Assembly: GCF_000026545.1 (NCBI RefSeq) | Contig: NC_011601.1 | Source: Escherichia coli O127:H6 str. E2348/69 | GTDB taxonomy: Bacteria > Pseudomonadota > Gammaproteobacteria > Enterobacterales > Enterobacteriaceae | DNA length: 64,000 nt | Reading direction: 5' to 3' (one strand) | In this document: in pieces, positions 1 through 64,000 of the stretch | Layout of the letters: every line of letters starts with the position of its first letter | Numbering within the stretch: position 1 is the first letter of the stretch | The notes under the pieces: generated by a model | What the model was told of the DNA's origin: nothing | Seen by the model: the letters and a program-made list of their open reading frames with translations, nothing else | The model's database searches: none | Program-made: the position numbers and the translations under genes

Positions 1-342
1 TCTGTTGGGCTATTGACCTTACGTTTCTGGCTACGTTATCAGAAGCATCCACAGGCATTTGCTCGCTGGACGCGCATCGTGCCGCCGGTTGTCGATACGC
101 TGTTATTGTTAAGCGGCATTGCGTTGATGGCTAAAGCGCACATCCTGCCATTTTCCGGGCAGGCACAGTGGCTGACTGAAAAGCTGTTTGGAGTTATCAT
201 TTATATCGTTTTGGGTTTTATTGCACTCGATTATCGTCGTATGCACAGTCAGCAGGCGCGCATTATTGCCTTCCCGCTGGCGTTGGTGGTTCTGTACATC
301 ATCATTAAACTCGCCACCACAAAAGTACCGTTACTGGGGTAA
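1..342 (+). CDS. sirB2: SirB2/YchQ-family inner membrane protein, 5' end truncated by window edge
   Basis: ORF is open to position 1 in frame; hydrophobic membrane protein; sits upstream of sirB1-kdsA as in E. coli. Confidence 0.6.
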   Translation, partial: SVGLLTLRFWLRYQKHPQAFARWTRIVPPVVDTLLLLSGIALMAKAHILPFSGQAQWLTEKLFGVIIYIVLGFIALDYRRMHSQQARIIAFPLALVVLYIIIKLATTKVPLLG

Positions 343-345
343 GTC

Positions 346-1155
346 ATGAGATCGTTAGCTGATTTCGAATTTAATAAAGCGCCATTGTGCGAAGGCATGA
401 TCCTGGCTTGCGAAGCAATCCGCCGCGATTTTCCCTCGCAAGATGTTTACGACGAACTGGAGCGTCTCGTTAGTCTGGCGAAGGAAGAAATTAGCCAGCT
501 TCTGCCATTAGAAGAGCAGCTAGAAAAATTAATCGCGCTGTTTTACGGCGAATGGGGGTTTAAAGCCTCACGCGGCGTTTATCGTCTTTCCGATGCATTA
601 TGGCTGGACCAGGTGTTAAAGAATCGACAGGGCAGTGCGGTATCATTAGGTGCGGTTTTATTATGGGTCGCGAATCGTCTCGATTTGCCGCTGCTGCCGG
701 TGATTTTCCCTACGCAGCTGATATTGCGCATTGAGTGTCCGGATGGCGAAATTTGGCTGATTAATCCTTTTAACGGTGAATCGTTAAGCGAACATATGCT
801 GGATGTGTGGTTAAAGGGAAATATCAGCCCGTCGGCGGAACTGTTTTATGAAGACCTTGATGAAGCTGATAACATTGAGGTAATCCGCAAATTGCTGGAT
901 ACACTCAAAGCTTCGTTGATGGAAGAAAATCAGATGGAGCTGGCGTTACGCACCAGCGAAGCTTTATTACAATTCAACCCGGAAGATCCCTATGAAATTC
1001 GCGATCGCGGGTTGATTTATGCGCAACTGGATTGCGAACACGTTGCGTTGAACGATTTAAGTTATTTCGTTGAACAGTGTCCGGAAGACCCGATCAGCGA
1101 AATGATCCGTGCGCAAATAAATAACATCGCGCATAAACATATTGTGCTGCATTAA
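346..1155 (+). CDS. sirB1: SirB1/YchA-family protein (transglutaminase-like/TPR)
   Basis: 269 aa ORF, conserved position immediately upstream of kdsA. Confidence 0.75.
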   Translation: MRSLADFEFNKAPLCEGMILACEAIRRDFPSQDVYDELERLVSLAKEEISQLLPLEEQLEKLIALFYGEWGFKASRGVYRLSDALWLDQVLKNRQGSAVSLGAVLLWVANRLDLPLLPVIFPTQLILRIECPDGEIWLINPFNGESLSEHMLDVWLKGNISPSAELFYEDLDEADNIEVIRKLLDTLKASLMEENQMELALRTSEALLQFNPEDPYEIRDRGLIYAQLDCEHVALNDLSYFVEQCPEDPISEMIRAQINNIAHKHIVLH

Positions 1156-1181
1156 TTAATCGACATTTTACTCAAGATTAA

Positions 1182-2045
<864 letters not shown>

Positions 2046-2065
2046 TCTTTTTTGCCTGAAAAATA

Positions 2066-2096
2066 AAGTCTTAGCGTTCTGCGTTAAGACTTTTTT
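2066..2096 (+). terminator. Rho-independent terminator of kdsA
   Basis: Inverted repeat AAGTCTTA...TAAGACTT followed by TTTTTT. Confidence 0.65.
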
Positions 2097-2193
2097 CATG
2101 GGTGCCGGATACAAAAAAGGCCGCAGGCTGTTACCCCTGCGGCCGGTTTCGGGCGCATATTGCCATCACGGCAGCCTGACGCCCGTTTTCACC

Positions 2194-2301
2194 TTACTTC
2201 CGGTTACGCCACCAGCCGACAATCGCTGCGGTAATAATTCCCGCAAGGATCGGTGCTGCCAGGTCGTGCCAGAAAGTCATGGCAAACTGCGCGAGCGTCA
2301 T
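2194..2301 (-). CDS. ldrA: Ldr-family type I toxin peptide (35 aa)
   Basis: Minus-strand translation gives MTLAQFAMTFWHDLAAPILAGIITAAIVGWWRNRK, matching the Ldr toxin family; a cognate Rdl antisense RNA is expected nearby but not mapped. Confidence 0.8.
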   Translation of the reverse strand: MTLAQFAMTFWHDLAAPILAGIITAAIVGWWRNRK

Positions 2302-2705
2302 ATAGCCGCCTTGTTGTAATGACAACATTTTGCGGCTATTCTTGAATTGTTCTGGTTCAAGATTAGCCCCCGTTCTGTTGTCAGGTTATACCTCTCAACG
2401 TGCGGGGGTTTTCTCTTTCCAGCAACCAATGCCACCAGGGATAAAGCCCCCGCAACATTGCGCCTCACCGGATAACGCCGGCTTGGTGTGGATACTACGT
2501 CGCAATTCATCTTCACTTCATCCCTGAAATGTTTGCAACAAAGGGTACATTCCGGCTTTTCAACAGCTGTTACAGTCGTTTCGTGCAGGTTGTGGTACAG
2601 GCTTGCAATTCTGATTAACAACCTGTCCAGCTAGTATGAAGAAATATAATAAGCAGGAATTTATATTATCTCCCCCGATTTCCGTCATCGGAGGAGATAT
2701 AACTG

Positions 2706-3806
2706 TCAGGCAAATATCGTCATCAAATAGGCGGCAAACAGTGCCAGATGCGCTGCGCCATTGAGCACGTTAGTTCGTCCGGTGGAGAAGGAGATATGGC
2801 ACAGTACTAAAGAGGCCACCATCACCACCATTTCTGGCGCACCAAGTGCAAACTGCAATTCGTTACCCGTCATAAAGGCAATTAGCGTGACGACAGGTAC
2901 GGTAAGCGAAATGGTTGCCAACACTGAACCAAAGAACAGATTCATCGCGCGCTGGACCTGGTTATTCAACACTGCTTTTAACGCACCTAAACCTTCCGGC
3001 GACAGAATCAACAGAGCCACCAGGAAGCCAGTAAAGGCGACAGGCGCATTCATGCTGTCGAGCAATGTCTCCAGCGGGCTGGCGTTCATTTTGGTGACTG
3101 CAATAACGGCAATCAGATGGACAATCAACCAGATGGCATGCCACAGGCTGCTATGGGCAGACGGTTTACCGTGGTGCGGGTCGTCATCATCACTGTCATC
3201 TTCGTGCTCGTAGACAAACAAACTTTGATGTGTTTTGGTCTGGATCAGCAAAAATACGCCATACATTGCCGCAGAAATTAATGCTACCAGTAACGCCTGA
3301 CCTGTTGAAAAATTCGCTGCAGGCAGAGCCATTGGAAATACCAGTACGATTATCGCCAGGGGGAACAGCGCAATTAAATACTGCTTGATACCAAACAGAT
3401 TCATATATTGGGTGGCAAACTTACGTCCGCCCAACAATAATGAAAAGCCAACCAGCCCACCTGTAACAATCATAATGATTGAATAGAGCGTATCACGCAT
3501 TAGCGTTGGCGCGGCGTCGCCGGTTGCCATTAAAGCTGAAATCAAACTGACTTCAAGAATAACCACTGAAAGGCTAAGAATAAGCGAACCGTAAGGTTCT
3601 CCCAGGCGATGGGCTAATACGTCCGCATGACGGACAACACTAAAGGCGCTACTTAAAATACCAATAAGCGCAAGAAGATTGATGGCAATGACCACTGGTA
3701 GTGTCTGGCTGCTTCCCCACAGGAACAGCACTACCAGCGCCAGAACCGGGAAAATAAGCGAAGTCTCCTTGTGGCGGGTTTTTACCGCCTCTTGAGCATT
3801 TGACAT
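2706..3806 (-). CDS. chaA: Ca2+/H+ (Na+/H+) antiporter
   Basis: 366 aa polytopic membrane protein with acidic loop, conserved context with chaBC. Confidence 0.95.
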   Translation of the reverse strand: MSNAQEAVKTRHKETSLIFPVLALVVLFLWGSSQTLPVVIAINLLALIGILSSAFSVVRHADVLAHRLGEPYGSLILSLSVVILEVSLISALMATGDAAPTLMRDTLYSIIMIVTGGLVGFSLLLGGRKFATQYMNLFGIKQYLIALFPLAIIVLVFPMALPAANFSTGQALLVALISAAMYGVFLLIQTKTHQSLFVYEHEDDSDDDDPHHGKPSAHSSLWHAIWLIVHLIAVIAVTKMNASPLETLLDSMNAPVAFTGFLVALLILSPEGLGALKAVLNNQVQRAMNLFFGSVLATISLTVPVVTLIAFMTGNELQFALGAPEMVVMVASLVLCHISFSTGRTNVLNGAAHLALFAAYLMTIFA

Positions 3807-4075
3807 TATGGTTATCCCTTTGCAGATGAATTTATCGAAAATGTAAAAAATAGGTAGGAAAAATAACAGAAAGTGTCTGGATATCGGTAATATTTTACGA
3901 ATTTTTACCCCGCTGTCGATTTTTTACTCATTTTGGCATAAAAATAAGTAATACGTTTAGACAATGTTTGTTTTAGCACTTCTTAAGAAGAGTCTGACAT
4001 GAAAATTCTTATGTTTTGGCAAGAGTAAATATTGTTGACCACACTTAATGTTCAACTTTGTAAAAGGAGTCAACG

Positions 4076-4306
4076 ATGTCGTATAAAACGAAAAGCGATC
4101 TGCCGGAAAGCGTAAAGCACGTGCTTCCGTCTCATGCCCAGGATATCTATAAAGAAGCGTTCAACAGCGCATGGGATCAATATAAAGATAAAGAAGATCG
4201 GCGTGATGACGCCAGTCGCGAAGAAACAGCGCATAAAGTGGCCTGGGCTGCGGTGAAGCATGAATATGCCAAAGGGGATGATGATAAATGGCATAAAAAA
4301 TCGTAA
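4076..4306 (+). CDS. chaB: Cation transport regulator ChaB
   Basis: 76 aa, MSYKTKSDLPESVKHVLPSHAQDIYKEAFNSAWDQYK. Confidence 0.9.
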   Translation: MSYKTKSDLPESVKHVLPSHAQDIYKEAFNSAWDQYKDKEDRRDDASREETAHKVAWAAVKHEYAKGDDDKWHKKS

Positions 4307-4463
4307 AACCGGTAGCTTAGTTAAAGCTATTCGTGCGGTGTTGCCTTGCAAGTGGTCCGTGGATTGCATCTTGTCCCGTTAGTGGTTTCAAAATGAGCAG
4401 TAAAAATGTCCGGAAGACACCAAAAAGTTGTCGCAGGGAAGTATGCAGTGGCGGAGGTGTAAG

Positions 4464-5159
4464 GTGATAACGCGTGATTTCTTGATGAATGCCGATTGTA
4501 AAACGGCATTTGGTGCCATTGAAGAATCACTCTTATGGTCAGCAGAACAACGGGCGGCTTCGCTGGCGGCGACGCTGGCTTGCCGACCTGATGAGGGACC
4601 GGTGTGGATCTTCGGTTATGGATCGTTGATGTGGAATCCGGCACTGGAGTTTACCGAGTCGTGCACCGGTACACTGGTTGGATGGCATCGCGCGTTTTGC
4701 CTGCGTCTGACCGCCGGGCGCGGGACTGCGCACCAGCCGGGACGAATGCTTGCACTGAAAGAGGGCGGACGCACCACAGGCGTCGCCTATCGACTGCCAG
4801 AAGAGACGCTGGAGCAGGAACTAACCCTGCTGTGGAAGCGTGAGATGATTACCGGCTGTTATCTGCCAACCTGGTGTCAGCTTGATCTTGATGATGGACG
4901 CACAGTAAACGCCATTGTGTTTATTATGGACCCGCGACATCCAGAATATGAATCTGACACTCGCGCTCAGGTCATAGCGCCGTTGATTGCGGCGGCGAGC
5001 GGTCCGCTGGGAACCAACGCACAATACCTGTTTTCACTGGAACAGGAGCTTATCAAACTGGGAATGCAGGACGATGGGCTGAATGATTTGCTGGTATCGG
5101 TAAAAAAACTGCTGGCGGAGAATTATCCGGATGGTGTGTTACGGCCGGGATTCGCCTGA
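4464..5159 (+). CDS. chaC: Glutathione-specific gamma-glutamylcyclotransferase ChaC
   Basis: ChaC family (GYGSLMWNP motif); start placed at in-frame GTG 4464 (ORF opens at 4428), start uncertain. Confidence 0.85.
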   Translation: MITRDFLMNADCKTAFGAIEESLLWSAEQRAASLAATLACRPDEGPVWIFGYGSLMWNPALEFTESCTGTLVGWHRAFCLRLTAGRGTAHQPGRMLALKEGGRTTGVAYRLPEETLEQELTLLWKREMITGCYLPTWCQLDLDDGRTVNAIVFIMDPRHPEYESDTRAQVIAPLIAAASGPLGTNAQYLFSLEQELIKLGMQDDGLNDLLVSVKKLLAENYPDGVLRPGFA

Positions 5160-5176
5160 GTAAACTTCCCTCATAG

Positions 5177-5194
5177 TGGGGCGTCAGACGCCCC
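5177..5194. terminator. Bidirectional hairpin between convergent chaC and ychN
   Basis: GGGGCGTC-aga-GACGCCCC perfect inverted repeat. Confidence 0.55.
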
Positions 5195-5202
5195 CTCAAA
5201 CA

Positions 5203-5556
5203 TTAAAATGTGAGCACTTTATCGGCTGACAGCGTCCATTGCGCCAGTTCCACAAGAGTACCGATTTCCACCCCATCAATCAGAGGAAGTGTACTAATCC
5301 CGCGCCCGTCAGTACAGGTTTTGCACAATTTCACCGGTACATTCTGAGCGGTAAGGATCTCCAGCATTTGCTGAATGTTGTAGCCTTCCCCTGGTTTTTG
5401 CCCGCGCAACCCGGCTGTGACCGCATCAGACATCAGGAACAGACGCAGATCCAGATTGCTCTCCTGCTCTCGTAACGCAATGGCCAGCCGCAAGCTGTTA
5501 AACAAGGATTCGCTCCCGTAAGGTGCGCCATTGGCAACGATCACGATTTTTTGCAT
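5203..5556 (-). CDS. ychN: DsrE/DsrF-like family protein YchN
   Basis: 117 aa, MQKIVIVANGAPYGSES... Confidence 0.9.
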   Translation of the reverse strand: MQKIVIVANGAPYGSESLFNSLRLAIALREQESNLDLRLFLMSDAVTAGLRGQKPGEGYNIQQMLEILTAQNVPVKLCKTCTDGRGISTLPLIDGVEIGTLVELAQWTLSADKVLTF

Positions 5557-5573
5557 TATTTACTCCTGTATTC

Positions 5574-5677
<104 letters not shown>

Positions 5678-5678
5678 T

Positions 5679-5731
<53 letters not shown>

Positions 5732-5740
5732 ACCGACGTT

Positions 5741-7135
5741 TTGAGCCGTTTCGTTCCTCGCATTATTCCGCTTTATTTACTCTTGCTGGCGGCAGGCGGT
5801 ACAGCTAACGCACAATCTACCTTCGAGCAAAAAGCGGCGAATCCCTTTGATAATAACAATGATGGTCTGCCAGATTTAGGCATGGCACCCGAAAATCATG
5901 ATGGGGAAAAACACTTTGCTGAAATTGTGAAAGATTTCGGCGAAACCAGTATGAATGATAACGGGCTGGATACTGGCGAGCAGGCAAAAGCTTTCGCATT
6001 GGGAAAAGTCCGCGACGCGCTTAGTCAACAGGTTAATCAGCACGTAGAGTCCTGGCTATCACCGTGGGGAAATGCCAGTGTTGACGTCAAAGTGGATAAC
6101 GAAGGACATTTCACCGGCAGTCGTGGAAGCTGGTTTGTGCCGTTACAAGATAATGATCGTTATCTCACCTGGAGCCAGCTTGGTCTTACTCAGCAGGATG
6201 ATGGGCTGGTGAGCAATGTGGGCGTTGGGCAACGCTGGGCGCGCGGCAGCTGGCTGGTGGGTTATAACACTTTTTATGACAACTTGCTGGACGAAAATCT
6301 TCAGCGAGCGGGCTTCGGTGCCGAAGCGTGGGGCGAATATTTGCGACTATCGGCAAACTTTTATCAGCCGTTTGCTGCATGGCATGAACAGACAGCCACG
6401 CAGGAACAACGGATGGCGCGCGGGTACGACCTGACAGCCCGAATGCGCATGCCGTTCTATCAACACCTCAATACCAGTGTCAGCGTAGAACAGTATTTTG
6501 GTGATCGTGTTGATTTGTTTAACTCTGGTACGGGTTATCACAATCCCGTCGCGTTGAGTCTGGGATTAAATTATACCCCAGTGCCATTAGTCACTGTGAC
6601 GGCCCAGCATAAACAGGGTGAAAGTGGCGAGAATCAAAATAACCTCGGACTGAATCTTAACTACCGCTTTGGTGTACCGCTCAAAAAACAACTTTCTGCG
6701 GGCGAGGTTGCCGAAAGTCAGTCGTTACGTGGTAGTCGCTATGACAATCCGCAGCGAAATAATCTGCCGACTCTTGAGTACCGACAGCGAAAAACCTTAA
6801 CGGTGTTTCTGGCGACACCGCCGTGGGATCTAAAACCTGGCGAAACAGTGCCGCTGAAATTACAAATCCGCAGTCGTTACGGTATTCGGCAACTGATTTG
6901 GCAGGGCGATACGCAGATATTAAGTTTGACGCCGGGCGCACAAGCCAACAGCGTGGAGGGCTGGACGCTGATCATGCCTGACTGGCAGAACGGGGAAGGG
7001 GCGAGCAATCACTGGCGATTGTCGGTGGTGGTGGAAGATAACCAGGGGCAGCGTGTCTCCTCCAATGAGATCACGCTAACGCTTGTCGAACCGTTCGATG
7101 CATTGTCAAACGACGAACTGCGCTGGGAACCGTAA
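5741..7135 (+). CDS. ychO: Invasin/intimin-like inverse autotransporter family protein YchO
   Basis: 464 aa with signal-peptide-like N-terminus, conserved position upstream of narL; start uncertain. Confidence 0.8.
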   Translation: MSRFVPRIIPLYLLLLAAGGTANAQSTFEQKAANPFDNNNDGLPDLGMAPENHDGEKHFAEIVKDFGETSMNDNGLDTGEQAKAFALGKVRDALSQQVNQHVESWLSPWGNASVDVKVDNEGHFTGSRGSWFVPLQDNDRYLTWSQLGLTQQDDGLVSNVGVGQRWARGSWLVGYNTFYDNLLDENLQRAGFGAEAWGEYLRLSANFYQPFAAWHEQTATQEQRMARGYDLTARMRMPFYQHLNTSVSVEQYFGDRVDLFNSGTGYHNPVALSLGLNYTPVPLVTVTAQHKQGESGENQNNLGLNLNYRFGVPLKKQLSAGEVAESQSLRGSRYDNPQRNNLPTLEYRQRKTLTVFLATPPWDLKPGETVPLKLQIRSRYGIRQLIWQGDTQILSLTPGAQANSVEGWTLIMPDWQNGEGASNHWRLSVVVEDNQGQRVSSNEITLTLVEPFDALSNDELRWEP

Positions 7136-7786
7136 TCAGAAAATGCGCTCCTGATGCACCCATACCGCTGCTTCCACGCGAGACTTGAGCTTCATTTTCT
7201 TCAGCATGTGCTTGACGTGCACTTTTACTGTGCTTTCGGTGATATCCAGGCGGCGGGCAATCATCTTGTTCGGCAAACCCTGGGCAATCAGCTTGAGTAT
7301 ATCGCGCTCGCGTGGGGTTAACTGGTTAACATCGCGTTCAGTAGTGGCACGGCTAGCGCGCAAGCTGGCGGCCAGAACTGGCGTTAATGCTTCGCTTAAT
7401 ACCATTTCGCCAGCAGCTGCCTGATGTAACGCTTTCAGCAGATCTTCCGGTTCCATATCTTTTAACAGATAGCCATCCGCGCCGCGTTTCAGTGCGGTGA
7501 CCACATCTTCTTCATGGTTAGAGACGCTGAATACCACAATGCGACCGGAGAGGGACTTTTCGCGCAGTTTATCCAGCGTTTCCAGACCATTCATGCCGGG
7601 CATATTGAGATCTAACAGGATCAGATCGGGATCAAGAGATTCCGCCAGTTCAATACCCTGTTCGCCATTACTCGCTTCGCCAACCACGGTGATATCTGGT
7701 GCCATACTGATAAGCTGTTTTACGCCAGTTCGCAGCATCGGGTGATCGTCGATCAGCAGGATAGTAGCCGGTTCCTGATTACTCAT
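7136..7786 (-). CDS. narL: Nitrate/nitrite response regulator NarL
   Basis: 216 aa from [25 protein letters not shown]; REC plus LuxR-type HTH. Confidence 0.95.
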
Positions 7787-9575
7787 GGGTATCTCCTTGG
7801 ACGTCTGTGAAAGTTTTTTCGGGAATAAAGGTGACAACCACTTCGGTGCCACCTGATTCACGACGGCGGACGCGGCAATCGCCTCGTAAACTTTGCGCAC
7901 GGTCGCGCATTATTATCATGCCGTAGTGATTGCTGCGGATGGCATTTTCAGGCACGCCGCAGCCGTTATCCTGGACGGTCAGTTTGACCTGATTATCGTT
8001 TTGCGCCACCGTCACCACGACCTCACTCGCTTGCGAATGTTTGAGGGCGTTACTTAATGCCTCACGGGCAATTTGCAACAAGTGGATTGCCTGATGCGAA
8101 GGCACCAGACGAGGCGGCAATTGATAATCCAGCTTCACCGGGAAGCCAAATTTGGCGCTGTACTCTTCGCAACTCGCCTCCAGCGCCGGACGTAATCCAG
8201 GCTCGGTGAGCTGCAAGCGGAATGTGGTGAGCAATTCACGCAACTGCGCCCAGGATGCATTCAGTTCGTTACGGATCTGACTTAACAGTTCGCGGCTGCT
8301 TTCTGGCAGCGCATCGCCCTGCATCTGTAAACAACTCACCTGCATCTTCATGCAAGAGAGAGATTGGGCAATAGAATCATGCAGTTCGCGCGCAATGGTG
8401 GCACGCTCTTCCATCACGATCAACTGTTGCTGACGTTCCTGATGCCGATCCAGCGCCAGCGTGGCGGTGAGTTGTTCAACCAGGGTATCCACCAGTTGTT
8501 GTTGATCATGGCTAAGATGACGCCCCTGCGGCAGGGTCGCCAGCAAAATACCGTACTGCGTATGAGAGTCAGCCAGCCGCCACTTCAGGGTTGTACCGCG
8601 ATCGCCAACGGGTAATACGCCGCGCGGGCAGAGCTGGCAGCCTTTATCATCACAAGTCATATCTGACTGGCAGGTAAACTCCTGATGATTCTCTTCATCA
8701 TCAGTGTCATACACCCGCAGTTCGATATCACGTAGCAGGGTTAAATTCTGTAATCCGTTGAGTACAGGTGACAGGCGTTCACACAGCGGGGCGCGGGAAT
8801 GCAAACGGCGGTTAGCCTGCCATAAAAAAGAGAGGATCTGATTTTTATGCTCCAGCCCGGCGGTTTTCTCCTGAACCCGCTGCTCAAGTACAGCATAACT
8901 TTCCGCCAGTTCTGCAGACATATTGTTCAACGCAGTTCCAAGCATCGCCATTTCGTTGCGCCCGCTGGTGTTTGCGCGTTGGGTAAAATCGCGATGGCTG
9001 ACGGCACTCGCCATTGCCAGCAGTTGCCGCCACGGTTGTAGCAATCTCGCCCGCAACCAGATAATAGTGAATACCAGTAAAAGTGCCATAAATACTGCCA
9101 TTACCCGATGGACCAGCACCACTGTCTCAATGCGCATTTCCGTGGTGCGATCAAAACCAGATACCAGCTGATCAAGCCCGGCAACAAACTGGCTGACATC
9201 CGCTGACACCGTTTCGCGGTTTTGTGCACGCATCAGTGCAGGGATTAATTCATTACGCCAGTAATCTTGTAAACCCTGTAATTGCGCCAGTTGCCCGTCT
9301 CGTTCTGCTGCTCGAGTCAACTCGGCGCTAAATGCCGTTTGTTCCATCTCTTTAATTAAGGGCTTGTCTTTCTCGCTTAATGGCACTGCTGCCAACAGAC
9401 GGTAACTTTGCATGCGCAGCGATCCCGCTTTGTTGATCGCATGGGCGCTACCCTGAACGCCTTGCACCAGCCAGCCAGAAACCGCCATCCCTGCCAGTCC
9501 AATAGCAGTAGAAAGCAACACAATAAGCGCAACCTGATTAACCAGGGTAAGCGGAGAGAGACAACGTTTAAGCAT
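7779..9575 (-). CDS. narX: Nitrate/nitrite sensor histidine kinase NarX
   Basis: 598 aa, overlaps narL start by 8 nt; HAMP/histidine kinase organisation. Confidence 0.95.
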
Positions 9576-9840
9576 GTAAACCTCTTCCTTCAGGCTTTAA
9601 ATGAGCAATAACCTTAATGAATGTGACGATACATTCTGGAATGGCAGTATTCTCGGCTATTGGCTGAAGTATACCCATACCCGGAAAGAGTTACTCCTTA
9701 TTTGCCGTGTGGTTAGTCGCTTTACATCGGTAAGGGTAGGGATTTTACAGCACCGTGAAAAATCTCATAATTTTTATGAAATCACTGTACTCACTATGGA
9801 TAATGATAAATATCAATGATAGATAAAGTTATCTTATCGT

Positions 9841-9854
9841 TTGATTTACATCAA
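9841..9854. promoter_or_regulatory. FNR-box-like site in narK promoter
   Basis: TTGAT-ttac-ATCAA perfect match to FNR consensus TTGAT-N4-ATCAA upstream of narK. Confidence 0.6.
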
Positions 9855-9913
9855 ATTGCCTTTAGCTACAGACACTAAGGTGGCAGACATCGAAACGAGT
9901 ATCAGAGGTGTCT

Positions 9914-11305
9914 ATGAGTCACTCATCCGCCCCCGAAAGGGCTACTGGAGCTGTCATTACAGATTGGCGACCGGAAGATCCTGCGTTCTGGCAACAACGC
10001 GGTCAACGTATTGCCAGCCGCAACCTGTGGATTTCCGTTCCCTGTCTGCTGCTGGCGTTTTGCGTATGGATGTTGTTCAGCGCTGTTGCGGTGAACTTAC
10101 CGAAAGTCGGTTTTAATTTTACGACCGATCAGCTATTTATGTTGACTGCGCTGCCTTCGGTTTCTGGCGCGTTATTACGTGTTCCATACTCCTTTATGGT
10201 TCCTATCTTCGGTGGTCGTCGCTGGACGGCGTTCAGCACCGGTATTCTGATTATTCCATGCGTCTGGCTGGGTTTTGCCGTGCAGGATACCTCCACGCCT
10301 TATAGCGTCTTCATCATCATTTCTCTGCTGTGCGGCTTTGCTGGCGCGAATTTCGCATCCAGTATGGCAAACATCAGCTTCTTCTTTCCGAAACAGAAGC
10401 AGGGTGGCGCGCTGGGTCTGAATGGTGGTCTGGGCAACATGGGCGTCAGCGTCATGCAGTTGGTTGCTCCGCTGGTGGTATCACTGTCGATTTTCGCAGT
10501 ATTTGGTAGCCAGGGCGTCAAACAGCCGGATGGGACTGAGCTGTATCTGGCGAATGCGTCCTGGATATGGGTGCCGTTCCTTGCCATCTTCACCATTGCG
10601 GCGTGGTTTGGCATGAACGATCTTGCTACCTCAAAAGCCTCCATCAAGGAGCAGTTGCCAGTACTCAAACGGGGTCATCTGTGGATTATGAGCCTGCTGT
10701 ATCTGGCAACCTTCGGCTCCTTCATCGGCTTCTCCGCGGGCTTTGCGATGCTGTCAAAAACGCAGTTCCCGGATGTTCAGATTCTGCAATACGCTTTCTT
10801 CGGGCCGTTTATTGGTGCGCTGGCGCGTTCTGCAGGTGGTGCATTATCTGACCGTCTGGGCGGAACTCGTGTCACGCTGGTGAACTTTATCCTGATGGCG
10901 ATTTTCAGCGGCCTGCTGTTCCTGACCTTACCGACTGACGGACAGGGCGGAAGCTTCATGGCGTTCTTCGCAGTCTTCCTGGCGCTGTTCCTGACCGCTG
11001 GGCTGGGTAGTGGTTCCACTTTCCAGATGATTTCCGTGATCTTCCGTAAACTGACAATGGATCGCGTGAAAGCAGAAGGGGGTTCTGACGAACGTGCGAT
11101 GCGTGAAGCGGCAACCGACACGGCGGCGGCGCTGGGTTTCATCTCTGCGATTGGCGCGATTGGTGGCTTCTTTATCCCGAAAGCGTTTGGTAGCTCGCTG
11201 GCATTAACGGGTTCGCCAGTCGGCGCAATGAAAGTATTTTTGATTTTCTATATCGCCTGCGTGGTGATTACCTGGGCGGTATATGGTCGGCATTCTAAAA
11301 AATAA
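9914..11305 (+). CDS. narK: Nitrate/nitrite transporter NarK (MFS)
   Basis: ATG at 9914 gives MSHSSAPERATGAVITDW; 463 aa MFS protein. Confidence 0.95.
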   Translation: MSHSSAPERATGAVITDWRPEDPAFWQQRGQRIASRNLWISVPCLLLAFCVWMLFSAVAVNLPKVGFNFTTDQLFMLTALPSVSGALLRVPYSFMVPIFGGRRWTAFSTGILIIPCVWLGFAVQDTSTPYSVFIIISLLCGFAGANFASSMANISFFFPKQKQGGALGLNGGLGNMGVSVMQLVAPLVVSLSIFAVFGSQGVKQPDGTELYLANASWIWVPFLAIFTIAAWFGMNDLATSKASIKEQLPVLKRGHLWIMSLLYLATFGSFIGFSAGFAMLSKTQFPDVQILQYAFFGPFIGALARSAGGALSDRLGGTRVTLVNFILMAIFSGLLFLTLPTDGQGGSFMAFFAVFLALFLTAGLGSGSTFQMISVIFRKLTMDRVKAEGGSDERAMREAATDTAAALGFISAIGAIGGFFIPKAFGSSLALTGSPVGAMKVFLIFYIACVVITWAVYGRHSKK

Positions 11306-11429
11306 ATCGTAATATTTGATTATCCTTTGCGCGGCATGATGTCGCGCTTTTTTTATGCGTCATTTAGTTACAACATACTAATGTTGTATGGCTTATTTCG
11401 CTGGATTTCATTAAGAGTCATTAATATGT

Positions 11430-11459
11430 TACCCATGGGGAATACTCCTTAATACCCAT
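11430..11459. promoter_or_regulatory. NarL heptamer cluster about 200 bp upstream of narG start site
   Basis: Three TACYYMT heptamers (TACCCAT, TACTCCT, TACCCAT) at 11430-36, 11443-49, 11453-59. Confidence 0.6.
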
Positions 11460-11592
11460 CTGCATAAAAATCTTAATGGTTTAAATAACTACAGGTGTAA
11501 AACGTCTTAATTTACAGTCTGTTATGCTGTAACTGTTAATTATCCTAAAGGGGTATTCCAGGAATTTACTTTATTTTTCATCCCCATCACTC

Positions 11593-11606
11593 TTGATCGT
11601 TATCAA
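11593..11606. promoter_or_regulatory. FNR box of narG promoter
   Basis: TTGAT-cgtt-ATCAA perfect FNR consensus about 90 bp upstream of narG ATG. Confidence 0.8.
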
Positions 11607-11697
11607 TTCCCACGCTGTTTCAGAGCGTTACCTTGCCCTTAAACATTAGCAATGTCGATTTATCAGAGGGCCGACAGGCTCCCACAGGAGAAAACCG

Positions 11698-14600
11698 ATG
11701 AGTAAATTCCTGGACCGGTTTCGCTACTTCAAACAGAAGGGTGAAACCTTTGCCGATGGGCATGGCCAGCTTCTCAATACCAACCGTGACTGGGAGGATG
11801 GATATCGCCAGCGTTGGCAGCATGACAAAATCGTCCGCTCTACCCACGGGGTAAACTGCACCGGCTCCTGCAGCTGGAAAATCTACGTCAAAAACGGTCT
11901 GGTCACCTGGGAAACCCAGCAGACTGACTATCCGCGTACTCGCCCGGACCTGCCAAACCATGAACCTCGCGGCTGCCCGCGCGGTGCCAGCTACTCCTGG
12001 TATCTATACAGCGCTAACCGCCTGAAATACCCGATGATGCGCAAACGCCTGATGAAAATGTGGCGTGAAGCGAAGGCGCTGCATAGCGATCCGGTTGAGG
12101 CATGGGCTTCTATCATTGAAGACGCCGATAAAGCGAAAAGCTTTAAGCAGGCGCGTGGACGCGGTGGTTTTGTTCGTTCTTCCTGGCAGGAAGTGAACGA
12201 ACTGATCGCCGCATCTAACGTTTACACCATCAAAAATTACGGCCCGGACCGTGTCGCTGGCTTCTCGCCAATTCCGGCAATGTCGATGGTTTCTTACGCA
12301 TCGGGTGCGCGCTATCTCTCGCTGATTGGCGGTACTTGCTTAAGCTTCTACGACTGGTACTGCGACCTGCCTCCTGCGTCTCCGCAAACCTGGGGTGAGC
12401 AAACTGACGTACCGGAATCTGCTGACTGGTACAACTCCAGCTACATCATCGCCTGGGGTTCAAACGTGCCGCAGACGCGTACCCCGGATGCTCACTTCTT
12501 TACTGAAGTGCGTTACAAAGGCACCAAAACTGTTGCCGTCACACCAGACTACGCTGAAATCGCCAAACTGTGCGATCTGTGGCTGGCACCGAAACAGGGC
12601 ACCGATGCGGCAATGGCGCTGGCGATGGGCCACGTAATGCTGCGTGAATTCCACCTCGACAACCCAAGCCAGTATTTCACCGACTATGTGCGTCGCTACA
12701 CCGACATGCCGATGCTGGTGATGCTGGAAGAGCGCGACGGTTACTACGCCGCAGGTCGTATGCTGCGCGCTGCCGATCTGGTGGATGCGCTGGGCCAGGA
12801 AAACAATCCGGAATGGAAAACTGTCGCCTTTAATACCAATGGTGAAATGGTTGCGCCGAACGGTTCTATTGGCTTCCGCTGGGGCGAGAAGGGCAAATGG
12901 AATCTTGAGCAGCGCGACGGCAAAACTGGCGAAGAAACCGAGCTGCAACTGAGCCTGCTGGGTAGCCAGGATGAGATCGCTGAGGTGGGCTTCCCGTACT
13001 TTGGTGGCGATGGCACGGAACACTTCAACAAAGTGGAACTGGAAAACGTGCTGCTGCATAAGCTGCCGGTGAAACGCCTGCAACTGGCTGATGGCAGCAC
13101 CGCCCTGGTGACCACCGTTTATGATCTGACGCTGGCAAACTACGGTCTGGAACGTGGCCTGAACGACGTTAACTGTGCAACCAGCTATGACGATGTGAAA
13201 GCTTACACCCCTGCCTGGGCAGAGCAGATTACCGGCGTTTCTCGCAGCCAGATTATTCGCATCGCCCGTGAATTTGCCGATAACGCTGATAAAACGCACG
13301 GTCGTTCGATGATTATCGTCGGCGCTGGGCTGAACCACTGGTATCACCTGGACATGAACTATCGTGGTCTGATCAACATGCTGATTTTCTGCGGCTGTGT
13401 CGGTCAGAGCGGCGGTGGCTGGGCGCACTATGTAGGTCAGGAAAAACTGCGTCCGCAAACCGGCTGGCAGCCGCTGGCGTTTGCCCTCGACTGGCAGCGT
13501 CCGGCGCGTCACATGAACAGTACCTCTTATTTCTATAACCACTCCAGCCAGTGGCGTTATGAAACCGTGACTGCGGAAGAACTGCTGTCGCCGATGGCGG
13601 ATAAATCTCGCTATACCGGACACTTGATCGACTTTAACGTCCGTGCAGAACGCATGGGCTGGCTGCCGTCTGCGCCGCAGTTAGGCACTAACCCGCTGAC
13701 TATCGCTCGCGAAGCAGAAAAAGCCGGGATGAATCCGGTGGACTATACGGTGAAATCCCTGAAAGAGGGTTCTATCCGTTTCGCTGCGGAACAGCCGGAA
13801 AACGGTAAAAACCACCCGCGTAATCTGTTCATCTGGCGTTCTAACCTGCTCGGTTCTTCCGGTAAAGGTCATGAGTTTATGCTCAAGTACCTGCTGGGGA
13901 CGGAGCACGGTATCCAGGGCAAAGACCTGGGGCAGCAGGGCGGCGTGAAGCCGGAAGAAGTGGACTGGCAGGACAACGGTCTGGAAGGCAAGCTGGATCT
14001 GGTGGTGACGCTGGACTTCCGTCTGTCGAGCACCTGTCTCTATTCCGACATCATTTTGCCGACGGCGACCTGGTACGAAAAAGACGACATGAATACTTCG
14101 GATATGCATCCGTTTATTCACCCGTTGTCTGCGGCGGTCGATCCGGCCTGGGAAGCGAAAAGCGACTGGGAAATCTACAAAGCCATCGCCAGGAAATTCT
14201 CCGAAGTGTGCGTTGGTCATCTGGGTAAAGAAACTGACATCGTCACGCTGCCTATCCAGCACGACTCTGCCGCTGAACTGGCGCAACCGCTGGATGTGAA
14301 AGACTGGAAAAAAGGCGAATGCGACCTGATCCCAGGTAAAACCGCACCGCACATTATGGTCGTAGAGCGCGATTATCCGGCAACTTACGAACGCTTTACC
14401 TCTATCGGCCCGCTGATGGAGAAAATCGGTAACGGCGGTAAAGGTATTGCTTGGAACACCCAGAGCGAGATGGATTTGCTGCGTAAGCTCAACTACACCA
14501 AAGCGGAAGGTCCGGCAAAAGGCCAGCCGATGCTCAATACCGCAATTGATGCGGCAGAGATGATCCTGACGCTGGCACCGGAAACCAACGGTCAGGTAGC

Positions 14601-15441
14601 TGTAAAAGCCTGGGCTGCTCTGAGCGAGTTTACCGGCCGTGACCATACGCATCTGGCGCTGAATAAAGAAGACGAGAAGATTCGCTTCCGCGATATTCAG
14701 GCACAGCCGCGCAAAATCATCTCCAGCCCGACGTGGTCTGGCCTTGAAGATGAACACGTTTCTTACAACGCCGGTTACACCAACGTTCACGAGCTGATCC
14801 CGTGGCGTACGCTCTCTGGCCGTCAGCAGCTGTATCAGGATCACCAATGGATGCGTGATTTCGGTGAAAGCCTGCTGGTTTATCGTCCGCCGATCGACAC
14901 CCGTTCGGTGAAAGAAGTGATGGGCCAGAAATCCAATGGCAACCCGGAAAAAGCGCTCAACTTCCTGACGCCACACCAGAAGTGGGGTATCCACTCCACC
15001 TACAGCGACAACCTGCTGATGCTGACTTTAGGTCGCGGGGGGCCGGTGGTCTGGCTGGGTGAAGCCGATGCCAAAGAGCTGGGTATCGCCGATAACGACT
15101 GGATTGAAGTCTTCAACAGCAACGGTGCACTGACTGCCCGTGCGGTTGTCAGCCAGCGTGTTCCGGCAGGGATGACCATGATGTACCACGCGCAGGAACG
15201 TATCGTTAACCTGCCTGGTTCGGAAATTACCCAACAGCGTGGTGGTATCCATAACTCGGTCACCCGTATCACGCCGAAACCGACGCATATGATCGGCGGC
15301 TATGCCCATCTGGCATATGGCTTTAACTACTACGGCACCGTAGGTTCTAACCGCGATGAGTTTGTTGTAGTGCGTAAGATGAAGAACATTGACTGGTTAG
15401 ATGGCGAAGGCAATGACCAGGTACAGGAGAGCGTAAAATGA
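11698..15441 (+). CDS. narG: Respiratory nitrate reductase 1 alpha subunit
   Basis: 1247 aa molybdopterin oxidoreductase, first gene of narGHJI. Confidence 0.97.
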   Translation: MSKFLDRFRYFKQKGETFADGHGQLLNTNRDWEDGYRQRWQHDKIVRSTHGVNCTGSCSWKIYVKNGLVTWETQQTDYPRTRPDLPNHEPRGCPRGASYSWYLYSANRLKYPMMRKRLMKMWREAKALHSDPVEAWASIIEDADKAKSFKQARGRGGFVRSSWQEVNELIAASNVYTIKNYGPDRVAGFSPIPAMSMVSYASGARYLSLIGGTCLSFYDWYCDLPPASPQTWGEQTDVPESADWYNSSYIIAWGSNVPQTRTPDAHFFTEVRYKGTKTVAVTPDYAEIAKLCDLWLAPKQGTDAAMALAMGHVMLREFHLDNPSQYFTDYVRRYTDMPMLVMLEERDGYYAAGRMLRAADLVDALGQENNPEWKTVAFNTNGEMVAPNGSIGFRWGEKGKWNLEQRDGKTGEETELQLSLLGSQDEIAEVGFPYFGGDGTEHFNKVELENVLLHKLPVKRLQLADGSTALVTTVYDLTLANYGLERGLNDVNCATSYDDVKAYTPAWAEQITGVSRSQIIRIAREFADNADKTHGRSMIIVGAGLNHWYHLDMNYRGLINMLIFCGCVGQSGGGWAHYVGQEKLRPQTGWQPLAFALDWQRPARHMNSTSYFYNHSSQWRYETVTAEELLSPMADKSRYTGHLIDFNVRAERMGWLPSAPQLGTNPLTIAREAEKAGMNPVDYTVKSLKEGSIRFAAEQPENGKNHPRNLFIWRSNLLGSSGKGHEFMLKYLLGTEHGIQGKDLGQQGGVKPEEVDWQDNGLEGKLDLVVTLDFRLSSTCLYSDIILPTATWYEKDDMNTSDMHPFIHPLSAAVDPAWEAKSDWEIYKAIARKFSEVCVGHLGKETDIVTLPIQHDSAAELAQPLDVKDWKKGECDLIPGKTAPHIMVVERDYPATYERFTSIGPLMEKIGNGGKGIAWNTQSEMDLLRKLNYTKAEGPAKGQPMLNTAIDAAEMILTLAPETNGQVAVKAWAALSEFTGRDHTHLALNKEDEKIRFRDIQAQPRKIISSPTWSGLEDEHVSYNAGYTNVHELIPWRTLSGRQQLYQDHQWMRDFGESLLVYRPPIDTRSVKEVMGQKSNGNPEKALNFLTPHQKWGIHSTYSDNLLMLTLGRGGPVVWLGEADAKELGIADNDWIEVFNSNGALTARAVVSQRVPAGMTMMYHAQERIVNLPGSEITQQRGGIHNSVTRITPKPTHMIGGYAHLAYGFNYYGTVGSNRDEFVVVRKMKNIDWLDGEGNDQVQESVK

Positions 15442-16976
15442 AAATTCGTTCACAAGTCGGCATGGTGCTGAATCTCGATAAGTGCATCGGCTGCCACACC
15501 TGTTCAGTGACCTGTAAAAACGTCTGGACCAGCCGTGAAGGCGTGGAATACGCGTGGTTCAACAACGTGGAAACCAAGCCGGGCCAGGGCTTCCCGACTG
15601 ACTGGGAAAACCAGGAAAAATACAAAGGCGGCTGGATCCGTAAAATCAACGGCAAACTGCAGCCGCGCATGGGTAACCGTGCCATGCTGCTGGGTAAAAT
15701 CTTCGCTAACCCGCATCTGCCGGGGATCGACGATTATTACGAGCCGTTCGATTTTGATTATCAGAACCTGCATACCGCGCCGGAAGGCAGCAAATCACAG
15801 CCGATTGCCCGTCCGCGTTCACTGATTACCGGCGAACGGATGGCGAAAATCGAAAAAGGGCCGAACTGGGAAGATGACCTGGGCGGTGAGTTTGACAAGC
15901 TGGCGAAAGACAAGAACTTCGACAACATCCAGAAGGCGATGTATAGCCAGTTCGAAAACACCTTCATGATGTATTTGCCGCGCCTGTGCGAACACTGTCT
16001 GAACCCGGCATGTGTGGCGACCTGCCCGAGCGGTGCGATTTACAAGCGTGAAGAAGATGGCATCGTCCTGATCGACCAGGATAAATGCCGTGGCTGGCGT
16101 ATGTGCATCACCGGATGCCCGTACAAAAAAATCTACTTCAACTGGAAGAGCGGTAAGTCTGAGAAGTGCATCTTCTGCTATCCGCGTATTGAAGCCGGCC
16201 AGCCGACAATATGTTCAGAAACCTGTGTCGGTCGTATCCGTTATCTTGGCGTGCTGCTGTACGATGCCGACGCGATTGAACGTGCGGCAAGTACCGAGAA
16301 CGAGAAAGATCTCTACCAGCGTCAGCTGGATGTGTTCCTCGATCCGAACGATCCGAAAGTCATCGAGCAGGCGATTAAAGACGGTATTCCGCTGAGCGTT
16401 ATTGAGGCTGCGCAGCAGTCGCCAGTTTATAAAATGGCGATGGAATGGAAACTGGCGCTGCCGCTGCATCCGGAATATCGCACACTGCCGATGGTCTGGT
16501 ACGTGCCGCCTCTGTCGCCGATTCAGTCTGCGGCAGACGCGGGTGAACTGGGCAGCAACGGCATTCTGCCAGACGTCGAAAGCCTGCGTATTCCGGTACA
16601 GTATCTGGCGAATCTGCTGACCGCCGGTGATACCAAACCGGTACTGCGCGCGCTGAAACGTATGCTGGCGATGCGTCATTACAAACGTGCTGAAACCGTT
16701 GACGGTAAAGTCGATACCCGTGCGCTGGAAGAGGTCGGTCTGACCGAAGCCCAGGCACAGGAGATGTATCGTTATCTGGCTATTGCCAACTACGAAGATC
16801 GCTTTGTGGTGCCGAGCAGTCATCGTGAACTGGCGCGGGAAGCCTTCCCGGAGAAAAATGGCTGCGGCTTTACCTTTGGTGATGGCTGCCACGGTTCAGA
16901 TACCAAATTCAATCTGTTCAACAGCCGCCGTATCGATGCCATCGACGTAACCAGCAAAACGGAGCCGCACCCATGA
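15438..16976 (+). CDS. narH: Respiratory nitrate reductase 1 beta subunit (Fe-S)
   Basis: 512 aa with multiple Cys clusters (CIGCHTCSVTC etc.), overlaps narG stop. Confidence 0.97.
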   Translation: MKIRSQVGMVLNLDKCIGCHTCSVTCKNVWTSREGVEYAWFNNVETKPGQGFPTDWENQEKYKGGWIRKINGKLQPRMGNRAMLLGKIFANPHLPGIDDYYEPFDFDYQNLHTAPEGSKSQPIARPRSLITGERMAKIEKGPNWEDDLGGEFDKLAKDKNFDNIQKAMYSQFENTFMMYLPRLCEHCLNPACVATCPSGAIYKREEDGIVLIDQDKCRGWRMCITGCPYKKIYFNWKSGKSEKCIFCYPRIEAGQPTICSETCVGRIRYLGVLLYDADAIERAASTENEKDLYQRQLDVFLDPNDPKVIEQAIKDGIPLSVIEAAQQSPVYKMAMEWKLALPLHPEYRTLPMVWYVPPLSPIQSAADAGELGSNGILPDVESLRIPVQYLANLLTAGDTKPVLRALKRMLAMRHYKRAETVDGKVDTRALEEVGLTEAQAQEMYRYLAIANYEDRFVVPSSHRELAREAFPEKNGCGFTFGDGCHGSDTKFNLFNSRRIDAIDVTSKTEPHP

Positions 16977-17683
16977 TCGAACTCGTGATTGTATCGCGTC
17001 TCCTTGAATATCCGGATGCTGCCTTATGGCAGCATCAACAAGAGATGTTTGAGGCGATTGCCGCGTCGAAAAATCTGCCAAAAGAGGATGCCCATGCGCT
17101 GGGCATTTTCCTGCGCGATTTAACGACGATGGATCCGCTCGATGCCCAGGCGCAGTACAGCGAACTGTTCGACCGTGGCCGCGCCACGTCACTGTTGCTA
17201 TTTGAACATGTTCACGGTGAATCCCGTGACCGCGGCCAGGCGATGGTGGATCTGCTGGCGCAGTACGAGCAGCACGGCTTGCAGTTAAACAGCCGCGAAT
17301 TGCCCGACCATCTGCCGCTGTATCTGGAGTATCTGGCGCAGCTGCCGCAAAGCGAAGCCGTGGAGGGTTTGAAAGATATTGCGCCGATTCTGGCATTGCT
17401 GAGCGCGCGTCTGCAACAGCGTGAAAGCCGTTATGCCGTGCTGTTTGATCTGCTGCTGAAACTGGCGAATACCGCAATCGACAGCGACAAAGTGGCGGAA
17501 AAAATTGCCGATGAAGCGCGCGACGATACGCCGCAGGCGCTGGATGCAGTCTGGGAAGAAGAGCAGGTTAAATTCTTTGCTGAAAAAGGCTGCGGTGATT
17601 CAGCAATCACTGCTCATCAGCGTCGCTTTGCCGGTGCCGTCGCGCCGCAATATCTGAATATCACCACCGGAGGACAGCACTAA
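16973..17683 (+). CDS. narJ: Nitrate reductase assembly chaperone NarJ
   Basis: 236 aa, operon position. Confidence 0.95.
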
Positions 17684-18360
17684 TGCAATTCCTGAATATG
17701 TTCTTCTTTGATATCTACCCGTACATAGCCGGGGCGGTCTTCCTGATTGGTAGCTGGCTGCGTTATGACTACGGGCAGTACACATGGCGTGCGGCGTCCA
17801 GCCAGATGCTGGATCGCAAAGGGATGAACCTCGCGTCGAACCTGTTCCATATCGGTATTCTGGGGATTTTTGTCGGTCACTTCTTCGGTATGCTGACGCC
17901 GCACTGGATGTATGAAGCTTGGCTGCCGATTGAAGTGAAACAGAAAATGGCGATGTTTGCTGGTGGTGCCAGCGGCGTACTGTGTCTGATTGGCGGCGTG
18001 CTGTTGTTGAAACGTCGTCTGTTCAGCCCACGCGTGCGTGCAACGACTACCGGAGCGGATATCCTGATCCTGTCGCTACTCGTTATCCAGTGCGCGCTGG
18101 GCCTGCTGACCATTCCGTTCTCTGCTCAGCATATGGACGGTAGCGAGATGATGAAACTGGTTGGCTGGGCGCAGTCGGTAGTGACCTTCCACGGTGGCGC
18201 TTCTCAACATCTTGATGGCGTGGCGTTTATCTTCCGTCTGCACCTGGTGTTGGGGATGACGTTATTCCTGCTGTTCCCTTTCTCGCGTCTGGTACACATC
18301 TGGAGCGTCCCGGTGGAGTATCTGACGCGTAAGTATCAGCTGGTGCGCGCTCGTCACTAA
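17683..18360 (+). CDS. narI: Respiratory nitrate reductase 1 gamma subunit (cytochrome b)
   Basis: 225 aa membrane haem protein, operon position. Confidence 0.95.
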
Positions 18361-18471
18361 TTATCTAAACCAAACATCGGCGGTTACACACTGCCGATTT
18401 TTCGGATTGTAGGGAAACGTACTTCATCTATATGATTGGTCCACCTATGGAGCAGTGAAGGAGCACTGACC

Positions 18472-19479
18472 GTGGCTCGACCTAATCAACCGACGATCTC
18501 CGCGGCGTTAAAAATAATCGCCACGGGGATCGCCTTACCCCCTGATCAAATCACTTCTCAACAACTGGATGTTCAGTTAAGTAAGCCAGTTGGCTATGTT
18601 GAGCGACGTTCCGGTATTTGCTGGCGCTATTTTGCCCGCAATGACGCCAGCCAGGCCGAACTGGCGGCAGAGGCTTTACATAATGCGTTAGTAGCGGCAG
18701 CCTTAAATCCTTCTGATATTAATCTGCTAATTTGTGCATCGGCCATTGCCGTACAGGCATTACCCTGTAGCGCAATTCATATTCTTAAAGCCGCAGGCAT
18801 GCCCGCAGGCGTTGCCGGGTTTGATATCAACAGTAGCTGTGTGAGCTTTATTTCCGCTCTTGAAGTCGCTGCCGGATTATTAAACTGTGGAGCATATCGG
18901 CGCATTGCCATCGTTTCGGCAGATATTGCTTCACGCGGTATCGACTGGGATCATGAAGAGTCTTCATTAATTTTTGGTGATGGCGCGGCGTGCGCGATTG
19001 TTGAGCGGGGCGATGGGCGCAGCGGGATTATCGCTAGCCTGATCGAAATGTATCCCGAAGGCAGCGAACTGTGTGAAATACGCGCCGGCGGTACGCGGCG
19101 TAATCCTCGTTCTGGTGTGAGTGACAGCGACTTTCTTTTTCATATGCAGGGGAAACCGCTGTTTCGTTTTGCTTCTTCGCTTATTGAAGATTATTTTTCT
19201 CGGTTGCTGCAAAAAAGCAGTCTGCAACTGGATGATATCGGCACGGTCGTTCCACATCAGGCCAGTCATCTTTCCCTTGAACATATGCGTAAACGGCTGC
19301 GAGTGCCGGAATCTGCGCTCATCGATGTGTATCGTTTTTACGGCAATCAGGTCGCGGCCTCTATCCCCACGGCGCTGCATGAAGCGGTGATTAGCGGTCG
19401 TTTCACAGCGGATAAACCTGTAATGTTGATTGGCACGGCAGCGGGACTAACGCTGGCTGGCATGGTGCTTTTACCGTGA
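18472..19479 (+). CDS. FabH-like beta-ketoacyl-ACP synthase III family condensing enzyme
   Basis: Cys-His-Asn triad motifs in context (INSSCVSF, VVPHQAS, YGNQVAASIP); start placed at GTG 18472 after AAGGAG (ORF opens at 18436). Confidence 0.75.
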   Translation: MARPNQPTISAALKIIATGIALPPDQITSQQLDVQLSKPVGYVERRSGICWRYFARNDASQAELAAEALHNALVAAALNPSDINLLICASAIAVQALPCSAIHILKAAGMPAGVAGFDINSSCVSFISALEVAAGLLNCGAYRRIAIVSADIASRGIDWDHEESSLIFGDGAACAIVERGDGRSGIIASLIEMYPEGSELCEIRAGGTRRNPRSGVSDSDFLFHMQGKPLFRFASSLIEDYFSRLLQKSSLQLDDIGTVVPHQASHLSLEHMRKRLRVPESALIDVYRFYGNQVAASIPTALHEAVISGRFTADKPVMLIGTAAGLTLAGMVLLP

Positions 19480-20492
19480 AGATCCTCGTAACAGGGGCGA
19501 CCAGCGGCCTTGGGCGAAATGCCGTGCAATATTTGTTGCAATCGGGTGAGTCGGTTGTGGCAACAGGGCGAAATTGTGAGGTTGGCAGAAGCCTGACAAA
19601 CGCAGGCGCACAGTTTGTGGCTCTCGATTTAACCGAGGCAACCGAGGATGACTGCGCCCGCCTGATGGACGGCTGCGATGCCGTCTGGCACTGTGCGGCA
19701 AAGTCCTCGCCCTGGGGCGACAAAACGGCGTTCTGGCTTGCCAATGTCAAAGTGACCCACACTCTGGCACAGGCGGCAGGCAGGCTGAATATTCCCCGGT
19801 TTATCCATATCTCCACGCCTGCGGTTTACTTTGATTTTCAACATCACAATGACCTGCCAGAAACGTATCTTGCGCGAGCATTCTCCAGCCATTATGCCAG
19901 CAGTAAATATGCCGCTGAGCAGGTTATTGCTGGCGCTGTTTCTCGATATTCTGCCACGAGATTTATTCTTTTGCGTCCCCGTGGTTTGTTTGGCCCCCAT
20001 GACCAGGTAATTGTTCCTCGTCTGATGCAGCAATTGCAACAGGGCGGTGGTTGCTTACGTTTGCCGCGCGGGGGCGACGCGTTATTGGATCTCACGTTCG
20101 TGCAAAACGTGGTGTATGCCATGCGGCTGGCAACGAACGTTGAAGGCTTACGCTCGGGCAGTATTTACAACATCAGCAATCACCAGCCGCAGCAGCTATC
20201 GGTGATGCTTGACGCCTTGCTGCACCAGCAACTGGGCTTGAGTTACCGCATTGCTGCTGTTCCCTGGTCGCTGCTTTCTCTGGTCGCGCGTGGCCTGGAA
20301 CTGTACGGGAAGTGCGTTAATCAGGAACCTGTTATCACACGATACAGCGCCGGAACACTCTGTTTCGATATGACGCTGAGTGCGCAAAAGGCCATTACAG
20401 AGCTGGGATATCGCCCGCGCTTTTCGATGGAACAAGGTATTGCAATCACGGGACAATGGCTGAGGGAACATGGCAAAAATAACCGCATTTGA
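19476..20492 (+). CDS. NAD(P)-dependent epimerase/dehydratase (extended SDR) family protein
   Basis: N-terminal Rossmann motif ILVTGATSGLG and YASSK catalytic motif; GTG start overlaps upstream stop. Confidence 0.75.
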   Translation: MKILVTGATSGLGRNAVQYLLQSGESVVATGRNCEVGRSLTNAGAQFVALDLTEATEDDCARLMDGCDAVWHCAAKSSPWGDKTAFWLANVKVTHTLAQAAGRLNIPRFIHISTPAVYFDFQHHNDLPETYLARAFSSHYASSKYAAEQVIAGAVSRYSATRFILLRPRGLFGPHDQVIVPRLMQQLQQGGGCLRLPRGGDALLDLTFVQNVVYAMRLATNVEGLRSGSIYNISNHQPQQLSVMLDALLHQQLGLSYRIAAVPWSLLSLVARGLELYGKCVNQEPVITRYSAGTLCFDMTLSAQKAITELGYRPRFSMEQGIAITGQWLREHGKNNRI

Positions 20493-21276
20493 AACGGGCT
20501 GGTGTACCCATATTAGCTGTATTGCGCTGAAAGGGGCAGGGCTGAAAGTGTGCAAATTCCCCGCCCGCGCCTGGCTGCTGGAGGTGGGCGACAAACGGTG
20601 GCTGTGGGACACAGGCTATTCATCGTGGTTCGAACACTACACGCAATCTGGTGTGTTTCGTCTTTATCGTCAGGTCACGCCGGTTTATTTCGATCCGCAA
20701 CAGGCGCTGGTGCGGCAACTTTCTGCCACCGGCCTCGCAGCGAAAGATGTTGATGCGATTATTCTGTCGCATTTTCACGCTGATCATATTGCTGGTCTGC
20801 GTGATTTTCCTGATGTTTCCTGCATCTGTTCTGGTGAAGGCTGGCGGCAAGTAAGAACTCTGCGTGGTGTCACTGCGCTGCGCCAGGCCTTTGTGCCAGG
20901 GCTAATCCCGGAGAATTTTGACTCCTCACCGCGCTTTATTGAAAGTTTCGCATCGGTGAATTTGCCCGCGCAACTGGCACCGTTTGAGTGCGGCTATTTG
21001 CTGCCAGAAAGCAATGGCGAAATTATTCTCGTGCCGCTTCCCGGACATGCTGCCGGACATATTGGCGCGTTTGTGTTAACCGACAACGGCTGGACTTTAC
21101 TGGCTGGCGATGCGGCATGGGCGCCAGCTAACTACCGGGAGCTGCGAGGGCCTTCACCACTGGCGCATCTGGTTATGTCCGACAGCCACGCCTACTACCA
21201 CACGCTTGGGCAACTCCATCAGCTTTGGCAAAACGGTGTAGTGGAGATTCGTTTGTGCCATGAGGGGGATTTATGA
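20470..21276 (+). CDS. MBL-fold metallo-hydrolase
   Basis: HxHxDH motif (ILSHFHADHIAGL). Confidence 0.75.
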   Translation: MAKITAFETGWCTHISCIALKGAGLKVCKFPARAWLLEVGDKRWLWDTGYSSWFEHYTQSGVFRLYRQVTPVYFDPQQALVRQLSATGLAAKDVDAIILSHFHADHIAGLRDFPDVSCICSGEGWRQVRTLRGVTALRQAFVPGLIPENFDSSPRFIESFASVNLPAQLAPFECGYLLPESNGEIILVPLPGHAAGHIGAFVLTDNGWTLLAGDAAWAPANYRELRGPSPLAHLVMSDSHAYYHTLGQLHQLWQNGVVEIRLCHEGDL

Positions 21277-22559
21277 TCCCGTTGGCTTTACTCTGGCGCT
21301 ACTTTCGTACCCGCAAGCTGCATTTCACCGATCGCGAGGCACTGGAAAACTGGCAGGCAAAAAGGCTGCATCAGTTCCGGCAAAATGTCTTATCTCATAG
21401 CCCGTGGTTTCAGCGTTATCTGACGTTGCCCTTTAATCAGTGGCCAATGATGGATAAAGCGTTAATGATGACGCACTTCGATGAGATGAATACCGCAGGT
21501 TTAAAGCGCGACGAACTTCTCGATTGTGCAATGCGCAGTGAGCAGAGTCGTGATTTCAAACCCTGCGTTGGCAGGTTCAGTGTTGGGCTTTCATCAGGTA
21601 CATCGGGTCGTCGTGGGCTTTTTGTTGTTAGCCCGCACGAGCAACAGATGTGGGCCGCCGGTGTGCTGGCAAAAGTGTTGCCCGACGGTTTATTTGCCAA
21701 AGAGCGGGTGGCGCTGTTTCTGCGCGCGGACAACAACCTGTATCAAAGCGTGAATAATCGCTGGTTAAGTCTCGATTTTTACGATCTGCTAGCGCCATTT
21801 CAGGCGCAACTCAAACTTCTCCAACAGCGAGCGCCCACGATTATTGTCGCGCCAGCTCAGGTATTACGCGCACTGGCGCTGGAGGTGATGGCCGGCGAAT
21901 TGACGCTAAAGGTCAAAAAAGTGATTTCGGTGGCGGAAGTTCTGGAGCCGCAGGATCGGGAATTACTGCGCAACGTGTTCCACAATGTGGGGGAAATTTA
22001 TCAGGCGACAGAAGGCTTTCTCGCTTCCACCTGCCGGTGTGGAACGTTACATCTCAACGAAGAGTTTGTTCACATTGAACCGCAATGGCTGGATGAGCAC
22101 CGTTTCGTGCCGATCGTCACAGACTTTACCCGCACCACACAGCCGATAGTGCGTTATCGACTGGATGATGTGCTGGTGGCAAGCGAACAACCATGCTCCT
22201 GTGGCAGTGCAACAATGGCGATTGCGCGTATCGAAGGGCGGCAGGATGACCAACTGCAACTACCAACAAGATCCGGCGATATTCAGACCGTTTTTGCCGA
22301 TGCCTGTAGTCGTGTGCTGGCAATGACACTGCCGCTAACAGTCGATTATCGCCTGCTACAAACCGGGTCAGCACAATTGACGTTAATCGCCGATTGCGAG
22401 CTGTGGATGCTGGAGCATTGCCGGGAGGCGTTGAATGCCTTGTTTATACGCCAGGATATCGCTGTCGGGCAATTAATTTGGTCGCTGGAACCGCAAACTG
22501 TGCCAGTCTCTTTTACAGCCAAGCGGCGGCGCATTGTGCGTCAGTGGGGGCGGGAATGA
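21273..22559 (+). CDS. Adenylate-forming enzyme, F390-synthetase/PaaK-like acyl-CoA ligase family
   Basis: SSGTSGRRG phosphate-binding loop typical of PaaK-type adenylating enzymes; overlaps upstream stop. Confidence 0.65.
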   Translation: MIPLALLWRYFRTRKLHFTDREALENWQAKRLHQFRQNVLSHSPWFQRYLTLPFNQWPMMDKALMMTHFDEMNTAGLKRDELLDCAMRSEQSRDFKPCVGRFSVGLSSGTSGRRGLFVVSPHEQQMWAAGVLAKVLPDGLFAKERVALFLRADNNLYQSVNNRWLSLDFYDLLAPFQAQLKLLQQRAPTIIVAPAQVLRALALEVMAGELTLKVKKVISVAEVLEPQDRELLRNVFHNVGEIYQATEGFLASTCRCGTLHLNEEFVHIEPQWLDEHRFVPIVTDFTRTTQPIVRYRLDDVLVASEQPCSCGSATMAIARIEGRQDDQLQLPTRSGDIQTVFADACSRVLAMTLPLTVDYRLLQTGSAQLTLIADCELWMLEHCREALNALFIRQDIAVGQLIWSLEPQTVPVSFTAKRRRIVRQWGRE

Positions 22560-23158
22560 GCAATTCACTGCTACGCCTGAAACAGATGCTGCTGGGCTGG
22601 GGAACTGTTGGGGTTATCTACAACTTTAGCGACTACCTGCAAGGTGAGGGATATCAATTAACACCGTCAATAATTGATAATTGGATTTCGTTTTCCCCCT
22701 CCGCTGTGTGGCTGTATCTCTCGTTTTTTTTCATTGTGCCGTTAGGTTATTTATCCACGCCACTTTGCCACCTGCGCTGGCTGGCCCGTTCAATGCAAAT
22801 TTCCGCACTGGTGGCAGGCGTATTTTATCTTCTCTGGCCCACAACCATGCATTATCCCTCGTTTGATCAGATGGGGATATCCGCGGGCGCACTCAACAGG
22901 CTGATCGCCATTGACTCAAGCCAGAACTGTTTCCCCTCCTTACACGCCGCGCTAACGCTGTTGGCGGTATGGGCGATTGCCAAAAAGGGGAACCGTTGGC
23001 TGACGCTAATGAGCGTGGTCTGGGCGATAGCAATCGCCTTTTCGATTCTGCAATTACGCAGACATTTATTTATCGATTTAGTAGGCGGCGCGTTGCTGGC
23101 GTCGATTTGCGGTTGGATATGCGCAACATGCGAGAAAAGGAAGACACAATATGAGTGA
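22556..23158 (+). CDS. PAP2-family membrane phosphatase-like protein
   Basis: ATG 22556 overlaps upstream stop (ATGA); PSLH and R..H..D motifs in hydrophobic context (ORF opens at 22394). Confidence 0.6.
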   Translation: MSNSLLRLKQMLLGWGTVGVIYNFSDYLQGEGYQLTPSIIDNWISFSPSAVWLYLSFFFIVPLGYLSTPLCHLRWLARSMQISALVAGVFYLLWPTTMHYPSFDQMGISAGALNRLIAIDSSQNCFPSLHAALTLLAVWAIAKKGNRWLTLMSVVWAIAIAFSILQLRRHLFIDLVGGALLASICGWICATCEKRKTQYE

Positions 23159-24275
23159 TTTATTATTCCCCATCATATCGATGGTACTGTTGGTGTTAGC
23201 CGAAGCAGGCGTGTTGCAATTCACCGGGCGGCAAAAAGTGGACTGGCTGGACGTTATTTTTAATATCAACTCCGGTCATATGATGCTGTGGTTATTTCGC
23301 TGCCTGGAAGTGCTCTGCTATGGACTGGTGATCAATCACTTCAGCCTTGGACTGTTTGATAATGCACCGGTGATCCTGCTGTGGTTGTTTACTATCCTGG
23401 CGTGGGATTTCGGCTTTTACTGGCTACATCGCTGGCATCACGAAATGCGCCCGCTGTGGGCGGTACATGTGGTGCATCATCAGGGGGAACACTACAACCT
23501 GTCATTAGGCGTGCGGAATTCGTGGTACTCCTCGTTAACCTCAATCCCGTTTTTTATGCTGCTGGCGATGCTTGGTGTGCCGTTGCAGATCTTTTTGGCG
23601 GTTTCTATTATTCACTATAGTTGGCAATTTTTTAACCATAACGCACTAACGCCGAAACTGGGCTGGCTGGAAAAAGTGCTGATCACGCCTTCGCATCATC
23701 GCGTCCATCATCTGAATCAAAAGCAATATGCCGATACCAATTACGGTGGCACCTTTTTGTTGTGGGATAAACTTTTCGGTTCGTATAGTGCCGGGCCGGA
23801 ATACGACGTAGGCTACGGCGTAAAAAATAGTCGCTTGTCCTGTAACCCGATGCGCGAGAGTAATCTGCCATTTTTACGCTTAATGGGCTTTCGCTCATTT
23901 GGCAAAGCGATTGAAGGTCGCTACCAGAGTTCTCCATGGGCGGTAGGGGCAGGGGTGATCCTGCTGTTTATGCTGGTGCTTGGCTACATTCAACAATATG
24001 GCTATGGCATTGAGTTTATTACCAGCGAGCAAGCCGTATTATTTGTTCTGCTGGCGGCAGGCTCCGTTGCGCTGGGGGGCATGAGCGACGGGCAGCATTG
24101 GGGTATGATTTTGTGGTGCTCTGTGACGTTGTCACTGCTCTATTTTATTGTCTATATGTGTTCATGGAGTACTCTGCTCTGGAAGGGATTAGTGGGTATT
24201 CTGCTGGCCCATTGCCTGTTATTTGTAATCGGCGTAGGACGTAAATCGCTAAGGAAACAGTATGAACCTGTTTAA
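23151..24275 (+). CDS. Fatty acid hydroxylase/sterol desaturase superfamily membrane protein
   Basis: Histidine boxes HRWHH, HVVHH, HHRVHH in polytopic membrane protein. Confidence 0.7.
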   Translation: MSDLLFPIISMVLLVLAEAGVLQFTGRQKVDWLDVIFNINSGHMMLWLFRCLEVLCYGLVINHFSLGLFDNAPVILLWLFTILAWDFGFYWLHRWHHEMRPLWAVHVVHHQGEHYNLSLGVRNSWYSSLTSIPFFMLLAMLGVPLQIFLAVSIIHYSWQFFNHNALTPKLGWLEKVLITPSHHRVHHLNQKQYADTNYGGTFLLWDKLFGSYSAGPEYDVGYGVKNSRLSCNPMRESNLPFLRLMGFRSFGKAIEGRYQSSPWAVGAGVILLFMLVLGYIQQYGYGIEFITSEQAVLFVLLAAGSVALGGMSDGQHWGMILWCSVTLSLLYFIVYMCSWSTLLWKGLVGILLAHCLLFVIGVGRKSLRKQYEPV

Positions 24276-25353
24276 TCCCGACAGGTTAATCACTTTTCCT
24301 GCCGATGATCCGCAACTGGTGAAGCAGCTGCAAAGCGGTACGAAAGTTTATCTGGCGAAATCAGGCGATCATCGGTATGCCGACGGCTGGGCATTCGCCA
24401 AAATGGCGGCGTTGATTATTGCTTGTTTCTCCTGTTACTTACTGGCGTTGTTTCAACGTCAATGGGGACTGTATCTGTTGTGGTATCTCGCGATGATGTT
24501 TTGCGCCATGTTGTTAGCGGTCAATGTGGTGCATGACGCTTCGCATGATGCGTTTTTGCGTGGTAAAAAGACCAATGCCCGACTTAACCGGTGGGTTGCT
24601 TTTCCTATGGGGCTAGATCCGGACTGCTGGCGGGTGCGCCACGTTCGCTTTCATCACGGCTTTACCAATATTGAATTTTACGATCCGGACACCGCAGAAA
24701 ATGGCATTCTTCGCCAGACGCCGTGGCAACGGTGGCGACCTTTTATGCGCCAGCAACATCGCTATTGGCCACTGGTCGCCGCGCTCACCTTTCCCTGGTA
24801 TATCTGGGTAGTGGACTGGCTCGATCGCGCAGGGTTTACGCCGGTCACGCGACATCTGGCCCTGCGAGGCTTTGCTGGCTGGGGATATTTCTTAGCCGGG
24901 AAACTGGCGCATTGTGCGCTGTGTCTGATACTTCCCTGGCTTTTGTCTGATTTTAGTTTTATGACCATCCTGCTGACTTATCTGCTCAGCCAGCTGCTGG
25001 CGTCATTGATTTTTGTGACGTTGATTATTGGAACGCACTGGGCGAAGGGACATACGCAGTTACCACCAGAAGAGGGCAAAATGCCCGTGGGCAGACTGGC
25101 GCATACCTTTGTTACCACCTTTGACTGGACGCCGCAACCTGCATGGCTTGGCTACTGGCTGGGCGGGATTAATCTGCACCTTACCCATCATCTGTTTCCT
25201 CACTGGCATCATCGCCATTATCCGGCGCTAAGCCGCATTATTGCACAAATTGCCAGCCAGCAAGGTCTGGATTATCAGTTGTTGACGTTAGCGGATTTGT
25301 TGAGGCTACAGCAGCAGTTTTTACGGCAAATGGGGGAGAAGCCGAAGGCTTGA
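24262..25353 (+). CDS. Membrane fatty-acid desaturase family protein
   Basis: Histidine boxes HDASHD, HVRFHH, HHLFPHWHH. Confidence 0.7.
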   Translation: MNLFNPDRLITFPADDPQLVKQLQSGTKVYLAKSGDHRYADGWAFAKMAALIIACFSCYLLALFQRQWGLYLLWYLAMMFCAMLLAVNVVHDASHDAFLRGKKTNARLNRWVAFPMGLDPDCWRVRHVRFHHGFTNIEFYDPDTAENGILRQTPWQRWRPFMRQQHRYWPLVAALTFPWYIWVVDWLDRAGFTPVTRHLALRGFAGWGYFLAGKLAHCALCLILPWLLSDFSFMTILLTYLLSQLLASLIFVTLIIGTHWAKGHTQLPPEEGKMPVGRLAHTFVTTFDWTPQPAWLGYWLGGINLHLTHHLFPHWHHRHYPALSRIIAQIASQQGLDYQLLTLADLLRLQQQFLRQMGEKPKA

Positions 25354-25369
25354 TAATGGAATCAAGTGA

Positions 25370-25454
<85 letters not shown>

Positions 25455-25613
25455 ACGGGGTAATGCTTTTTACTGGCCTGCTCCCTTATCGGGAAGCGGG
25501 GCGCATCATATCAAATGACGCGCCGCTGTAAAGTGTTACGTTGAGAAAAATGAACTGGTTGCGTAATTTTCATCCGTAACGGATTAAAGGTAACCAGTTA
25601 TTTTTGCTGGCGA

Positions 25614-26456
25614 TTAAAGAATAATCGTCCGATTACCGTAAACAAAGACGCGCTGCGCCAGTACTTTGTATAGCGCACGACTTAAGACGTTTTTCTCGAC
25701 GTCACGACCTGCGCGCATCATATCTTCAGCTGTGTAGGTATGATCGACATGAATAACGTCCTGCATGATGATTGGGCCTTCGTCCAGATTGTCATTCACA
25801 TAGTGAGCGGTTGCGCCAATAATCTTCACGCCACGCTCATAGGCCTGGTGATAAGGACGTGCGCCGATAAACGCTGGCAGGAATGAATGGTGAATATTGA
25901 TGATCTTATTCGGGAAGCGTGCCACAAATTCCGGCGTTAATACCCGCATATACTTCGCCAGCACCACATAGTCAGGTTGATAAGCATCAATGGCATCCGC
26001 CATCTTTTGATCGTGCTCGTTGCGGCTTAACCCTTCATGGCTTACCAGCTCAAACGGAATATCAAAACGCTCAACCAGAGAACGTAAAGTATCGTGGTTA
26101 CCAATAACTGCCGCGATTTCGACATCCAGGCCGCCGTAATTGGCTTTCATCAACAAATCGCCAAGGCAATGCGCTTCTTTAGTGACCAGAATCACTATCC
26201 GGCGACGACCGGCAGGATTCAGCTCACGCACGGAGCCTTCTGGCAATGCGCTATCGAGATCCGCCAGCAGGGTGGAATCATTAAAAATCCCTTCCAGTTC
26301 CGTGCGCATAAAAAAGCGCCCGGTACGATGATCTACAAATTCATTGTTCTGCACGATATTTAACTCGTGCTTGTAGCAAATATTGGTAATACGTGCGATC
26401 AGACCTTTTTGGTCCGGACAAATAGTACGCAGAACTTTACGTTGGAGTGAATGCAT
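25614..26456 (-). CDS. purU: Formyltetrahydrofolate deformylase
   Basis: 280 aa, N-terminal ACT domain plus formyltransferase domain. Confidence 0.95.
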   Translation of the reverse strand: MHSLQRKVLRTICPDQKGLIARITNICYKHELNIVQNNEFVDHRTGRFFMRTELEGIFNDSTLLADLDSALPEGSVRELNPAGRRRIVILVTKEAHCLGDLLMKANYGGLDVEIAAVIGNHDTLRSLVERFDIPFELVSHEGLSRNEHDQKMADAIDAYQPDYVVLAKYMRVLTPEFVARFPNKIINIHHSFLPAFIGARPYHQAYERGVKIIGATAHYVNDNLDEGPIIMQDVIHVDHTYTAEDMMRAGRDVEKNVLSRALYKVLAQRVFVYGNRTIIL

Positions 26457-26505
26457 TGCTGGAAAAACCTTGTTGAGAGTGTTTGCTAAACCGTACCGTC
26501 AACCA

Positions 26506-26964
26506 TTATTGGCCGCAGCACTTTTTAAATTTTTTACCTGAACCACAAGGGCAGGGATCGTTGCGGCCAAACTGCGGACGTGTACCGTCAATATAGTACC
26601 ATTGACCGTTTTCTTTCAAAAATCGCGAACGTTCAATTATTGCACCTGTTTTGCCACCCTCGGTAAATCGAGCAACAAAACTGACAAATCCGATATTGCC
26701 GCCGTCCTGCCAGCAATGTTCAAATACGGTCAAGCCCAACCATTCAGTATGCGCAAATCCGGCAATCAATTCGGCACGTAACGCCGCTGCTCCACAAGAT
26801 GGATGCCAGGTCTTTATTAAATAATCTGCGTCTTGCATCACAAAAGCGCAGTAACGCGAACGCATGAGATGTTCTGGATCAGGTGCAACCTTTTCACCAG
26901 ACACATAAGGGTGGCAACATAGGCTATACTCGACAGCACTACCACAGGGACAAAGCTGAGACAC
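26506..26964 (-). CDS. ychJ: UPF0225/SEC-C motif protein YchJ
   Basis: SQLCPCGS and C-terminal [13 protein letters not shown] motifs; start placed at GTG 26964. Confidence 0.85.
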
Positions 26965-27076
26965 AAATAATCTCCCTGGAAACAATAACGGCGTATTAAC
27001 CGCCTGAGTAGCACTATGTTAACCGAGCAGTAGCGATGTGGCTACGATTGCATTCCAGGGGAATCTTGCGGGAATA

Positions 27077-27982
27077 ATGAGAAAGATAAAAATAGGGCTG
27101 GCGCTGGGATCTGGCGCGGCAAGAGGTTGGTCGCATATTGGCGTAATTAATGCGCTAAAAAAAGTGGGTATTGAAATTGATATCGTTGCAGGATGTTCAA
27201 TTGGTTCGCTGGTGGGCGCTGCCTATGCATGCGATCGATTATCTGCGCTGGAAGATTGGGTGACCTCTTTCAGTTATTGGGATGTTTTACGCCTGATGGA
27301 TCTCTCCTGGCAGCGCGGTGGGTTACTGCGCGGCGAGCGTGTCTTCAATCAATATCGCGAAATAATGCCGGAAACAGAGATCGAAAATTGTTCCCGTCGC
27401 TTCGCGGCTGTTGCCACCAATTTAAGTACTGGGCGTGAATTATGGTTTACTGAAGGCGATCTCCATCTTGCTATTCGTGCATCATGCAGTATTCCAGGAC
27501 TAATGGCACCCGTTGCGCATAACGGCTACTGGCTGGTTGATGGCGCTGTAGTTAACCCAATTCCTATTTCCCTCACGCGTGCATTGGGGGCTGATATTGT
27601 GATAGCGGTCGACCTGCAGCACGATGCTCATTTGATGCAACAAGATTTGCTCTCCTTTAATGTCAGTGAAGAAAATAGCGAGAATGGTGATTCTCTGCCG
27701 TGGCATGCGCGTCTGAAAGAAAGGTTGGGCAGCATAACGACACGTCGGGCGGTGACAGCGCCAACGGCAACAGAGATTATGACCACTTCTATCCAGGTGC
27801 TGGAGAACCGCCTTAAAAGGAACCGCATGGCAGGTGATCCGCCCGATATTCTGATTCAACCTGTTTGCCCGCAAATATCTACGCTTGATTTCCATCGCGC
27901 GCACGCTGCCATTGCGGCCGGGCAGCTGGCAGTGGAAAAGAAAATGGACGAACTTTTGCCGTTGGTACGCACCAACATTTGA
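27077..27982 (+). CDS. rssA: Patatin-like phospholipase RssA
   Basis: GxSxG lipase motif (GCSIGS), MRKIKIGLALGSGAARGW N-terminus. Confidence 0.9.
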   Translation: MRKIKIGLALGSGAARGWSHIGVINALKKVGIEIDIVAGCSIGSLVGAAYACDRLSALEDWVTSFSYWDVLRLMDLSWQRGGLLRGERVFNQYREIMPETEIENCSRRFAAVATNLSTGRELWFTEGDLHLAIRASCSIPGLMAPVAHNGYWLVDGAVVNPIPISLTRALGADIVIAVDLQHDAHLMQQDLLSFNVSEENSENGDSLPWHARLKERLGSITTRRAVTAPTATEIMTTSIQVLENRLKRNRMAGDPPDILIQPVCPQISTLDFHRAHAAIAAGQLAVEKKMDELLPLVRTNI

Positions 27983-28073
27983 CCAGAATTTTTATCTACA
28001 CTTAAGTTAATTCTGACAGGCGTAGGTGGCAATAGCGTGCCACTATTGAGTAAAGCCAGTCAGGGGAGAGAAC

Positions 28074-29087
28074 ATGACGCAGCCATTGGTCGGAAAACAG
28101 ATTCTCATTGTTGAAGATGAGCAGGTATTTCGCTCGCTTCTGGATTCGTGGTTTTCCTCATTGGGAGCGACAACGGTACTGGCGGCTGATGGGGTGGATG
28201 CCCTTGAGTTGCTGGGAGGTTTCACTCCAGACCTGATGATATGTGATATCGCGATGCCACGAATGAACGGGCTTAAACTGCTGGAACATATACGCAACAG
28301 AGGTGACCAGACACCAGTTCTGGTGATATCTGCCACTGAAAATATGGCAGATATTGCCAAAGCGTTACGTCTGGGCGTTGAAGATGTTTTGCTGAAACCG
28401 GTTAAAGATCTGAATCGCTTGCGCGAGATGGTTTTTGCCTGTCTCTATCCCAGCATGTTTAATTCCCGCGTTGAGGAAGAGGAAAGGCTTTTTCGCGACT
28501 GGGATGCAATGGTTGATAACCCTGCTGCAGCGGCGAAATTATTACAGGAACTACAACCGCCAGTTCAGCAGGTGATTTCCCAATGTCGGGTTAATTATCG
28601 TCAATTAGTTGCCGCGGACAAACCCGGCCTGGTGCTTGATATTGCCGCACTTTCGGAAAACGATCTGGCATTTTATTGCCTTGATGTCACCCGAGCTGGA
28701 CATAATGGCGTACTTGCTGCCTTGTTATTACGCGCATTGTTTAACGGATTATTACAGGAACAGCTTGCACACCAAAATCAACGGTTGCCAGAGTTGGGCG
28801 CGTTATTGAAGCAGGTAAACCATTTACTCCGTCAGGCCAATCTGCCGGGGCAGTTTCCGCTATTAGTTGGCTATTATCATCGCGAACTGAAAAATCTCAT
28901 TCTGGTTTCTGCGGGTCTGAATGCGACGTTAAATACCGGCGAACATCAGGTGCAAATCAGTAATGGTGTTCCGTTAGGCACTTTAGGTAACGCTTATTTG
29001 AATCAATTGAGCCAGCGATGCGATGCCTGGCAATGCCAAATATGGGGAACCGGTGGTCGGCTGCGCTTGATGTTGTCTGCAGAATGA
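28074..29087 (+). CDS. rssB: RpoS proteolysis adaptor response regulator RssB
   Basis: 337 aa, N-terminal REC domain (ILIVEDE...D), conserved context. Confidence 0.95.
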   Translation: MTQPLVGKQILIVEDEQVFRSLLDSWFSSLGATTVLAADGVDALELLGGFTPDLMICDIAMPRMNGLKLLEHIRNRGDQTPVLVISATENMADIAKALRLGVEDVLLKPVKDLNRLREMVFACLYPSMFNSRVEEEERLFRDWDAMVDNPAAAAKLLQELQPPVQQVISQCRVNYRQLVAADKPGLVLDIAALSENDLAFYCLDVTRAGHNGVLAALLLRALFNGLLQEQLAHQNQRLPELGALLKQVNHLLRQANLPGQFPLLVGYYHRELKNLILVSAGLNATLNTGEHQVQISNGVPLGTLGNAYLNQLSQRCDAWQCQIWGTGGRLRLMLSAE

Positions 29088-29288
29088 GCAAACGATAACA
29101 CGGGCTAAATTTGCATTACCTGCTAATGTCAGCTGGTGGTACTATCGTCGCCATTCGTATAAGTAATTGTCTTAATTATGCTAACTCGCCTCCTTTTCAG
29201 AACTTAGCCCCTTCGGGGTGCTGATATACTGGGATGCGATACAGAAATATGAACACGTTCAAAACACGAACAGTCCAGGAGAATTTAA

Positions 29289-30197
29289 ATGGCTGCCATT
29301 AATACGAAAGTCAAAAAAGCCGTTATCCCCGTAGCGGGATTAGGAACCAGGATGTTGCCGGCGACGAAAGCCATCCCGAAAGAGATGCTGCCACTTGTCG
29401 ATAAGCCATTAATTCAATACGTCGTGAATGAATGTATTGCGGCTGGCATTACTGAAATTGTGCTGGTTACTCACTCATCTAAAAACTCTATTGAAAACCA
29501 CTTTGATACCAGTTTTGAACTGGAAGCAATGCTGGAAAAACGTGTAAAACGTCAACTGCTTGATGAAGTGCAGTCTATTTGTCCGCCGCACGTGACTATT
29601 ATGCAAGTTCGTCAGGGGCTGGCGAAAGGCCTGGGACACGCGGTATTGTGTGCTCACCCGGTAGTGGGTGATGAACCTGTGGCTGTTATTTTGCCTGACG
29701 TTATTCTGGATGAATATGAATCCGATTTATCACAGGATAACCTGGCAGAGATGATCCGCCGCTTTGATGAAACGGGTCATAGCCAGATCATGGTTGAACC
29801 GGTTGCTGATGTGACCGCATATGGCGTTGTGGATTGCAAAGGCGTTGAATTAGCGCCGGGTGAAAGCGTACCGATGGTTGGCGTGGTTGAAAAACCAAAA
29901 GCGGATGTTGCGCCGTCTAATCTCGCTATTGTGGGTCGTTACGTACTTAGCGCGGATATTTGGCCGTTGCTGGCAAAAACCCCTCCTGGAGCTGGTGATG
30001 AAATTCAGCTCACTGACGCAATTGATATGCTGATCGAAAAAGAAACGGTTGAAGCCTATCATATGAAAGGGAAGAGCCATGACTGCGGTAATAAATTAGG
30101 TTACATGCAGGCCTTCGTTGAATACGGTATTCGTCATAACACCCTTGGCACGGAATTTAAAGCCTGGCTTGAAGAAGAGATGGGCATTAAGAAGTAA
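29289..30197 (+). CDS. galU: UTP-glucose-1-phosphate uridylyltransferase
   Basis: 302 aa, [26 protein letters not shown] motif. Confidence 0.95.
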
Positions 30198-30291
30198 CAT
30201 CCGTATCGGTGTTTTCCACGAAACGGTGTTGAGCAATCGACGCCGTTTTTTTATAGCTTATTCTTATTATATTGTCTTAAACCGGACAATA

Positions 30292-30318
30292 AAAAATCCC
30301 GCCGATGGCGGGATTTTT
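30292..30318. terminator. Bidirectional terminator between galU and hns
   Basis: AAATCCCGCC-gatg-GCGGGATTT hairpin flanked by A/T runs. Confidence 0.7.
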
Positions 30319-30340
30319 AGCATGTGCAATCTACAAAAGA

Positions 30341-30754
30341 TTATTGCTTGATCAGGAAATCGTCGAGGGATTTACCTTGCTCATCCATTGCTTTTTTGAT
30401 TACAGCTGGAGTACGGCCCTGGCCAGTCCAGGTTTTAGTTTCGCCGTTTTCGTCAACGTAGCTATATTTTGCCGGACGCTGAGCACGCTTAGCTTTGGTG
30501 CCAGATTTAACGGCAGCAAGGCTATTCAGCAGTTCGTTCGGGTCAATACCGTCAGCGATCAGCATTTCGCGATATTGCTGCAGTTTACGAGTGCGCTCTT
30601 CAACTTCAGCAGCAGCCGCGCTTTCTTCTTCGCGACGTTCGTTAACAACAACTTCTAATTTTTCCAGCATTTCTTCCAGCGTTTCAAGTGTACATTCTCT
30701 TGCCTGCGCACGAAGAGTACGGATGTTGTTCAGAATTTTAAGTGCTTCGCTCAT
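30341..30754 (-). CDS. hns: Nucleoid-associated protein H-NS
   Basis: 137 aa, [36 protein letters not shown]. Confidence 0.97.
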
Positions 30755-31357
30755 TGTAGTAATCTCAAACTTATATTGGGGTGGTTTGTTGAGGTAATAA
30801 TAGAGCCTTAAATTCAGTTGTGCAATAGCCAGGAATGTAAGGAATTCAAAATTGTTCTTTATTTTGTGCCGCCAATAATTATCTTTTCATAAAATTAGCC
30901 AGAAAAGACGCGGCATATAGCCCTATTTGCACCGATGATTTCGCAGCACGTGAGGTTAAAACTTCCTGATTCATGTCACATTTTATGGGGAGATAATCGT
31001 AGGCTGACGACCTTTCAGTCTTCTGTATTAGTCGTGTTTACGAGAATTCCCTATTAAGCGAATGATGAAAAGTAGAACAGTCGCAATAAGAGCAGGGACT
31101 TAGTATTGCACTATCTCCTGGAGGTCAACAGAGGGCTATTACATGCGCAACAGGTTAAAGATTGTGAATAGTTACCGGCAGTCATTTACCCGCTTATAAC
31201 AAGCGAGGCAGTTGTAATGATAGCTCAGAAGGATTATGCAAGGCTTCGTAAGGGAGAACGCATATACCACTTCTGTGCATACTATTGAGCTGAAAAACTG
31301 ACGAATTATGATAAACTCCAGCCAACTTTATTTCATATCATTGAGGGCCTGTGGTTG

Positions 31358-31975
31358 ATGGCACAGCTATATTTCTACTATTCCGCAATGAATGCGGGTA
31401 AGTCTACAGCATTGTTGCAATCTTCATACAATTACCAGGAACGCGGCATGCGCACTGTCGTATATACGGCAGAAATTGATGATCGCTTTGGTGCCGGGAA
31501 AGTCAGTTCGCGTATAGGCTTGTCATCGCCTGCAAAATTATTTAACCAAAATTCATCATTATTTGATGAGATTCGTGCGGAACATGAACAGCAGGCAATT
31601 CATTGCGTACTGGTTGATGAATGCCAGTTTTTAACCAGACAACAAGTATATGAATTATCGGAGGTTGTCGATCAACTCGATATACCCGTACTTTGTTATG
31701 GTTTACGTACCGATTTTCGAGGTGAATTATTTATTGGCAGTCAATACTTACTGGCATGGTCCGACAAACTGGTTGAATTAAAAACCATCTGTTTTTGTGG
31801 CCGTAAAGCAAGCATGGTGCTGCGTCTTGATCAAGCAGGCAGACCTTATAACGAAGGTGAGCAGGTGGTTATTGGTGGTAATGAACGCTACGTTTCTGTA
31901 TGCCGTAAACACTATAAAGAGGCGTTAGAAGTCGGCTCATTAACGGCTATTCAGGAAAGGCATCGCCACGATTAA
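31358..31975 (+). CDS. tdk: Thymidine kinase
   Basis: [21 protein letters not shown]-loop N-terminus and C-terminal zinc ribbon. Confidence 0.95.
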
Positions 31976-31986
31976 TAAGAATTTCT

Positions 31987-33287
31987 TTACTGACAGGTTG
32001 AGCAGGGCGCTTTTATCCTGTCAGTTCGTTTTACGCACTTCTTCCGGGCTATACACCCTTCTCGGCAGTTTTTTAACGCCGCTATACGCCTCACAGAGCG
32101 CTGTAACCTGTAAAGTACAATATCGCTGTGTGTAGGCGTTATACATCGTCGCAAATATGATGAAGGACAATGCTGCCGGTTTATGGAAAAGTTCTTTTGG
32201 GAAAACAAAAAACGGCCCCAGAAGGGGTAATGCCAGTCAGTTAAGCAACTGACTGGCTCTTTTTCGGGGCTGTGGGGTATTTCCAGGGCCTCTCCTTTAC
32301 CACTCTCGGGAAGGCCCTTTCCCTTCTTGTCGGTAATTTCACTAGTTGTCCCATACTTGCAAGATCGCGCATCAGCTCCGGTATACGTCCCGGTGAAGCG
32401 CATGGCGTCCGTCATCGATGTCAGCAGATGGCAGACTTTTCCTTTGCGCGTCACGGTCAGCAGGCGGGCTGTCACCTCATTTCCCAGTCCCGGCCACTTT
32501 TTTCGTGCCTGCGGGCTGGTTTTCAGCTTCACCAGATGATCGCCTTTACCCAGTTTTCTGATCTCTTCATATTGCGCTCCCTTTCTGAGAGGGAACATCC
32601 AGTGGCGGTGTTCTCCCGCCAGGCTCCAGGTATTTAACAGTCCTGGTGAGTAATAACCTTTATTCATTAACGTCAGGGTGTTATCGCCGGTTTGTTCTAT
32701 AAGTTGCTCAGCAAGCTCATTTCCGCTGTTCTTCATCGTGCCGAAGGCTGCAGTCGTCAGCAGATGGCTGGTCAGTTCCATCTGGCAGACCATTTTGACC
32801 TGCGGGTAGAGCGCCGGGTTCCCGGCATGTGTCTGGCGGGGGAAGGCTGCATCGTTCTCTGGTGTATCCGGTGTGCGCCAGAACACACCATCGATGGCCA
32901 GCAGGGTCAGGCCGCACCAGTGCGGATGCGGCGTGGCGTTATGCCAGAGCTGCGCTGTTTTCGTGAACACGCGGCGGACAGCCTCAATTCCCAGACGCTA
33001 GCGGGTCTGAATAACGGCACTGGGGCAACGAAGGGGCGATTGCCCGGCAGCATGATGTCCAGGCGATTCACAATCTGGTGAAGAGGTTCTTTACGCTCAA
33101 GCGCCATGCCAACAATACACCAGACCATCATTTCGAGGGGAAGACGGCGCTTGCGTAGCGTTACAGTACCTGATTCGGCAAGGCAACGAGAGATGAGTTC
33201 GGGGTCGAGGTAATCCCCCAGAGAAGTCAGTGGGTTACGCAGAGAATCGTAACGGGATACCAAACCAAGGGCCTGTCCAATGAGCAT
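31987..33287 (-). pseudogene. insZ: IS4-family transposase, disrupted (two ORF fragments; the distal fragment reads through the left inverted repeat into flanking DNA)
   Basis: ORFs 32907-33287 (N-terminal part) and 31987-32970 (DDE-domain part) are in different frames; resembles the insZ pseudogene between tdk and adhE. Confidence 0.6.
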
Positions 33288-33388
33288 AAAAAAATCCGGA
33301 AACGAGTGAGCGTTTCCGGATTCTTACACAGCCACTGGAGCGGTCAACTGATCCTTAACTGACTGGCATTACCCCAGAAGGGGCCGTT
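32211..33388. mobile_element. Degenerate IS4-family insertion sequence remnant with imperfect terminal inverted repeats
   Basis: 35-bp ends AACGGCCCCAGAAGGGGTAATGCCAGTCAGTTAAG (32211-32245) and its near reverse complement (33354-33388), 31/35 match; internal transposase is split. Confidence 0.7.
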
Positions 33389-33412
33389 TATGTTGCCAGA
33401 CAGCGCTACTGA

Positions 33413-36088
33413 TTAAGCGGATTTTTTCGCTTTTTTCTCAGCTTTAGCCGGAGCAGCTTCTTTCTTCGCTGCAGTTTCGCCTTCTACATAATCACGACCG
33501 TAGTAGGTATCCAGCAGAATCTGTTTCAGCTCGGAGATCAGCGGGTAACGCGGGTTAGCGCCGGTGCACTGGTCATCGAATGCATCTTCAGACAGTTTAT
33601 CCACGTTCGCCAGGAAGTCTGCTTCCTGAACGCCAGCTTCACGGATAGATTTCGGAATACCCAGTTCAGCTTTCAGCGTTTCCAGCCATGCCAGCAGTTT
33701 CTCGATCTTAGCTGCAGTACGGTCGCCCGGTGCGCTCAGACCCAGGTGGTCAGCAATTTCAGCATAACGACGGCGAGCCTGCGGACGGTCATACTGGCTG
33801 AATGCAGTCTGCTTGGTCGGGTTGTCATTCGCGTTGTAGCGAATAACGTTACAAATCAGCAGGGCGTTTGCCAGACCGTGCGGAATATGGAACTGGGAAC
33901 CCAGTTTGTGCGCCATTGAGTGACATACACCCAGGAAGGCGTTCGCAAACGCGATACCCGCGATAGTCGCTGCACTGTGAACACGTTCACGCGCTACCGG
34001 ATTTTTAGACCCTTCGTGGTAGGACACTGGCAGATATTCTTTCAGTAGTTTCAGTGCCTGCAGAGCCTGACCATCAGAGAACTCAGATGCCAGTACAGAA
34101 ACATAAGCTTCCATGGCGTGAGTTACTGCGTCCAGACCACCGAAAGCACACAGGGACTTCGGCATGTCCATAACAAGGTTGGCGTCGACAATCGCCATAT
34201 CCGGGGTCAGTGCATAGTCTGCCAGCGGATATTTCTGACCAGTAGTGTCGTCAGTTACAACCGCAAACGGAGTGACTTCAGAACCTGTACCGGAAGTGGT
34301 GGTGACAGCGATCATTTTCGCTTTCACACCCATTTTCGGGAACTTGTAGATACGTTTACGGATATCCATAAAGCGCAGCGCCAGTTCTTCGAAGTGAGTT
34401 TCCGGATGTTCGTACATAACCCACATGATCTTCGCAGCGTCCATCGGGGAACCACCACCCAGCGCGATAATCACGTCTGGTTTGAAGGAGTTTGCCAGTT
34501 CTGCACCTTTACGAACGATGCTCAGGGTCGGGTCAGCTTCTACTTCGAAGAAGACTTCAGTTTCAACGCCTGCTGCTTTCAATACGGAAGTGATCTGATC
34601 AGCATAACCATTGTTGAACAGGAAGCGGTCAGTCACGATGAGCGCACGTTTGTGGCCATCAGTAATCACTTCATCCAGCGCGATTGGCAGGGAGCCACGG
34701 CGGAAGTAGATAGATTTCGGAAGTTTGTGCCACAACATGTTTTCAGCTCGCTTAGCAACGGTTTTCTTGTTGATCAGGTGTTTCGGACCAACGTTTTCAG
34801 AGATGGAGTTACCACCCCAGGAACCACAACCCAGAGTCAGGGAAGGTGCGAGTTTGAAGTTATACAGGTCACCGATACCACCCTGAGAAGCCGGGGTGTT
34901 AATCAGGATACGAGCCGTTTTCATTTTCTGACCGAAGTAAGAAACGCGAGCCGGTTGGTTATCCTGGTCAGTGTACAGGCAAGAGGTATGACCGATACCG
35001 CCCATAGCAACCAGTTTCTCTGCTTTTTCTACCGCGTCTTCGAAATCTTTAGCACGGTACATTGCCAGAGTCGGGGACAGTTTTTCATGTGCGAACGGTT
35101 CGCTTTCATCAACAACGGTCACTTCGCCGATCAGAATCTTGGTGTTTTCTGGTACAGAGAAGCCTGCCAGTTCAGCAATTTTATAGGCTGGCTGACCAAC
35201 GATAGCCGCGTTCAGCGCACCGTTTTTCAGGATAACGTCCTGAACAGCTTTCAGCTCTTTACCCTGCAACAGATAGCCGCCGTGGGTTGCGAAACGTTCA
35301 CGTACTGCGTCATAAACAGAGTCAACAACAACAACAGACTGTTCAGAAGCACAGATTACACCGTTGTCGAAGGTTTTGGACATCAGTACAGATGCAACTG
35401 CACGTTTGATATCAGCAGTTTCATCGATAACAACCGGAGTGTTGCCCGCGCCTACGCCGATAGCTGGTTTACCGGAGCTGTATGCGGCTTTAACCATGCC
35501 CGGACCACCAGTCGCGAGGATCAGGTTGATGTCTGGGTGGTGCATCAGTGCGTTAGACAGTTCAACAGAAGGTTGATCGATCCAGCCGATCAGATCTTTC
35601 GGAGCACCGGCAGCGATAGCAGCCTGTAGAACGATATCAGCCGCTTTGTTGGTTGCATCTTTTGCACGCGGGTGCGGGGAGAAGATAATGGCGTTACGGG
35701 TCTTCAGGCTGATCAGCGATTTGAAGATAGCAGTTGAAGTCGGGTTAGTGGTCGGAACGATACCGCAAATAATACCGATGGGTTCAGCGATAGTGATGGT
35801 ACCAAAAGTGTCGTCTTCAGACAGAACACCACAGGTTTTTTCATCTTTATAGGCGTTGTAGATATATTCAGAAGCAAAGTGGTTTTTGATCACTTTATCT
35901 TCGACGATACCCATGCCGGATTCGGCAACGGCCATTTTCGCGAGTGGGATTCGAGCATCTGCAGCAGCCAGAGCGGCGGCGCGGAAGATTTTGTCTACTT
36001 GCTCTTGAGTGAAACTGGCATATTCACGCTGGGCTTTTTTTACACGCTCTACGAGTGCGTTAAGTTCAGCGACATTAGTAACAGCCAT
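33413..36088 (-). CDS. adhE: Bifunctional acetaldehyde-CoA/alcohol dehydrogenase
   Basis: 891 aa, [35 protein letters not shown]. Confidence 0.97.
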
Positions 36089-36564
36089 AATGCTCTCCTG
36101 ATAATGTTAAACTTTTTTAGTAAATCATCTGCTCGAATACGAGAGTATAGTCAGTGCGGTGATGATTTGCTTAACCGATGGAAATCAAAAGCTTACTCGC
36201 GCTCACACTCACTGTGATTTACTAAAAGAGTTTAAACATTAGAGTTATTATCTCTAATGCGTCACTTCCAGGTGGCGTAAGCAAGATTACTCACTTCTGG
36301 GTACTGATTACGTGATCCAAATCAAATTTTTGCAAAGCTGACACCTTTCAGCATCGCTTTTCGCCATTATAGCTAACAGTTAATAAATTGTAGTATGATT
36401 TGTTGGATACATTATCATGTTTTGCACAACCAGATAACAATAACGAATGATAGCAATTTTAAGTAGTTAGGAGGTGAAAAATGCTGTCAAAAGGCGTATT
36501 GTCAGCGCGTCTTTTCAACCTTATTTATGGCTAACATTATCCGGCTTTTGCTTCGGAGCTAACC

Positions 36565-37212
36565 GTGATTCAGACCCTTTTTGATTTTCCCGTTTACTTC
36601 AAATTTTTCATCGGGTTATTTGCGCTGGTCAACCCGGTAGGGATTATTCCCGTCTTTATCAGCATGACCAGTTATCAGACAGCGGCAGCGCGAAACAAAA
36701 CTAACCTTACAGCCAACCTGTCTGTGGCCATTATCTTGTGGATCTCGCTTTTTCTCGGCGACACGATTCTACAACTTTTTGGTATATCAATTGATTCATT
36801 CCGTATCGCCGGTGGCATCCTGGTGGTGACAATAGCGATGTCGATGATCAGCGGCAAGCTTGGTGAGGATAAACAGAACAAGCAAGAAAAATCAGAAACC
36901 GCGGTACGTGAAAGCATTGGTGTGGTGCCATTGGCGTTGCCGTTGATGGCGGGGCCAGGGGCGATCAGTTCTACCATCGTCTGGGGTACGCGTTATCACA
37001 GCATTAGCTATCTGTTTGGTTTCTTTGTGGCTATTGCATTGTTCGCTTTATGTTGCTGGGGATTGTTCCGCATGGCACCGTGGCTGGTACGAGTTTTACG
37101 CCAGACCGGCATCAACGTGATTACGCGTATTATGGGGCTATTGCTGATGGCGTTGGGGATTGAATTTATCGTTACTGGTATTAAGGGGATTTTCCCCGGC
37201 CTGCTTAATTAA
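36565..37212 (+). CDS. ychE: MarC-family inner membrane protein YchE
   Basis: 215 aa polytopic membrane protein, conserved position. Confidence 0.85.
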   Translation: MIQTLFDFPVYFKFFIGLFALVNPVGIIPVFISMTSYQTAAARNKTNLTANLSVAIILWISLFLGDTILQLFGISIDSFRIAGGILVVTIAMSMISGKLGEDKQNKQEKSETAVRESIGVVPLALPLMAGPGAISSTIVWGTRYHSISYLFGFFVAIALFALCCWGLFRMAPWLVRVLRQTGINVITRIMGLLLMALGIEFIVTGIKGIFPGLLN

Positions 37213-37949
37213 TTCCTTTCAAATGAAACGGAGCTGCCATGCTCCGTTTACTTCGTCATTATTTTTACTTTGTTCCTGCGCAGTTATCAAAAGCAAAAGG
37301 AATAGGTAAAAATATTCTTCTCAAATTACAGTTAGTTATAGGGATTTCCTTAACTGCTTCTCCTCACCATCATGTTATTTTCGCCACATCATAATCCTGG
37401 GCTTGCTGAAGAATAATTGAAATGATATTAGTAATTCCACTGCCTTTGGTAGAGGAAAGTGCTAAATAATAATCAATTGTTAAATTATTGTGCATTTCAC
37501 TACTGGAACTGTAATCAGAAAAGAGAGACATGCTTAACCAACCTCTATTTGATTGAATTGAAAGATGTTTGTTAAGGCATGGATGCAAGCTATAGATTCT
37601 GATACGGTCAATAAAAGAGAATTGCTTAACAATTTTGCAAAATGTATTGGCGAGTAAGAACCGCATTTGGTACTTTCCGGGCAACCGCCAGGCGATTCTT
37701 TATTGGTAATGAGAATAATTAACAATTAAAGATCGTCGCGAAAGAATAATGTGTCTCGACAGGGGAGACACAGTACGAATCGACATAAGGTGATCGTCTG
37801 AATCACCAGAATAAATAAAGTCGGTGATAGTAATACGTAACGATAAAGTAACCTGACAGCAGAAAGTCTCCTAGCCTGTGCAGGGTCCCAATCCGGGATT
37901 ACACATGCTGGTTAATACCAGTAATTATAATGAGGGAGTCCAAAAAACA

Positions 37950-39581
37950 ATGACCAACATCACCAAGAGAAGTTTAGTAGCAGCTGGCGTTTTGGCTGCG
38001 CTTATGGCAGGGAATGTCGCGCTGGCAGCTGATGTACCCGCAGGTGTCACACTGGCGGAAAAACAAACGCTGGTACGTAACAATGGTTCAGAAGTTCAGT
38101 CATTAGATCCGCACAAAATTGAAGGTGTTCCGGAGTCTAATATCAGCCGAGACCTGTTTGAAGGCTTACTGGTCAGCGATCTTGACGGTCATCCGGCACC
38201 TGGCGTCGCTGAATCATGGGATAATAAAGACGCGAAAGTCTGGACCTTCCATTTGCGTAAAGATGCGAAATGGTCTGATGGCACGCCAGTTACAGCACAA
38301 GACTTTGTGTATAGCTGGCAACGTTCTGTTGATCCAAACACTGCTTCTCCGTATGCCAGTTATCTGCAATATGGGCATATCGCCGGTATTGATGAAATTC
38401 TTGAAGGGAAAAAACCGATTACCGATCTCGGCGTGAAAGCTATTGATGATCACACATTAGAAGTCACCTTAAGTGAACCTGTTCCGTACTTCTATAAATT
38501 ACTTGTTCACCCATCAACTTCACCGGTGCCAAAAGCCGCTATCGAGAAATTCGGCGAAAAATGGACCCAGCCTGGTAATATCGTCACCAACGGTGCCTAT
38601 ACCTTAAAAGATTGGGTCGTAAACGAACGAATCGTTCTTGAACGCAGCCCGACCTACTGGAACAACGCGAAAACCGTTATTAACCAGGTAACCTATTTGC
38701 CTATTGCTTCTGAAGTTACCGATGTCAACCGCTACCGTAGTGGTGAAATCGACATGACTTATAACAACATGCCGATCGAATTGTTCCAGAAGCTGAAAAA
38801 AGAGATCCCGGACGAAGTTCACGTTGATCCATACCTGTGCACTTACTATTACGAAATTAACAACCAGAAACCGCCATTTAATGACGTGCGTGTGCGTACC
38901 GCACTGAAATTGGGTATGGACCGCGATATCATTGTTAATAAAGTGAAAGCGCAGGGCGACATGCCCGCCTATGGTTACACTCCACCATATACTGATGGCG
39001 CAAAATTGACTCAGCCGGAATGGTTTGGCTGGAGCCAGGAAAAACGTAACGAAGAAGCGAAAAAACTGCTGGCTGAAGCGGGTTATACCGCAGACAAACC
39101 GTTGACCATCAACCTGTTGTATAACACCTCCGATCTGCATAAAAAGCTGGCGATTGCTGCCTCTTCATTGTGGAAGAAAAACATTGGTGTAAACGTCAAA
39201 CTGGTTAACCAGGAGTGGAAAACGTTCCTCGACACCCGTCACCAGGGCACTTTTGATGTGGCCCGTGCAGGCTGGTGTGCAGACTACAACGAACCAACTT
39301 CCTTCCTGAACACCATGCTGTCGAACAGCTCAATGAATACCGCGCATTATAAGAGCCCGGCCTTTGACAGCATTATGGCGGAAACGCTGAAAGTGACTGA
39401 CGAGGCGCAGCGTACAGCTCTGTACACTAAAGCAGAACAACAGCTGGATAAGGATTCGGCCATTGTTCCTGTTTATTACTACGTGAATGCGCGTTTGGTG
39501 AAACCGTGGGTTGGTGGCTATACCGGCAAAGATCCGCTGGATAATACCTACACCCGGAATATGTACATTGTGAAGCACTAA
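37950..39581 (+). CDS. oppA: Oligopeptide ABC transporter periplasmic binding protein
   Basis: ATG 37950 after GAGGGAG; MTNITKRSLVAAGVLAALMAGNVALA signal peptide. Confidence 0.95.
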   Translation: MTNITKRSLVAAGVLAALMAGNVALAADVPAGVTLAEKQTLVRNNGSEVQSLDPHKIEGVPESNISRDLFEGLLVSDLDGHPAPGVAESWDNKDAKVWTFHLRKDAKWSDGTPVTAQDFVYSWQRSVDPNTASPYASYLQYGHIAGIDEILEGKKPITDLGVKAIDDHTLEVTLSEPVPYFYKLLVHPSTSPVPKAAIEKFGEKWTQPGNIVTNGAYTLKDWVVNERIVLERSPTYWNNAKTVINQVTYLPIASEVTDVNRYRSGEIDMTYNNMPIELFQKLKKEIPDEVHVDPYLCTYYYEINNQKPPFNDVRVRTALKLGMDRDIIVNKVKAQGDMPAYGYTPPYTDGAKLTQPEWFGWSQEKRNEEAKKLLAEAGYTADKPLTINLLYNTSDLHKKLAIAASSLWKKNIGVNVKLVNQEWKTFLDTRHQGTFDVARAGWCADYNEPTSFLNTMLSNSSMNTAHYKSPAFDSIMAETLKVTDEAQRTALYTKAEQQLDKDSAIVPVYYYVNARLVKPWVGGYTGKDPLDNTYTRNMYIVKH

Positions 39582-39666
39582 TGGCAATACGTGGGGCAGG
39601 AGTGTCCTGCTCCACGGTGTCTGATTTTTATCGCATTACAGAAGGCACAGGCCAGAAGGTAGGGCA

Positions 39667-40587
39667 ATGTTAAAATTTATTCTACGTCGCTGTCTGGAAG
39701 CGATTCCGACGCTATTTATTCTTATTACTATTTCGTTCTTTATGATGCGCCTCGCTCCGGGCAGTCCTTTTACCGGCGAACGTACTTTACCACCGGAAGT
39801 GATGGCCAATATCGAAGCGAAATATCATCTTAATGATCCGATCATGACTCAGTATTTCAGCTACCTGAAACAACTGGCGCATGGCGATTTCGGTCCATCG
39901 TTTAAATATAAAGATTATTCGGTCAATGACCTGGTTGCATCCAGTTTTCCCGTTTCTGCCAAACTGGGAGCCGCAGCATTTTTTCTTGCGGTAATACTGG
40001 GTGTTAGTGCTGGCGTTATTGCCGCATTAAAGCAAAACACCAAATGGGACTATACCGTGATGGGGCTGGCAATGACCGGGGTTGTTATCCCCAGTTTTGT
40101 GGTTGCGCCATTATTAGTCATGATATTTGCGATCATTTTGCATTGGCTGCCGGGCGGTGGCTGGAATGGTGGAGCGCTTAAATTCATGATATTGCCAATG
40201 GTGGCGTTATCACTCGCCTATATCGCCAGTATTGCGCGTATTACCCGTGGCTCTATGATTGAGGTTTTACACTCCAACTTTATTCGTACTGCCCGGGCGA
40301 AAGGGTTACCTATGCGGCGGATCATTTTACGCCACGCATTAAAACCTGCTCTGTTACCCGTGCTCTCCTATATGGGGCCCGCATTTGTCGGCATTATTAC
40401 CGGTTCGATGGTCATCGAAACCATTTATGGTTTACCGGGGATTGGGCAATTGTTCGTTAATGGCGCATTGAACCGTGACTATTCCTTAGTGTTAAGTCTG
40501 ACCATTCTGGTTGGCGCGTTAACCATTTTGTTTAATGCCATTGTCGATGTGCTATATGCGGTTATCGACCCGAAAATCCGTTACTGA
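39667..40587 (+). CDS. oppB: Oligopeptide ABC transporter permease
   Basis: 306 aa membrane permease, operon position. Confidence 0.95.
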   Translation: MLKFILRRCLEAIPTLFILITISFFMMRLAPGSPFTGERTLPPEVMANIEAKYHLNDPIMTQYFSYLKQLAHGDFGPSFKYKDYSVNDLVASSFPVSAKLGAAAFFLAVILGVSAGVIAALKQNTKWDYTVMGLAMTGVVIPSFVVAPLLVMIFAIILHWLPGGGWNGGALKFMILPMVALSLAYIASIARITRGSMIEVLHSNFIRTARAKGLPMRRIILRHALKPALLPVLSYMGPAFVGIITGSMVIETIYGLPGIGQLFVNGALNRDYSLVLSLTILVGALTILFNAIVDVLYAVIDPKIRY

Positions 40588-40601
40588 TACTGGAGCTCGC
40601 G

Positions 40602-41510
40602 ATGATGTTAAGTAAGAAAAACAGCGAGACGCTGGAAAATTTCAGTGAAAAGCTGGAGGTCGAAGGGCGCAGCTTGTGGCAGGACGCACGTCGACGTTTT
40701 ATGCATAACCGTGCGGCGGTTGCCAGTCTGATAGTGCTGGTGCTGATCGCGTTATTTGTAATCCTGGCACCGATGCTTTCGCAGTTTGCCTATGATGATA
40801 CTGACTGGGCGATGATGTCCAGCGCCCCGGATATGGAGTCCGGTCACTACTTTGGTACTGACTCATCCGGTCGCGACCTGCTTGTGCGCGTTGCGATTGG
40901 CGGGCGTATCTCACTCATGGTCGGTGTTGCTGCGGCACTGGTGGCAGTGGTCGTGGGGACACTTTATGGTTCGCTTTCCGGTTATCTGGGCGGTAAAGTG
41001 GATTCGGTAATGATGCGTCTGCTGGAAATCCTCAACTCCTTCCCATTCATGTTCTTCGTCATTTTGCTGGTGACCTTTTTCGGTCAAAACATCCTGCTGA
41101 TTTTCGTGGCGATTGGCATGGTTTCCTGGCTGGATATGGCTCGTATTGTGCGTGGGCAAACCCTGAGTCTGAAGCGCAAAGAGTTTATTGAGGCGGCACA
41201 AGTTGGCGGTGTATCGACGCCGGGCATTGTTATTCGCCACATTGTGCCGAACGTACTCGGTGTGGTGGTGGTCTATGCGTCGCTTCTGGTGCCCAGCATG
41301 ATCCTCTTTGAATCTTTCCTTAGCTTCCTGGGATTAGGTACGCAAGAGCCGTTAAGCAGCTGGGGTGCATTGCTGAGTGATGGCGCGAACTCGATGGAAG
41401 TCTCTCCATGGTTACTGTTGTTCCCTGCGGGATTCCTCGTGGTAACGCTGTTTTGTTTCAACTTTATCGGCGATGGCTTGCGTGATGCCCTCGACCCGAA
41501 AGATCGTTAA
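40602..41510 (+). CDS. oppC: Oligopeptide ABC transporter permease
   Basis: 302 aa membrane permease, operon position. Confidence 0.95.
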   Translation: MMLSKKNSETLENFSEKLEVEGRSLWQDARRRFMHNRAAVASLIVLVLIALFVILAPMLSQFAYDDTDWAMMSSAPDMESGHYFGTDSSGRDLLVRVAIGGRISLMVGVAAALVAVVVGTLYGSLSGYLGGKVDSVMMRLLEILNSFPFMFFVILLVTFFGQNILLIFVAIGMVSWLDMARIVRGQTLSLKRKEFIEAAQVGGVSTPGIVIRHIVPNVLGVVVVYASLLVPSMILFESFLSFLGLGTQEPLSSWGALLSDGANSMEVSPWLLLFPAGFLVVTLFCFNFIGDGLRDALDPKDR

Positions 41511-41521
41511 GGAGTGCAGCC

Positions 41522-42535
41522 ATGAGCGTAATTGAAACTGCAACTGTGCCGCTCGCACAACAACAGGCTGACGCACTGCTGAACGTGAAAGATTTGCGTG
41601 TCACCTTTAGTACCCCGGATGGCGACGTCACGGCGGTCAATGATTTGAATTTTTCGCTACGTGCCGGAGAAACGCTGGGCATCGTAGGTGAGTCTGGTTC
41701 GGGCAAATCGCAAACCGCATTTGCGTTGATGGGCCTGTTGGCTGCCAACGGACGTATTGGCGGATCGGCAACCTTCAATGGGCGTGAAATCCTCAATTTG
41801 CCAGAGCGTGAACTCAATAAACTGCGAGCTGAACAAATCTCAATGATTTTTCAGGACCCAATGACTTCGTTGAATCCCTATATGCGCGTCGGTGAGCAGT
41901 TGATGGAAGTGCTGATGCTGCATAAGAACATGAGCAAAGCTGAGGCGTTTGAAGAATCGGTGCGGATGCTCGATGCGGTAAAAATGCCGGAAGCGCGTAA
42001 ACGCATGAAAATGTACCCGCACGAATTTTCTGGCGGCATGCGTCAGCGAGTCATGATTGCGATGGCATTGCTATGTCGACCTAAGCTGCTGATTGCGGAT
42101 GAACCCACTACTGCGCTGGACGTCACCGTACAGGCGCAGATCATGACGCTATTGAATGAACTGAAGCGGGAATTTAATACCGCCATCATTATGATTACCC
42201 ACGATCTTGGCGTGGTGGCGGGGATCTGCGACAAAGTGCTGGTAATGTACGCCGGGCGCACGATGGAATATGGCAACGCGCGCGATGTCTTTTATCAACC
42301 CGTACATCCTTATTCTATCGGTTTGCTCAACGCGGTGCCGCGTCTCGATGCGGAAGGTGAAACAATGTTGACTATTCCGGGTAATCCGCCAAACCTGCTG
42401 CGATTACCGAAAGGTTGCCCGTTCCAGCCACGTTGTCCGCATGCGATGGACATTTGTAGTAGCGCACCGCCGCTGGAAGAGTTTACGCCTGGCCGTCTGC
42501 GTGCTTGCTTTAAACCGGTGGAGGAACTGTTATGA
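41522..42535 (+). CDS. oppD: Oligopeptide ABC transporter ATP-binding protein
   Basis: Walker A GESGSGKS, ABC signature LSGGMRQR. Confidence 0.95.
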   Translation: MSVIETATVPLAQQQADALLNVKDLRVTFSTPDGDVTAVNDLNFSLRAGETLGIVGESGSGKSQTAFALMGLLAANGRIGGSATFNGREILNLPERELNKLRAEQISMIFQDPMTSLNPYMRVGEQLMEVLMLHKNMSKAEAFEESVRMLDAVKMPEARKRMKMYPHEFSGGMRQRVMIAMALLCRPKLLIADEPTTALDVTVQAQIMTLLNELKREFNTAIIMITHDLGVVAGICDKVLVMYAGRTMEYGNARDVFYQPVHPYSIGLLNAVPRLDAEGETMLTIPGNPPNLLRLPKGCPFQPRCPHAMDICSSAPPLEEFTPGRLRACFKPVEELL

Positions 42536-43536
42536 ATGCTGTAACCGAAGGAAGAAAAGTCCTCCTCGAAATCGCCGATCTGAAAGTGCACTTTGAAATC
42601 AAAGATGGCAAACAGTGGTTCTGGCAACCGCCGAAAACGCTCAAAGCCGTCGATGGTGTAACTCTTCGCCTGTATGAAGGGGAAACATTAGGTGTGGTAG
42701 GGGAATCGGGATGCGGTAAGTCCACCTTTGCTCGCGCCATCATTGGCCTGGTTAAAGCGACCGACGGTCATGTTGCCTGGTTAGGTAAAGAGTTGCTGGG
42801 CATGAAGCCCGATGAATGGCGTGCCGTACGCAGTGATATTCAGATGATTTTCCAGGATCCGTTGGCATCGCTGAACCCGCGTATGACCATCGGCGAGATC
42901 ATCGCTGAACCACTGCGTACTTATCATCCGAAAATGTCACGCCAGGAAGTTCGCGAGCGCGTGAAGGCGATGATGCTGAAAGTCGGTTTGTTGCCTAATC
43001 TGATTAACCGCTATCCGCATGAGTTCTCCGGTGGGCAGTGCCAGCGTATCGGGATTGCTCGTGCTCTTATTCTTGAACCGAAGCTGATTATCTGTGATGA
43101 GCCGGTGTCGGCGCTGGACGTGTCAATTCAGGCGCAGGTGGTCAACCTGCTCCAGCAGCTGCAACGCGAGATGGGATTGTCATTAATTTTTATCGCTCAC
43201 GACCTGGCCGTGGTAAAACACATTTCCGATCGTGTGCTGGTGATGTATCTCGGCCATGCGGTAGAACTGGGGACCTATGATGAGGTCTACCACAATCCGC
43301 TACATCCTTACACCAGGGCATTGATGTCGGCAGTCCCCATACCTGATCCGGATCTGGAGAAGAACAAAACCATCCAGTTACTGGAAGGGGAATTACCATC
43401 GCCGATCAACCCGCCTTCCGGTTGTGTTTTCCGTACCCGTTGTCCGATTGCCGGTCCTGAGTGCGCCAAAACACGTCCTGTGCTGGAAGGGAGTTTCAGA
43501 CACGCCGTTTCTTGCCTGAAAGTCGATCCGCTTTAA
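42532..43536 (+). CDS. oppF: Oligopeptide ABC transporter ATP-binding protein
   Basis: Walker A GESGCGKS, signature FSGGQCQR. Confidence 0.95.
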   Translation: MNAVTEGRKVLLEIADLKVHFEIKDGKQWFWQPPKTLKAVDGVTLRLYEGETLGVVGESGCGKSTFARAIIGLVKATDGHVAWLGKELLGMKPDEWRAVRSDIQMIFQDPLASLNPRMTIGEIIAEPLRTYHPKMSRQEVRERVKAMMLKVGLLPNLINRYPHEFSGGQCQRIGIARALILEPKLIICDEPVSALDVSIQAQVVNLLQQLQREMGLSLIFIAHDLAVVKHISDRVLVMYLGHAVELGTYDEVYHNPLHPYTRALMSAVPIPDPDLEKNKTIQLLEGELPSPINPPSGCVFRTRCPIAGPECAKTRPVLEGSFRHAVSCLKVDPL

Positions 43537-43544
43537 AAGCAATA

Positions 43545-43570
43545 AGGGCTGACAGTTGTCAGCCCTTATT
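43545..43570. terminator. Bidirectional terminator between oppF and yciU
   Basis: AAGGGCTGACA-gt-TGTCAGCCCTT inverted repeat. Confidence 0.7.
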
Positions 43571-43588
43571 CACGCCAAAAGCGATTAT

Positions 43589-45413
<1,825 letters not shown>

Positions 45414-45555
45414 AGATTAGAAATCCTTTTGAAAGCGCATTGTTATGAGTTTACGCATATGGATTCATCTGGCAAATAAAAACGCGGGAAAAGCACTGGT
45501 CAGCGTCAGGGGCGGGGGTATAATGACCATTCTGTTGTTGCATAGAGTAGTTAAC

Positions 45556-45729
45556 ATGAAGCGGAGTAGAACGGAAGTGGGGCGCTGGCGCATGCAGCGT
45601 CAGGCTAGCCGACGTAAATCGCGTTGGCTTGAGGGGCAGTCGCGCCGAAATATGCGTATCCACAGCATCAGGAAGTGCATTCTAAACAAACAGCGTAACT
45701 CGTTATTGTTTGCGATCTACAATATCTAA
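45556..45729 (+). CDS. yciY: Small basic protein YciY
   Basis: 57 aa MKRSRTEVGRWRMQRQASRRKSRW...; recalled as yciY, moderate certainty. Confidence 0.55.
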   Translation: MKRSRTEVGRWRMQRQASRRKSRWLEGQSRRNMRIHSIRKCILNKQRNSLLFAIYNI

Positions 45730-45783
45730 ATGTACTGGGCACCATTGCGGTGCCCAATAAGTTTACTCTTCCGTCTTTAAACT

Positions 45784-47055
45784 CTATTTTTGCGCCGATT
45801 CTTTACTGTCAGCTTTCGTTTCTTGTTCATCGTTATCGCTGAAAATGCCATGACCGGAGTTCAACAACATTGAAACGAGCATATCATTATTAATCTCTTC
45901 ACCATTTAAAACTCGCGCCAGAATTTCGCTGCCAAACAGTTGTGGTGAGAGGATGATATCCGGATGTACCATCTTAATCTTATTCAGGTTTTTGCTATCA
46001 CTGACGGCGAGAACTGTTTTGACATCACTGCTCATATCTTTTGCCGAGAGTACAACAAACGCGTTATCTGCATCGTTATCACTCAGCGCCAGAATGGCCC
46101 GGCAACGATCGATTCCCGCTTTCTTTAACACTGAACTGTCATTACTGTCACCGGGGATAACATCGGCGTTATCGCCTAAGCGTTGCTCAAGTTGCTTGAT
46201 ATCATCTTCAGGCAAGTTGCTGATAACCGTTACGTTTTGTCCGCGTTGATTCAGTTGCAGAATCGTATTGATGGCGAGAATCGAATGTCCGCAAACAATA
46301 AAATGATCTTTACGATGCATTGTATGATTGTTTCCTTTTACAAGTTTGTTGAATCCCCCGCGGATAAGCGGACCAAAAATTGAGGTCATAGATGTGGCAA
46401 AAACGGTAATGCCGGAAATAATGACCGAAATAGTGAACAATCGTGCTGATTCAGAAACAGGGACAATATCGCCATAGCCGACGGTTGACATGGTTTCTAT
46501 CGAAAAATAGAACGCGGTCATCAAACTTTCTATTCGCGGATTAAAACCTTCGCTTAAATAAAGCGCACCGTAAGTGGAGTAAAACAGTAACGTCGTGAAA
46601 CTAATAAATGCGAAAATTGTCCCGGCTGCTGCGCTACTGTGGGAGAAGTCTTTGCGCAGTATCAGCAAAAACACCAGCGTAAAAATGCAAAATCCAATAC
46701 TAAATTTCAGCCAGGGATAAAAATGCAGAGTGTAAATTAGCGCTATCAACAACAAAATGATACTGATTGCCCATGCGAGCTTTGCCCGGAACAGTAAGCC
46801 AATGGAGTTCAGGACAAGAAATACGCCGAGCATAAATAGTGGGGCGTTTGCCAGCAAGGAGAGATCCAGCTCTGAAAATGCTTTGATATGGAAAATATCA
46901 AGCAAATTGACCGACATACCATAGATTGTTTTAAAAATAAGCAATCCATTTAAAAAGACGGCCAGCGCGAGAATGTCGTGCCGTAGGGTCACCCATAACT
47001 TTGTTGCTGTTTGTTTGAATGTAGTCCAGTGACTCACTGATACCTCTGTAACCAC
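45784..47055 (-). CDS. kch: Voltage-gated potassium channel Kch
   Basis: TVGYGD selectivity filter and RCK/TrkA-N domain; exact start uncertain. Confidence 0.92.
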   Translation of the reverse strand: MVTEVSVSHWTTFKQTATKLWVTLRHDILALAVFLNGLLIFKTIYGMSVNLLDIFHIKAFSELDLSLLANAPLFMLGVFLVLNSIGLLFRAKLAWAISIILLLIALIYTLHFYPWLKFSIGFCIFTLVFLLILRKDFSHSSAAAGTIFAFISFTTLLFYSTYGALYLSEGFNPRIESLMTAFYFSIETMSTVGYGDIVPVSESARLFTISVIISGITVFATSMTSIFGPLIRGGFNKLVKGNNHTMHRKDHFIVCGHSILAINTILQLNQRGQNVTVISNLPEDDIKQLEQRLGDNADVIPGDSNDSSVLKKAGIDRCRAILALSDNDADNAFVVLSAKDMSSDVKTVLAVSDSKNLNKIKMVHPDIILSPQLFGSEILARVLNGEEINNDMLVSMLLNSGHGIFSDNDEQETKADSKESAQK

Positions 47056-47336
47056 AATTTTGTTTAATTATCTCAACGTGCACATTTTCTGAACATACAT
47101 GCAGCGCGTGAATGTGTTAAACAATAGTAGATGACTTTATCCGCAGTAATCAAAGGTTTTGAGTGAGCAACTCTGCGTCAGGAAAGGGCATTTTCCTGAA
47201 TATGTTCACATCATATAAAGAAATACAGATAAAGTTATTATCTGCTTGTGGTGGTGAATGCACTGACCGACCTATAAGGAAAGGCCAAACAAGAACACGG
47301 TTGCAAAAACCGTGCCCTTAAATATTGAATTTCTAT

Positions 47337-47633
47337 TCAGAACACTTTCTTAAATGGTTTCACTGAAACGTGTTCATAGACTCCTGCCGCTACGTACGGG
47401 TCAGCATCGGCCCAGGCCTGAGCTGCTTCCAGCGACTCAAATTCAGCAATAACGGTTGAGCCAGTAAATCCTGCAGCCCCTGGATCGTTACTGTCTACCG
47501 CTGGCATTGGACCGGCGGTCAACAAACGACCTTCATCATGCAGTAACTGTAAACGTGCTAAATGTGCCGGACGAACGGAAAGGCGTTTTTCGAGGCTATC
47601 AGCTTTGTCTTGAGCGTAAATAACATACAACAC
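47337..47633 (-). CDS. yciI: YciI-like (Dabb-fold) protein
   Basis: GTG start at 47633 preceded by AAGGAG gives [25 protein letters not shown], 98 aa. Confidence 0.85.
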
Positions 47634-47856
47634 AGGCACAACTCCTTGTTCGGGAAAGTTGTAAAGTACGTTATTTGAAAGGGCGAAGATCTGCAACGGA
47701 AAGATGATGTCTTTGTTAAGACCATGCATAAAGTAAGGTCAATTACGCCAAAAATGACATTTTCACTGATCCTGATCGTCTTGCCTTATTGAATATGATT
47801 GCTATTTGCATTTAAAATCGGAGCCTGGTTTTTCTACTGAAATGATTATGACTTCA

Positions 47857-48579
47857 ATGACCCTTGATTTACCTCGCCGCTTCCCCTGGCCGACGTTACT
47901 TTCGGTCTGCATTCATGGTGCTGTTGTGGCGGGTCTGCTCTATACCTCGGTACATCAGGTTATTGAACTACCTGCGCCCGCGCAGCCCATTTCTGTCACG
48001 ATGGTTGCGCCAGCGGATCTCGAACCGCCACAAGCCGTTCAACCCCCACCGGAGCCGGTGGTAGAGCCAGAACCGGAACCTGAGCCGATCCCTGAACCGC
48101 CAAAAGAAGCTCCGGTGGTCATTGAAAAGCCGAAGCCGAAGCCGAAACCTAAGCCAAAACCGAAGCCGGTGAAAAAGGTGGAGCAGCCAAAACGCGATGT
48201 CAAACCCGTAGAGTCGCGACCGGCATCACCGTTTGAAAATACGGCACCGGCACGCCCGTCATCAAGTACGGCAACGGCTGCAACCAGCAAGCCGGTTACC
48301 AGTGTGGCTTCAGGACCACGCGCATTAAGCCGTAATCAGCCGCAGTATCCGGCACGAGCACAGGCATTGCGCATTGAAGGGCAGGTTAAAGTTAAATTTG
48401 ATGTCACGCCAGATGGTCGCGTGGATAACGTACAAATCCTCTCAGCCAAGCCTGCGAACATGTTTGAGCGTGAAGTGAAAAATGCGATGCGCAGATGGCG
48501 TTATGAGCCGGGTAAGCCAGGCAGTGGGATTGTGGTGAATATCCTGTTTAAAATTAACGGCACTACCGAAATTCAGTAA
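47857..48579 (+). CDS. tonB: TonB energy transducer
   Basis: [27 protein letters not shown]-terminus and (EP)n/(KP)n proline-rich spacer. Confidence 0.95.
48043..48171 (+). repeat. Coding short tandem repeats inside tonB (Glu-Pro and Lys-Pro runs)
   Basis: Runs of gaaccg and aagccg hexamers seen directly. Confidence 0.8.
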
Positions 48580-48590
48580 GCATAAAGTCA

Positions 48591-48614
48591 AAAGCCTCCG
48601 ACCGGAGGCTTTTG
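48591..48614. terminator. Bidirectional terminator between tonB and yciA
   Basis: AAAGCCTCCG-acc-GGAGGCTTTT hairpin. Confidence 0.75.
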
Positions 48615-48618
48615 ATTA

Positions 48619-49017
48619 TTACTCAACGGGTAAGGCGCGAGGTTTTCCTTCGGGATCAACCGCGACATACTTAAATAATGCTTCTGTTGCTTTATAGCGT
48701 TGCCCGATTGGTTCAGACGCCACTTTTTTCACCCACACTTCAATATTAATGCTGACTGATGTCGTCCCTTTCTGGACACAGCGTGCATAGCAGCACACCA
48801 CATCGCCGACCGCAACCGGCCGTAAGAAAGTCATTCCTTCAACCCGCACGGTCACTACACGACCGTGGGCAATTTCTTTCGCCAGAATAGCGCCGCCAAT
48901 ATCCATTTGTGACATTAACCAACCACCAAAGATGTCACCATTAGCGTTGGTATCGGCGGGCATGGCTAAAGTACGTAAAACAAGATCGCCCTGAGGGACG
49001 TTATGTGTTGTAGACAT
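48619..49017 (-). CDS. yciA: Acyl-CoA thioesterase YciA (hotdog fold)
   Basis: 132 aa, MSTTHNVPQGDLVLRTLAMPADTNANGDIFGG. Confidence 0.92.
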   Translation of the reverse strand: MSTTHNVPQGDLVLRTLAMPADTNANGDIFGGWLMSQMDIGGAILAKEIAHGRVVTVRVEGMTFLRPVAVGDVVCCYARCVQKGTTSVSINIEVWVKKVASEPIGQRYKATEALFKYVAVDPEGKPRALPVE

Positions 49018-49121
49018 GGTAAAACCGACTTAAAAGGAAAATCACAGGCGCGATGCTACTATGATTTTCCTGAGGAGAACAGAGGAGATACAGCGCCAGC
49101 CCCGAAGGACTGGCAGTCTGG

Positions 49122-49661
49122 TTAGGATTTATCTTCCTGCGGCATGTGGCGGTAGATATAGATACCGCTTAACAATGTGAAGATTAAGGTAAGGGCGGTC
49201 AGGCCAAAGACTTTAAAGTTGACCCAAATATTTTGCGGCAGCCAGAATGCGATGTAGATGTTTGCCAGACCGCAAAGGATAAAGAAAACAGCCCAGGCCA
49301 GATTCAGCTTCGACCATACCGATTGCGGCAGGGTGAGTTCTTTACCCAGCATCCGCTGAATTAGCGGCTTTTTCATCACCCATTGGCTGACTAACAGGGC
49401 ACCCGCAAACAGGGCATAAATGACAGTAACCTTCCATTTAATAAACTCATCATTGTGGAAGAACAGCGTCAAGCCACCGAAGACGACCACCAGAACAAAA
49501 GTGATCAGGGCCATCTTCTCGACCTTACGAAAGCGAACCCAGCTATATATAAGCACAATCGCCGTGGCGACGATGAGCGCCGCAGTAGCCGCATAGATGT
49601 CATAAATCTTGTAAAACGCGAAAAAGACAACCAGCGGTAAAAAATCAAGAAACTGCTTCAT
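49122..49661 (-). CDS. yciB: Intracellular septation/inner membrane protein YciB
   Basis: 179 aa membrane protein, conserved context. Confidence 0.9.
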
Positions 49662-49690
49662 TTTACGATTCCGTAATCAAATGCTTAAGG

Positions 49691-50434
49691 TTATTGGCGA
49701 ATCAACATATACAGGCGGAACAGATAGATGAGCAATACGGCTGAAATCAGGTTGCTCAAGGTGTTCGCCAGTACGGCACCAATTGCCGGGGTTAATGCGG
49801 CAAAAGAAGAGGCAAAAAGCAGCAACAGTGTTTTTGCCAGCAACCAGCTCAGTACTGCGGGTGCCACCAGACGTATATTCGCCCATGTCAGCCGCATACT
49901 GCTACGCATCGAGGCAAAAACGCCCATTTTGTCCTGTACCAGCATCACCGGTGCCAGAGCCAGTAAAATGGCCATGATAATTCCCGGAACGACCACCAGC
50001 ATGATGCCAATCTGTACTAAAAGGGTAGTCAGAAAAATCAGAATAAATAACTTTGGCAATATCGGCGCACTGGCACCAATAGCTCGCAGTGCACTGACTC
50101 TCTGACCCGCAGACACCAGCTGGATAATTAATATTACGCCCCCGGCGAGAATGGCGTTACCGATTAATCCTGAAAAAGTGGACGCCGCTGAAGCCTGCAG
50201 CAAAATTTGTTGCTGTTCCGGTGACATATTCTGAACCAGGTCGAACAACCCACTACTGCCGCTAACGGGTACGCCGTCATTGAGCTGCGCAAGCTGTGCA
50301 TCACTGGGTGAGAAAACATGCCCTAACACCACTGTGATAAACGCACATAGCAACGATACCAACAGAATGGTCACAAATTGATTACGGAAGAAATTTCCGG
50401 TGTCACGGTATACGGACTGCGCCGTGATAGACAT
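49691..50434 (-). CDS. yciC: UPF0259 membrane protein YciC
   Basis: 247 aa membrane protein, conserved context. Confidence 0.9.
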
Positions 50435-50790
50435 GCACTCTCCTTGAGTTTTATGCAGGTGTTAATTAGCGGGCAATTGTACCCTGGTTAAGCCTCGGGT
50501 GGCAGCATCAGGTCTTGTATGGAAAAGCATATCTTTGTAAAGCGGAGGTAATTGCTGGCCTTCAGGCGTGGGCAAATCGCGGCAAGTGGCGAACGAGTTA
50601 ATATTTGCGTAGCGAAAATATTTAAAAATTGATTTAAATCACATTAACCAGGATTTTCAATGCAACTTCTAAATTAATCCAGATCAATAAAGGGTGAATT
50701 ATCATATGTAATGTGATCTATGTAGGATCATTTGTTACTCCAATGTAGGTATATTCGTCACGTTTTTATAACCATAACGACGGAGCGGAT

Positions 50791-51429
50791 ATGAAAAAGT
50801 TAACAGTGGCGGCTTTGGCAGTAACAACTCTTCTCTCTGGCAGTGCCTTTGCGCATGAAGCAGGCGAATTTTTTATGCGTGCAGGTTCTGCAACCGTACG
50901 TCCAACAGAAGGTGCTGGTGGTACGTTAGGAAGTCTGGGTGGATTCAGCGTGACCAATAACACGCAACTGGGCCTGACGTTTACTTATATGGCGACCGAT
51001 AACATTGGTGTGGAATTGCTGGCAGCGACGCCGTTCCGCCATAAAGTTGGCACAGCCACTACCGGGGATATTGCGACTGTCCACCATTTACCGCCAACAC
51101 TGATGGCACAATGGTATTTTGGCGATTCAGGCAGTAAATTCCGTCCTTACATTGGTGCGGGTATTAACTACACCACCTTTTTTAATAATGACTTCAATGA
51201 CACCGGTGAAGGTCTTGGTTTATCTGACCTTAGTCTGAAGGATTCATGGGGCGTGGCGGGGCAAGTAGGTCTGGATTATCTCATCAACCGTGACTGGTTG
51301 CTGAATATGTCGGTCTGGTACATGGATATCGATACCACGGCTAAGTACAAATCTGGTGTTACTACCGTAAAAGACTCGGTACGACTGGATCCGTGGGTGT
51401 TTATGTTCTCCGCAGGATATCGTTTTTAA
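50791..51429 (+). CDS. ompW: Outer membrane protein W
   Basis: 212 aa, MKKLTVAALAVTTLLSGSAFA signal peptide, beta-barrel ending in GYRF. Confidence 0.95.
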   Translation: MKKLTVAALAVTTLLSGSAFAHEAGEFFMRAGSATVRPTEGAGGTLGSLGGFSVTNNTQLGLTFTYMATDNIGVELLAATPFRHKVGTATTGDIATVHHLPPTLMAQWYFGDSGSKFRPYIGAGINYTTFFNNDFNDTGEGLGLSDLSLKDSWGVAGQVGLDYLINRDWLLNMSVWYMDIDTTAKYKSGVTTVKDSVRLDPWVFMFSAGYRF

Positions 51430-51434
51430 TTTTC

Positions 51435-51468
51435 TCTGCAAAACCTCTGCAAAACCCCTCTGCAAAAC
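51435..51468. repeat. Three tandem direct repeats TCTGCAAAAC between ompW stop and integrase 3' end
   Basis: Copies at 51435-44, 51446-55, 51459-68; possible integrase arm-type sites (inference). Confidence 0.5.
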
Positions 51469-51474
51469 TGGTCA

Positions 51475-52605
51475 TCAAATGACCAGTTTTTTCCATTCCT
51501 TACCGCGTGCGTCGTTGTAAATATCGGTCATTTTTTGATTCGAATGGCCTAGCAAAATTTTGGTATCAACCCCCTGCTCTCTGAACAATCGCTCTGATAA
51601 AGATCTCTGCTCATGGAAAGAGGGAGGGGTGCCATTAGCACGCCAGTTGTAATCCACAGAATCCCGGGCTTTTTTAAATGCAACGGTTAATGTTGCTGGC
51701 TTAACCATCCCGCCGCGCTTAGCTGTCCCTTTCGCGTGATGGTGGTGCAATAGCCACGGACTAAGAACGCAATCGCGGCAGGATGACACCACATCATCCA
51801 GGGTGAGATTTAATTTATCGCAACGCAGAGCCAGAGGGATGGCAATCCGGGTTCCTGTTTTTTGCTGTTCGACATGAAGATAACCATCCCGGATATCCGA
51901 AAATTGCATTTTGCAAATATCTGAAAGGCGCTGGCCTGTCATCAGTGCCAGCAGCATACCTCGCTGTAAAAAGTAACCATCCTTTTCCGCTGCGTTATAA
52001 ATCATCATCCACTCATCAAAAGTCAGTCGCTGTCTTGATATCCGCACCTGCGGTTTTTTTGCCGATTCTGCAGGGTTAAAGCCTGGCGGGACATCGCCCG
52101 TTTGCTGAGCTTCCCGGAAAACATCGATCAGTACTTTCCTGAAAATTTGTCCCATTCTGTTATGTCCTCTGGCCTTGTACTCTTCCAGTACTGATACCAC
52201 ATCTTTTACGGTTATGGCATCTAACGGTCTGGTGCCAAAACGTTCATCAAATACCCTGAGAGGGGCCGCTTTCTGTTTCAGCGTGTTGAGTTTGATCTCG
52301 CCGTTTTTATATCTTTCCTGTTGAATTTTTCTGTAATTATTCAGAAAAATGGTAACGGTTGATGAACCGCCGGTATCACTAATAATTTTCTCCTGCAGAC
52401 TGAGCATTTGTTCCATTTGCTGCCGGGCAAGACGGCTGTTCGCTTCTGCTGCAATAGTTTCTGCCAGTTTCTGGTCAATACTGCCGAGACCGTGATTTTT
52501 GCCTGTTATGGGATGCCTGTAACGCCAGTAAACTTTGTTATTTCTTTTGTCAAAATACGGAGATAATCCCGGAACATCGGTTTTATATTTTCGCGGGCGC
52601 GCCAT
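51475..52605 (-). CDS. int: Prophage tyrosine integrase
   Basis: 376 aa; HxxR (FHEQRSL) and catalytic Tyr (MTDIYND) near C-terminus; 3' end overlaps hairpin CTGGTCAT-caa-ATGACCAG. Confidence 0.9.
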   Translation of the reverse strand: MARPRKYKTDVPGLSPYFDKRNNKVYWRYRHPITGKNHGLGSIDQKLAETIAAEANSRLARQQMEQMLSLQEKIISDTGGSSTVTIFLNNYRKIQQERYKNGEIKLNTLKQKAAPLRVFDERFGTRPLDAITVKDVVSVLEEYKARGHNRMGQIFRKVLIDVFREAQQTGDVPPGFNPAESAKKPQVRISRQRLTFDEWMMIYNAAEKDGYFLQRGMLLALMTGQRLSDICKMQFSDIRDGYLHVEQQKTGTRIAIPLALRCDKLNLTLDDVVSSCRDCVLSPWLLHHHHAKGTAKRGGMVKPATLTVAFKKARDSVDYNWRANGTPPSFHEQRSLSERLFREQGVDTKILLGHSNQKMTDIYNDARGKEWKKLVI

Positions 52606-52831
52606 CTTCCAGTATCCTCTTCAAAGCAGGGTGATCTGTGGCGATCACCTCCGGCTTGTTTACCATTCCGACAAAGCGAGCTTGCGGATCCACTCGCCAG
52701 CGTCTTCCAACTTTTTTGGGGAGAGGAAATATCATTCCGGCTTTAGCGTATTTACTTAACGTACTCGGAGTTGGGACCGGTTCACTGAATTCCTCTTTTG
52801 CCCACTCAGTGAGCAGAATAAGTCTTGCCAT
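52583..52831 (-). CDS. xis: Excisionase/AlpA-like DNA-binding protein
   Basis: 82 aa, overlaps int start, GRRWRVDP motif. Confidence 0.7.
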   Translation of the reverse strand: MARLILLTEWAKEEFSEPVPTPSTLSKYAKAGMIFPLPKKVGRRWRVDPQARFVGMVNKPEVIATDHPALKRILEDGAPAKI

Positions 52832-52895
52832 GAGCGTCGTTCGCTAATCATGGTCGCCGCCACTATAGCTGGTGGGCAACGACCGGGGTTGAACA

Positions 52896-55367
52896 TTAAA
52901 AATCAGCCTGATTCGGGATCAGTTTTTGCCAGATAACTGAAACGTATTTTGCCTGGTAACGGGCGTCATCAAGTGCATTATGGCGCTCACCTTCGAATGG
53001 AATAGCCGTTCTGGCATCGAAGTCTATGGCTTTCCCCAGCTCAACGATTGTGCGTACATCGCGATCGTTGTAGTAACGCCACGGGCAGGGGATCCCCTGC
53101 CGTTCGTATGAACGGCGCAAAATCGTGTTGTCGAAGTTGGCTCCATTTCCCCAGACCTGAACAAAAAATTCACCGGAGTTTTCGTCGATAAATTCCCGCA
53201 ATTGTAACAGTGCATCATCTAACGGGATTTCATCGGTCATAATGGCAGATTGCGCTTCGCGTGATTGCTTAAGCCACCATTTAATGGTGTCCCGATCAAT
53301 GACCCCGCCAGCAGTTTCCAGATCGATAGTCTTACTAAATTCCGGTCCCATATCTCCGGTTTGCGGATCGAAAAATATTGCACCTATTGAGATGATCGGG
53401 GCATCAGGATTTTTTCCCATGGTTTCAAGGTCGATCATTAGATGGTCACACGTCCTGCTGGTGGATGTGATTTCTTGATGACCGTTCACCTTAATTGAGT
53501 GATCTGCCGTCTCGCCAGTTTCATTATCGCTATCGTGATGCTGATTGCCGTCAGTGTTCTCCTTGTGTGGATGTTCAGCGCCTTCCATTTCCTCCGGATC
53601 ATCTTCCTGAACTTCAACCTGATACTCTTCATCGAATGTTTCCTGGTATGTTGCGTCGCCCATCACCGCGCCACAATCAGGGCAGTTGCCGCCGCCGGTC
53701 TGACCGCAGGCGGTGCAGACTTTTTCCACTTCCTGTTGCGCCACTGGTTCAGGCTGTTTCGTTTCTGGCTCGTTTTGTAACGCATTTGGGCTGTTTTGTT
53801 CCGCTTTCTGGCCGTTCTGTTCCGTTTCTTGCTGGTTCTGATTCACTGAATCGCGGGTTTCAATCCCCTTCACCCATTTCGGATCATTCTGGTCGCTAAT
53901 CCCTGCAACAAATTCTCCGCGAGAGGCAGCAAGCAACTTATCGGCGTCAGGCTGGCTGATATTGGCTGCCTGCATAATTTTGTTTACTTCGTCAGCGGTA
54001 ACTTTTACCGGCTCTGGTTGTGCGGTCGTGTCAGATGCACCAGTATTTTGTTGTGAACCTGAGTATGTACTGTTTTTGCGGGCGAAATATTCTTCTTTCG
54101 TGATTTCAGTAGCCCCGGCAGCCAGCGCCTTATCCAGACCAGAAAGTTTGTTTGCGCGACCGTATTTTTCGCCATCCTTGTCGGTGAAGAGGAAGTAGAA
54201 CGGCCCTTCACGCTCTACAGATGGTTCGACTTCCACTTTGCATTCGGTTTTTTCGTTGTCCGGAATTGCCGTTTCCACTGCATCAGTTTCTGGTACTGGC
54301 GACGAGAGAGTATCAGTTGCGCTCTGATTTCTTCCTTCATCTTCAAACACGCCCTTTGTAGTCAGGTATTCAGTAATGTATTTGTTCAGTGCCACAGGGT
54401 CTTTGTGAATGTCGATCGGACGTTCACGGACAAGGCCAAAAATAGTCTGGCGGTCGTAGCGAAGGGCATCAGGCTGTTTGCGCATTGATGCCGAGATACG
54501 CTTCCAGTCTTCGCGGTCGTTGTCGATAACTTCATTTTTTGCCCAGCGATGGATGCTGCCGTCAATGTTTCCGGCATCCACATCACCAGGCCAGAGAGCG
54601 TAGGCCAGTTCGTCATCCAGTGTTTTCCATGTCTGCTTGTATTCGCGATGAATGGCAGCAATGACCGGGCTGATTTTTCCTGTTGAATTTTCAGTGTTCT
54701 GTTGATTGGTTCTGGCGCGGGCGAGATCAACAACAGACGTGTATTTTCCGGTTTCCTTGCGTTCACCTTCGCGACGTTTTTTCCAGATGCGCATCTCTGC
54801 CTGAATTTCGGGCCATTTGGCACCAGGCTTACATTTATGCTTAACCCACCCGATGGCATGCAGCTTAAGCTCCGGATACATGGCGTTAACTTCTGGCATT
54901 TTCATCAACGCTTCAACGATATGTCCGTCGAATGTTGCCATGTCTTCCTGCAACAATTCCTGTGCGCTAATAACCATATCAACGGTGATGTTTTCACATG
55001 TGTCGAACTTAACCATGACAGCGTTCGGTACTTCAGGGGCCAGCTTGTCAAAAGTGACGTTCATCGGATCTGATTCAGTCTCAACCGGGACAAAGGAAGC
55101 AGACTCCTCATCCCAGCGGTTTTCCTGCATATATTCAGCATCCCAGGAATCGAGGGCAGGGCGGGGTATGCCGGGTTTATCCTCACAGACAATAAATTTA
55201 TAAGCGCAGTCCTGAGCTGCAGGGAATTGCTCCAGAAATTGCCAATGAAATTTTGCGCGTGCGCGACGCTCATCACCAGCTTCAATGGCAGTGGCCACCG
55301 CAACAGCGCTATCTTCTTTTATGGCCTGTTCATCAGGAATAGCAGCGCAAATAAAGACTTTACTCAT
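52896..55367 (-). CDS. Prophage exonuclease with C-terminal DnaQ-like DEDDh 3'-5' exonuclease domain
   Basis: 823 aa; C-terminal motifs MIDLETMG (Exo I), NGANFDNTIL (Exo II), HNALDDARYQA (Exo III); CTACGQTGGGNCPDCG zinc-ribbon-like; acidic low-complexity linker. Confidence 0.8.
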   Translation of the reverse strand: MSKVFICAAIPDEQAIKEDSAVAVATAIEAGDERRARAKFHWQFLEQFPAAQDCAYKFIVCEDKPGIPRPALDSWDAEYMQENRWDEESASFVPVETESDPMNVTFDKLAPEVPNAVMVKFDTCENITVDMVISAQELLQEDMATFDGHIVEALMKMPEVNAMYPELKLHAIGWVKHKCKPGAKWPEIQAEMRIWKKRREGERKETGKYTSVVDLARARTNQQNTENSTGKISPVIAAIHREYKQTWKTLDDELAYALWPGDVDAGNIDGSIHRWAKNEVIDNDREDWKRISASMRKQPDALRYDRQTIFGLVRERPIDIHKDPVALNKYITEYLTTKGVFEDEGRNQSATDTLSSPVPETDAVETAIPDNEKTECKVEVEPSVEREGPFYFLFTDKDGEKYGRANKLSGLDKALAAGATEITKEEYFARKNSTYSGSQQNTGASDTTAQPEPVKVTADEVNKIMQAANISQPDADKLLAASRGEFVAGISDQNDPKWVKGIETRDSVNQNQQETEQNGQKAEQNSPNALQNEPETKQPEPVAQQEVEKVCTACGQTGGGNCPDCGAVMGDATYQETFDEEYQVEVQEDDPEEMEGAEHPHKENTDGNQHHDSDNETGETADHSIKVNGHQEITSTSRTCDHLMIDLETMGKNPDAPIISIGAIFFDPQTGDMGPEFSKTIDLETAGGVIDRDTIKWWLKQSREAQSAIMTDEIPLDDALLQLREFIDENSGEFFVQVWGNGANFDNTILRRSYERQGIPCPWRYYNDRDVRTIVELGKAIDFDARTAIPFEGERHNALDDARYQAKYVSVIWQKLIPNQADF

Positions 55368-55459
55368 TTTGTTTTACCTCATTACAGATTTAAGGGTGAA
55401 CAAATCCCTGCCATTGCTGGCATATAAGAATGAAACCGGATGTTTATTACGGAACTGTT

Positions 55460-55651
55460 TTAAAGACCTGCCGGGATTTCGTTATTATCCTGGTGAATAA
55501 CTTTATCGACCGGGTAACAGTTACCGGGAATTTTCTGTTCGGTTGCTGCAGTCACACACTCCTGCATTGTCCTGTGAACACTGACTGCAATATCAACTGG
55601 CTCTCCGGAAACAAGAAAAACTGTCAGAACAAGTGCAAATGCTGTATTCAT
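55460..55651 (-). CDS. ydfD: YdfD-like small membrane (lysis) protein
   Basis: 63 aa from MNTAFALVLTVFLVSGEPVDIAVSVHRTMQEC; recalled as Qin-prophage ydfD; alternative start 55660. Confidence 0.6.
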   Translation of the reverse strand: MNTAFALVLTVFLVSGEPVDIAVSVHRTMQECVTAATEQKIPGNCYPVDKVIHQDNNEIPAGL

Positions 55652-55836
55652 TGCCAGCATCCTTTTTGTATCGGACGTAAACGGGCCAGCATTGAAAGAA
55701 TGCATATTTTATTTAATAGCTCCCGTTCGTGTTTTCTCTTGTTAATGGCATCTTCAGTAAATACAGGGTTACTGATAGTGACACCAATTTCAAAACAACC
55801 TTCAGACGTATTAACGTTTGGTAATAACGTTTCCAT
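55648..55836 (-). CDS. dicB: Cell division inhibitor DicB (MinC activator)
   Basis: 62 aa METLLPNVNTSEGCFEIGVTISNPVFTEDAINKRKHERELLNKICILSMLARL, near-identical to DicB as recalled. Confidence 0.9.
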   Translation of the reverse strand: METLLPNVNTSEGCFEIGVTISNPVFTEDAINKRKHERELLNKICILSMLARLRPIQKGCWQ

Positions 55837-56010
55837 TATCGCGTCCTCAACAATGAATTTTGTGATGTGGTGCCTGGTGCCTCCAGGTGACGTTAACCAG
55901 TTAACAATTAACGCCGGATACAGAGAATCCACCCATAACACTGTTTTTGGTTTTAACTGTTCCGCGTGCGCTCAGCCGCATTCACCGCATCACAAAATTC
56001 ACTTTAAAAA

Positions 56011-56063
56011 CGGCGGCAGAGCAGTCACGGAGTAAAACTGATACCGCCAAACGTCACCAGAAA
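56011..56063 (-). ncRNA. dicF: DicF small RNA (ftsZ translation inhibitor)
   Basis: Minus strand reads TTTCTGGTGACGTTTGGCGGTATCAGTTTTACTCCGTGACTGCTCTGCCGCCG then a T-run, matching recalled DicF. Confidence 0.85.
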
Positions 56064-56394
56064 ATTGATAACAGAGGGCGTTGCAGCGGGGTTGTCGCTT
56101 AAGCGTATGGTCAACCTGACAACCCGGTGTCCTCAACGGGGAAGGAATAACCCCGCCATACTTACCGCCGCGCCATTTCGCGGAGTGCCACAACCGGAAG
56201 CGCACGGTCGAACTAAATTTAACGACACCGTACAGAGAGACCAATTTTGCCGTGCGCTTTCGCGTTATGCCCTGACTTTTCAGGGACATATCCTTTCAGT
56301 AAACTGTCAGTGCCGGATGTTCACCCGTGTCCGGCGCACGCACTCCACCTGACCCGTGGAGAACTCCTTAATTACCAACCCTCAGGAGGGTGAA

Positions 56395-56673
56395 ATGGAT
56401 AAAAAGCAAATTGAGGCCCTGCAATCTATTATTGAAAAACAAGATGAAGCTATCAGGATTCTTTCATATCGCACTGATATGATACTAAATATGCTTTCTG
56501 CATTAACGGCTGCGCTTGGTGGTACAAAAACAAACGTATACCGCGAAGTTGTTATTCAACAGATAGATAAATTTGAAAAAACCATACCAGGTATTAATGC
56601 TCATCTTGCAGAACAAGAGAAAGACCATGCTCTTATGGCAATTTCTTCAGTAGCTCTCCCGAAAGTTGAGTAG
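56395..56673 (+). CDS. Hypothetical coiled-coil-like protein, opposite strand within leftward early region
   Basis: ATG 56395 preceded by AGGAGG; 92 aa; 3' end overlaps convergent gene 56633-57046 by about 41 nt. Confidence 0.5.
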   Translation: MDKKQIEALQSIIEKQDEAIRILSYRTDMILNMLSALTAALGGTKTNVYREVVIQQIDKFEKTIPGINAHLAEQEKDHALMAISSVALPKVE

Positions 56674-57046
56674 TTTTAATTGTTGTTTTGAAATAATCAC
56701 TGCTTTCACATTTGAGTGATTTCATGGCAATCCAAATGCGGGCCTCTGTGCCTGCATTTGGTTCCAGTTGCTGTAGACGTTTTGCGTCTTCCAAAAGTAA
56801 GGCGATAATGTGTTTCAGCTTCTCATCATTTGCTTGATTCTTGTTTTCAGGCGAATTCTGTCCGCCGAATAGGCGCTTCTCTTCATACAGACCTATAAAG
56901 GCACGACGCACGTTACCGGATATAGTATCGATGGTTTCTTTTTCTACGGTACTCAGGTCAAGAGTCGCCAGTTGAGAGCGAACCACATTCGATGCCATTT
57001 CCTGGAATGGTACTGGTAAATCTTTAAATTCCATCGTCAACCTCAT
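56633..57046 (-). CDS. Hypothetical prophage early-left protein (137 aa)
   Basis: ATG overlaps stop of upstream gene (TGATG); no motif recognised. Confidence 0.55.
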   Translation of the reverse strand: MRLTMEFKDLPVPFQEMASNVVRSQLATLDLSTVEKETIDTISGNVRRAFIGLYEEKRLFGGQNSPENKNQANDEKLKHIIALLLEDAKRLQQLEPNAGTEARIWIAMKSLKCESSDYFKTTIKTTQLSGELLKKLP

Positions 57047-57279
57047 CAGTCAGTGTTTCTGGTTAACCAGCGACGCGCGCCAGCTTCAGTTTTAAACGTT
57101 TTGCTTCTGGTATACGTCATCGCGGTAAACGTGCCGTCCTGGTTGGGGAACACGCCACATACCAGAGATTCGTTGTTGCCAAGATTGAGCATATCCATGT
57201 TGACCTCATTTCCCCTTAACGCCGGGGTAGCGGAACAAAAACCTGCTGCATAGTTATTAAAGTTGAACCCTGCCGTCAT
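57046..57279 (-). CDS. Hypothetical prophage protein, first gene of leftward early transcript (77 aa)
   Basis: Position equals N/first pL gene; C-terminal basic patch RSKTFKTEAGARRWLTRN. Confidence 0.5.
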   Translation of the reverse strand: MTAGFNFNNYAAGFCSATPALRGNEVNMDMLNLGNNESLVCGVFPNQDGTFTAMTYTRSKTFKTEAGARRWLTRNTD

Positions 57280-57381
57280 GTTCTTACGCCTCGGGCTGGC
57301 TACTTAACCCCTGACCACTGCCTGGTAACTCGAAGTATTGCCCTGCATTCTGTGGGGCGGGGTGGGTTGGTATGAAAAGAA

Positions 57382-57424
57382 GGATACCCATAGGTATTTA
57401 AAAAGTAAATACCTATGGGTAAAT
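57382..57424. promoter_or_regulatory. Pair of TACC-N4-GGTA dyads (candidate OL-type operator and/or repressor-gene terminator)
   Basis: TACCCATAGGTA (57385-96) and its reverse complement TACCTATGGGTA (57410-21), separated by AAAAAGT. Confidence 0.5.
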
Positions 57425-57463
57425 TTTTGCGGTGTCTTAACTGGTGACTAGTTGTTTGGTGAG

Positions 57464-57883
57464 CTATGATGCGTTTTGTGCTTTCTTTTTACGGATTTCT
57501 TCGTAGATCATATTGTAATACTGTTTTTTCTCTTCAAGAGTTTTTAATAATTTATCCGCTTCACTTTCTGGCAGTTCGTCTAAGAGATCTAAAAAAATAC
57601 GTTGTCGTGGCGTTAGAACCCTTGTTTCATAACTGGAGGCTGTGTTCGTTGATGATGAAACGATACCATCCATCCATCCCCGGGGTAACCCAAAGGACTC
57701 TTCGATAATCTCCACCATATCATCAGCGATCCGTTTTTTTCCCTTTTTCCCCTCTGGGTACAACATTCTTGATACATAAGAAGGCTCGCGCCCGATCTTT
57801 CTGGCCACGTTAACCGCTTTACCATCGCATTTCTCATCACGAATTTTGATGAGTTGCTGTCGTCTAAATTCATATTTGTCCAT
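57464..57883 (-). CDS. Putative prophage repressor (short HTH protein in cI position)
   Basis: 139 aa, HTH-like segment AVNVARKIGREPSYVSRM, divergent from Cro-like gene. Confidence 0.55.
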   Translation of the reverse strand: MDKYEFRRQQLIKIRDEKCDGKAVNVARKIGREPSYVSRMLYPEGKKGKKRIADDMVEIIEESFGLPRGWMDGIVSSSTNTASSYETRVLTPRQRIFLDLLDELPESEADKLLKTLEEKKQYYNMIYEEIRKKKAQNAS

Positions 57884-57902
57884 AGGTAAATAATAGATGC
57901 GA

Positions 57903-57955
57903 TTACCGCAAGGTAAACAACCTGTGGGTATTGGTTTTTGTTTACCTGCGGGTAT
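57903..57955. promoter_or_regulatory. Divergent promoter/operator region with two TACC-N4-GGTA dyads
   Basis: TTACCGCAAGGTAA (57903-16) and TTACCTGCGGGTAT (57942-55) between repressor and Cro-like gene. Confidence 0.55.
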
Positions 57956-57983
57956 TCTTTGCTGTGTTTACTAAGGAGTAGCT

Positions 57984-58265
57984 ATGGAAGAATTAAGAAT
58001 ATTTCTCAATTCTCTTTCGTCAGATGAACAGCGTATGTTTGCATGCGAGTGTGGTACCAGCATCGGTTATCTAAGAAAGGCATTGAGTAAAGGTCAAGTG
58101 TTAGGGGCATCGTTATGTGTCCTTATTGAGCGAGCCAGTAATGGTGAAGTTACACGTCAGCAACTAAGGCCTTTTGATTGGATGAATATTTGGCCCGAGC
58201 TGGAAGATACCAAAACGTTAACACAACCACTTTCTAGGAGCTTGATTCATGAAAATCAAGCATGA
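57984..58265 (+). CDS. Cro/YdaS-like HTH regulator
   Basis: 93 aa; motif ...GEVTRQQLRPFDW resembles YdaS-family Cro-like proteins. Confidence 0.6.
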   Translation: MEELRIFLNSLSSDEQRMFACECGTSIGYLRKALSKGQVLGASLCVLIERASNGEVTRQQLRPFDWMNIWPELEDTKTLTQPLSRSLIHENQA

Positions 58266-58674
58266 ACACATCCGCATGGCGATGAATGTCTGGGCGCATC
58301 CGGACGGCGAAAAAGTGCCGGCTGCGAAAATTACCAAAGCGTATTTCGAGCTGGGAATGACGTTCCCGGAACTGTATGACGACAGCCATCCGGAAGCCCT
58401 GGCCCGTAATACCCAGAAAATTTTCCGTTGGCTGGATAAAGACACCCCTGATGCTGTTGAAAAAATGCAGGCTCTGTTACCGGCGATCGAAAAGGCGATG
58501 CCGCCTTTGCTGGTGGCCCGTATGCGCAGCCACAGTTCTGAATATTACCGTGAGATCGTCGAACGGAGGGATCGGCTGGTGAAGGATGTCGATGATTTTG
58601 TTGCGTCAGCGGTTGTTTTGTATGACCAGATGAATCGCGGCGGCCCGGCAGGGAATGCTGTGGTGATGCACTAA
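58249..58674 (+). CDS. YdaT-like (CII-position) prophage regulator
   Basis: 141 aa beginning MKIKHEHI as in YdaT family; overlaps Cro-like gene 3' end. Confidence 0.6.
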   Translation: MKIKHEHIRMAMNVWAHPDGEKVPAAKITKAYFELGMTFPELYDDSHPEALARNTQKIFRWLDKDTPDAVEKMQALLPAIEKAMPPLLVARMRSHSSEYYREIVERRDRLVKDVDDFVASAVVLYDQMNRGGPAGNAVVMH

Positions 58675-58681
58675 AAGCACG

Positions 58682-59659
58682 GTGTTCGGGGGTTTTATGA
58701 GCAGCAAGCTTCATGGTCTTGTCTGGGAAGGGTGCGCCTTCACCGGCATGATCTTATCCAGGGGGGCGGTTATGGCCCGTCTTGCAGACTACAGCAATGA
58801 CGAGGGCGTGTCATGGCCTGCCATTGAAACTATCCGGCGTCAGATCGGTGCAAGAAGTGAATCCACAGTGAAATCGGCTATTGCAGAACTGGCGAAAGAG
58901 GGCTGGCTGACGAAGGAAGAGCGTAAGGTCGGTGGGCGTAATGTAAGCAATATCTATCGGCTTAATGTGGAAAAACTCGAAGCAGCTGCGGCGGCGGCGC
59001 GTGAGTCATATAAACCGAAAAGAAAAATTAGCCCGGCAAAAAATGACCCGTTAACAGTTGACCCGTCAAATATTGACCCCTCAACGGTTGACCCGTCAAA
59101 TTTTGATGGATCAACTGTTGATAAAAAACTGCCGATTAGGGGGGCGATGATTGACCCCGATCCGTCAGTATTAAAACCTGATCCGTCAGATAAAAGATCT
59201 TCTTGTCCGGACGCTTCGCAACCGGACCCGCAGACGGCTGAACAGGATTTTTTAACCCGACACCCTGACGCGGTTGTGTTCAGTGCGAAAAAACGCCAGT
59301 GGGGAAGTCAGGAAGATTTGGTGTGCGCACAGTGGATCTGGGGACGAATCGTGAGTCTTTACGAGCAGGCGGCCAGCTATGATGGCGAGATCACTAGACC
59401 GAAAGAACCCAACTGGACAGCATGGGCCAATGACGTTCGCACAATGCGGATGCTGGATGGCAGAACTCACAGACAAATTTGTGAAATGTTTGGGCGTCTC
59501 CAGCGGGATTCGTTCTGGGTAAAAAACATCATGAGTCCGGCAAAACTCCGGGAAAAATGGGATGAACTGGTTATCCGCCTGGGGCGTTCGCCTGCGCAGC
59601 GTTGCGTGAATCACATTTCTGAACCGGACACTGAAATTCCGCCGGGCTTCAGGGGGTAA
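58682..59659 (+). CDS. Phage replication initiation protein (O-like, N-terminal HTH)
   Basis: Position after cro/cII; N-terminal winged-helix-like region; Pro/Asp-rich repeats VDPSNIDPSTVDPSNFD; start 58682 (GTG) or 58697 (ATG). Confidence 0.6.
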   Translation: MFGGFMSSKLHGLVWEGCAFTGMILSRGAVMARLADYSNDEGVSWPAIETIRRQIGARSESTVKSAIAELAKEGWLTKEERKVGGRNVSNIYRLNVEKLEAAAAAARESYKPKRKISPAKNDPLTVDPSNIDPSTVDPSNFDGSTVDKKLPIRGAMIDPDPSVLKPDPSDKRSSCPDASQPDPQTAEQDFLTRHPDAVVFSAKKRQWGSQEDLVCAQWIWGRIVSLYEQAASYDGEITRPKEPNWTAWANDVRTMRMLDGRTHRQICEMFGRLQRDSFWVKNIMSPAKLREKWDELVIRLGRSPAQRCVNHISEPDTEIPPGFRG

Positions 59660-59699
59660 GTGTTAATTTCTGGTCATGAGGTAATTTTCAGGAGGGCTT

Positions 59700-60122
59700 G
59701 TGGCAAAAGTTTTTACACAAGAAGAGCGGGAAAAAATTAAAGGGCAGGTTGTTGAACTCGTACGCCAGAGTGGGCGCGAGACGTTACGACAACTGGAAAC
59801 TAAAACTGGGGCAACAAGATATCTGATGAGCGTTCTGGCCAGAGAGCTGGTTGCCAGTGGCGATGTATACAACTCTGGTTACGGGTTATTCCCGTCTGAA
59901 CAGGCGCGTAAGGACTGGCAAAATGCCCGTAAAAAGCTCTCAAGGGCAAAGCTGAAGAAACCATCTGCGGTTGATCCGGACCTTATCTGGTCATTACCTG
60001 ACGGAGAAATACGTCGCTACGACAGGCGTCAGAACATAATCTGTCGCGAGTGCCGGAAGAGCGAAGCTATGCAGCGCGTACTGGCGTTTTATCAGGGGAA
60101 TTTTGAGGAGGTGGTGCGGTGA
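59700..60122 (+). CDS. Hypothetical protein in the P/helicase-loader position
   Basis: 140 aa, GTG start, basic, CRECRK motif; no ATPase motif seen. Confidence 0.45.
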   Translation: MAKVFTQEEREKIKGQVVELVRQSGRETLRQLETKTGATRYLMSVLARELVASGDVYNSGYGLFPSEQARKDWQNARKKLSRAKLKKPSAVDPDLIWSLPDGEIRRYDRRQNIICRECRKSEAMQRVLAFYQGNFEEVVR

Positions 60123-60365
60123 GTGAATCAAAATGCCAGGTTAATGGCAACAAGATAGAACCATGTGCAGCACTGGCAAAGTCCCTTGAGCGTGATGCTG
60201 AATACACGATGCGAAAAGGTCTGCTGATATACAAAATCTGAAATGAGAGTTTAACTCGCGGTCCTGATTTTGTGATGTTGCGTTCCGGTGAATTTTCTAA
60301 ATTACCAGTTCGGGTTTCATTTTGTCCGTTCTGTGGTGAAAGTCTGAAAACGTGGGAGAACAGAA

Positions 60366-60677
60366 ATGAATGAAATTAAAGAAATACCAGTAGTACGTGA
60401 TGAATATGGCTGCTGGACGCATCCTGAATATGAAAAATTCTGTGACGGTCGGGAATATATTTCAACGGAAGAGTTTAACGCCTGGATGGAGGAAAATAAT
60501 CTTCAATACGTCCTCTGCTTCAGAGATGAAGGATGTGCTGACCTTGATGCGTGTGATGCTGATATTTCTGCATGGGAACCGGAACGACCAGAGGGCAATG
60601 GATGGTTTATTGGTTCAATACATGACACCGAAGATGGCCCGGTTTGTGTATGGCTGAGAAATAAGGTCGAAGCATAA
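60366..60677 (+). CDS. Hypothetical acidic Cys-containing prophage protein (nin-region type)
   Basis: 103 aa, strong ORF with good start context. Confidence 0.5.
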   Translation: MNEIKEIPVVRDEYGCWTHPEYEKFCDGREYISTEEFNAWMEENNLQYVLCFRDEGCADLDACDADISAWEPERPEGNGWFIGSIHDTEDGPVCVWLRNKVEA

Positions 60678-60809
60678 AGGCTATAAACCGACTAACAACT
60701 AAATACTGAAGATTTAAATCAGAAACGATTTTTATTAAATCCTTAACCGGAGGGATTCCTGCACCCTCAAATCATCAGGAGGCCGCCCGAAAGGGCGGTG
60801 GAGATAATA

Positions 60810-61331
60810 ATGGGAATAACTAAAGAACGATTGTTGGAAATAGCAAACCTTAGTGATTGGGCATTAAGTGATGAGAGAATTGTTTCTCCTCATGCTTATG
60901 AGTCAGTTACAAGTATAGAAATAACAACAATGGCTAGAATGCTGCTTGGTTATTTCAAAATAGAAAATAAAAAACAGATGGATAGTAATGTTGATATATG
61001 TGAGATTTTAGACGATTGGGGGGCTTGGGTTGTGGCTGGTAATAGTTCTATTGATTGGCAGGAAATAGCTGATAAATATAAAAATGTTGTTCCTCATGGT
61101 AAAAAATCACGTCGTCAGTGCAGCAATGATGAAGGGCGAATTATTGACATTAGTATCCTTAGGTTAGAAAGATATAAGCAACAAGAATATGAGTTAATTG
61201 TTGCTCATTTCGTGATTGGTTTATCTCTTCGTGCTATTGCAAAGCAACAAGGATGTTCAGATGGAACAATTCGTAAAAGATTGCAAAAAGCCTTAGGTTT
61301 TTTGACTGGATATATAGCAATTACCAGTTAA
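60810..61331 (+). CDS. Q: Late-gene antitermination protein Q (933W/H-19B-type Q family)
   Basis: Matches recalled 933W-type Q: WGAW, SRRQCSNDEG, and C-terminal HTH GLSLRAIAKQQGCSDGTIRKRLQKALGFL. Confidence 0.75.
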   Translation: MGITKERLLEIANLSDWALSDERIVSPHAYESVTSIEITTMARMLLGYFKIENKKQMDSNVDICEILDDWGAWVVAGNSSIDWQEIADKYKNVVPHGKKSRRQCSNDEGRIIDISILRLERYKQQEYELIVAHFVIGLSLRAIAKQQGCSDGTIRKRLQKALGFLTGYIAITS

Positions 61332-61969
61332 GAGTCAGCGGTTTTTTTACCAGTGTAATGGTATAAGGATACTCCCATGTGTCTTACATGATATGGAAGC
61401 GCTGTTGCTGGATGCTTTGTGATACTCTTAAAGCGGAGGGGAGAGCCTTCCGCTTCAATTTCTGCGTCCGAAACGGTCGTAGAGAAAAATTCTTTCCATT
61501 CATTGAATTTTACTGCTGATTTGTCAGACTTTATATAAATTAGAATTCCTCCATGATCGTCACGTGACGTACCCGTGCCGTAACGTTCGGTTAGCTGAAT
61601 CCAGCCATTATGAATAGATTTGGGGCCTCTCCATAATTTTGCTTCACCGATCCATTCGAATTTTCCGAATTGATGTTTAACTAATAAATCAACGTGACCG
61701 CCATGTTGAGTATCATGTTCAACATCATAAAACCTACCTTTCAGGAAATTTTTGATCGACGCTGTTAGCTCGTCCTCTCCCCACTTAGCATCTTGATAGA
61801 AGTGTTTGTCATTTTCTAAATTCTGAATAGCGTCGTCTAAATCTTCATAGAGTTGCTTTACAAAAATATTTTTGTCTGCAGCTAATTTTCTTTGAACCAT
61901 TCCCCTAAATTCAGGATCCATTCTAATTAATGATTGAAGGTCTGCAGTACAGATGTTTACATCACTCAT
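61328..61969 (-). CDS. Cassette gene C: predicted PD-(D/E)xK-like nuclease (213 aa)
   Basis: ATG 61969 overlaps stop of gene B; motif GEDE...HVDLLV...EWIGEAK (E, D, ExK spacing typical of restriction-endonuclease fold); AT-rich. Confidence 0.6.
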   Translation of the reverse strand: MSDVNICTADLQSLIRMDPEFRGMVQRKLAADKNIFVKQLYEDLDDAIQNLENDKHFYQDAKWGEDELTASIKNFLKGRFYDVEHDTQHGGHVDLLVKHQFGKFEWIGEAKLWRGPKSIHNGWIQLTERYGTGTSRDDHGGILIYIKSDKSAVKFNEWKEFFSTTVSDAEIEAEGSPLRFKSITKHPATALPYHVRHMGVSLYHYTGKKTADS

Positions 61970-62390
61970 GCAGACTCTCCAAAAGACTCGAAGGAGTAAA
62001 GTATGGATAAAGATACTGGCTAAAATTATCAACCAATTCGCCAGTTTCTGGATGGTAAAAACTTCCTGTGTCTAAAGCATAGGAAATAAGATCATCTTCA
62101 ACTGGTATTGGTTCTTCCGTTAAATTATCAATGTATTGAAAATGCATATCCAATAGATGTGCTTTATAGCTAGATAAATAATCAGTTGCTTTTATTAGCA
62201 GGATATAGCCATCTTTCGTATCAGTTAGATAGGTTAAACCATTGATAAGGGTTTTGTATGTAAAGTGATTGATATTTTTAGCATCTTTACTAACCAGAAA
62301 AAGAAAAAGATCACGACACACACTGCGAACAGGATCATTAAAATCCTGCTCTATTTGCGTGATAATGTCGTGATATATACTCTTTTTCAT
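61962..62390 (-). CDS. Cassette gene B: hypothetical protein (142 aa)
   Basis: ATG overlaps stop of gene A (ATGA); no recognised motif; AT-rich. Confidence 0.6.
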   Translation of the reverse strand: MKKSIYHDIITQIEQDFNDPVRSVCRDLFLFLVSKDAKNINHFTYKTLINGLTYLTDTKDGYILLIKATDYLSSYKAHLLDMHFQYIDNLTEEPIPVEDDLISYALDTGSFYHPETGELVDNFSQYLYPYFTPSSLLESLHE

Positions 62391-63478
62391 TTATGGCCTG
62401 ATGATCTCGCTCTTCTTTTCTCTTCACAGGACTTAACAGAATCCAATATTTTTTCAACAATAAATATAATCGAATCAATGTTGTTACAGTTCTTCGCAAT
62501 TGCTTCATGCAACCTAATTCTAGGATTATCAAGCATTGTCCTTTTTCCTGGTAATATTAACTCTACTGATAAAATATGTGAAGAACTTTGTGGTAAATCC
62601 CAAATTTTTCCCAACTTAAACTTTGTCAATATTGGGCTTGCGGACTCTCCACTATGATGGTAAACATCTTGACGCAAACACTTTTGACTTGGTTTGAGTT
62701 TTAAAGAACTTGTATTGCCATCTGAGGTGATAAAAGATACATGAGAAATTCTGCCATCTACTTTTTCGTAAAGATCTTGTATTGAACCAAATAATTCAAG
62801 AGGATTGTTTAAAATAACGCCAGCTTCTTTTTTTATAAATTTAGCCACAAGGTATTGTTGAGGCTGTGATTCACTTCTTGGAAGGATAGATAAATCAATC
62901 GTAAGAATTAATATTTTTTCTGCAGGCATTAGCATGATGGTATTAAAGCATTGCGTGACTTGGCGTGTTTTGCATTTTATTTCTCCACCATTAGCACGTA
63001 ATTCCATACCCGCATCGCTAAGATGTGTTGGGTCAAGCTCTATCACTTCAGTGTAATACGCTTTGGATAAAAAAACAGCAGTGTCAATTTGTTTATCACG
63101 AATGATATCTTGACGTAGTTCAGCAAAATGCAGCTCAGTATCAGCAACTAACAGCTCCTCTCTGGATAAAGGAATTGGGTATTTTTCTGAGAAGGGGCTA
63201 TTGTCCTTTTTCTGATTTGTGAAAATTGTTTGTAATTTTGCTACGTCTTCATCGGTGATTCTATAAATAGAAAGTAATCGATTCCCGCTAAAAATTAAAC
63301 CTTTCCAGAAATCGTCGATTCTGTCTTTTAGGTCGGGATTATGCTGAACTACACTATTTACACGTTCAATAAAAAGGGGTAATCCTTGGGCCGTTACACC
63401 CAGTGATGAACCAAGAAGCTTACGGGTGTTGCGCCAGCCAAAGCGTGAATTGATGTTTTTTACTGTTTGCTCAAGCAT
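62387..63478 (-). CDS. Cassette gene A: hypothetical protein (363 aa)
   Basis: ATG 63478 preceded by AAGGAAG; no Walker A or other motif recognised; AT-rich. Confidence 0.6.
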   Translation of the reverse strand: MLEQTVKNINSRFGWRNTRKLLGSSLGVTAQGLPLFIERVNSVVQHNPDLKDRIDDFWKGLIFSGNRLLSIYRITDEDVAKLQTIFTNQKKDNSPFSEKYPIPLSREELLVADTELHFAELRQDIIRDKQIDTAVFLSKAYYTEVIELDPTHLSDAGMELRANGGEIKCKTRQVTQCFNTIMLMPAEKILILTIDLSILPRSESQPQQYLVAKFIKKEAGVILNNPLELFGSIQDLYEKVDGRISHVSFITSDGNTSSLKLKPSQKCLRQDVYHHSGESASPILTKFKLGKIWDLPQSSSHILSVELILPGKRTMLDNPRIRLHEAIAKNCNNIDSIIFIVEKILDSVKSCEEKRRARSSGHK

Positions 63479-63824
63479 TAACACTTCCTTAATTTTCCCT
63501 TAACAATTTAGGGTGCTAAACTTTTTTGCGCAGTTTACATAAAAAAATAGTGCGTACGCAAAAACTATCTAACATGATGAGCTTTAACCGGGAAATTTGT
63601 ATATGTTGTGAGCATAAAGTTGGCTGAGAAATCTAAAACGGGTAGAATGACTGCGGGTGCTTGAGGCTATCTGTCTCAGGCATGAACACCAAAAGGCAGA
63701 TAGAGAAAAGCCCCAGTTAACATTACGCGTCCGGCAAGACGCTTAACATTAATCTGAGGCCATATCTATGCTCTACACACGTAGGTTAGCCTCTTACGTG
63801 CCGAAAGGCAAGGAGAAGCAGGCT

Positions 63825-63980
63825 ATGAAGCAGCAAAAGGCGATGTTAATCGCCCTGATCGTCATCTGTTTAACCGTCATAATGACGGCACTGGTAACGA
63901 GGAAAGACCTCTGCGAGGTACGAATCCGAACCGGCCAGACGGAGGTCGCTGTCTTCACAGCTTACGAACCTGAGGAGTAA
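63825..63980 (+). CDS. hokD: Hok/Gef-family type I toxin (HokD/RelF-like)
   Basis: 51 aa MKQQKAMLIALIVICLTVIMTALVTRKDLCEVRIRTGQTEVAVFTAYEPEE; in-frame upstream extension from 63768 (mok-like). Confidence 0.9.
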   Translation: MKQQKAMLIALIVICLTVIMTALVTRKDLCEVRIRTGQTEVAVFTAYEPEE

Positions 63981-64000
63981 GAGACCAGGCGGGGGAGAAT

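Follow-up and report, generated by a model that had tools for sequence, protein, structure and literature searches.

Among type I toxin-antitoxin modules of the Ldr/Rdl kind, the experimentally characterised member is ldrD/rdlD of Escherichia coli K-12, which lies between bcsG and yhjV (Kawano et al., 2002, cited in PMC4147584). The structure of the LDR, the toxicity of LdrD, its repression by RdlD and the proposal of a leader ORF named ldrX are all covered in PMC4147584. According to the same source, RdlD of K-12 is the sole case in which an Rdl has been shown to be expressed, to be unstable and to repress Ldr synthesis, and in ldrD/rdlD an Rdl that lies opposite the 5′ UTR, not over the ribosome-binding site (RBS), prevents toxicity (Kawano et al., 2002). 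It also credits Gerdes and Wagner with the proposal, yet to be confirmed, of a hok/mok-like coupling via ldrX. The mode of action of Rdl is described as unproven even in K-12 (PMC4147584). The likeness to hok/sok proposed there is that the toxin mRNA is structured and stable, that the antisense RNA directed at its 5′ region is short and unstable and that, as the possible equivalent of the mok leader, ldr would have a leader ORF coupled to toxin translation (PMC4147584). The hok/sok system differs from the module described below in that its toxin (Hok, ~50 aa) and its RNA belong to unrelated families.

Toxicity upon overproduction has been reported for LdrA and LdrD, and the cytoplasmic membrane was the location found for LdrA (PMC7472228); LdrB is described as a cytotoxic toxin in PMC6678987. 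Fozo et al. (2010, PMC2887945) listed variable Ldr counts over Escherichia and Shigella and inferred an old duplication into an LdrB group and an LdrD group, followed by lineage-specific duplications and losses. The Ldr/Fst signature of a hydrophobic helix, a tryptophan and a charged C-terminus is described in the same work (PMC2887945). A one-unit state at the kdsA-chaA locus is already known: in NRG857c (AIEC), a single Ldr (Ldr-1) was reported from the chaA-kdsA interval, which lacked two of the K-12 systems (Bustamante and Vidal, 2020, PMC7232551). It was guessed in that report to be a sequencing or assembly error (PMC7232551). Here we describe the corresponding locus of E. coli O127:H6 str. 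E2348/69 within a stretch of 64,000 nucleotides of contig NC_011601.1 (hereafter the window). Its allele is of the same class as Ldr-1 of NRG857c, with a single Ldr where K-12 has three.

Results

The kdsA-chaA locus of E2348/69 holds one LDR unit

The locus is bounded on the left by kdsA (3-deoxy-8-phosphooctulonate synthase; 1191–2045, plus strand; a 284-aa ORF) and on the right by chaA (Na+/K+:H+ antiporter; 2706–3806, minus strand; a 366-aa ORF), both annotated under these names in the E2348/69 record. Between the end of kdsA at 2045 and the end of the minus-strand chaA at 2706, the spacer measures exactly 660 bp. The earlier note on this DNA had seen a 35-aa Ldr-type ORF standing alone in a spacer of roughly this length, and that is what we found, with the ORF at 2194–2301 (minus strand). 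An inverted repeat (I1) at 2062–2096 (plus strand), with 15-nt arms followed by TTTTTT, is probably the intrinsic terminator of kdsA. It is followed by a single LDR repeat unit at 2111–2582 (minus strand; spacer positions 66–537), which is 96.5–97.4% identical to units A, B and C of K-12, and by a chaA-proximal unique part at 2583–2705, homologous to positions 1607–1729 of the K-12 spacer. The 5′ coding sequence of ldr matched once in the 64-kb window (at most 3 mismatches; 0 expected by chance), the Rfam rdlD model likewise gave one match in the whole window, and no direct repeats were found in 1900–2900. The locus occupies the position of an LDR tandem array, between kdsA and chaA, with one unit in place of the array's at least two head-to-tail units of ~535 bp; it is a one-unit allele of the LDR array locus. 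Over positions 1800–2950, three separate O127:H6 chromosome assemblies, E2348/69 among them, matched the window at 100% identity.

The same interval of K-12 MG1655 contains ldrA/rdlA, ldrB/rdlB and ldrC/rdlC, and the K-12 annotation thereby confirms the three tandem units that the earlier note had given for it. The K-12 spacer is 1729 bp long with a period of 535 bp. Spacer positions 1–537 of the window aligned to positions 1–537 of the K-12 spacer at 97.4% identity, while window positions 66–660 aligned to K-12 positions 1136–1729 at 96.5%. Aligned in this way, the window spacer is shorter by 1069 bp (1729 − 660), the length of two 535-bp units; the window is K-12 minus two units. Flanking genes, orientation and unit anatomy are shared with the K-12 LDR-A/B/C array at 96.5–97.4% nucleotide identity and with an LdrB peptide that is identical, whereas the window differs in having one unit against three, 660 bp against 1729 bp, and in being without the ~64-bp inter-unit linker. 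The window unit combines bases diagnostic of units A, B and C in a mosaic, as expected if units recombine and exchange sequence.

Species-representative genomes were also scanned with a conserved 22-nt UTR pattern, which yielded six stretches and added two relatives from beyond typical E. coli. In the first, a divergent genome labelled E. coli E69, the kdsA-chaA interval holds one unit (kdsA 96% and chaA 89% identical to the window); in the second, Escherichia sp. E1V33, it holds two. One unit may be the ancestral state, with two- and three-unit arrays, that of K-12 included, being later amplifications and the lineage of the window having undergone no loss. The single unit of the divergent E69 genome favors this history, as does a loose alignment between the K-12 linker and the unique sequence next to chaA, which would fit duplication of a single unit along with its flank. 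The two units of E1V33, however, point the other way, and with two relatives outside typical E. coli and arrays that expand and contract easily, parsimony is weak. We regard an ancestral single unit as a serious candidate, though slightly less probable than its converse.

A second tandem-copy difference from K-12 was noted elsewhere in the window. Positions 18436–25454, between a narI-like ORF (17683–18360) and a single tRNA-Tyr gene (25370–25454, minus strand) that adjoins a purU-like ORF, hold about seven same-strand ORFs, including a fatty-acid hydroxylase (23151–24275) and a fatty-acid desaturase (24262–25353). The corresponding K-12 interval contains ychS, rttR/tpr and a tandem pair of tRNA-Tyr genes (tyrV, tyrT), so the window differs both in tRNA-Tyr copy number and by an island of ~7 kb. 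At the far end of the window, full-length Rfam matches to DicF RNA (56011–56062, minus strand; 72.5 bits) and to the sok antitoxin RNA (63655–63830, plus strand; 117 bits) suggest a prophage-like region with a hok/sok module.

E2348/69 carries two D-type units at yhjV-bcsG

In K-12, ldrD stands alone between yhjV and bcsG; in E2348/69 this interval holds a tandem pair of D-type ldr genes, and a full Rdl accompanies each of them. In the E2348/69 stretch examined at this locus (L005, 14242–15628), the D-type period is 483 bp and the units are followed by a match to STnc490 RNA and by an IS200C transposase. E2348/69 has 1 + 2 units in total and K-12 has 3 + 1; these two additional copies elsewhere in the genome largely undercut the strain-level difference that the earlier note had drawn from the lone unit. 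Among 5426 complete E. coli genomes, 3305 contained the D-type inter-unit junction (6997 junctions), and nearly all of the 24,222 Ldr-unit matches in this collection fell at the two loci. Tandem arrays are the majority state at yhjV-bcsG, and the single ldrD of K-12 is the minority state.

Like the window unit, ldrD/rdlD of K-12 combines a 35-aa toxin, a long 5′ UTR and a 66-nt cis-antisense RNA upstream of the RBS, and the two share the conserved UTR block and leader ORF described below. Unlike the window unit, it belongs to the paralogous group at the other locus, with 20 of 35 amino acids identical and ~80% nucleotide identity over the unit. A 503-bp, low-coverage contig assigned to Bacillus sp. 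EB106-08-02-XG196 was 96–98% identical to the E. coli D-type LDR unit and almost certainly entered that assembly through contamination with E. coli. Beside the D-type LDR of E2348/69, between dppF and yhjV (L005, 10966–12592), we also noted genes for an HTH protein, a HipA N-terminal domain protein and a HipA-family toxin; this split hipBA-like type II module is absent from the dppF-yhjV interval of K-12.

The kdsA-chaA and bcsG-yhjV loci are roughly opposite each other on the chromosome, and their copy numbers might be non-independent, tuned jointly or by lineage, as in 3 + 1 versus 1 + 2. If this were true, selection would act on total Ldr/Rdl dosage, making it a phylogroup-specific trait with an effect on stress tolerance or persistence. 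The counts given here are marginal totals for each locus. In small samples, 1–4 Ldr copies lay outside kdsA-chaA in single-copy and multi-copy genomes alike, a pattern that does not suggest compensation, and we consider joint tuning improbable.

The window unit retains the parts of an ldr/rdl module

The ldr toxin ORF (2194–2301, minus strand; 35 aa plus stop) translates to MTLAQFAMTFWHDLAAPILAGIITAAIVGWWRNRK and is annotated in E2348/69 as the Ldr family toxin WP_000170963.1. Residues 1–35 aligned to positions 1–35 of the Pfam profile PF13940 (Ldr_toxin) at 91.6 bits (cut-off 27; E = 3e-26); an NCBIfam search with the 35-aa peptide returned no family at E ≤ 0.01. In amino acids, the window Ldr is the same as K-12 LdrB and two residues away from LdrA and LdrC, and it displays the Ldr/Fst signature in the form of a hydrophobic helix, a conserved tryptophan and a C-terminal charged cluster (...LAAPILAGIITAAIVGWWRNRK). 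The ORF could be lengthened to 44 aa by starting from an in-frame ATG further upstream, at 2328, but we did not accept this start; D-type units have ACG in its place, and a 1-nt insertion there shifts it out of frame.

A search for the Rdl antisense RNA, which the earlier note had proposed, returned a full-length match to Rfam RF01813 (rdlD) at 2349–2414 on the plus strand, complementary to the 5′ UTR of the ldr mRNA (87.0 bits, gathering score 50, E = 5e-17; model positions 1–66 of 66). All four K-12 Rdl genes scored 86–92 bits by the same Rfam test, and the antitoxin RNA of the window, which is one loop base apart from RdlA, scored as well as RdlA. Its predicted fold is a stem-loop with a U-tail (−26.7 kcal/mol, z = −5.3). 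The RNA lies in cis to the ldr ATG (2301, minus strand) across a 47-nt gap that leaves the RBS and start codon clear, a placement that is the same as in the K-12 layout. A putative Rdl promoter (TTGTAA, 17 nt, TATTCT) was read at 2314–2342 (plus strand), 7 nt upstream of the Rfam 5′ end of Rdl, and overlaps the ribosome-binding and start region of ldr on the opposite strand.

The ldr strand presents, in order, a putative −10 element, a 5′ UTR block, a 25-aa leader ORF, the Rdl-complementary segment (2414–2349), the Shine-Dalgarno-like AAGG, the 35-aa ORF and a terminator. The putative −10 element, TAGTAT at 2482–2487 (minus strand), was picked out by alignment of seven units; its counterpart in D-type units is TAGAAT in two of three and TAAAAT in the third. 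Because a sigma-70 consensus scan of 2000–2760 called no promoter for either ldr or Rdl, we grade both promoters as putative, with spacing and conservation pointing to their positions. The 5′ UTR block is nearly invariant over the seven A/B/C-type and D-type units and is more conserved than the coding region. The leader ORF (2381–2458, minus strand; 25 aa, MLRGLYPWWHWLLERENPRTLRGIT) lies in this 5′ UTR, its 3′ third overlapping the Rdl target, and its start and stop are kept in 6 of the 7 units, D-type included. This conserved ORF is a candidate for ldrX. Another possible coupled leader, an ORF with its stop codon overlapping the ldr ATG (ATGA), was rejected; in D-type units its frame is closed or startless. 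The one unit with a broken leader ORF is unit C of K-12 (L001, 3239–3749), where the conserved 5′ UTR block has lost 1 nt, which shifts the frame; if the 25-aa ORF is the proposed ldrX, ldrC of K-12 may be under different regulation.

Downstream of the toxin ORF, the intrinsic terminator of the ldr mRNA (2112–2144, minus strand; inverted repeat I2) is made up of a GGCCGCAGG stem, an 8-nt loop and a T-run, with the stem-loop at 2144–2119. The terminator scan gave nine pairs, eight of them G-C, and the tail TTTTTTGTAT, and this terminator is conserved in all seven units compared. The predicted ldr transcript (2475–2112, ~364 nt) is strongly structured (−162.5 kcal/mol, z = −7.5).

Inactivated type I loci are known from chromosomes, for example copies of hok in K-12 (PMC2887945), and the lone unit of the window might similarly be a decaying, non-functional remnant. 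Against this, the ORF is intact and LdrB-identical, the Rdl scores on a par with RdlA, the terminator, 5′ UTR block and leader ORF are all conserved, and neither an IS element nor a frameshift is present. We consider decay highly improbable. Since every published part is intact, we take the window unit to work like ldrD/rdlD.

A single unit is common among complete E. coli genomes

In the same collection of complete genomes, one contiguous unit at kdsA-chaA was found in 1325 of 5426 (24.4%), and the K-12 inter-unit junction, which marks at least two units, in 4052 of 5426 (74.7%). The junction query spanned 100 bp and matches only where two units abut; it matched 6288 junctions, or 1.55 on average in each positive genome. 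By subtraction, 49 genomes showed neither the single-unit nor the junction state. A 60-row sample spread down the junction ranking comprised 33 genomes with one junction and 27 with two. Copy number at the locus is roughly one in 24% of genomes, two in ~35–40%, three in ~35% and more, up to seven, in a few percent.

Flank identity in the single-unit genomes ranged from 95.9% to 100%, and these genomes included EC958 and the Nissle-derived SYNB1934. We take E2348/69, EC958, the Nissle derivative and NRG857c to be phylogroup B2 strains, and these four strains suggest that the single-copy state may be linked to phylogroup B2. A literature search combining ldrA, type I toxin-antitoxin and phylogroup found nothing. 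The earlier note had described the copy number as a strain-level difference. The difference from K-12 stands as real, but the level does not: it is a widespread, lineage-level polymorphism carried by 1325 of 5426 genomes, and a state shared by 24% of complete E. coli is too common to be a peculiarity of one strain.

The same counts bear on the guess that a single Ldr reflects misassembly, with two or three 535-bp units collapsed into one. Units that are ~97% identical could be merged by short-read assemblers, and this possibility was raised for NRG857c (PMC7232551). However, the 660-bp spacer is identical in the three separate O127:H6 assemblies, 1325 complete-level genomes show the same state, and arrays of two or three units are resolved in thousands of other complete genomes of the same collection. 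The divergent E69 genome also has one unit, and a collapse confined to one related strain group, across many sequencing technologies, is implausible. While an error was suspected behind the NRG857c state, that of the window recurs across 1325 complete genomes and is shared by three O127:H6 assemblies; these population counts and agreeing assemblies make an assembly artefact very unlikely. A recent deletion private to E2348/69, which the difference of exactly two units from K-12 would fit, is untenable because of the population frequency, the arrangement being present in 24% of complete E. coli, including strains far removed from E2348/69, down to 95.9% query identity (such as EC958 and SYNB1934), and in NRG857c too.

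Discussion

We are highly confident that the LDR-A/B/C locus of the window is occupied by a single, intact type I toxin-antitoxin module, ldr/rdl, as the one-unit allele of a copy-variable tandem array. Transcription on the minus strand would yield a structured mRNA of ~360 nt that starts from a promoter near 2480, ends at the terminator (2144–2112) and encodes Ldr, a 35-aa membrane toxin; the 66-nt Rdl RNA would be transcribed on the plus strand, inside the region of the ldr 5′ UTR. The analogy with ldrD/rdlD and hok/sok suggests that Rdl would pair with the ldr 5′ UTR and block translation of the toxin, possibly by way of a coupled leader ORF. Copy number would shift through unequal homologous recombination between the ~97%-identical 535-bp units.

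With respect to earlier work the clarification is modest: the single-copy state that was suspected as an assembly error in 2020 is a real, frequent allele, and the copy-number difference from K-12 is real, common and lineage-wide. Annotators working on type I toxin-antitoxin systems and designers of ldr knock-outs should expect 1 + 2 units, not 3 + 1, in strains near E2348/69. K-12 is a poor reference for the number of Ldr/Rdl modules, and the majority state among complete E. coli is neither three copies at kdsA-chaA nor a single ldrD.

Follow-up and report, generated by a model that had tools for sequence, protein, structure and literature searches.

The window, i.e. the whole 64,000-nucleotide stretch of DNA from Escherichia coli O127:H6 E2348/69, a strain of a pathogenic lineage, contains seven genes at positions 18472-25353 of the + strand, located between narI, which ends at 18360, and a tRNA-Tyr gene. 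All seven match the RefSeq annotation of this strain at 100% identity. The genes and the features around them are:

18371..18402, + strand: hairpin followed by a T-run (atcggc...gccgattttt), directly after the narI stop, as read from the sequence
18458..18464, + strand: ribosome-binding site GAAGGAG, 7 nt upstream of the GTG at 18472, the RefSeq start of the KS gene
18472..19479, + strand: KAS-III/FabH-like condensing enzyme (KS), 335 aa, GTG start; Pfam ACP_syn_III and ACP_syn_III_C
19476..20492, + strand: extended SDR, 3-beta-HSD/OleD-like ketoreductase, 338 aa, with GATSGLG and YASSK; Pfam Epimerase and 3Beta_HSD
20470..21276, + strand: lactonase-fold di-metal MBL hydrolase, 268 aa, with HFHADH...H193...D214; Pfam Lactamase_B
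21273..22559, + strand: PaaK-family adenylate-forming enzyme (ANL), 428 aa; TIGR02304 'F390 synthetase-related', 755 bits vs a cutoff of 252
22556..23158, + strand: PAP2-superfamily membrane enzyme, 200 aa; Pfam PAP2_3 1.9e-9, PAP2 3.8e-8
23151..24275, + strand: FA_hydroxylase-superfamily membrane di-iron enzyme, 374 aa; Pfam FA_hydroxylase 2.8e-28
24262..25353, + strand: FA_desaturase-family membrane di-iron enzyme, 363 aa; Pfam FA_desaturase 2.0e-24
25370..25454, - strand: tRNA-Tyr(GTA), found by ARAGORN; Rfam tRNA 53 bits

The genes overlap at all six junctions (4-23 nt each), which, together with the shared strand and the ribosome-binding site in front of the first gene, argues for one operon. 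The cluster is best read as a single translationally coupled operon composed of two modules. Its first four proteins (the core) have few or no hydrophobic segments, and the last three are polytopic membrane proteins. The hairpin after narI is the probable terminator of that gene, so that the cluster would have its own promoter within 18403-18457. No promoter site was returned upstream of the cluster by a promoter scan whose performance was not above chance. On the other side, the convergent tRNA-Tyr gene, 16 nt past the last gene, forms the right boundary. The seven genes include none for an ACP, an acyltransferase or a transporter, and no description of the cluster was found in the literature searched. 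The sequence-only reading had already recognised the packed same-strand arrangement, both flanks and all seven protein families, and it is borne out on each: all ORFs are present, Pfam and NCBIfam agree with the family calls, and the motifs of the SDR and the MBL hydrolase, the GLSSGTSG of the adenylating enzyme, the Cys-His-Asn residues of the KS and the histidine boxes of both di-iron enzymes are all seen.

Of 5,426 complete E. coli genomes, 673 show any match to the cluster, and all but one of these (672) have it complete; ST131 EC958 and ATCC 25922 are among the carriers. In the presence/absence check proposed earlier, the cluster is neither universal nor present in K-12, where two tRNA-Tyr genes and a set of four RtT repeats are all that the locus holds. 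The same narI-purU locus is occupied by the cluster in E. fergusonii, E. albertii and E. whittamii, and its synonymous divergence among these Escherichia species resembles that of the flanking genes. Taken together, the shared locus and the flank-like divergence indicate that the cluster is ancestral to the genus and has been lost from most E. coli, rather than recently acquired. Its earlier description as accessory is consequently valid within E. coli, but not for the genus. Ancestral origin and loss also explain the native base composition (GC 0.48-0.54, close to the flanks), which had been perceived as not foreign. Compared with the three other species, all seven genes show dN/dS values of 0.06-0.20, from which they are real and under purifying selection; considered with the near-invariable retention of the whole cluster in matching genomes, this indicates that they are functional.

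Across 80 genomes, the four-gene core KS-SDR-MBL-F390 (F390 being the F390 synthetase-related ANL) is constant, while the genes downstream of it interchange. The core is kept in Enterobacterales, Burkholderiales, Neisseriales, Pasteurellales, Firmicutes, Actinobacteria and Saccharibacteria. Its SDR-MBL-F390 block stays together in nearly every locus, even with the KS relocated; in Haemophilus sputorum (L065), two genes separate the SDR from the MBL gene. The PAP2-FAH-DES(-DES2) tail is found in E. coli, Serratia, Pectobacterium, P. syringae and Ralstonia, and an SDR2-GT2(HpnI/Glyco_transf_21-like)-unknown-GT1 tail in Yersinia, Citrobacter and Buttiauxella, with both tails present at four loci. 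Firmicutes and Haemophilus have an ATP-grasp gene with a ~380-aa partner, possibly FemAB-like and without annotation in the two members scanned, and an Mgs-like GT4 adjoins the core in Saccharibacteria and Jonesia. Core-only genomes also exist, e.g., Snodgrassella, Xenorhabdus and Cupriavidus basilensis. Judging from these families, each tail would put a polar head group on a lipid hydroxyl or alter the chains.

The catalytic triad of the KS, Cys123-His262-Asn292, is invariant in 26 homologues. The protein falls under the cutoff of every NCBIfam FabH model (the top one, PRK07204, gives 330 vs a cutoff of 402), and comparison with the PDB returns MxnB (2e-49), CorB (7e-45), FabHs (1e-42 to 1e-23), PqsD (5e-22) and OleA (4e-7); by sequence, it is nearest to MxnB/CorB and FabH, not to OleA. 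Viewed against the reading preferred below, the triad is an ordinary one, and the best FabH score nearly equals that of MxnB. The KS may perform a simple decarboxylative condensation with malonyl-ACP.

For the SDR, the top NCBIfam matches are two 2-alkyl-3-oxoalkanoate reductase (OleD) models, scoring 154 and 146 bits where the cutoff is 580, and HpnA (101 bits) ranks next; the additional SDR (SDR2) of the Yersinia-type tail likewise has OleD models as its best matches. In the MBL hydrolase, HFHADH, H193 and D214 are invariant among 27 homologues; all seven positions of the di-metal ligands are apparently present, and six of them are invariant in the 27-sequence alignment. Its AF2 model (pLDDT 95.3) retrieves only lactonases as the top 26 Foldseek matches in the PDB (TM ~0.75), among them AhlX, 4-pyridoxolactonase, GcL, AiiA and AiiB, and its sequence lies far under the cutoff of every NCBIfam lactonase model. 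Because the gene is placed inside a biosynthetic operon, the substrate is probably a pathway intermediate rather than an AHL. A counterpoint to the preferred reading is that hydrolysis of a lactone produced by the neighboring ligase would amount to a futile cycle.

The lactonase fold, the pyrone-forming nature of the nearest solved KS relatives and the core-only genomes would all suit a core that produces a diffusible small molecule, such as a dialkyl alpha-pyrone or another lactone acting as signal or antibiotic, along the lines of MxnB, CorB or PpyS, with the MBL hydrolase involved in lactone processing or self-protection. Such a product is unlikely, since at most loci the core comes with polytopic lipid-modifying enzymes of the membrane or with lipid-type glycosyltransferases, the loci compared show no conserved neighboring gene for an exporter, a regulator or a receptor, and the substrates of MxnB and CorB are PKS-bound, whereas the cluster has no PKS.

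The adenylating enzyme has a P-loop (GLSSGTSG) and a C-terminal lysine, K417, and its family comprises 499 representatives (50% clusters) at E<=1e-30. The top Foldseek matches of its AF2 model (pLDDT 92.6) are PaaK1, BT_0428, AjiA1, NatL2 and ClxA (E ~1e-20), and weak NCBIfam matches to the flexirubin ligase FlxY are also observed. By sequence and predicted fold, the enzyme is thus of the PaaK family, not an OleC. The acids typically activated by PaaK-family ligases (PaaK, NatL2, AjiA1, ClxA) are aryl or small ones rather than long-chain lipids, a further counterpoint to the preferred reading. This substrate range, the FlxY matches, and the FabH triad and strong FabH scores of the KS could also be accommodated if the ANL activated an unusual starter (aryl, alicyclic or short branched) with which the KS primed FAS, giving omega-modified fatty acids that are then hydroxylated and desaturated. 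This scheme is rather improbable: it leaves the invariant OleD-like SDR and the lactonase-fold MBL hydrolase unexplained, the conserved block is SDR-MBL-ANL rather than KS-ANL, the cluster has no ACP, and one of the contigs with the core (L079) is assigned to Saccharibacteria, a group not known to carry out fatty-acid synthesis.

The three membrane enzymes are assigned at the superfamily level only. The PAP2 enzyme has three hydrophobic segments and the motifs PSLH and RRHLFID; the phosphatase C1 motif KxxxxxxRP was not found in its translation, and is presumably missing from Aur1 and sphingomyelin-synthase-type transferases as well. Its sole NCBIfam match is phosphoinositol dihydroceramide synthase (20.6 bits), and in the PDB it matches LpxE alone, a lipid A phosphatase, with an E of 0.49 that is not significant. 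The FA_hydroxylase shows eight hydrophobic windows, is extended at its C-terminus by about four hydrophobic segments, and is matched best in NCBIfam by the ornithine-lipid hydroxylase OlsE (67 bits); the FA_desaturase has the boxes HDASH, HVRFHH and HLTHH and four hydrophobic segments. A search of the PDB found no relative of either. As OlsE hydroxylates an existing membrane lipid and LpxE is the only PDB match, the seven genes might represent two pathways, in which the membrane enzymes remodel lipids already in the envelope (phospholipid or lipid A) and the core proteins serve an unrelated function. The probability of this is low, given that the genes overlap within a single operon, that many genera, gamma- and beta-proteobacteria included, have the PAP2-FAH-DES tail behind the core, and that other head-group modules fill the same position where it is absent.

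The preferred reading, with a probability of roughly 55%, is that the cluster is a modular cassette for the synthesis of a hydroxylated long-chain lipid, to which a head group is subsequently attached. Its substrates, step order and product are what we infer from the enzyme families. Module 1 (KS, SDR, MBL, PaaK-type enzyme) would build the long-chain lipid scaffold: the FabH-like KS would carry out a Claisen condensation between two acyl thioesters, most likely of the long-chain 'interconnecting' or head-to-head type rather than ordinary FAS priming; the OleD-like SDR would convert the beta-keto group into a hydroxyl; the PaaK-family enzyme would adenylate the carboxylate; and a lactone or ester would be made, opened or transferred by the lactonase-fold metallo-hydrolase. 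The expected core output is a hydroxylated lipid acid or ester, probably branched (2-alkyl-3-hydroxy type). The three membrane enzymes of module 2 would then decorate this scaffold within the inner membrane: a phospho-head group would be attached or trimmed by the PAP2 enzyme, and the chains modified by the FA_hydroxylase and FA_desaturase. A precedent is offered by ole-type clusters that encode a hydroxylase and a glycosyltransferase, for which decorated lipids are the predicted products (PMC7064751).

The sequence-only reading had proposed Ole-type machinery leading to a modified lipid or hydrocarbon-like metabolite. A lipid-type biosynthetic operon is retained, as are the OleD matches of the SDR and the parallel of the four core roles with OleA, OleD, OleC and OleB; the KS, the ANL and the hydrolase are not Ole enzymes. 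When Ole family membership was considered, no cluster protein passed: the KS matches OleA at 4e-7 vs 1e-42 to 1e-49 for FabH, MxnB and CorB, the SDR stays at 154 bits vs 580, and the PaaK-family ANL gives no OleC match. The alpha/beta-hydrolase OleB was not found in the cluster, its place being taken by the MBL enzyme, which resembles hydrolytic lactonases. A true Ole-type pathway (head-to-head condensation and reduction, then formation of a beta-lactone whose decarboxylation gives a long-chain olefin for the desaturase and hydroxylase to modify) would be in line with the parallel roles and with the SDR-MBL-ANL block and its mobile KS, reminiscent of the OleBCD grouping and of oleBC fusions (PMC7064751), but is very improbable in view of these scores. 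Moreover, a plain hydrocarbon is hard to reconcile with the interchanging PAP2, GT2/GT1/GT4 or ATP-grasp tails, which need a polar handle that an olefin does not have; a bare olefin is therefore an unlikely product.

Among known systems, OleABCD and the oleACD beta-lactone pathways (lipstatin LstABCD, nocardiolactone NltABCD) share with the cluster a thiolase-fold KS, an extended SDR, an ANL adenylating enzyme and a fourth enzyme of hydrolase type. In both, the downstream three are kept together, and the Ole-type systems too have decorated variants with a glycosyltransferase and hydroxylase (PMC7064751). The cluster differs in its short PaaK-family ANL and in the attached head-group and membrane tailoring modules. 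MxnB and CorB, of myxopyronin and corallopyronin, head the solved relatives of the KS; they match it over its full length with 171 and 157 bits, have the Cys-His-Asn triad in common with it, and score only modestly higher than true FabHs. They are alpha-pyrone-forming enzymes that interconnect two long acyl chains and form a lactone, but act on PKS/ACP-bound beta-keto chains in large PKS clusters, whereas the E. coli cluster has neither PKS nor ACP. The AHL-type quorum-quenching lactonases (AiiA, AiiB, AhlX, GcL) and 4-pyridoxolactonase have the fold of the MBL hydrolase, at just 16-21% identity. PaaK1, NatL2, AjiA1, ClxA and coenzyme F390 synthetase share fold, P-loop and C-terminal lysine with the ANL, and their family holds CoA ligases as well as ester-forming members (e.g., NatL2), some members making esters directly with no CoA thioester. 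Identity to these ligases is 13-19%, the context of the ANL is lipid-type rather than aromatic, and TIGR02304 forms a separate family, without a characterised member.

The tail enzymes presumably resemble eukaryotic sphingolipid enzymes. The PAP2_3, FA_hydroxylase, FA_desaturase and Glyco_transf_21/HpnI-like GT2 superfamilies of the cluster tails are also those of sphingolipid and hopanoid tailoring, with IPC/SM synthase-type PAP2 enzymes, Sur2-type hydroxylase, Des1-type desaturase, ceramide glucosyltransferase and HpnI as counterparts. In contrast to those systems, the cluster has no serine palmitoyltransferase, ceramide synthase or squalene-hopene cyclase, and the matches are weak and at superfamily level. 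By analogy, this sharing of superfamilies suggests the decoration of a hydroxylated non-glycerol lipid.

The cluster between narI and tRNA-Tyr consists of seven open reading frames on the plus strand at 18472-25353, exactly where the sequence-only reading had placed them, and the families which that reading assigned to all seven proteins agree with Pfam and NCBIfam:

18472-19479, plus strand: FabH-like condensing enzyme (KS; ACP_syn_III and ACP_syn_III_C), with a GTG start at 18472 and the ribosome-binding site GAAGGAG upstream
19476-20492, plus strand: OleD-like reductase (SDR; Epimerase and 3Beta_HSD)
20470-21276, plus strand: metallo-hydrolase (MBL; Lactamase_B)
21273-22559, plus strand: PaaK-type adenylating enzyme (F390 ligase; TIGR02304)
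22556-23158, plus strand: PAP2 enzyme (PAP2_3 and PAP2)
23151-24275, plus strand: hydroxylase (FA_hydroxylase)
24262-25353, plus strand: desaturase (FA_desaturase)
25370-25454, convergent to the cluster: tRNA-Tyr(GTA)

The genes overlap by 4-23 nt at all junctions of the cluster. The last three products, the tail, are polytopic membrane proteins, and the first four, the core, have few or no hydrophobic segments. The hairpin and T-run upstream of KS are probably the narI terminator; the promoter and terminator scan found no promoter in the narI-KS spacer, and its promoter calls were no better than chance. With Rfam at E<=1 over 17500-26500, the tRNA is the sole match, so this region contains no riboswitch and no RtT repeat. 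The cluster region is 100% identical to NZ_CP059840.2, in which the RefSeq gene names are generic. Farther along, the GC content drops to ~0.42 at 30000-32000 (hns-tdk region), vs 0.47-0.56 elsewhere in 12-30 kb.

All catalytic motifs named in the earlier reading are present, and those of KS, MBL and the ligase are conserved in homologue alignments. In KS, C123, H262 and N292 show no variation across 26 homologues and align with the triads of MxnB, CorB and FabH. The closest solved relatives in a phmmer comparison with PDB sequences are MxnB (2e-49) and CorB (7e-45), followed by FabHs (1e-42 to 1e-23) and PqsD (5e-22); the OleA chains 3row, 3s21 and 4kti reach only 4e-7 to 8e-6. Since the OleA family is also not among the NCBIfam matches of KS, its assignment as an OleA-type thiolase is rejected. 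OleA performs a non-decarboxylative head-to-head Claisen condensation with Glu117 as the base (X. campestris OleA); in the alignment of KS homologues, the conserved Pro98 is preceded by Leu, Ile or Val. Nor is KS a FabH (KAS III) proper, as it falls below the cutoff of every NCBIfam FabH model, with 330.6 bits against 402 for PRK07204, 210.6 against 249 for PRK09352 and 192.9 against 292 for TIGR00747. A dialkylresorcinol synthase is excluded by scores of 29.3 bits for the StlD/DarB model (cutoff 450) and 18.4 for DarB (cutoff 550). A PqsD/PqsE-type pair is likewise discarded, because PqsD matches more weakly than the FabHs and PqsE is missing from the sequence matches of MBL. MxnB and CorB join two carrier-bound beta-ketoacyl chains and lactonise them inside a PKS cluster, whereas no PKS or ACP lies near the genes described here; KS may share this activity. 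In sequence it is almost as similar to FabH as to MxnB, which is a weak point of the scheme proposed below.

The two best NCBIfam matches of the SDR are both OleD (NADPH-dependent 2-alkyl-3-oxoalkanoate reductase) models, with 154 and 146 bits (E 5e-45). These scores lie well above those of HpnA (101 bits) and of sugar-nucleotide enzymes and far under the curated cutoff of 580; judged from them, the SDR is related to OleD without being an equivalog. Regarding the MBL, both the di-metal site (HxHxDH...H...D...H) and a lactonase fold were found. H101, H103, D105, H106, H193 and D214 are invariant in the homologue alignment, several of the aligned sequences are truncated around the C-terminal His (CHEGDL), and the top 26 PDB fold matches of the model (pLDDT 95.3) are all lactonases. 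The protein scores below every named lactonase equivalog cutoff in NCBIfam (at best 56 bits vs 325), and PqsE-type and glyoxalase-type thioesterases are absent among the 50 fold matches listed. A role of the MBL in defence (anti-Pycsar) was set aside, because the precomputed Apyc1 matches are only faint and the context is biosynthetic.

The adenylating enzyme (ANL, 428 aa) matches TIGR02304 with 755.5 bits against a cutoff of 251.9, over model positions 2-430 of 430, and the SSGTSG P-loop is conserved in its homologue alignment. The model (pLDDT 92.6) shows a PaaK-family fold, with PaaK1, BT_0428, AjiA1, NatL2 and ClxA as neighbours at E ~1e-20; long ANLs follow at ~1e-10 and TM ~0.4. OleC is a class I ANL beta-lactone synthetase of ~550 aa with the AMP-binding domain PF00501. 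The cluster enzyme is not an OleC, given its length, its PaaK-family neighbours and the lack of any OleC or PF00501 match. PaaK-family enzymes usually act on aryl or small acids, and this is another weak point of the scheme.

Among the tail proteins, the PAP2 enzyme is matched by PAP2_3 (1.9e-9) and PAP2 (3.8e-8) in Pfam. Its translation contains PSLH (C2) and RRHLFID (C3-like), and the C1 motif KxxxxxxRP was not seen in it. C1 marks true PAP2 phosphatases, and the pattern without it is typical of IPC/SM synthase-type transferases; the motif pattern is thus consistent with a transferase-type member. The sole NCBIfam match, a weak one, is phosphoinositol dihydroceramide synthase. The hydroxylase (PF04116, 2.8e-28; 8 hydrophobic windows) and the desaturase (PF00487, 2.0e-24; 4 windows) both carry histidine boxes. 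None of the three tail proteins has a significant match among PDB sequences.

The complete cluster was found in 672 of 5,426 complete E. coli genomes and is missing from K-12. Only one of the 673 genomes with any match holds a partial copy, so that its presence in E. coli is essentially all-or-none. The carriers include O25b:H4-ST131 EC958, the ST73-type 'clone D i2', 'FDA strain Seattle 1946' (ATCC 25922) and EPEC E2348/69, and the recognised named carriers are, we assume, all of phylogroup B2. Two of the 674 matching places in the E. coli collection are on plasmid-labelled records, and in strain S7 (H70) the cluster is split, with 70% in one place. In K-12, the cluster locus holds no more than four RtT repeats and two tRNA-Tyr genes (tyrT, tyrV). 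In E2348/69, a single tRNA-Tyr and zero RtT repeats lie between the cluster and purU (window 25370-25616; compare locus L090, 1491-2745). Cluster loss and expansion of the tyrT-RtT array appear to be alternative states of the locus.

The same seven genes occupy the same narI-purU position in E. fergusonii, E. albertii and E. whittamii. The synonymous divergence of the cluster (0.19-0.69) is close to that of narI and purU, dN/dS is 0.06-0.20 for each cluster gene, and the GC content of 0.48-0.54 is like that of the flanks, in agreement with the earlier remark that the base composition does not look foreign. The shared locus in three sister species and the flank-like dS rule out recent horizontal acquisition and indicate that the cluster is ancestral to the genus and was lost from most E. 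coli lineages. The earlier description of the region as probably accessory thus holds within E. coli and does not extend to the genus.

The cluster also lies directly 3' of narGHJI outside Escherichia, in Superficieibacter, an Enterobacter sp. and several Serratia species. Overall, 13 loci have narI upstream of KS, and the distance is ~0.1-1.1 kb in L012, L013, L017, L020, L021, L023, L024, L026 and L086. Old synteny or a functional link would explain this adjacency, which is curious in that desaturase and hydroxylase are O2-dependent and Nar is anaerobic.

TIGR02304 relatives were collected at E<=1e-30, giving 499 representatives (50% clusters), with at least 594 matching stretches in the species-representative genome collection. 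The seven E. coli proteins and four Yersinia tail proteins were mapped onto 80 loci, and all flanking ORFs were clustered. Across these loci the constant core is KS-SDR-MBL-F390, which was found in the following groups:

Proteobacteria: Enterobacterales; Burkholderiales (Ralstonia, Cupriavidus, Janthinobacterium, B. ubonensis); Neisseriales (Snodgrassella, Chromobacterium, Aquitalea); Haemophilus sputorum; Gilliamella
Firmicutes: Paenibacillus, Brevibacillus, Anaerosolibacter, Gracilibacillus, Streptococcus
Others: Jonesia; a Saccharibacteria MAG

SDR, MBL and F390 are contiguous in nearly all 80 loci; an ATP-grasp pair is inserted between SDR and MBL in H. sputorum (L065), and one gene lies between MBL and F390 in Gracilibacillus (L089). 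KS opens the core in Proteobacteria and Firmicutes and closes it in Jonesia, Saccharibacteria and Streptococcus. Some genomes carry the core without any tail; elsewhere it is accompanied by one of several modules:

Tail A, PAP2-hydroxylase-desaturase (a second desaturase in some): E. coli, Serratia, Pectobacterium, Erwinia, P. syringae, Ralstonia, Janthinobacterium
Tail B, a second OleD-like SDR, an HpnI/Glyco_transf_21-like GT2, a 194-aa protein and an MGT-like GT1: Yersinia pseudotuberculosis complex, Citrobacter, Buttiauxella, Mangrovibacter, Paenibacillus caui
Tails A and B together: Superficieibacter, a Klebsiella sp., an uncultured Enterobacteriaceae MAG (L035), Cedecea
Tail C, an ATP-grasp enzyme (PRK06849) and a ~380-aa partner gene: Firmicutes, H. 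sputorum, Uliginosibacterium (L081 5988-7169 and 10292-11446; L065 5950-8161; L069 10275-12501)
Mgs-like GT4 (alpha-monoglucosyl-diacylglycerol synthase-like) adjoining the core: Saccharibacteria and Jonesia, 221 and 73 bits (L079 6035-7213; L085 5666-7042, minus strand)

The ATP-grasp enzyme of tail C matches the NCBIfam 'hypothetical protein' PRK06849 with 382 bits. Its partner gave no NCBIfam match in the two members scanned and no Pfam match for the first of them; one member of the Pfam batch has a FemAB_like/GNAT match that is not assignable to a particular sequence. Saccharibacteria are not known to synthesise fatty acids; if they do not, this would speak for a pathway that draws on scavenged fatty acids, with contamination of the MAG as another possibility. 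In Noviherbaspirillum humi (L061 10281-13289), the gene for a 1,002-aa protein with an NRPS-type adenylation domain (A domain 383 bits) comes after the ligase gene, and a PAP2 gene lies farther along in the 3' direction; this is another head-group variant. In the P. syringae group, two same-orientation 142-aa DUF2628 genes (L002 6611-7039 and 16051-16479; L003 4563-4991 and 16051-16479) bracket the cluster and three further genes, with IS66/IS481-type transposases and an Rhs toxin gene nearby; unlike in Escherichia, the cluster may be a mobile unit there. The combination of a constant core with swappable head-group modules is the strongest clue to function.

In the pathway that we propose, KS would carry out a Claisen condensation of two acyl thioesters, the OleD-like SDR would reduce the beta-keto group, the PaaK-type enzyme would adenylate the carboxylate, and the lactonase-fold MBL would process the resulting lactone or ester in a putative reaction. 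These steps are predicted to yield a long-chain lipid that is hydroxylated and probably branched. In E. coli, its phospho-head group would then be added or trimmed by the PAP2 enzyme, and its chains hydroxylated and desaturated by the two di-iron enzymes. As a further weak point, neither an ACP nor a transporter is encoded in the cluster. The analysis establishes the protein families and their folds, the residues of catalysis, the structure of the operon, the selection on it and its modular surroundings; from these we infer the substrates, the step order and the product. We consider this general scheme of a core and tail lipid pathway slightly favoured, with a probability of roughly 0.55, and its details less secure.

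A doubtful extension of this scheme is that the four-gene core makes an unrecognised membrane lipid class, with a 2-alkyl-3-hydroxy scaffold that is neither glycerol- nor sphingoid-based and resembles mycolates or ceramides. Its exchangeable head group might be phospho (PAP2), glyco (GT2/GT1/GT4) or aminoacyl (ATP-grasp and partner gene), with the cassette spread over at least five phyla. The cassette is kept in the Y. pseudotuberculosis complex, Serratia, P. syringae and extraintestinal and enteropathogenic E. coli lineages, the last presumably of phylogroup B2, and it may have an envelope or host-interaction effect.

The full-text literature search found no functional study of the cluster. 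Its only lead comes from P. syringae pv. actinidiae biovar 3, in which the Tn5 mutant TBc29, hit in IYO_RS29540 ('Coenzyme F390 synthetase'), is one of 91 mutants with reduced virulence and scored 2 (infected seedlings out of six) (PMC9823363, Table 1). The same seven-gene cluster is carried by the P. syringae group (L002, L003), which hints at a possible role of this candidate TIGR02304 orthologue in virulence. Lipid metabolism in bacteria has E. coli as its reference organism, yet an intact, selected operon in its major pathogenic lineages is only generically annotated. In Proteobacteria, Firmicutes, Actinobacteria and Saccharibacteria alike, the constant core with its phospho- and glyco-modules, and possibly aminoacyl ones, points to a widespread undescribed lipid class. 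It could also give a function to TIGR02304, which has hundreds of 50%-identity clusters and zero characterised members, and the cluster is directly testable in tractable strains.

Among known systems, the logic of the cluster resembles that of OleA-OleD-OleC-OleB, whose roles are described in PMC7064751, and the SDR-MBL-ANL block recalls the OleBCD grouping. The place of OleB, an alpha/beta-hydrolase beta-lactone decarboxylase, is held here by an MBL-fold protein, and an alpha/beta-hydrolase is missing from the cluster and from the genes conserved across the 80 related loci. The Ole-type interpretation is therefore retained in part, as a lipid pathway with Ole-like logic; the cluster is no Ole system, and membership in OleA, OleC and OleB is rejected. 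The Ole pathway ends in a long-chain cis-olefin. The hydrocarbon-like product suggested earlier is improbable here, because the PAP2, glycosyltransferase or ATP-grasp tails would find nothing to act on in a bare olefin. The known kind to which the cluster belongs is the thiolase-SDR-ANL-hydrolase lipid pathway, and what is new is the replacement of two enzyme families together with the modular head-group tails.

Follow-up and report, generated by a model that had tools for sequence, protein, structure and literature searches.

A decayed IS4 element in the loop of a terminator-like hairpin downstream of adhE in Escherichia coli E2348/69

The stretch of DNA that we analysed, called the window in the following, comprises 64,000 nucleotides of Escherichia coli O127:H6 str. 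E2348/69 (contig NC_011601.1). It carries hns (30341-30754, minus strand), tdk (31355-31975, plus strand) and adhE (33413-36088, minus strand), with a transposase relic between the last two, the gene order being hns-tdk-[IS]-adhE. The IS4 relic of E2348/69 is already known and annotated: RefSeq lists it as pseudogene H4J01_RS13840 with the label 'IS4 family transposase; frameshifted; internal stop'. This entry agrees with an earlier note on the same DNA, in which the relic was described as IS4-like, decayed and probably situated between tdk and adhE. An Rfam scan of positions 30000 to 36500 at E ≤ 0.1 gave zero matches, and nothing specific on insZ/tdk/adhE or on IS4 and terminators was found in the searchable library of literature.

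Two inverted arms of 36 nt (32210-32245 and 33354-33389), separated by 1108 nt, enclose the broken IS4-type transposase gene. They are complementary at 32 of 36 positions (89%), and all four mismatches fall into the AGAA/TTCT centre of a CCCC-N4-GGGG palindrome. Both the bounding repeats and their divergent centre had been described correctly before. However, the repeats had been taken for 35-bp termini of the element, and just 18 bp of each arm belong to it. Each arm is composed of an 18-bp IS4 end, a 12-bp target-site duplication and 6 bp of leftover stem. The duplication, CCCCAGAAGGGG, was listed by the repeat finder under family D16; it is a direct repeat of 12 bp without any mismatch, with its left copy at 32216-32227 and its right copy at 33372-33383. 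Because CCCCAGAAGGGG is a perfect direct repeat, the outermost 18 nt on either side, AAACGGCCCCAGAAGGGG, lie outside the element and are target DNA. Reading outward from each IS end, CCCC-loop-GGGG comes first and is followed by an outer half-stem of the original hairpin, AAACGG (32210-32215) on one side and CCGTTT (33384-33389, 24 nt past the adhE stop codon) on the other. The inverted repeat looks 36 nt long since the target is palindromic and half of the palindrome follows each 18-bp IS4 end. Mismatches are restricted to the loop, as the target was duplicated in direct and not in inverted orientation. The true extent of the element is 32228-33371 (1144 bp), instead of the 1.18 kb from 32211 to 33388 assumed in the earlier note.

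The site can be seen in its empty form in strains that carry no insertion. In these, AAACGGCCCCAGAAGGGGCCGTTT is uninterrupted and followed by a T-run on the adhE strand. In O157:H7, for example, the locus reads AAAAAAACGGCCCCAGAAGGGGCCGTTTATG, with the half-stem AAACGG contiguous with the rest of the hairpin, and the 12-mer CCCCAGAAGGGG is found once only, as in the other empty-site genomes. On the adhE strand, the empty site folds into a stem of 10 bp without mismatch, closed by a loop of 4 nt, and UUUUUUUGUUU comes directly after it. This hairpin starts 24 nt past the adhE stop and has a computed fold of -25.4 kcal/mol (z-score -3.75). A GC-rich stem-loop with a U-run soon after the stop codon is the form of an intrinsic terminator, and the empty-site hairpin accordingly shaped looks like that of adhE. 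A scan of species-representative genomes with the 22-nt hairpin yielded just three hits, all in metagenome bins; these are unrelated terminators that lack homology to the window. It is the duplication that argues for an event running from the empty to the occupied state.

The element between the two target copies is IS4 itself, more than an IS4-like sequence, with its transposase on the minus strand and an internal deletion. Its ends coincide with nt 1 and nt 1426 of K-12 IS4 (the ISfinder archetype; insG, b4278; 1426 bp), with which it has in common the termini, the 12-bp duplication and a transposase of the Nterm_IS4 plus DDE_Tnp_1 type. Comparison with the IS4 reference, which the earlier note had proposed, gave 97–99% identity, namely 99.4% in the first 174 bp and 97.4% in the other 983 bp. 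The window copy differs from K-12 IS4 by 25 substitutions and two gaps; its lesions comprise a 281-bp deletion, the loss of 1 nt that shifts the frame, and a nonsense codon. The resident K-12 IS4 starts with TAATGCC and ends with GGCATTA. In the window, the 18-bp terminal inverted repeat at the C-terminal end of the transposase gene, TAATGCCAGTCAGTTAAG (32228-32245), is identical to one of the K-12 IS4 ends. The repeat at the N-terminal end, CTTAACTGACTGGCATTA (33354-33371), is two bases off (TC to CT), and through this change the window repeats are complementary at 18 of 18 positions, compared with 16 of 18 in K-12 IS4. The ends had been called intact-looking, which is true of these actual termini. 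Within the 64 kb of the window there are exactly two occurrences of the 18-nt IS4 end motif, whereas 0.02 would be expected by chance. Both element ends, TAATGCCAGTCAGTTAAG included, carry the end signature of the IS4 subgroup, -AATR--------WTW---- (PMC2266710, Table 1). The 12-bp duplication CCCCAGAAGGGG lies within the 10-13 bp of the subgroup. The length of 1144 bp falls below the subgroup range of 1400-1650 bp, since 282 bp have been lost from the 1426-bp reference.

We examined the remains of the transposase gene for the nature of its lesions. The InsG pseudogene spans 32241-33287 on the minus strand and is recovered by tblastn against InsG in three frame-shifted segments as well as by Pfam. 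An N-terminal ORF (32907-33287, minus strand) matches Nterm_IS4 (E=1.8e-23), and an ORF in a second frame (31987-32970, minus strand) matches DDE_Tnp_1 (E=9.5e-13), just as a transposase broken into two frames had been reported. The junction of the 281-bp deletion (32390-32401) lies in the retained copy of a direct repeat, CCGG(T/G)GAAGCGC. Its copies at IS4 nt 163-174 and 444-455 (window orientation) flank the deletion and overlap in the alignment, suggesting that the segment may have been lost by slippage or microhomology between short direct repeats. The deletion takes out InsG residues ~306-396 and with them YSHRWEIELGYREIK (Y-x2-R-x3-E-x6-K, InsG 313-327), which holds the third catalytic residue; the motif is defined as Y-(2)-R-(3)-E-(6)-K in PMC2266710. 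There is also a nonsense codon TAG (CAG in IS4) at 32998-33000 on the minus strand, where tblastn shows QARQRLG changed to QTR*RLG. This substitution at IS4 nt 1054 is confined to the window copy among the nine copies aligned. Finally, a G-run at 33022-33025 is shortened by 1 nt (gap at IS4 nt 1076), which splits the frame. The gap is missing from the other deleted alleles, which come from four other strains (L013-L016), and among all copies aligned it is limited to that of the window. The window copy has no uninterrupted DDE transposase ORF with a YREK motif and cannot make an active transposase. This reflects the decay of an IS4 member, not non-membership, the ORF of its sister allele in strain SCU-485 being intact. 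The earlier note had mentioned neither the 12-bp direct repeat nor the 281-bp deletion and the in-frame stop.

The alleles at the tdk-adhE site were counted in 5426 complete genomes, a collection biased towards clinical lineages, with junction queries that each passed an 80%-coverage summary only for the intended allele. The site was empty in 2184 genomes and occupied in 1885 by ISZ, the K-12 element that carries insZ. IS4 of any length was found in the window orientation in 1150 genomes, 112 of them with a full-length copy, which leaves by subtraction ~1038 genomes with the deleted form. Another 190 genomes carry a full-length IS4 in the opposite orientation, so that a complete copy is present at the site in ~302 genomes. 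Altogether, 5409 of the 5426 genomes were accounted for, and ~59% have an IS4-subgroup element in the adhE hairpin. These counts are approximate because they depend on the 80%-coverage summary and on the rule by which the tool joins matched pieces. The final full-length counts stem from queries with 200-bp flanks. First-pass queries with 100-bp flanks had been discarded as overcounts (582 and 379), since they let IS4 copies from A-tract/hairpin sites elsewhere pass the 80% threshold. The numbers 112 and 190 were independently confirmed by chimeric queries consisting of the tdk flank and the IS4 segment missing in the window: depending on the orientation, 112 or 190 genomes with full-length IS4 scored above E2348/69.

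Intact, full-length IS4 copies were located in the same hairpin in LSN03-016011/A, H1827/12, CUVET19-970 and SCU-485, where the duplication measures 11-12 bp and has the loop at its centre. The copy of SCU-485 (L017), an undeleted IS4 with an intact 442-codon ORF, is the undeleted form of the window's lineage. It has 13 derived substitutions in common with the window copy and with L013-L016, and these four deleted copies have the deletion in common with the window copy. This pattern suggests a single old insertion from which 281 bp were lost later on. The series is not a clean one: SCU-485 is separated from one deleted allele by 3 substitutions, whereas the deleted alleles differ among themselves by 9-22. 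This means that the deletion has arisen more than once, at its direct repeats, or that alleles have recombined. The copies of LSN03-016011/A and H1827/12 show 0 substitutions relative to K-12 IS4. Considering also that the former lies in a different flank haplotype and the latter in the opposite orientation, their insertions are recent and separate. Including ISZ, at least four independent insertions have hit the loop of the adhE hairpin.

The best explanation for the relic, to which we assign a probability of roughly 0.93, is that IS4 inserted into the terminator-like hairpin of adhE and then decayed in place. An IS4 copy would have entered the loop of the GC-rich hairpin 24 nt downstream of adhE by cut-and-paste transposition, with staggered cuts 12 bp apart and centred on the loop, thereby duplicating CCCCAGAAGGGG. 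The resident copy would then have lost 281 bp between short direct repeats, and with them the YREK motif along with the third catalytic residue. Afterwards, in the lineage of E2348/69, the gene is likely to have lost 1 nt and acquired its nonsense codon. The dead allele was presumably passed on vertically and became fixed in a large strain group. Among its members are E2348/69, ATCC 25922 and ST131, which belong to phylogroup B2.

An element that sits in a terminator-like hairpin might also affect the genes next to it, and the relic could have been kept for such a host function, its end hairpins replacing the terminator of adhE and tdk or its presence altering their expression. Both ends of the IS contain terminator-like hairpins that face inward. 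On the tdk side, the terminator scan detected an 11-bp stem followed by TCTTTTT on the plus strand (32232-32257, fold z-score -6.5), which lies within the IS end and contains the transposase stop codon. On the adhE side, inverted repeat I4 forms a 15-bp stem with a U-run on the minus strand (33290-33325, -59.4 kcal/mol, z-score -5.66). It is situated directly upstream of the transposase ATG (33287) and ~60 nt inside from the adhE-side target copy, and is probably a barrier to read-through from adhE. A promoter-like site on the minus strand (33320-33347; TTGACC, a 16-nt spacer, AAGAAT, TG), found by a consensus scan only, may serve as the transposase promoter; its -10 hexamer overlaps the 5' arm of this hairpin. 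IS10 and IS50 are protected from outside transcription, and the inward-facing hairpins of IS4 resemble such a protection. After the insertion, the adhE-side target copy retains a 5-bp stem and its U-run is gone. Judging from these structures, transcription from adhE and tdk would now end at the hairpins inside the IS, and these could incidentally stand in for the terminator that was split. A selected role would also fit the stability of the deleted allele in ~1000 genomes and the fact that two different elements, IS4 and ISZ, occupy the site and both last there as dead relics. However, ~40% of the genomes fare well with an empty site, and a dead IS can persist without selection because precise excision is rare. 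Maintenance for the benefit of the host is therefore unlikely in our opinion.

It is less probable still that the deleted element acts as a non-autonomous, MITE-like unit which is moved in trans by full-length IS4, as the earlier note had thought possible. Its two 18-bp ends are intact, as are over 170 bp of subterminal sequence next to either of them, and many E. coli genomes carry active-looking IS4, with up to ~32 matching places per genome. A second place in the E2348/69 record matches part of the query, too. Nevertheless, all deleted copies that we examined reside at tdk-adhE with the same flanks, and none of those inspected was found at another locus with a duplication of its own, as would be expected of a MITE-like element. 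Among the best 30 of the plasmid records (72,556 searched), the only deleted copies were four in a galU-hns-tdk-adhE context, that is, chromosomal fragments labelled as plasmids. Moreover, a preference for action in cis is found among transposases of the IS4 family, for instance those of IS10 and IS50, and that of IS4 may share it by analogy. We consider mobilisation in trans very unlikely for these reasons.

In K-12, the same position is occupied by ISZ with its gene insZ (b4573), which lies in the same hairpin target and in the same orientation as the window IS4. ISZ is a relic of the IS4 subgroup, too, and has also lost its YREK region by an internal deletion. It measures 989 bp between its ends, starting with CAATGCCGTTCACTTAAG and ending with CTTAACTGATCGGCATTG (CAATGCC...GGCATTG). 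Its duplication is 10 bp long (CCCAGAAGGG), in contrast to the 12 bp of the window IS4, and the junctions differ accordingly: GGG|CAATGCC...GGCATTG|CCC in K-12 and GGGG|TAATGCC...GGCATTA|CCCC in the window. DNA similarity between ISZ and IS4 is limited to a single terminal stretch of 34 bp. When ISZ was used as a megablast query, the flanks alone matched in IS4-bearing genomes. The window element thus shows neither homology along ISZ nor its junctions and duplication. On plasmid pO103_CEC12044_2 we found a full-length relative of ISZ (1430 bp, 92% identical), whose duplication, CGCGAAGCGGG, is centred on a small GC hairpin. The transposase of this relative has its own YREK motif and 38% amino-acid identity to InsG. 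The 34-bp similarity and the ~38% identity of the transposases imply that IS4 and ISZ entered the same loop independently. The proposal of the earlier note that the window holds a single element with ~35-bp imperfect terminal repeats, equal to the decayed insZ of K-12, has in its favour the common tdk-adhE position and transposase orientation, the annotation of ISZ/insZ at this place in K-12 and the likeness of the ends (14/18 on one side, the 34-bp stretch on the other), but it is highly improbable and was rejected on the empty site and the ISZ comparison, given that the outer 18 nt are found in genomes without the insertion, that IS4 has entirely different flanks at other sites, that nucleotide similarity to ISZ ceases beyond 34 bp, and that the transposase identity (38% of the relative to InsG) and the duplication (10 bp in K-12, 12 bp here) disagree.

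The adhE hairpin is a recurrent target of IS4. For a survey of IS4 targets, we reconstructed 12 distinct sites, six chromosomal and six on plasmids. Most of them display a duplication of 11-14 bp on the loop of a hairpin with an A-tract, a GC-stem and a T-tract. Ranked against random 36-nt windows of the 64-kb stretch, the fold of the target beats 98.6% of them at 8 of the 12 sites and 96% at 9 of the 12. An A-run on the left combined with a T-run on the right was present at nine sites. At least three sites resemble the one at adhE in lying just past gene ends, namely those downstream of fumA and of bamD and the one separating ygcG from eno. AAA-N5-[12-bp duplication]-N3-TTT is the register common to the adhE site and to that of the resident K-12 IS4. 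Site-selective insertion of IS4 with the consensus AAA-N20-TTT was reportedly described by Mayaux et al. (1984), and the common register agrees with this consensus. The transposase may read the A- and T-runs, the hairpin or both. The preponderance of terminator-like hairpins among the IS4 targets comes from the present 12-site survey and is not a cited result.

Taken jointly, these observations allow the tentative reading, which we hold with clearly less than even confidence, that the terminator-like hairpin of adhE acts as a natural trap for elements of the IS4 subgroup. They suggest that members of the subgroup take terminators of the A-tract/GC-hairpin/T-tract type as a safe landing site, possibly recognising them by structure, and themselves carry in terminators that face inward. 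The inverted arms also seem to have been homogenised after insertion. There are strains in which one of the two duplicated copies has its loop flipped to TTCT, which results in a perfect 36-bp inverted repeat. The 18-bp repeats of the window, which are now perfectly complementary, would be another sign of this process.

A caution follows for the annotation of similar elements. The terminal repeats of an IS that has entered a palindrome seem longer than they are, and a hairpin that was duplicated directly mimics an inverted repeat whose centre is mismatched. The repeated use of the adhE hairpin by two elements of the IS4 subgroup is the only part of our results that goes beyond the existing annotation. 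It is of modest interest for the target choice of the IS4 subgroup and for the question of where adhE transcripts end in different strains.

In two strains, KE48 and SCU-485, the adhE-side copy of the target-site duplication reads CCCCTTCTGGGG and not CCCCAGAAGGGG (L015:3646-3657 in the KE48 locus and L017:3774-3785 in that of SCU-485, corresponding to 33372-33383 in the window), so that the arms around the IS4 copy form a perfect inverted repeat, 36/36. The right 18-bp repeat also departs from K-12 IS4 by a two-base difference (TC to CT), which is present in every allele of the lineage to which the window copy belongs and makes this repeat the exact complement of the left one. The inverted arms thus look as if they had been homogenised, via template switching or gene conversion.

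We could also observe an IS4 copy at the tdk-adhE hairpin site of strain PT62 (L018:2349-3772), which is frameshifted and 98.2% identical to K-12 IS4. In its left junction, GGG|CAATGCC, and in the haplotype of its left flank, it matches the K-12 allele that carries ISZ, a different relic of the IS4 subgroup in the same hairpin, and its substitutions mix both IS4 types. The PT62 allele probably arose by recombination between two chromosomes, one carrying ISZ and the other IS4.

Both hairpin relics have lost the transposase region that holds the YREK motif and the third catalytic residue. The deleted IS4 (junction at 32390-32401) lacks InsG residues ~306-396, and K-12 ISZ (L002:1418-2406) lacks residues ~250-379, as numbered on an ISZ relative. 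These internal deletions are separate events that removed the same functional part, a common loss that, with only two cases, may be coincidental. A minus-strand ORF of 327 codons (31987-32970) extends past the left end of the deleted element into the spacer between tdk and the IS; it is no gene but an artefactual reading frame that the deletion produced.

The locus galU-hns-tdk-adhE is also present on four records filed as plasmids (L013-L016: NZ_CP082081.1, NZ_AP026904.1, NZ_CP141085.1 and CP054248.1). These records are 150-542 kb long, have no relaxase and are labelled 'non-mobilizable'; apparently they are not true plasmids but pieces of a chromosome, or artefacts of assembly.

The exact 22-nt hairpin, ACGGCCCCAGAAGGGGCCGTTT, was found in three unrelated metagenome-assembled proteobacterial genomes (L026:5292-5313; L027:2394-2415 and 2568-2589; L028:1401-1422), none of which displays homology to the window. 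In all three it is terminator-like, with an A-run ahead and a T-run behind, and the contig with two copies (L027) carries them 174 bp apart.

A further hairpin precedes the transposase ATG on the minus strand, together with a promoter-like site (33290-33347). AAGAAT at 33325-33320, the predicted -10 hexamer, overlaps with the hairpin's 5' arm, and a transcript from the predicted promoter would therefore lack most of that arm. Read-through from adhE would fold the complete hairpin before the ATG. Such an arrangement would be a built-in barrier to outside transcription.

Follow-up and report, generated by a model that had tools for sequence, protein, structure and literature searches.

The integrase-side attachment arm of prophage PPompW in Escherichia coli E2348/69: a crossover core inside ompW, candidate arm-type sites, and a predicted terminator

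Introduction

In phage lambda, a heterobivalent integrase (Int) with an arm-binding domain is encoded next to three tandem P' sites that end at the int stop codon and have the arm motif CAGTCACTAT. A P-arm site at about -145..-135 is followed by an IHF site, the xis gene overlaps the start of int, and a hairpin downstream of int serves as a retroregulator (sib). Phage 21 (like e14) carries a surrogate 3' end of its target gene, which is icd for phage 21. A terminator comes next, and then three tandem 11-bp repeats ending in CAAAAC that abut the int stop; an extra copy of the repeat lies in the P arm together with an IHF consensus.

The locus analyzed here, at ompW of E. coli, resembles lambda in its heterobivalent Int, whose catalytic residues align, in three predicted P' sites ending at the int stop, in a P-arm site at the same distance followed by a predicted IHF site, and in the xis overlap. 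With phage 21 it has in common the surrogate gene end and, next to the int stop, a triplet of 11-bp units that end in CAAAAC. An extra P-arm copy with an IHF consensus is likewise shared, and the two P arms can be aligned. It differs from phage 21 in its target (ompW instead of icd), in the 5' half of the repeat (CTCTG instead of TTCCC), and in the position of the predicted terminator, which follows the repeats and overlaps the int stop. The differences from lambda are larger: Int is only 36% identical, the arm motif is another one, the core is inside a protein-coding gene, the P' sites are ~60 bp further from the core, and neither a P2-like inverted copy at <=2 mismatches nor an H'-like site at strict consensus was found.

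The element itself belongs to a described family. Nakamura et al. (2021, PLoS Pathog, PMC8112680) reported the PPompW prophages of STEC and EPEC, for which the integration target is ompW. Attachment sites (attL/R) of 121 bp were given for O145:H28, and the attP of the PPompW family was sequenced from excised circles by PCR after mitomycin C (PMC8112680). The PPompW of E2348/69 is relatively well conserved, yet no packaged DNA was detected (PMC8112680), and for this reason the att sites in E2348/69 may be out of use now. The prophage, its ompW target, and the att duplication are already published, this strain included (PMC8112680). In the PPompW GenBank records (LC567818-LC567841) the insertion (att) duplications are annotated, and the encoded Int is 99.7% identical to the Int of this locus. 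Arm-type sites have 0 occurrences in the main text of PMC8112680, as has the word "C-terminal" for a replacement of the ompW end, and we found nothing specific in the literature on arm-type sites in the PPompW Int lineage.

The DNA studied here, called the window, is a stretch of 64,000 nucleotides that is 100% identical to E. coli E2348/69. Positions 51430-51490 are the integrase-side attachment arm of the known lambda-like prophage PPompW of EPEC E2348/69. This is a real but ordinary attachment site, which follows the standard lambda/phage 21-type design. What we add is a motif for the arm sites, with a partner copy and an IHF site in the P arm, a narrower core, and the assignment of a terminator.

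Results

Features of the Locus

The features are given with window coordinates, strand, and the evidence for each.

50791..51310, plus strand: host-derived 5' part of ompW, 520 bp (100% identical to the prophage-free strain Ecol_745).
51311..51336, no strand assigned: att core within ompW, CGGTCTGGTACATGGATATCGATACC, the region of crossover (common to attL, attR, and the empty site).
51337..51429, plus strand: phage-borne surrogate ompW 3' end, 30 codons and stop (diverges from both native alleles).
51434..51468, plus strand: three tandem CTCTGCAAAAC, predicted arm-type Int sites P'1-P'3 (repeat scans, attP, relatives).
51464..51492, no strand assigned: 12-bp hairpin and T6 run, predicted bidirectional intrinsic terminator, which holds the int stop (fold, covariation).
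51475..52605, minus strand: int, lambda-family heterobivalent tyrosine integrase, 376 aa (Pfam domains, catalytic residues).
52583..52831, minus strand: xis excisionase, 82 aa, which overlaps the int start by 23 bp (Pfam Exc PF07825, RefSeq).

An att Core inside ompW

The hybrid ompW open reading frame (50791-51429, plus strand) encodes 212 residues and ends with the stop TAA at 51427-51429. The product matches the Pfam OmpW profile over its full length (1-195/195) and retains the C-terminal GYRF. In the prophage-free B2 strain Ecol_745 (L002), which represents the empty site, ompW runs directly into trpA, and identity between this strain and the window ends at 51336. Some other genomes also match the query only as far as this position. 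At the far end of the element, ~53 kb off and beside trpA, E2348/69 contains a pseudogene annotated by RefSeq as "OmpW family, missing N-terminus", which marks attR.

Alignment of attL in the window, attR (L003 10167-10142), and the empty site leaves a single segment common to all of them, the 26-bp CGGTCTGGTACATGGATATCGATACC. To the left of this core attL is host sequence, and to the right of it attR is host sequence. The core occurs at each of the two prophage ends, and the empty site has a single copy. It is also found in the intact attP of phage 204576 (CP025907.1; L004), in which the P arm, the core, ompW', three repeats, the hairpin, and int are contiguous. When this independent attP is compared, the stretch of unbroken identity shortens to 21 bp, TGGTACATGGATATCGATACC (51316-51336). 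The core lies 91 bp upstream of the ompW stop. Since it is shared by attL, attB, and attR at this distance, the crossover is placed by these alignments within ompW, at 51311-51336, and everything from 51337 onward is assigned to the phage. By the same comparison, codons 183-212 of ompW and the stop come from the phage, as do the repeats and the hairpin. The in-frame replacement restores a full-length reading frame and leaves the native 3' fragment at the other end, as in the icd integrations of phage 21 and e14.

A sequence-only reading of this DNA had proposed an integration at the 3' end of ompW or within it, with the phage possibly supplying the last codons and terminator of the gene. This was borne out by the core inside ompW, the displaced native fragment, and the prophage-free strains, which differ in both the codons and the predicted terminator and are without the repeats. 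The alignment with prophage-free ompW (Ecol_745, K-12), which that reading had named as the comparison able to refute it, found neither the repeats nor the CTGGTCAT hairpin, and the search for the other prophage end that it recommended led to attR beside trpA with the 26-bp core duplicated. The host/phage junction had to be moved, however: it had been put at 51430-51490 and is ~100 bp further upstream. Nor does the attachment core overlap the 3' end of int; only the P' arm sites and the hairpin abut int.

The duplicated identity of 26 bp in the B2 host E2348/69 is much shorter than the 121-bp att published for O145:H28 (PMC8112680), although the element family and the ompW target are the same. 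The published att is long because the native ompW 3' end in O145:H28 resembles the phage copy, and the alignment in the B2 host places the crossover more precisely.

In E2348/69, attL and attR both have GGTC as the four leftmost bases of the core. O145:H28 has AGTG instead at its two prophage ends, and so does the attP of phage 204576. The positions compared were L003 10167-10164 (attR of E2348/69), L005 ~43883 (PPompW_132418), and L004 ~1500 (phage 204576). E2348/69 and PPompW_132418 (L005) have the same P arm despite their differing core edges. The difference suggests either an exchange of alleles at the edge or phage variants with different core edges.

In a separate observation, made ~120-380 nt upstream of the repeats in the viral contig IMGVR_UViG_643886067_000001 (L033), a non-ompW, fimbrial-usher-like coding sequence stands in front of the core and the phage ompW'. 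The join (...CATGACGGTC|TGGTACATGG) is immediately to the left of the core and could reflect insertion at a secondary site or a rearrangement.

The Integrase and Its Candidate Arm-type Sites

The protein encoded next to the repeats has the two domains of a heterobivalent integrase. An N-terminal arm-DNA-binding domain (Arm-DNA-bind_1, PF09003) covers residues 2-71 (E = 7e-22; 77.7 bits against a cutoff of 22), and the tyrosine recombinase catalytic domain (Phage_integrase, PF00589) covers residues 193-367. The catalytic residues Arg-226, Lys-249, His-331, Arg-334, His-354, and Tyr-363 fall in columns that are invariant with lambda Int. Over the whole protein, identity is 50.5% to phage 21 Int and 36-37% to the Int proteins of lambda and HK022.

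Three tandem repeats after the ompW stop had been seen in the sequence-only reading, and their unit proved to extend to the 11-mer CTCTGCAAAAC, with copies at 51434-44, 51445-55, and 51458-68. TRF describes the array as 3.0 copies with a period of 11. These are the only three matches to CTCTGCAAAAC in the 64-kb window when both strands are searched with one mismatch allowed, and the 9-mer CTGCAAAAC is likewise confined to the array within the window. Across 11 junctions the unit TCTGCAAAA is invariant and the spacers vary (C/T); the adjoining ompW' segment is highly variable across the same 11 junctions.

A motif outside the core is present on both arms of attP, with three copies in P' and one in P. 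The fourth copy, TTCTGCAAAAC, is in the P arm of phage 204576 and has the same orientation as the P' copies. It is located at -145..-135 from the core center, and lambda P1, measured alike, is at -144..-135. The P' sites are at +108..+142. In the attP of phage 204576 the P-arm copy is followed, ~20 bp further on, by the IHF consensus AATCAGACAGTTA, a predicted accessory site. A search of this attP with the regular expression WATCARNNNNTTR gave a single match, where 0.08 would be expected by chance; as a control, the same expression recovered exactly H1, H2, and H' in lambda. The consensus is conserved at the aligned position in phage 21 and in three P-arm variants, namely that of phage 204576, that of E2348/69 and PPompW_132418, and that of L027. 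The P' arm of the ompW phage attP has no strict IHF consensus between the core and the P' sites, which means no H'-like site at that stringency, and no inverted P2-like copy of the arm motif was found in this attP at <=2 mismatches.

Related integrases are accompanied by triplets of their own. Phage 21 (Int 50.5% identical; target icd) has three copies of TTCCCCAAAAC abutting the int stop and one copy in the P arm. The record OL657228.1 annotates this triplet as "attP... 3 subsites P1P2P3, consensus YYTTCCCCAAAA". Phage vB_EcoS-813R8 (Int 44.7%; target potC) has three TCTCCAAAAC-like copies, and Klebsiella phage Kp4865-4 (Int 52.8%) has three copies of TTATCAAAAY. As judged from these alignments, relatives of the integrase keep a triplet at the equivalent place with a lineage-specific sequence. 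Two viral contigs, L025 and L029, contain, in this order, an icd' surrogate, a terminator, three copies of the identical TCTGCAAAAC, and a divergent int. The same motif is thus found in icd-integrating phages, and therefore it follows the Int lineage and not the target gene.

The three Int proteins paired with the TCTGCAAAAC motif have the N-terminal residues RPRK[Y/F]..PGL in common, and those of the others differ. In L029 Int, identity is 63% in the N-terminal domain and 50% in the rest; in L025 Int, the values are 47 and 49%. At the level of these alignments, identity over the whole N-terminal domain does not separate the motif-sharing integrases cleanly from the others.

The sequence-only reading had taken the repeats for arm-type sites. 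The Arm-DNA-bind_1 domain, the P-arm copy at the position of lambda P1, and the triplets of the relatives all point the same way and support the assignment of the repeats as putative arm-type Int sites.

The Hairpin at the int Stop Codon

The hairpin AAAACTGGTCAT-caa-ATGACCAGTTTT spans 51464-51490 and has a stem of 12 bp that is 100% complementary. It had been described previously as a perfect hairpin at 51468-51486 containing the int stop. The perfect pairing and the enclosed stop stand, but the stem is longer than this. The int stop TGA (51475-51477) straddles the border of stem and loop, with one base at the end of the left arm and two at the start of the loop. On the plus strand the hairpin folds with -14.4 kcal/mol (z = -6.5), and 0 of 200 shuffled sequences fold as well; on the int strand the value is -14.9 kcal/mol. 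The hairpin is followed by U6 on the plus strand and by U4 on the minus strand. A consensus scan for terminators does not list it. The stem consists of 8 bp with four G-C pairs, extended by four A-U pairs and followed by T6, and the scan probably misses it because part of the T-run is taken up by the added A/U pairs of the stem. We judge this to be a limitation of the scan and not evidence against a terminator.

All stem positions pair in 8 distinct haplotypes. A compensatory change from C-G to U-A is found in RM10740 and F1022, where it is synonymous in int (GTC to GTT). In the Br190 variant one pair becomes G-U, which is paired only in the plus-strand RNA; on the minus strand it is a C-A mismatch. 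Covariation in the hairpin amounts to one or two events, and as its score is also attained in 20 of 500 shuffles, it is modest support for the fold.

Prophage-free strains have terminators of their own in this place. In Ecol_745 (B2-type), ompW is followed by CCGCCAGAtgttttCTGGCGG (-21.1 kcal/mol), and in K-12 by GACCCCGTAatataCGGGGTC (-16 kcal/mol). The PPompW hairpin occupies the place of these native terminators. Phage 21, Kp4865-4, and the icd phages each have a separate terminator between the gene surrogate and the repeats; in PPompW the predicted terminator appears to have moved to the int stop instead. From its fold and position, we take the hairpin to be, most likely, an intrinsic terminator that acts in both directions, on the hybrid ompW and on int.

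Variation in the Phage-borne OmpW Segment

The phage-borne 3' segment of ompW (51337-51426) occurs in at least five protein alleles when L002, L005, L010, L011, L012, and L022 are compared. Examples are TAKYKSGVTTVKDS, TASYKFNGTPVKDA, and TAKYKSDGRKLAKGSYSDN, of which TAKYKSDGRKLAKGSYSDN is 5 residues longer. Two native ompW 3' alleles were seen. The variation falls between the last two predicted β strands, and the final strand, VRLDPWVFMFSAGYRF, is invariant. The replaced segment extends from just after strand β7 to the C terminus and probably includes the last extracellular loop, L4, because the usual topology of the barrel is eight-stranded.

Distribution of the Junction and Other Observations at the Locus

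Among 5426 complete E. coli genomes, 1719 contain the repeat block and 1714 (~32%) contain the ompW-int junction. Most strains have three copies of the repeat, and the number ranges from 3 to 5. Four copies were observed in CEC13002 (L007), and five in ERL03-1416 (L008) and in F1022 (L014 2501-2556). H100, the sole listed match without an annotated integrase, was rejected as an integrase-less case, as its locus has int and five repeats. Two viral contigs, L021 and L030, were set aside as unrelated, with two copies separated by an AT spacer in a different context. In L021 (IMGVR_UViG_3300011511_000009), TCTGCAAAACATTCTGCAAAAC is found at 7112-7138, directly after the gene for a GC-rich unrelated tyrosine integrase and in the opposite orientation relative to that int. 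Chance may explain this occurrence, or it may be an arm site that belongs to another lineage.

In E2348/69, ompW and trpA are separated by a degraded composite element of ~53 kb (2682141-2735407 in the record), which runs past window position 64000. It contains, in order, a lambda-like prophage with nleA, a frameshifted second integrase, tail-fiber fragments, nleH1-2, nleF, an espO fragment, and the ompW' fragment at the far end. Among its insertion sequences are ISEc13, IS200C, and remnants of IS3 and IS256. The 21-bp sequence GTCATGCAGTTAAAGTGGCGG is present in the P-arm-proximal region of E2348/69 near attR (L003 ~10494-10474, minus strand); it has been named attB-in-PP_1, a yecE-like attB for Stx phages inside PPompW (PMC8112680). 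On the host side, a 90-bp pseudogene fragment at 50462-50551, annotated by RefSeq as a YkgJ family cysteine cluster protein, lies between yciC and ompW in all strains inspected, whether or not they carry the prophage.

Discussion

We consider it very probable that the segment following ompW is the P' arm of attL of PPompW, with three arm-type Int sites and a bidirectional terminator, and that the phage entered by Int-mediated integration inside ompW. In this scheme, in which we infer the binding of Int and of IHF and the termination of transcription, Int would catalyze site-specific recombination at the 21-26-bp core inside ompW (51311-51336), and the phage copy of the last 30 ompW codons lets integration regenerate a full-length hybrid gene. 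The N-terminal arm-binding domain of Int would most likely bind the CTCTGCAAAAC triplet, as with lambda P'1-P'3. The fourth copy and the predicted IHF site are in the P arm, which is located at attR in the prophage, and the arm sites and the IHF site together would allow Int to bridge arm and core in integrative and excisive complexes. The hairpin and T-run most likely replace the native ompW terminator and would also end the convergent int transcript.

Other readings of the repeats and the hairpin were weighed against this scheme. The repeats might be a slippage-prone tandem array that plays no part in recombination, or they might act in cis in the 3' UTR of the hybrid ompW, for example as an A-rich element related to Hfq or sRNAs; in either case their place between ompW' and int would be fortuitous. 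A copy number of 3 to 5 among strains does fit simple slippage, and the repeats are transcribed within the ompW 3' UTR, because the terminator hairpin comes after them. Neither proposal accounts for the fourth copy, which is across the core, in the P arm and at the lambda P1 position, or for the three tandem units of different sequence that relatives hold in the same place. The repeats of phage 21, Kp4865-4, and the icd phages come after the terminator and are therefore outside any 3' UTR, and a search of 50600-52000 against Rfam (E <= 1) gave no match. We regard a slippage array or UTR element as quite improbable. The proposal that the phage inserted behind an intact host ompW, so that 51430-51490 would contain the junction and the repeats or hairpin would be host sequence or the core itself, has practically no chance of being correct: it has the position of these elements beside the ompW stop in its favor and nothing further, and it is refuted by the empty-site identity that stops at 51336, by the contiguity of the DNA from 51337 onward with the P arm in attP, and by the native ompW 3' end at attR.

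The hairpin, for its part, could act mainly as an RNase III retroregulator of int, like lambda sib, and not as a plain terminator. It overlaps the int stop, and it folds equally well on the int strand. However, it is in the P' arm and is linked to int in the phage and prophage states alike, which would remove the state-dependence that sib needs. The Br190 variant, with its pairing confined to the plus strand, and the better U-tract on that strand also argue against it, and we think a primarily sib-like role unlikely. A hairpin that serves chiefly as the terminator of the hybrid ompW and of int is the reading that we retain.

OmpW is the receptor for colicin S4. With several phage-borne alleles of the presumed loop in existence, PPompW-type integration could conceivably act as a cassette exchange that alters a surface-exposed epitope of OmpW or one of its receptor loops, which would amount to lysogenic conversion subject to diversifying selection. 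We find this doubtful and offer it tentatively; if true, it would stand against a neutral restoration of ompW.

For annotation, the real boundary of the prophage falls within ompW, in a core that measures <=26 bp. Together, the CTCTGCAAAAC triplet, its P-arm copy, and the IHF site make up a usable signature for attL, attR, and attP of this Int lineage, which brings type III effector cargo into both EPEC and STEC. In lysogens, the last 30 residues of OmpW and the terminator of ompW are phage-derived, and this is relevant wherever OmpW is typed or studied.

Follow-up and report, generated by a model that had tools for sequence, protein, structure and literature searches.

A predicted DexA-like 3'-5' exonuclease on a RecE-type scaffold in the recombination slot of an Escherichia coli prophage

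The slot immediately upstream of xis-int is known as the site of recET in Rac and of red in lambda. In K-12, Rac RecE (exodeoxyribonuclease VIII) ends in a PD-(D/E)XK 5'-3' nuclease head and is followed by recT, ralR and rcbA, while Lambda Red consists of Exo + Bet. The exonuclease family PF16473 (Rv2179c-like) includes stand-alone proteins: the cellular exoribonuclease Rv2179c of Mycobacterium tuberculosis, which gave the family its name, the phage-encoded T4 DexA (exonuclease A) of 227 aa (PDB 8KEL/8KEN) and EcD ("HREX"; HAK9828821.1; PMC12153337), a protein of 189 aa. We have compared these systems with an 823-codon gene located in the window, by which we mean the whole 64,000-nucleotide stretch of E. 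coli O127:H6 str. E2348/69 DNA analysed here. PGAP names the gene product, WP_000048378.1, "3'-5' exonuclease", and the gene family already has entries in PGAP, PHROG and Pfam; it is known at the annotation level and is not a new entity. No functional, biochemical or genetic work on the 823-aa protein or on ydfE was found in the searchable literature, and in this respect the initial annotation, which had left the role of the gene open, still stands.

The host element is a Qin/Rac-like prophage at ompW of E. coli E2348/69 (EPEC), in which the gene order is DicF-dicB-ydfD-gene-xis-int. The gene and its neighbours are placed as follows, with coordinates counted from the first nucleotide of the window and the basis of each assignment in brackets.

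50791-51429, plus strand: ompW, abutted by the prophage end (ORF list and annotation)
51475..52605, minus strand: integrase, int (ORF list and annotation)
52583..52831, minus strand: excisionase, xis, directly downstream of the gene (ORF list and annotation)
52896..55367, minus strand: whole gene, intact ydfE-type, 823 codons plus stop (ORF list; annotated E2348/69 sequence, 100% match)
55377..55380, minus strand: GAGG ribosome-binding site (Shine-Dalgarno), 10-13 nt before the ATG (upstream sequence)
55460..55651, minus strand: ydfD-like DUF1482 gene, directly upstream in the same operon (E2348/69 annotation)
55648..55836, minus strand: dicB, cell-division inhibitor (E2348/69 annotation)
56011..56062, minus strand: DicF sRNA, mark of the dicBF-type early operon (Rfam RF00039, 72.5 bits, E=5e-15)

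This is the same place that RecE holds in the Rac/Qin-type early-left operon, and Lambda Red has both the slot and early expression in common with the 823-aa gene. In the 92-nt gap upstream of the gene, a consensus scan detected no promoter-like site of its own. Because the gene is the last of a dicBF-type early-left operon and has no such site, it is probably transcribed only after repressor loss, judging from gene order and the consensus scan. Free-living phages carrying the gene include HannyBb, Tritos and mEp460.

The encoded protein is divided into the following parts.

54600..55367, minus strand: aa 1-256, YdfE_N domain, PF27430 (Pfam names; hhalign; dN/dS)
54333..54599, minus strand: aa 257-345, RecE-common core, YdfE_C, PF27432 (BLASTP; NF007259 match)
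54063..54215, minus strand: aa 385-435, small conserved module, GPFYF...GRANKL...EITKEEY (relatives' consensus; dN/dS)
53853..53957, minus strand: aa 471-505, conserved peptide motif, LLAASRGEFVxGISDxNDPKWV (alignments; dN/dS)
53628..53723, minus strand: aa 549-580, zinc ribbon C551-x2-C554-x7-C562-x2-C565 with flanks (sequence; alignment with RecE)
53448..53627, minus strand: aa 581-640, flexible acidic linker, with acidity from about residue 570 (composition; dN/dS)
52896..53447, minus strand: aa 641-823, DEDDh 3'-5' exonuclease head, T4 DexA/Rv2179c-like (PF16473)

The DEDDh motifs, zinc ribbon and acidic linker reported in the initial annotation are all located in the ORF sequence. The zinc ribbon (CxxC-x7-CxxC) is CTACGQTGGGNCPDCG, aa 551-566 of the protein; a Gln/Asn/Glu-rich stretch (aa 506-548) precedes it and the acidic stretch, of which 35-38% is Asp+Glu, comes after it. 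The precomputed Pfam matches to YdfE_N and YdfE_C come from proteins 97% identical to the 823-aa protein.

The ORF is clearly a real gene and not a chance ORF, because intact copies are present in related viral loci and dN/dS is low in the folded domains. An intact ORF of 821-830 codons is observed in 79 of the 80 related viral loci. Purifying selection acts on all folded parts of the protein, with dN/dS values of 0.14 in the N-terminal domain and 0.14-0.17 across the N-terminal and DEDDh domains, 0.12 for the aa 471-505 peptide motif and likewise for the zinc ribbon, and 0.07 for the aa 385-435 module; the acidic linker has a dN/dS of 0.86, and 72% of its columns are variable. D746, H796, D801, C551, C554 and C565 are invariant across the 75 full-length alleles and C562 is kept in 74 of them.

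By sequence comparison, residues 1-625 are a RecE-type non-catalytic scaffold, so that the protein amounts to RecE carrying another nuclease head. The initial annotation overlooked this relationship; the zinc ribbon, acidic linker and N-terminal region are no novelty in want of an explanation but belong to the RecE-type region. In profile alignment, the N-terminal domain matches RecE-type N-termini (PF06630, Exonuc_VIII) with an hhalign probability of 96.7% (E=4e-10, 200 columns), which shows YdfE_N to be homologous to, though diverged from, the RecE N-terminal domain and rejects the alternative that the two are unrelated. BLASTP similarity is detected between aa 262-336 and RecE 278-351 (25% identity, E=7e-6) and extends over aa 262-625 and RecE 278-591 (E=9e-61), reaching 67% identity between aa 474-625 and RecE 454-591, or 74% if a 14-residue indel is left aside. 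The NCBIfam RecE equivalog NF007259 also matches aa 246-625, with a score of 272 bits that lies below its 1269-bit cut-off. The zinc ribbon (C518...C532 in Rac RecE), the conserved peptide motif and the acidic linker are common to both proteins, and the aa 471-505 motif is also present in relatives carrying other heads. The aa 385-435 module is absent from K-12 RecE, where it falls in an alignment gap, but is found in many relatives. Similarity to K-12 recE stops at RecE aa 591, equivalent to aa 625 here, and the RecE nuclease domain (600-866) has no match in the 823-aa protein. The junction at which heads are exchanged lies inside the acidic linker, near aa 625 (about nt 53493).

The exchange is visible in P0242, which from its sequence is a natural chimera joining RecE's own scaffold to a DEDDh head, a clean head swap: it has 92.8% nucleotide identity to K-12 recE up to codon 591 and is 92.9% identical to the 823-aa gene from codon 482 to 10 nt past the stop. 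In its Rac-like prophage recT is absent and xis-int follows directly. Sister proteins carry the scaffold with either the RecE nuclease head or a Rad52-like annealase head; one natural chimera, P0130, combines the YdfE scaffold and the RecE nuclease. A full-length search of 90% clusters recovered near-identical E. coli proteins only; the diversity described here comes from 50% representatives searched with aa 1-512. Scaffold fusions are not mentioned in Lopes 2010 or in the 2024 Rad52-superfamily paper.

The C-terminal region was assigned in the initial annotation to the DnaQ-like DEDDh 3'-5' exonucleases, a call borne out by PF16473 and by the presence of all five residues. PF16473 matches aa 642-813 with E=2e-67 and 226.6 bits against a 27-bit gathering cut-off, spanning profile positions 2-177 of 177. 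Exo I is MIDLETMG with D646 and E648, aligned to DexA D7/E9, Exo II is NFDN with D746 and Exo III is H796-x4-D801. Metal-dependent 3'-5' exonuclease activity of the head is predicted from this family membership. T4 DexA, itself PF16473, is the sole PDB sequence match to the head (8kel, E=1.5e-6); all five DEDDh residues align, at about 28% identity, and DexA differs in having extra loops and in being without a RecE-type scaffold. The relationship to Rv2179c is distant, as its structure is not matched by the head in a PDB sequence search at E<=0.1, and the two have the Pfam domain in common.

EcD, of which an EcD-like 189-aa protein was recovered via its published primer, is 38% identical over the whole head. 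It begins at Exo I (MIDTET), unlike the scaffolded head described here, and has A78 where the 823-aa protein keeps D718 and W where it has Y766. The EcD-like gene is also phage-borne, but its early operon is of the P2-like type, with cox on one side of the gene and the Dam and GPA genes on the other, so that both phage type and operon differ from those of the 823-aa gene. That the published EcD is this head is rejected by the MIDTET start, A78, the identity of just 38% and the P2-like operon. Of the three HREX determinants, the equivalents of W152 and D169 and the loss of D90, none is found in the head. The hmC-recognition residue W152 of DexA is Y766 here, a position that is Y in 71 of the 75 alleles and otherwise C or T; D169 sits in a DexA-specific insertion that has no counterpart in this head; and the DexA tetramer residue D90 is retained as an invariant D718, which does not match the loss in the "dimer-state" defence variant. 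Y766 is still aromatic at the W152 site, where partial function is possible.

In K-12 the gene has been disrupted. The 823-aa gene is, by alignment, the intact form of the Qin pseudogene ydfE (b1577), to whose product it is 96% identical over aa 1-256 and with which it shares dicB and ydfD neighbours. There, IS2E interrupts ydfE after codon 256 and everything beyond, the exonuclease included, is lost, whereas the window gene is intact. The DEDDh type had been regarded as the odd one out at the recombination-gene position; this is wrong, as it is the commonest occupant among 5426 complete E. coli genomes. Of these genomes, 4047 (75%) carry the DEDDh head, at 8161 places, compared with 1730 genomes and 1827 places for the recE nuclease head and 3139 genomes and 5402 places for lambda exo-bet. 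Several copies of the gene per genome are common, EPEC and EHEC effector- or Stx-associated prophages included.

The absence of an adjacent annealase, remarked on in the initial annotation, is confirmed: no recT, bet or other gene lies between the 823-aa gene and xis, and there is no annealase among the annotated prophage genes. tblastn with RecT, lambda Bet/Exo/Gam, the RecE nuclease domain and the Rad52-like head as queries gave zero matches in the window or the remaining prophage, and the same queries, a set that excludes ERF and Sak4, gave zero matches in the 80 related loci. By the annotation and these queries the gene has no annealase partner, unlike Lambda Red, whose exonuclease also differs in fold and has the opposite polarity; within one prophage, Red and the 823-aa gene were mutually exclusive at the loci examined. 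A two-component recombinase pairs a 5'-3' exonuclease with an adjacent annealase gene; here the polarity of the head is predicted to be 3'-5' and no annealase is found. The initial annotation had held that its view would fall if the protein belonged to a well-characterised exonuclease family with an annealase partner nearby. The family is indeed a known one (T4 DexA/Rv2179c); the partner is not found.

We regard 3'-end processing in phage recombination or replication as the best reading of these results, and favour it tentatively, at somewhat less than even confidence. By homology with T4 DexA and EcD, the head would take nucleotides off DNA 3'-OH ends by two-metal-ion hydrolysis. The scaffold would bring the head to, or assemble it on, the ends of phage DNA, breaks or replication intermediates, a task it may equally perform for the RecE nuclease and Rad52-like annealase heads of sister phages. 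Trimming could remove 3' tails and flaps or expose 5' overhangs, and the trimmed ends might then be annealed, primed or joined in phage recombination-dependent replication and repair. Pairing might be provided by host RecA/RecFOR with prophage RusA as resolvase, or by the annealases of co-resident prophages, rather than by a cognate annealase.

Polarity weighs against this reading, as the 5' overhangs produced by 3'-5' resection are not a substrate for RecA or for Rad52-type annealases in canonical pathways, and the searches above gave no encoded annealase. In its favour, full-length RecE, that is, RecE with its scaffold, boosts linear-linear recombination (PMC11611040), and T4 DexA is documented in intron homing, a double-strand-break repair process (PMC12153337). 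Sharing the scaffold with RecE speaks for a common context but does not establish a common pathway. Of the E. coli homologues of the head that have been tested, the closest, EcD, has been reported to be a nuclease against T4 and not a recombination enzyme, an observation that points away from recombination.

A broader reading is possible but on the unlikely side. The N-terminal 600 residues of RecE might serve enterobacterial lambdoid phages as a general delivery scaffold for four interchangeable heads, of which the DEDDh type is commonest in E. coli: a 5'-3' exonuclease paired with RecT, a Rad52-type annealase paired with Gp157, the DexA-like 3'-5' exonuclease on its own and a fourth head. 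Such an arrangement would define an annealase-independent end-processing and repair pathway with a polarity opposite to that of every known phage recombination system.

Prophage-encoded defence is unlikely. By analogy with EcD/HREX, the head could degrade the 5hmC-type DNA of superinfecting T-even-like phages. The gene lies inside the repressed early region, between ydfD and xis, without a promoter of its own in the consensus scan, and lysogen-expressed defence genes normally have their own promoter, which counts against this explanation. The HREX determinants are not kept, and defence leaves unexplained both the 640-residue RecE-type scaffold and the sisters with annealase or RecE heads. PADLOC, in a version older than HREX, returned zero matches for the 823-aa protein or two sister types. 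What recommends the idea is that EcD, a member of the same family, guards E. coli against T4 and cleaves T4 DNA while leaving unmodified dsDNA uncut (PMC12153337), and that the gene is widespread and often multicopy per genome, as prophage-carried defence genes often are.

A role in counter-defence is rather less probable. The exonuclease might destroy a nucleic-acid component or signal of host immunity during lytic growth, candidates being retron msDNA, the 3' ends of guide or primer nucleic acids and linear oligonucleotide signals. The timing of the early operon fits, and the RecE slot is already tied to host immunity, since retron msDNA is broken down in vivo by Rac RecE, whose neighbour RacC blocks the retron toxin (bioRxiv 10.1101/2020.06.22.160242). 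As PF16473 includes the exoribonuclease Rv2179c, small RNA or oligonucleotide substrates are plausible. This argument proceeds by analogy alone, however, and RecE acts as the trigger of the retron system, not as its antagonist; the gene shows no consistent linkage to any defence system, and the annealase-headed sister proteins are left unexplained.

Nucleotide salvage or oligonucleotide clearing, through host or general DNA breakdown with no specific link to recombination, is improbable: no temperate lambdoid phage is known to degrade the host chromosome, and a conserved 640-residue scaffold common to RecE and annealase fusions would be superfluous in a salvage enzyme, even though host DNA scavenging is among the two roles given for DexA (PMC12153337) and the heads are of one family. 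Least probable, and very unlikely, is an RNA-directed exonuclease acting on phage or host transcripts, such as that of the dicBF operon, whose DicF sRNA arises by processing and lies on the same transcript as the gene, for while Pfam and PGAP names of relatives read "3'-5' exoribonuclease", the name derives from a single mycobacterial member, DNA is the substrate of both DexA and EcD, the nearest two relatives that have been characterised, and the scaffold is common to DNA-recombination heads.

RecE/RecT is a recombineering workhorse, and two-thirds of RecE consists of the region that boosts linear-linear recombination (PMC11611040). The 823-aa gene shows that this non-catalytic region is a conserved scaffold under selection, which phages have re-used to carry four or more kinds of C-terminal head, including two that can be recognised as recombination enzymes; the head-swapped proteins are ready-made natural chimeras for probing the role of the scaffold. 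The most frequent occupant of the E. coli prophage "recombination slot" is a predicted 3'-5' exonuclease without an annealase. A role in recombination would make it relevant to DNA exchange within the heavily mosaic prophage pools of E. coli pathogens, and a role in defence or counter-defence would make it a very abundant, unrecognised player.

The window gene encodes a member of the RecE family that carries an alternative nuclease head. Its 823-codon reading frame (52896-55367, minus strand) is exactly as the initial annotation stated, with a GAGG ribosome-binding site 10-13 nt 5' of the ORF. The DEDDh assignment also held: Exo I consists of D646 and E648, Exo II of D746 and Exo III of H796 and D801, and the DnaQ-like C-terminus is matched by Pfam PF16473 (Rv2179c-like) over aa 642-813 (E=2e-67). 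The zinc ribbon proposed there is CxxC-x7-CxxC at aa 551-565, and the low-complexity sequence is Gln/Asn-rich before it (aa 506-548) and acidic after it (~570-640). Of 80 related loci on viral contigs, 94-100% identical, 79 retain an intact ORF of 821-830 codons. The 70 distinct alleles give dN/dS values of 0.07 for aa 385-435, 0.12 for aa 471-505 and likewise for the zinc ribbon, 0.14 for aa 1-256 and 0.17 in the DEDDh domain, compared with 0.86 in the acidic linker. D746, H796 and D801 are unchanged in 75 of 75 alleles, as are three zinc-ribbon cysteines, the fourth being invariant in 74. One viral-contig copy (among L015-L094) is shortened to a 306-codon ORF, the length of the IS2-disrupted K-12 ydfE frame; this equal length suggests that K-12-type ydfE disruption occurs in other strains.

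The N-terminal region matches the non-catalytic part of RecE throughout aa 1-625. Over residues 1-256 the protein shares 96% identity with the product of ydfE, a K-12 pseudogene interrupted by IS2E after codon 256; a gene that K-12 shows only as a wreck is thus intact in the window. Residues 262-625 align to Rac RecE 278-591 (E=9e-61), and the NCBIfam RecE model covers aa 246-625 with 272 bits versus the 1269 required. Identity reaches 67% between aa 474-625 and RecE 454-591 (74% if a single 14-residue indel is left out), in a segment containing the motif LLAASRGEFVxGISDxNDPKWV, the zinc ribbon and the acidic linker. Newer Pfam releases place two families in the N-terminal region, YdfE_N (PF27430) and YdfE_C (PF27432), and profiles of the YdfE_N-type and RecE-type (PF06630, Exonuc_VIII) N-termini match with 96.7% probability (E=4e-10, 200 columns). 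Combined, the ydfE identity, RecE alignment and profile match indicate that the entire non-catalytic part is a divergent RecE scaffold, the catalytic head alone being different. A 2023 review describes this part of RecE as 'of unknown function'.

A search with aa 1-512 recovered just 217 relatives among 1.84 billion representative proteins, indicating a narrow family. The longer relatives, sorted by BLAST against reference modules, Pfam and genomic context, carry four kinds of C-terminal head, and every kind is found on both YdfE_N-type and RecE-type (PF06630) N-termini.

C-terminal heads of the longer relatives (P-numbers)
DEDDh head, PF16473: window protein, P0122, P0135, P0230, P0242, P0259, P0267, P0269
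RecE-type PDDEXK head, PF12684: P0130, P0184, P0187, P0192, P0231, P0260
~270-residue head, called Rad52-like annealase head: 16 representatives, no Pfam or PDB sequence match
Fourth head, ~230 aa: P0126 type (locus L011, 5001-7109), also P0261, P0244, P0228

Partner genes follow the head. Where context is visible (K-12; locus L123, PF03837 E=2e-36), an overlapping RecT gene comes after the PDDEXK head, and an overlapping Sipho_Gp157 (PF05565) gene comes after the annealase head in three of three independent contexts. The DEDDh head has no partner, xis-int following directly in all contexts examined, including the free-living phage HannyBb. The fourth head is without a Pfam, PHROG-function or PADLOC match; its gene occupies the same slot ahead of xis-int, on some contigs also at ompW.

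Head exchange is seen directly in P0242. Its gene shows 92.8% nucleotide identity to K-12 recE over a stretch that starts upstream of the start codon and ends at codon 591, and 92.9% to the window gene from codon 482 until 10 nt beyond the stop; the junction lies in the acidic linker. The gene lies in a Rac-like prophage with kilR and ydaE before it, xis-int after it and no recT. Two further relatives have unusual architectures. P0235 (703 aa) consists of RecE 1-450 (100% identity) and RecT (97% over protein aa 520-703), apparently an in-frame deletion joining the RecE scaffold to RecT. P0122 (901 aa; L010 387-3092) has a RecE-type PF06630 domain and most of YdfE_N in tandem, followed by the core and DEDDh head; thus, both homologous N-terminal domain types can share one protein.

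The window is 100% identical to chromosomal sequence of enteropathogenic E. coli E2348/69, and the gene lies within a lambdoid prophage whose integration site adjoins ompW.

Prophage features in leftward, minus-strand order
57464-57883: repressor gene
57385-57421: strong hairpin just 3' of the repressor gene, 16-bp perfect palindrome, T-runs on both strands
Between hairpin and DicF: DUF1391 (ydfA-like) gene
56011-56062 (-): DicF sRNA, Rfam RF00039, 72.5 bits, upstream of dicB
55648-55836: dicB
55460-55651: ydfD-like DUF1482 gene
52896-55367 (-): window gene, 823 codons
52583-52831: xis
51475-52605: int, followed by chromosomal ompW

The hairpin is probably a bidirectional terminator between the repressor and a dicBF-type operon. 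DicF, unannotated in the region's RefSeq record, shows that this operon is complete in the prophage. The cryptic K-12 prophage Qin has the same layout (dicA, ydfABC, dicF, dicB, ydfD, ydfE, intQ), and in Rac the slot ahead of xisR and intR is filled by recE and recT. The window gene is the last cistron of the dicBF-type operon, with no promoter-like site in the 92-nt gap 5' of it, which points to expression that would occur only after repressor loss. Beyond the window (L006, E2348/69 2684000-2724000), the prophage encodes the type III effectors nleA, nleH1-2 and nleF past the tail fibre genes; the region also contains an ISEc13 insertion, two Q-type antiterminator genes, RusA and a DUF968 gene. 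This places the exonuclease in an effector-carrying EPEC prophage.

The initial annotation saw no RecT/Bet-like annealase gene between the gene and ydfD/dicB, and the annotated E2348/69 prophage has a RusA resolvase and no annealase. RecT, Bet, lambda Exo, Gam, the RecE nuclease and the Rad52-like head served as tblastn queries; none of them matched the window, the remainder of the prophage or any of 80 related loci searched with 6 kb on either side. The initial annotation's premise that a 5'-3' exonuclease is usual at this position fails for E. coli, in which the DEDDh form is the commonest among 5426 complete genomes (matches to at least 80% of the query).

Abundance in 5426 complete E. coli genomes
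DEDDh head: 4047 genomes, 8161 places
recE nuclease head: 1730 genomes, 1827 places
lambda exo-bet: 3139 genomes, 5402 places

Domain composition, catalytic residues, selection pattern, operon position, head exchange and the pairing of heads with partner genes are all directly observed. By analogy with T4 DexA, the head's sole PDB sequence match (8kel/8ken, E=1.5e-6), and with its E. coli homologue EcD, the substrate would be DNA 3' ends, and the scaffold may carry or assemble the head at the target used in RecE and the annealase fusions. The best-supported reading, with somewhat less than an even chance, is 3'-end trimming by the protein in recombination-dependent replication or repair, acting on ends, breaks or replication intermediates of the phage DNA, with pairing coming from host RecA/RecFOR or the annealases of co-resident prophages. 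The main weaknesses of this role are that 3'-5' resection does not leave 3' tails, the form used by RecA or annealases, that no annealase is encoded, and that the nearest tested homologue is reported in PMC12153337 as a defence nuclease.

That homologue, EcD, is reported there to cut 5hmC DNA and protect against T4. Defence against hmC phages is an unlikely role for the window protein. The residues that this paper ties to hmC recognition or a 'defence' state are not kept in the window head: DexA W152 is replaced by Y766 and D169 lies in a missing insertion, with D90 kept as D718. An EcD-like protein recovered via the published primer is a stand-alone protein of 189 aa; it begins with the Exo I motif and carries the published A78. 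Identity of EcD with the window protein was ruled out by the 38% identity to the window head, this stand-alone form and a P2-like operon; EcD is a relative instead. The EcD-like gene (L105 6401-6991, minus strand; neighbours 315-8941) lies in a P2-like prophage early operon ordered cox ... EcD-like - Dam methylase - DUF4406 ... replication protein GPA. This 'bacterial defence' exonuclease is thus a phage early gene, not a chromosomal defence gene. Counter-defence against nucleic-acid immune components, for which RecE and retron msDNA offer a parallel, is rather improbable, and nucleotide salvage is very unlikely. RNA processing is less likely still. T4 DexA itself belongs to PF16473, so that the family includes DNA exonucleases despite its 'exoribonuclease' name.

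The family is not a new entity, being already present in PGAP ('exonuclease' / '3'-5' exonuclease'), PHROG (phrog_2082, 'exonuclease') and Pfam (YdfE_N/YdfE_C/Rv2179c-like); PADLOC has no model for the window protein. The searchable literature yielded no experimental study of the gene and no published statement of the RecE N-terminus as a scaffold common to opposite-polarity heads and an annealase. Abundance and annotation of the gene are ordinary; its use is that it recasts the old question of the role of the RecE N-terminus as a comparative, testable one.
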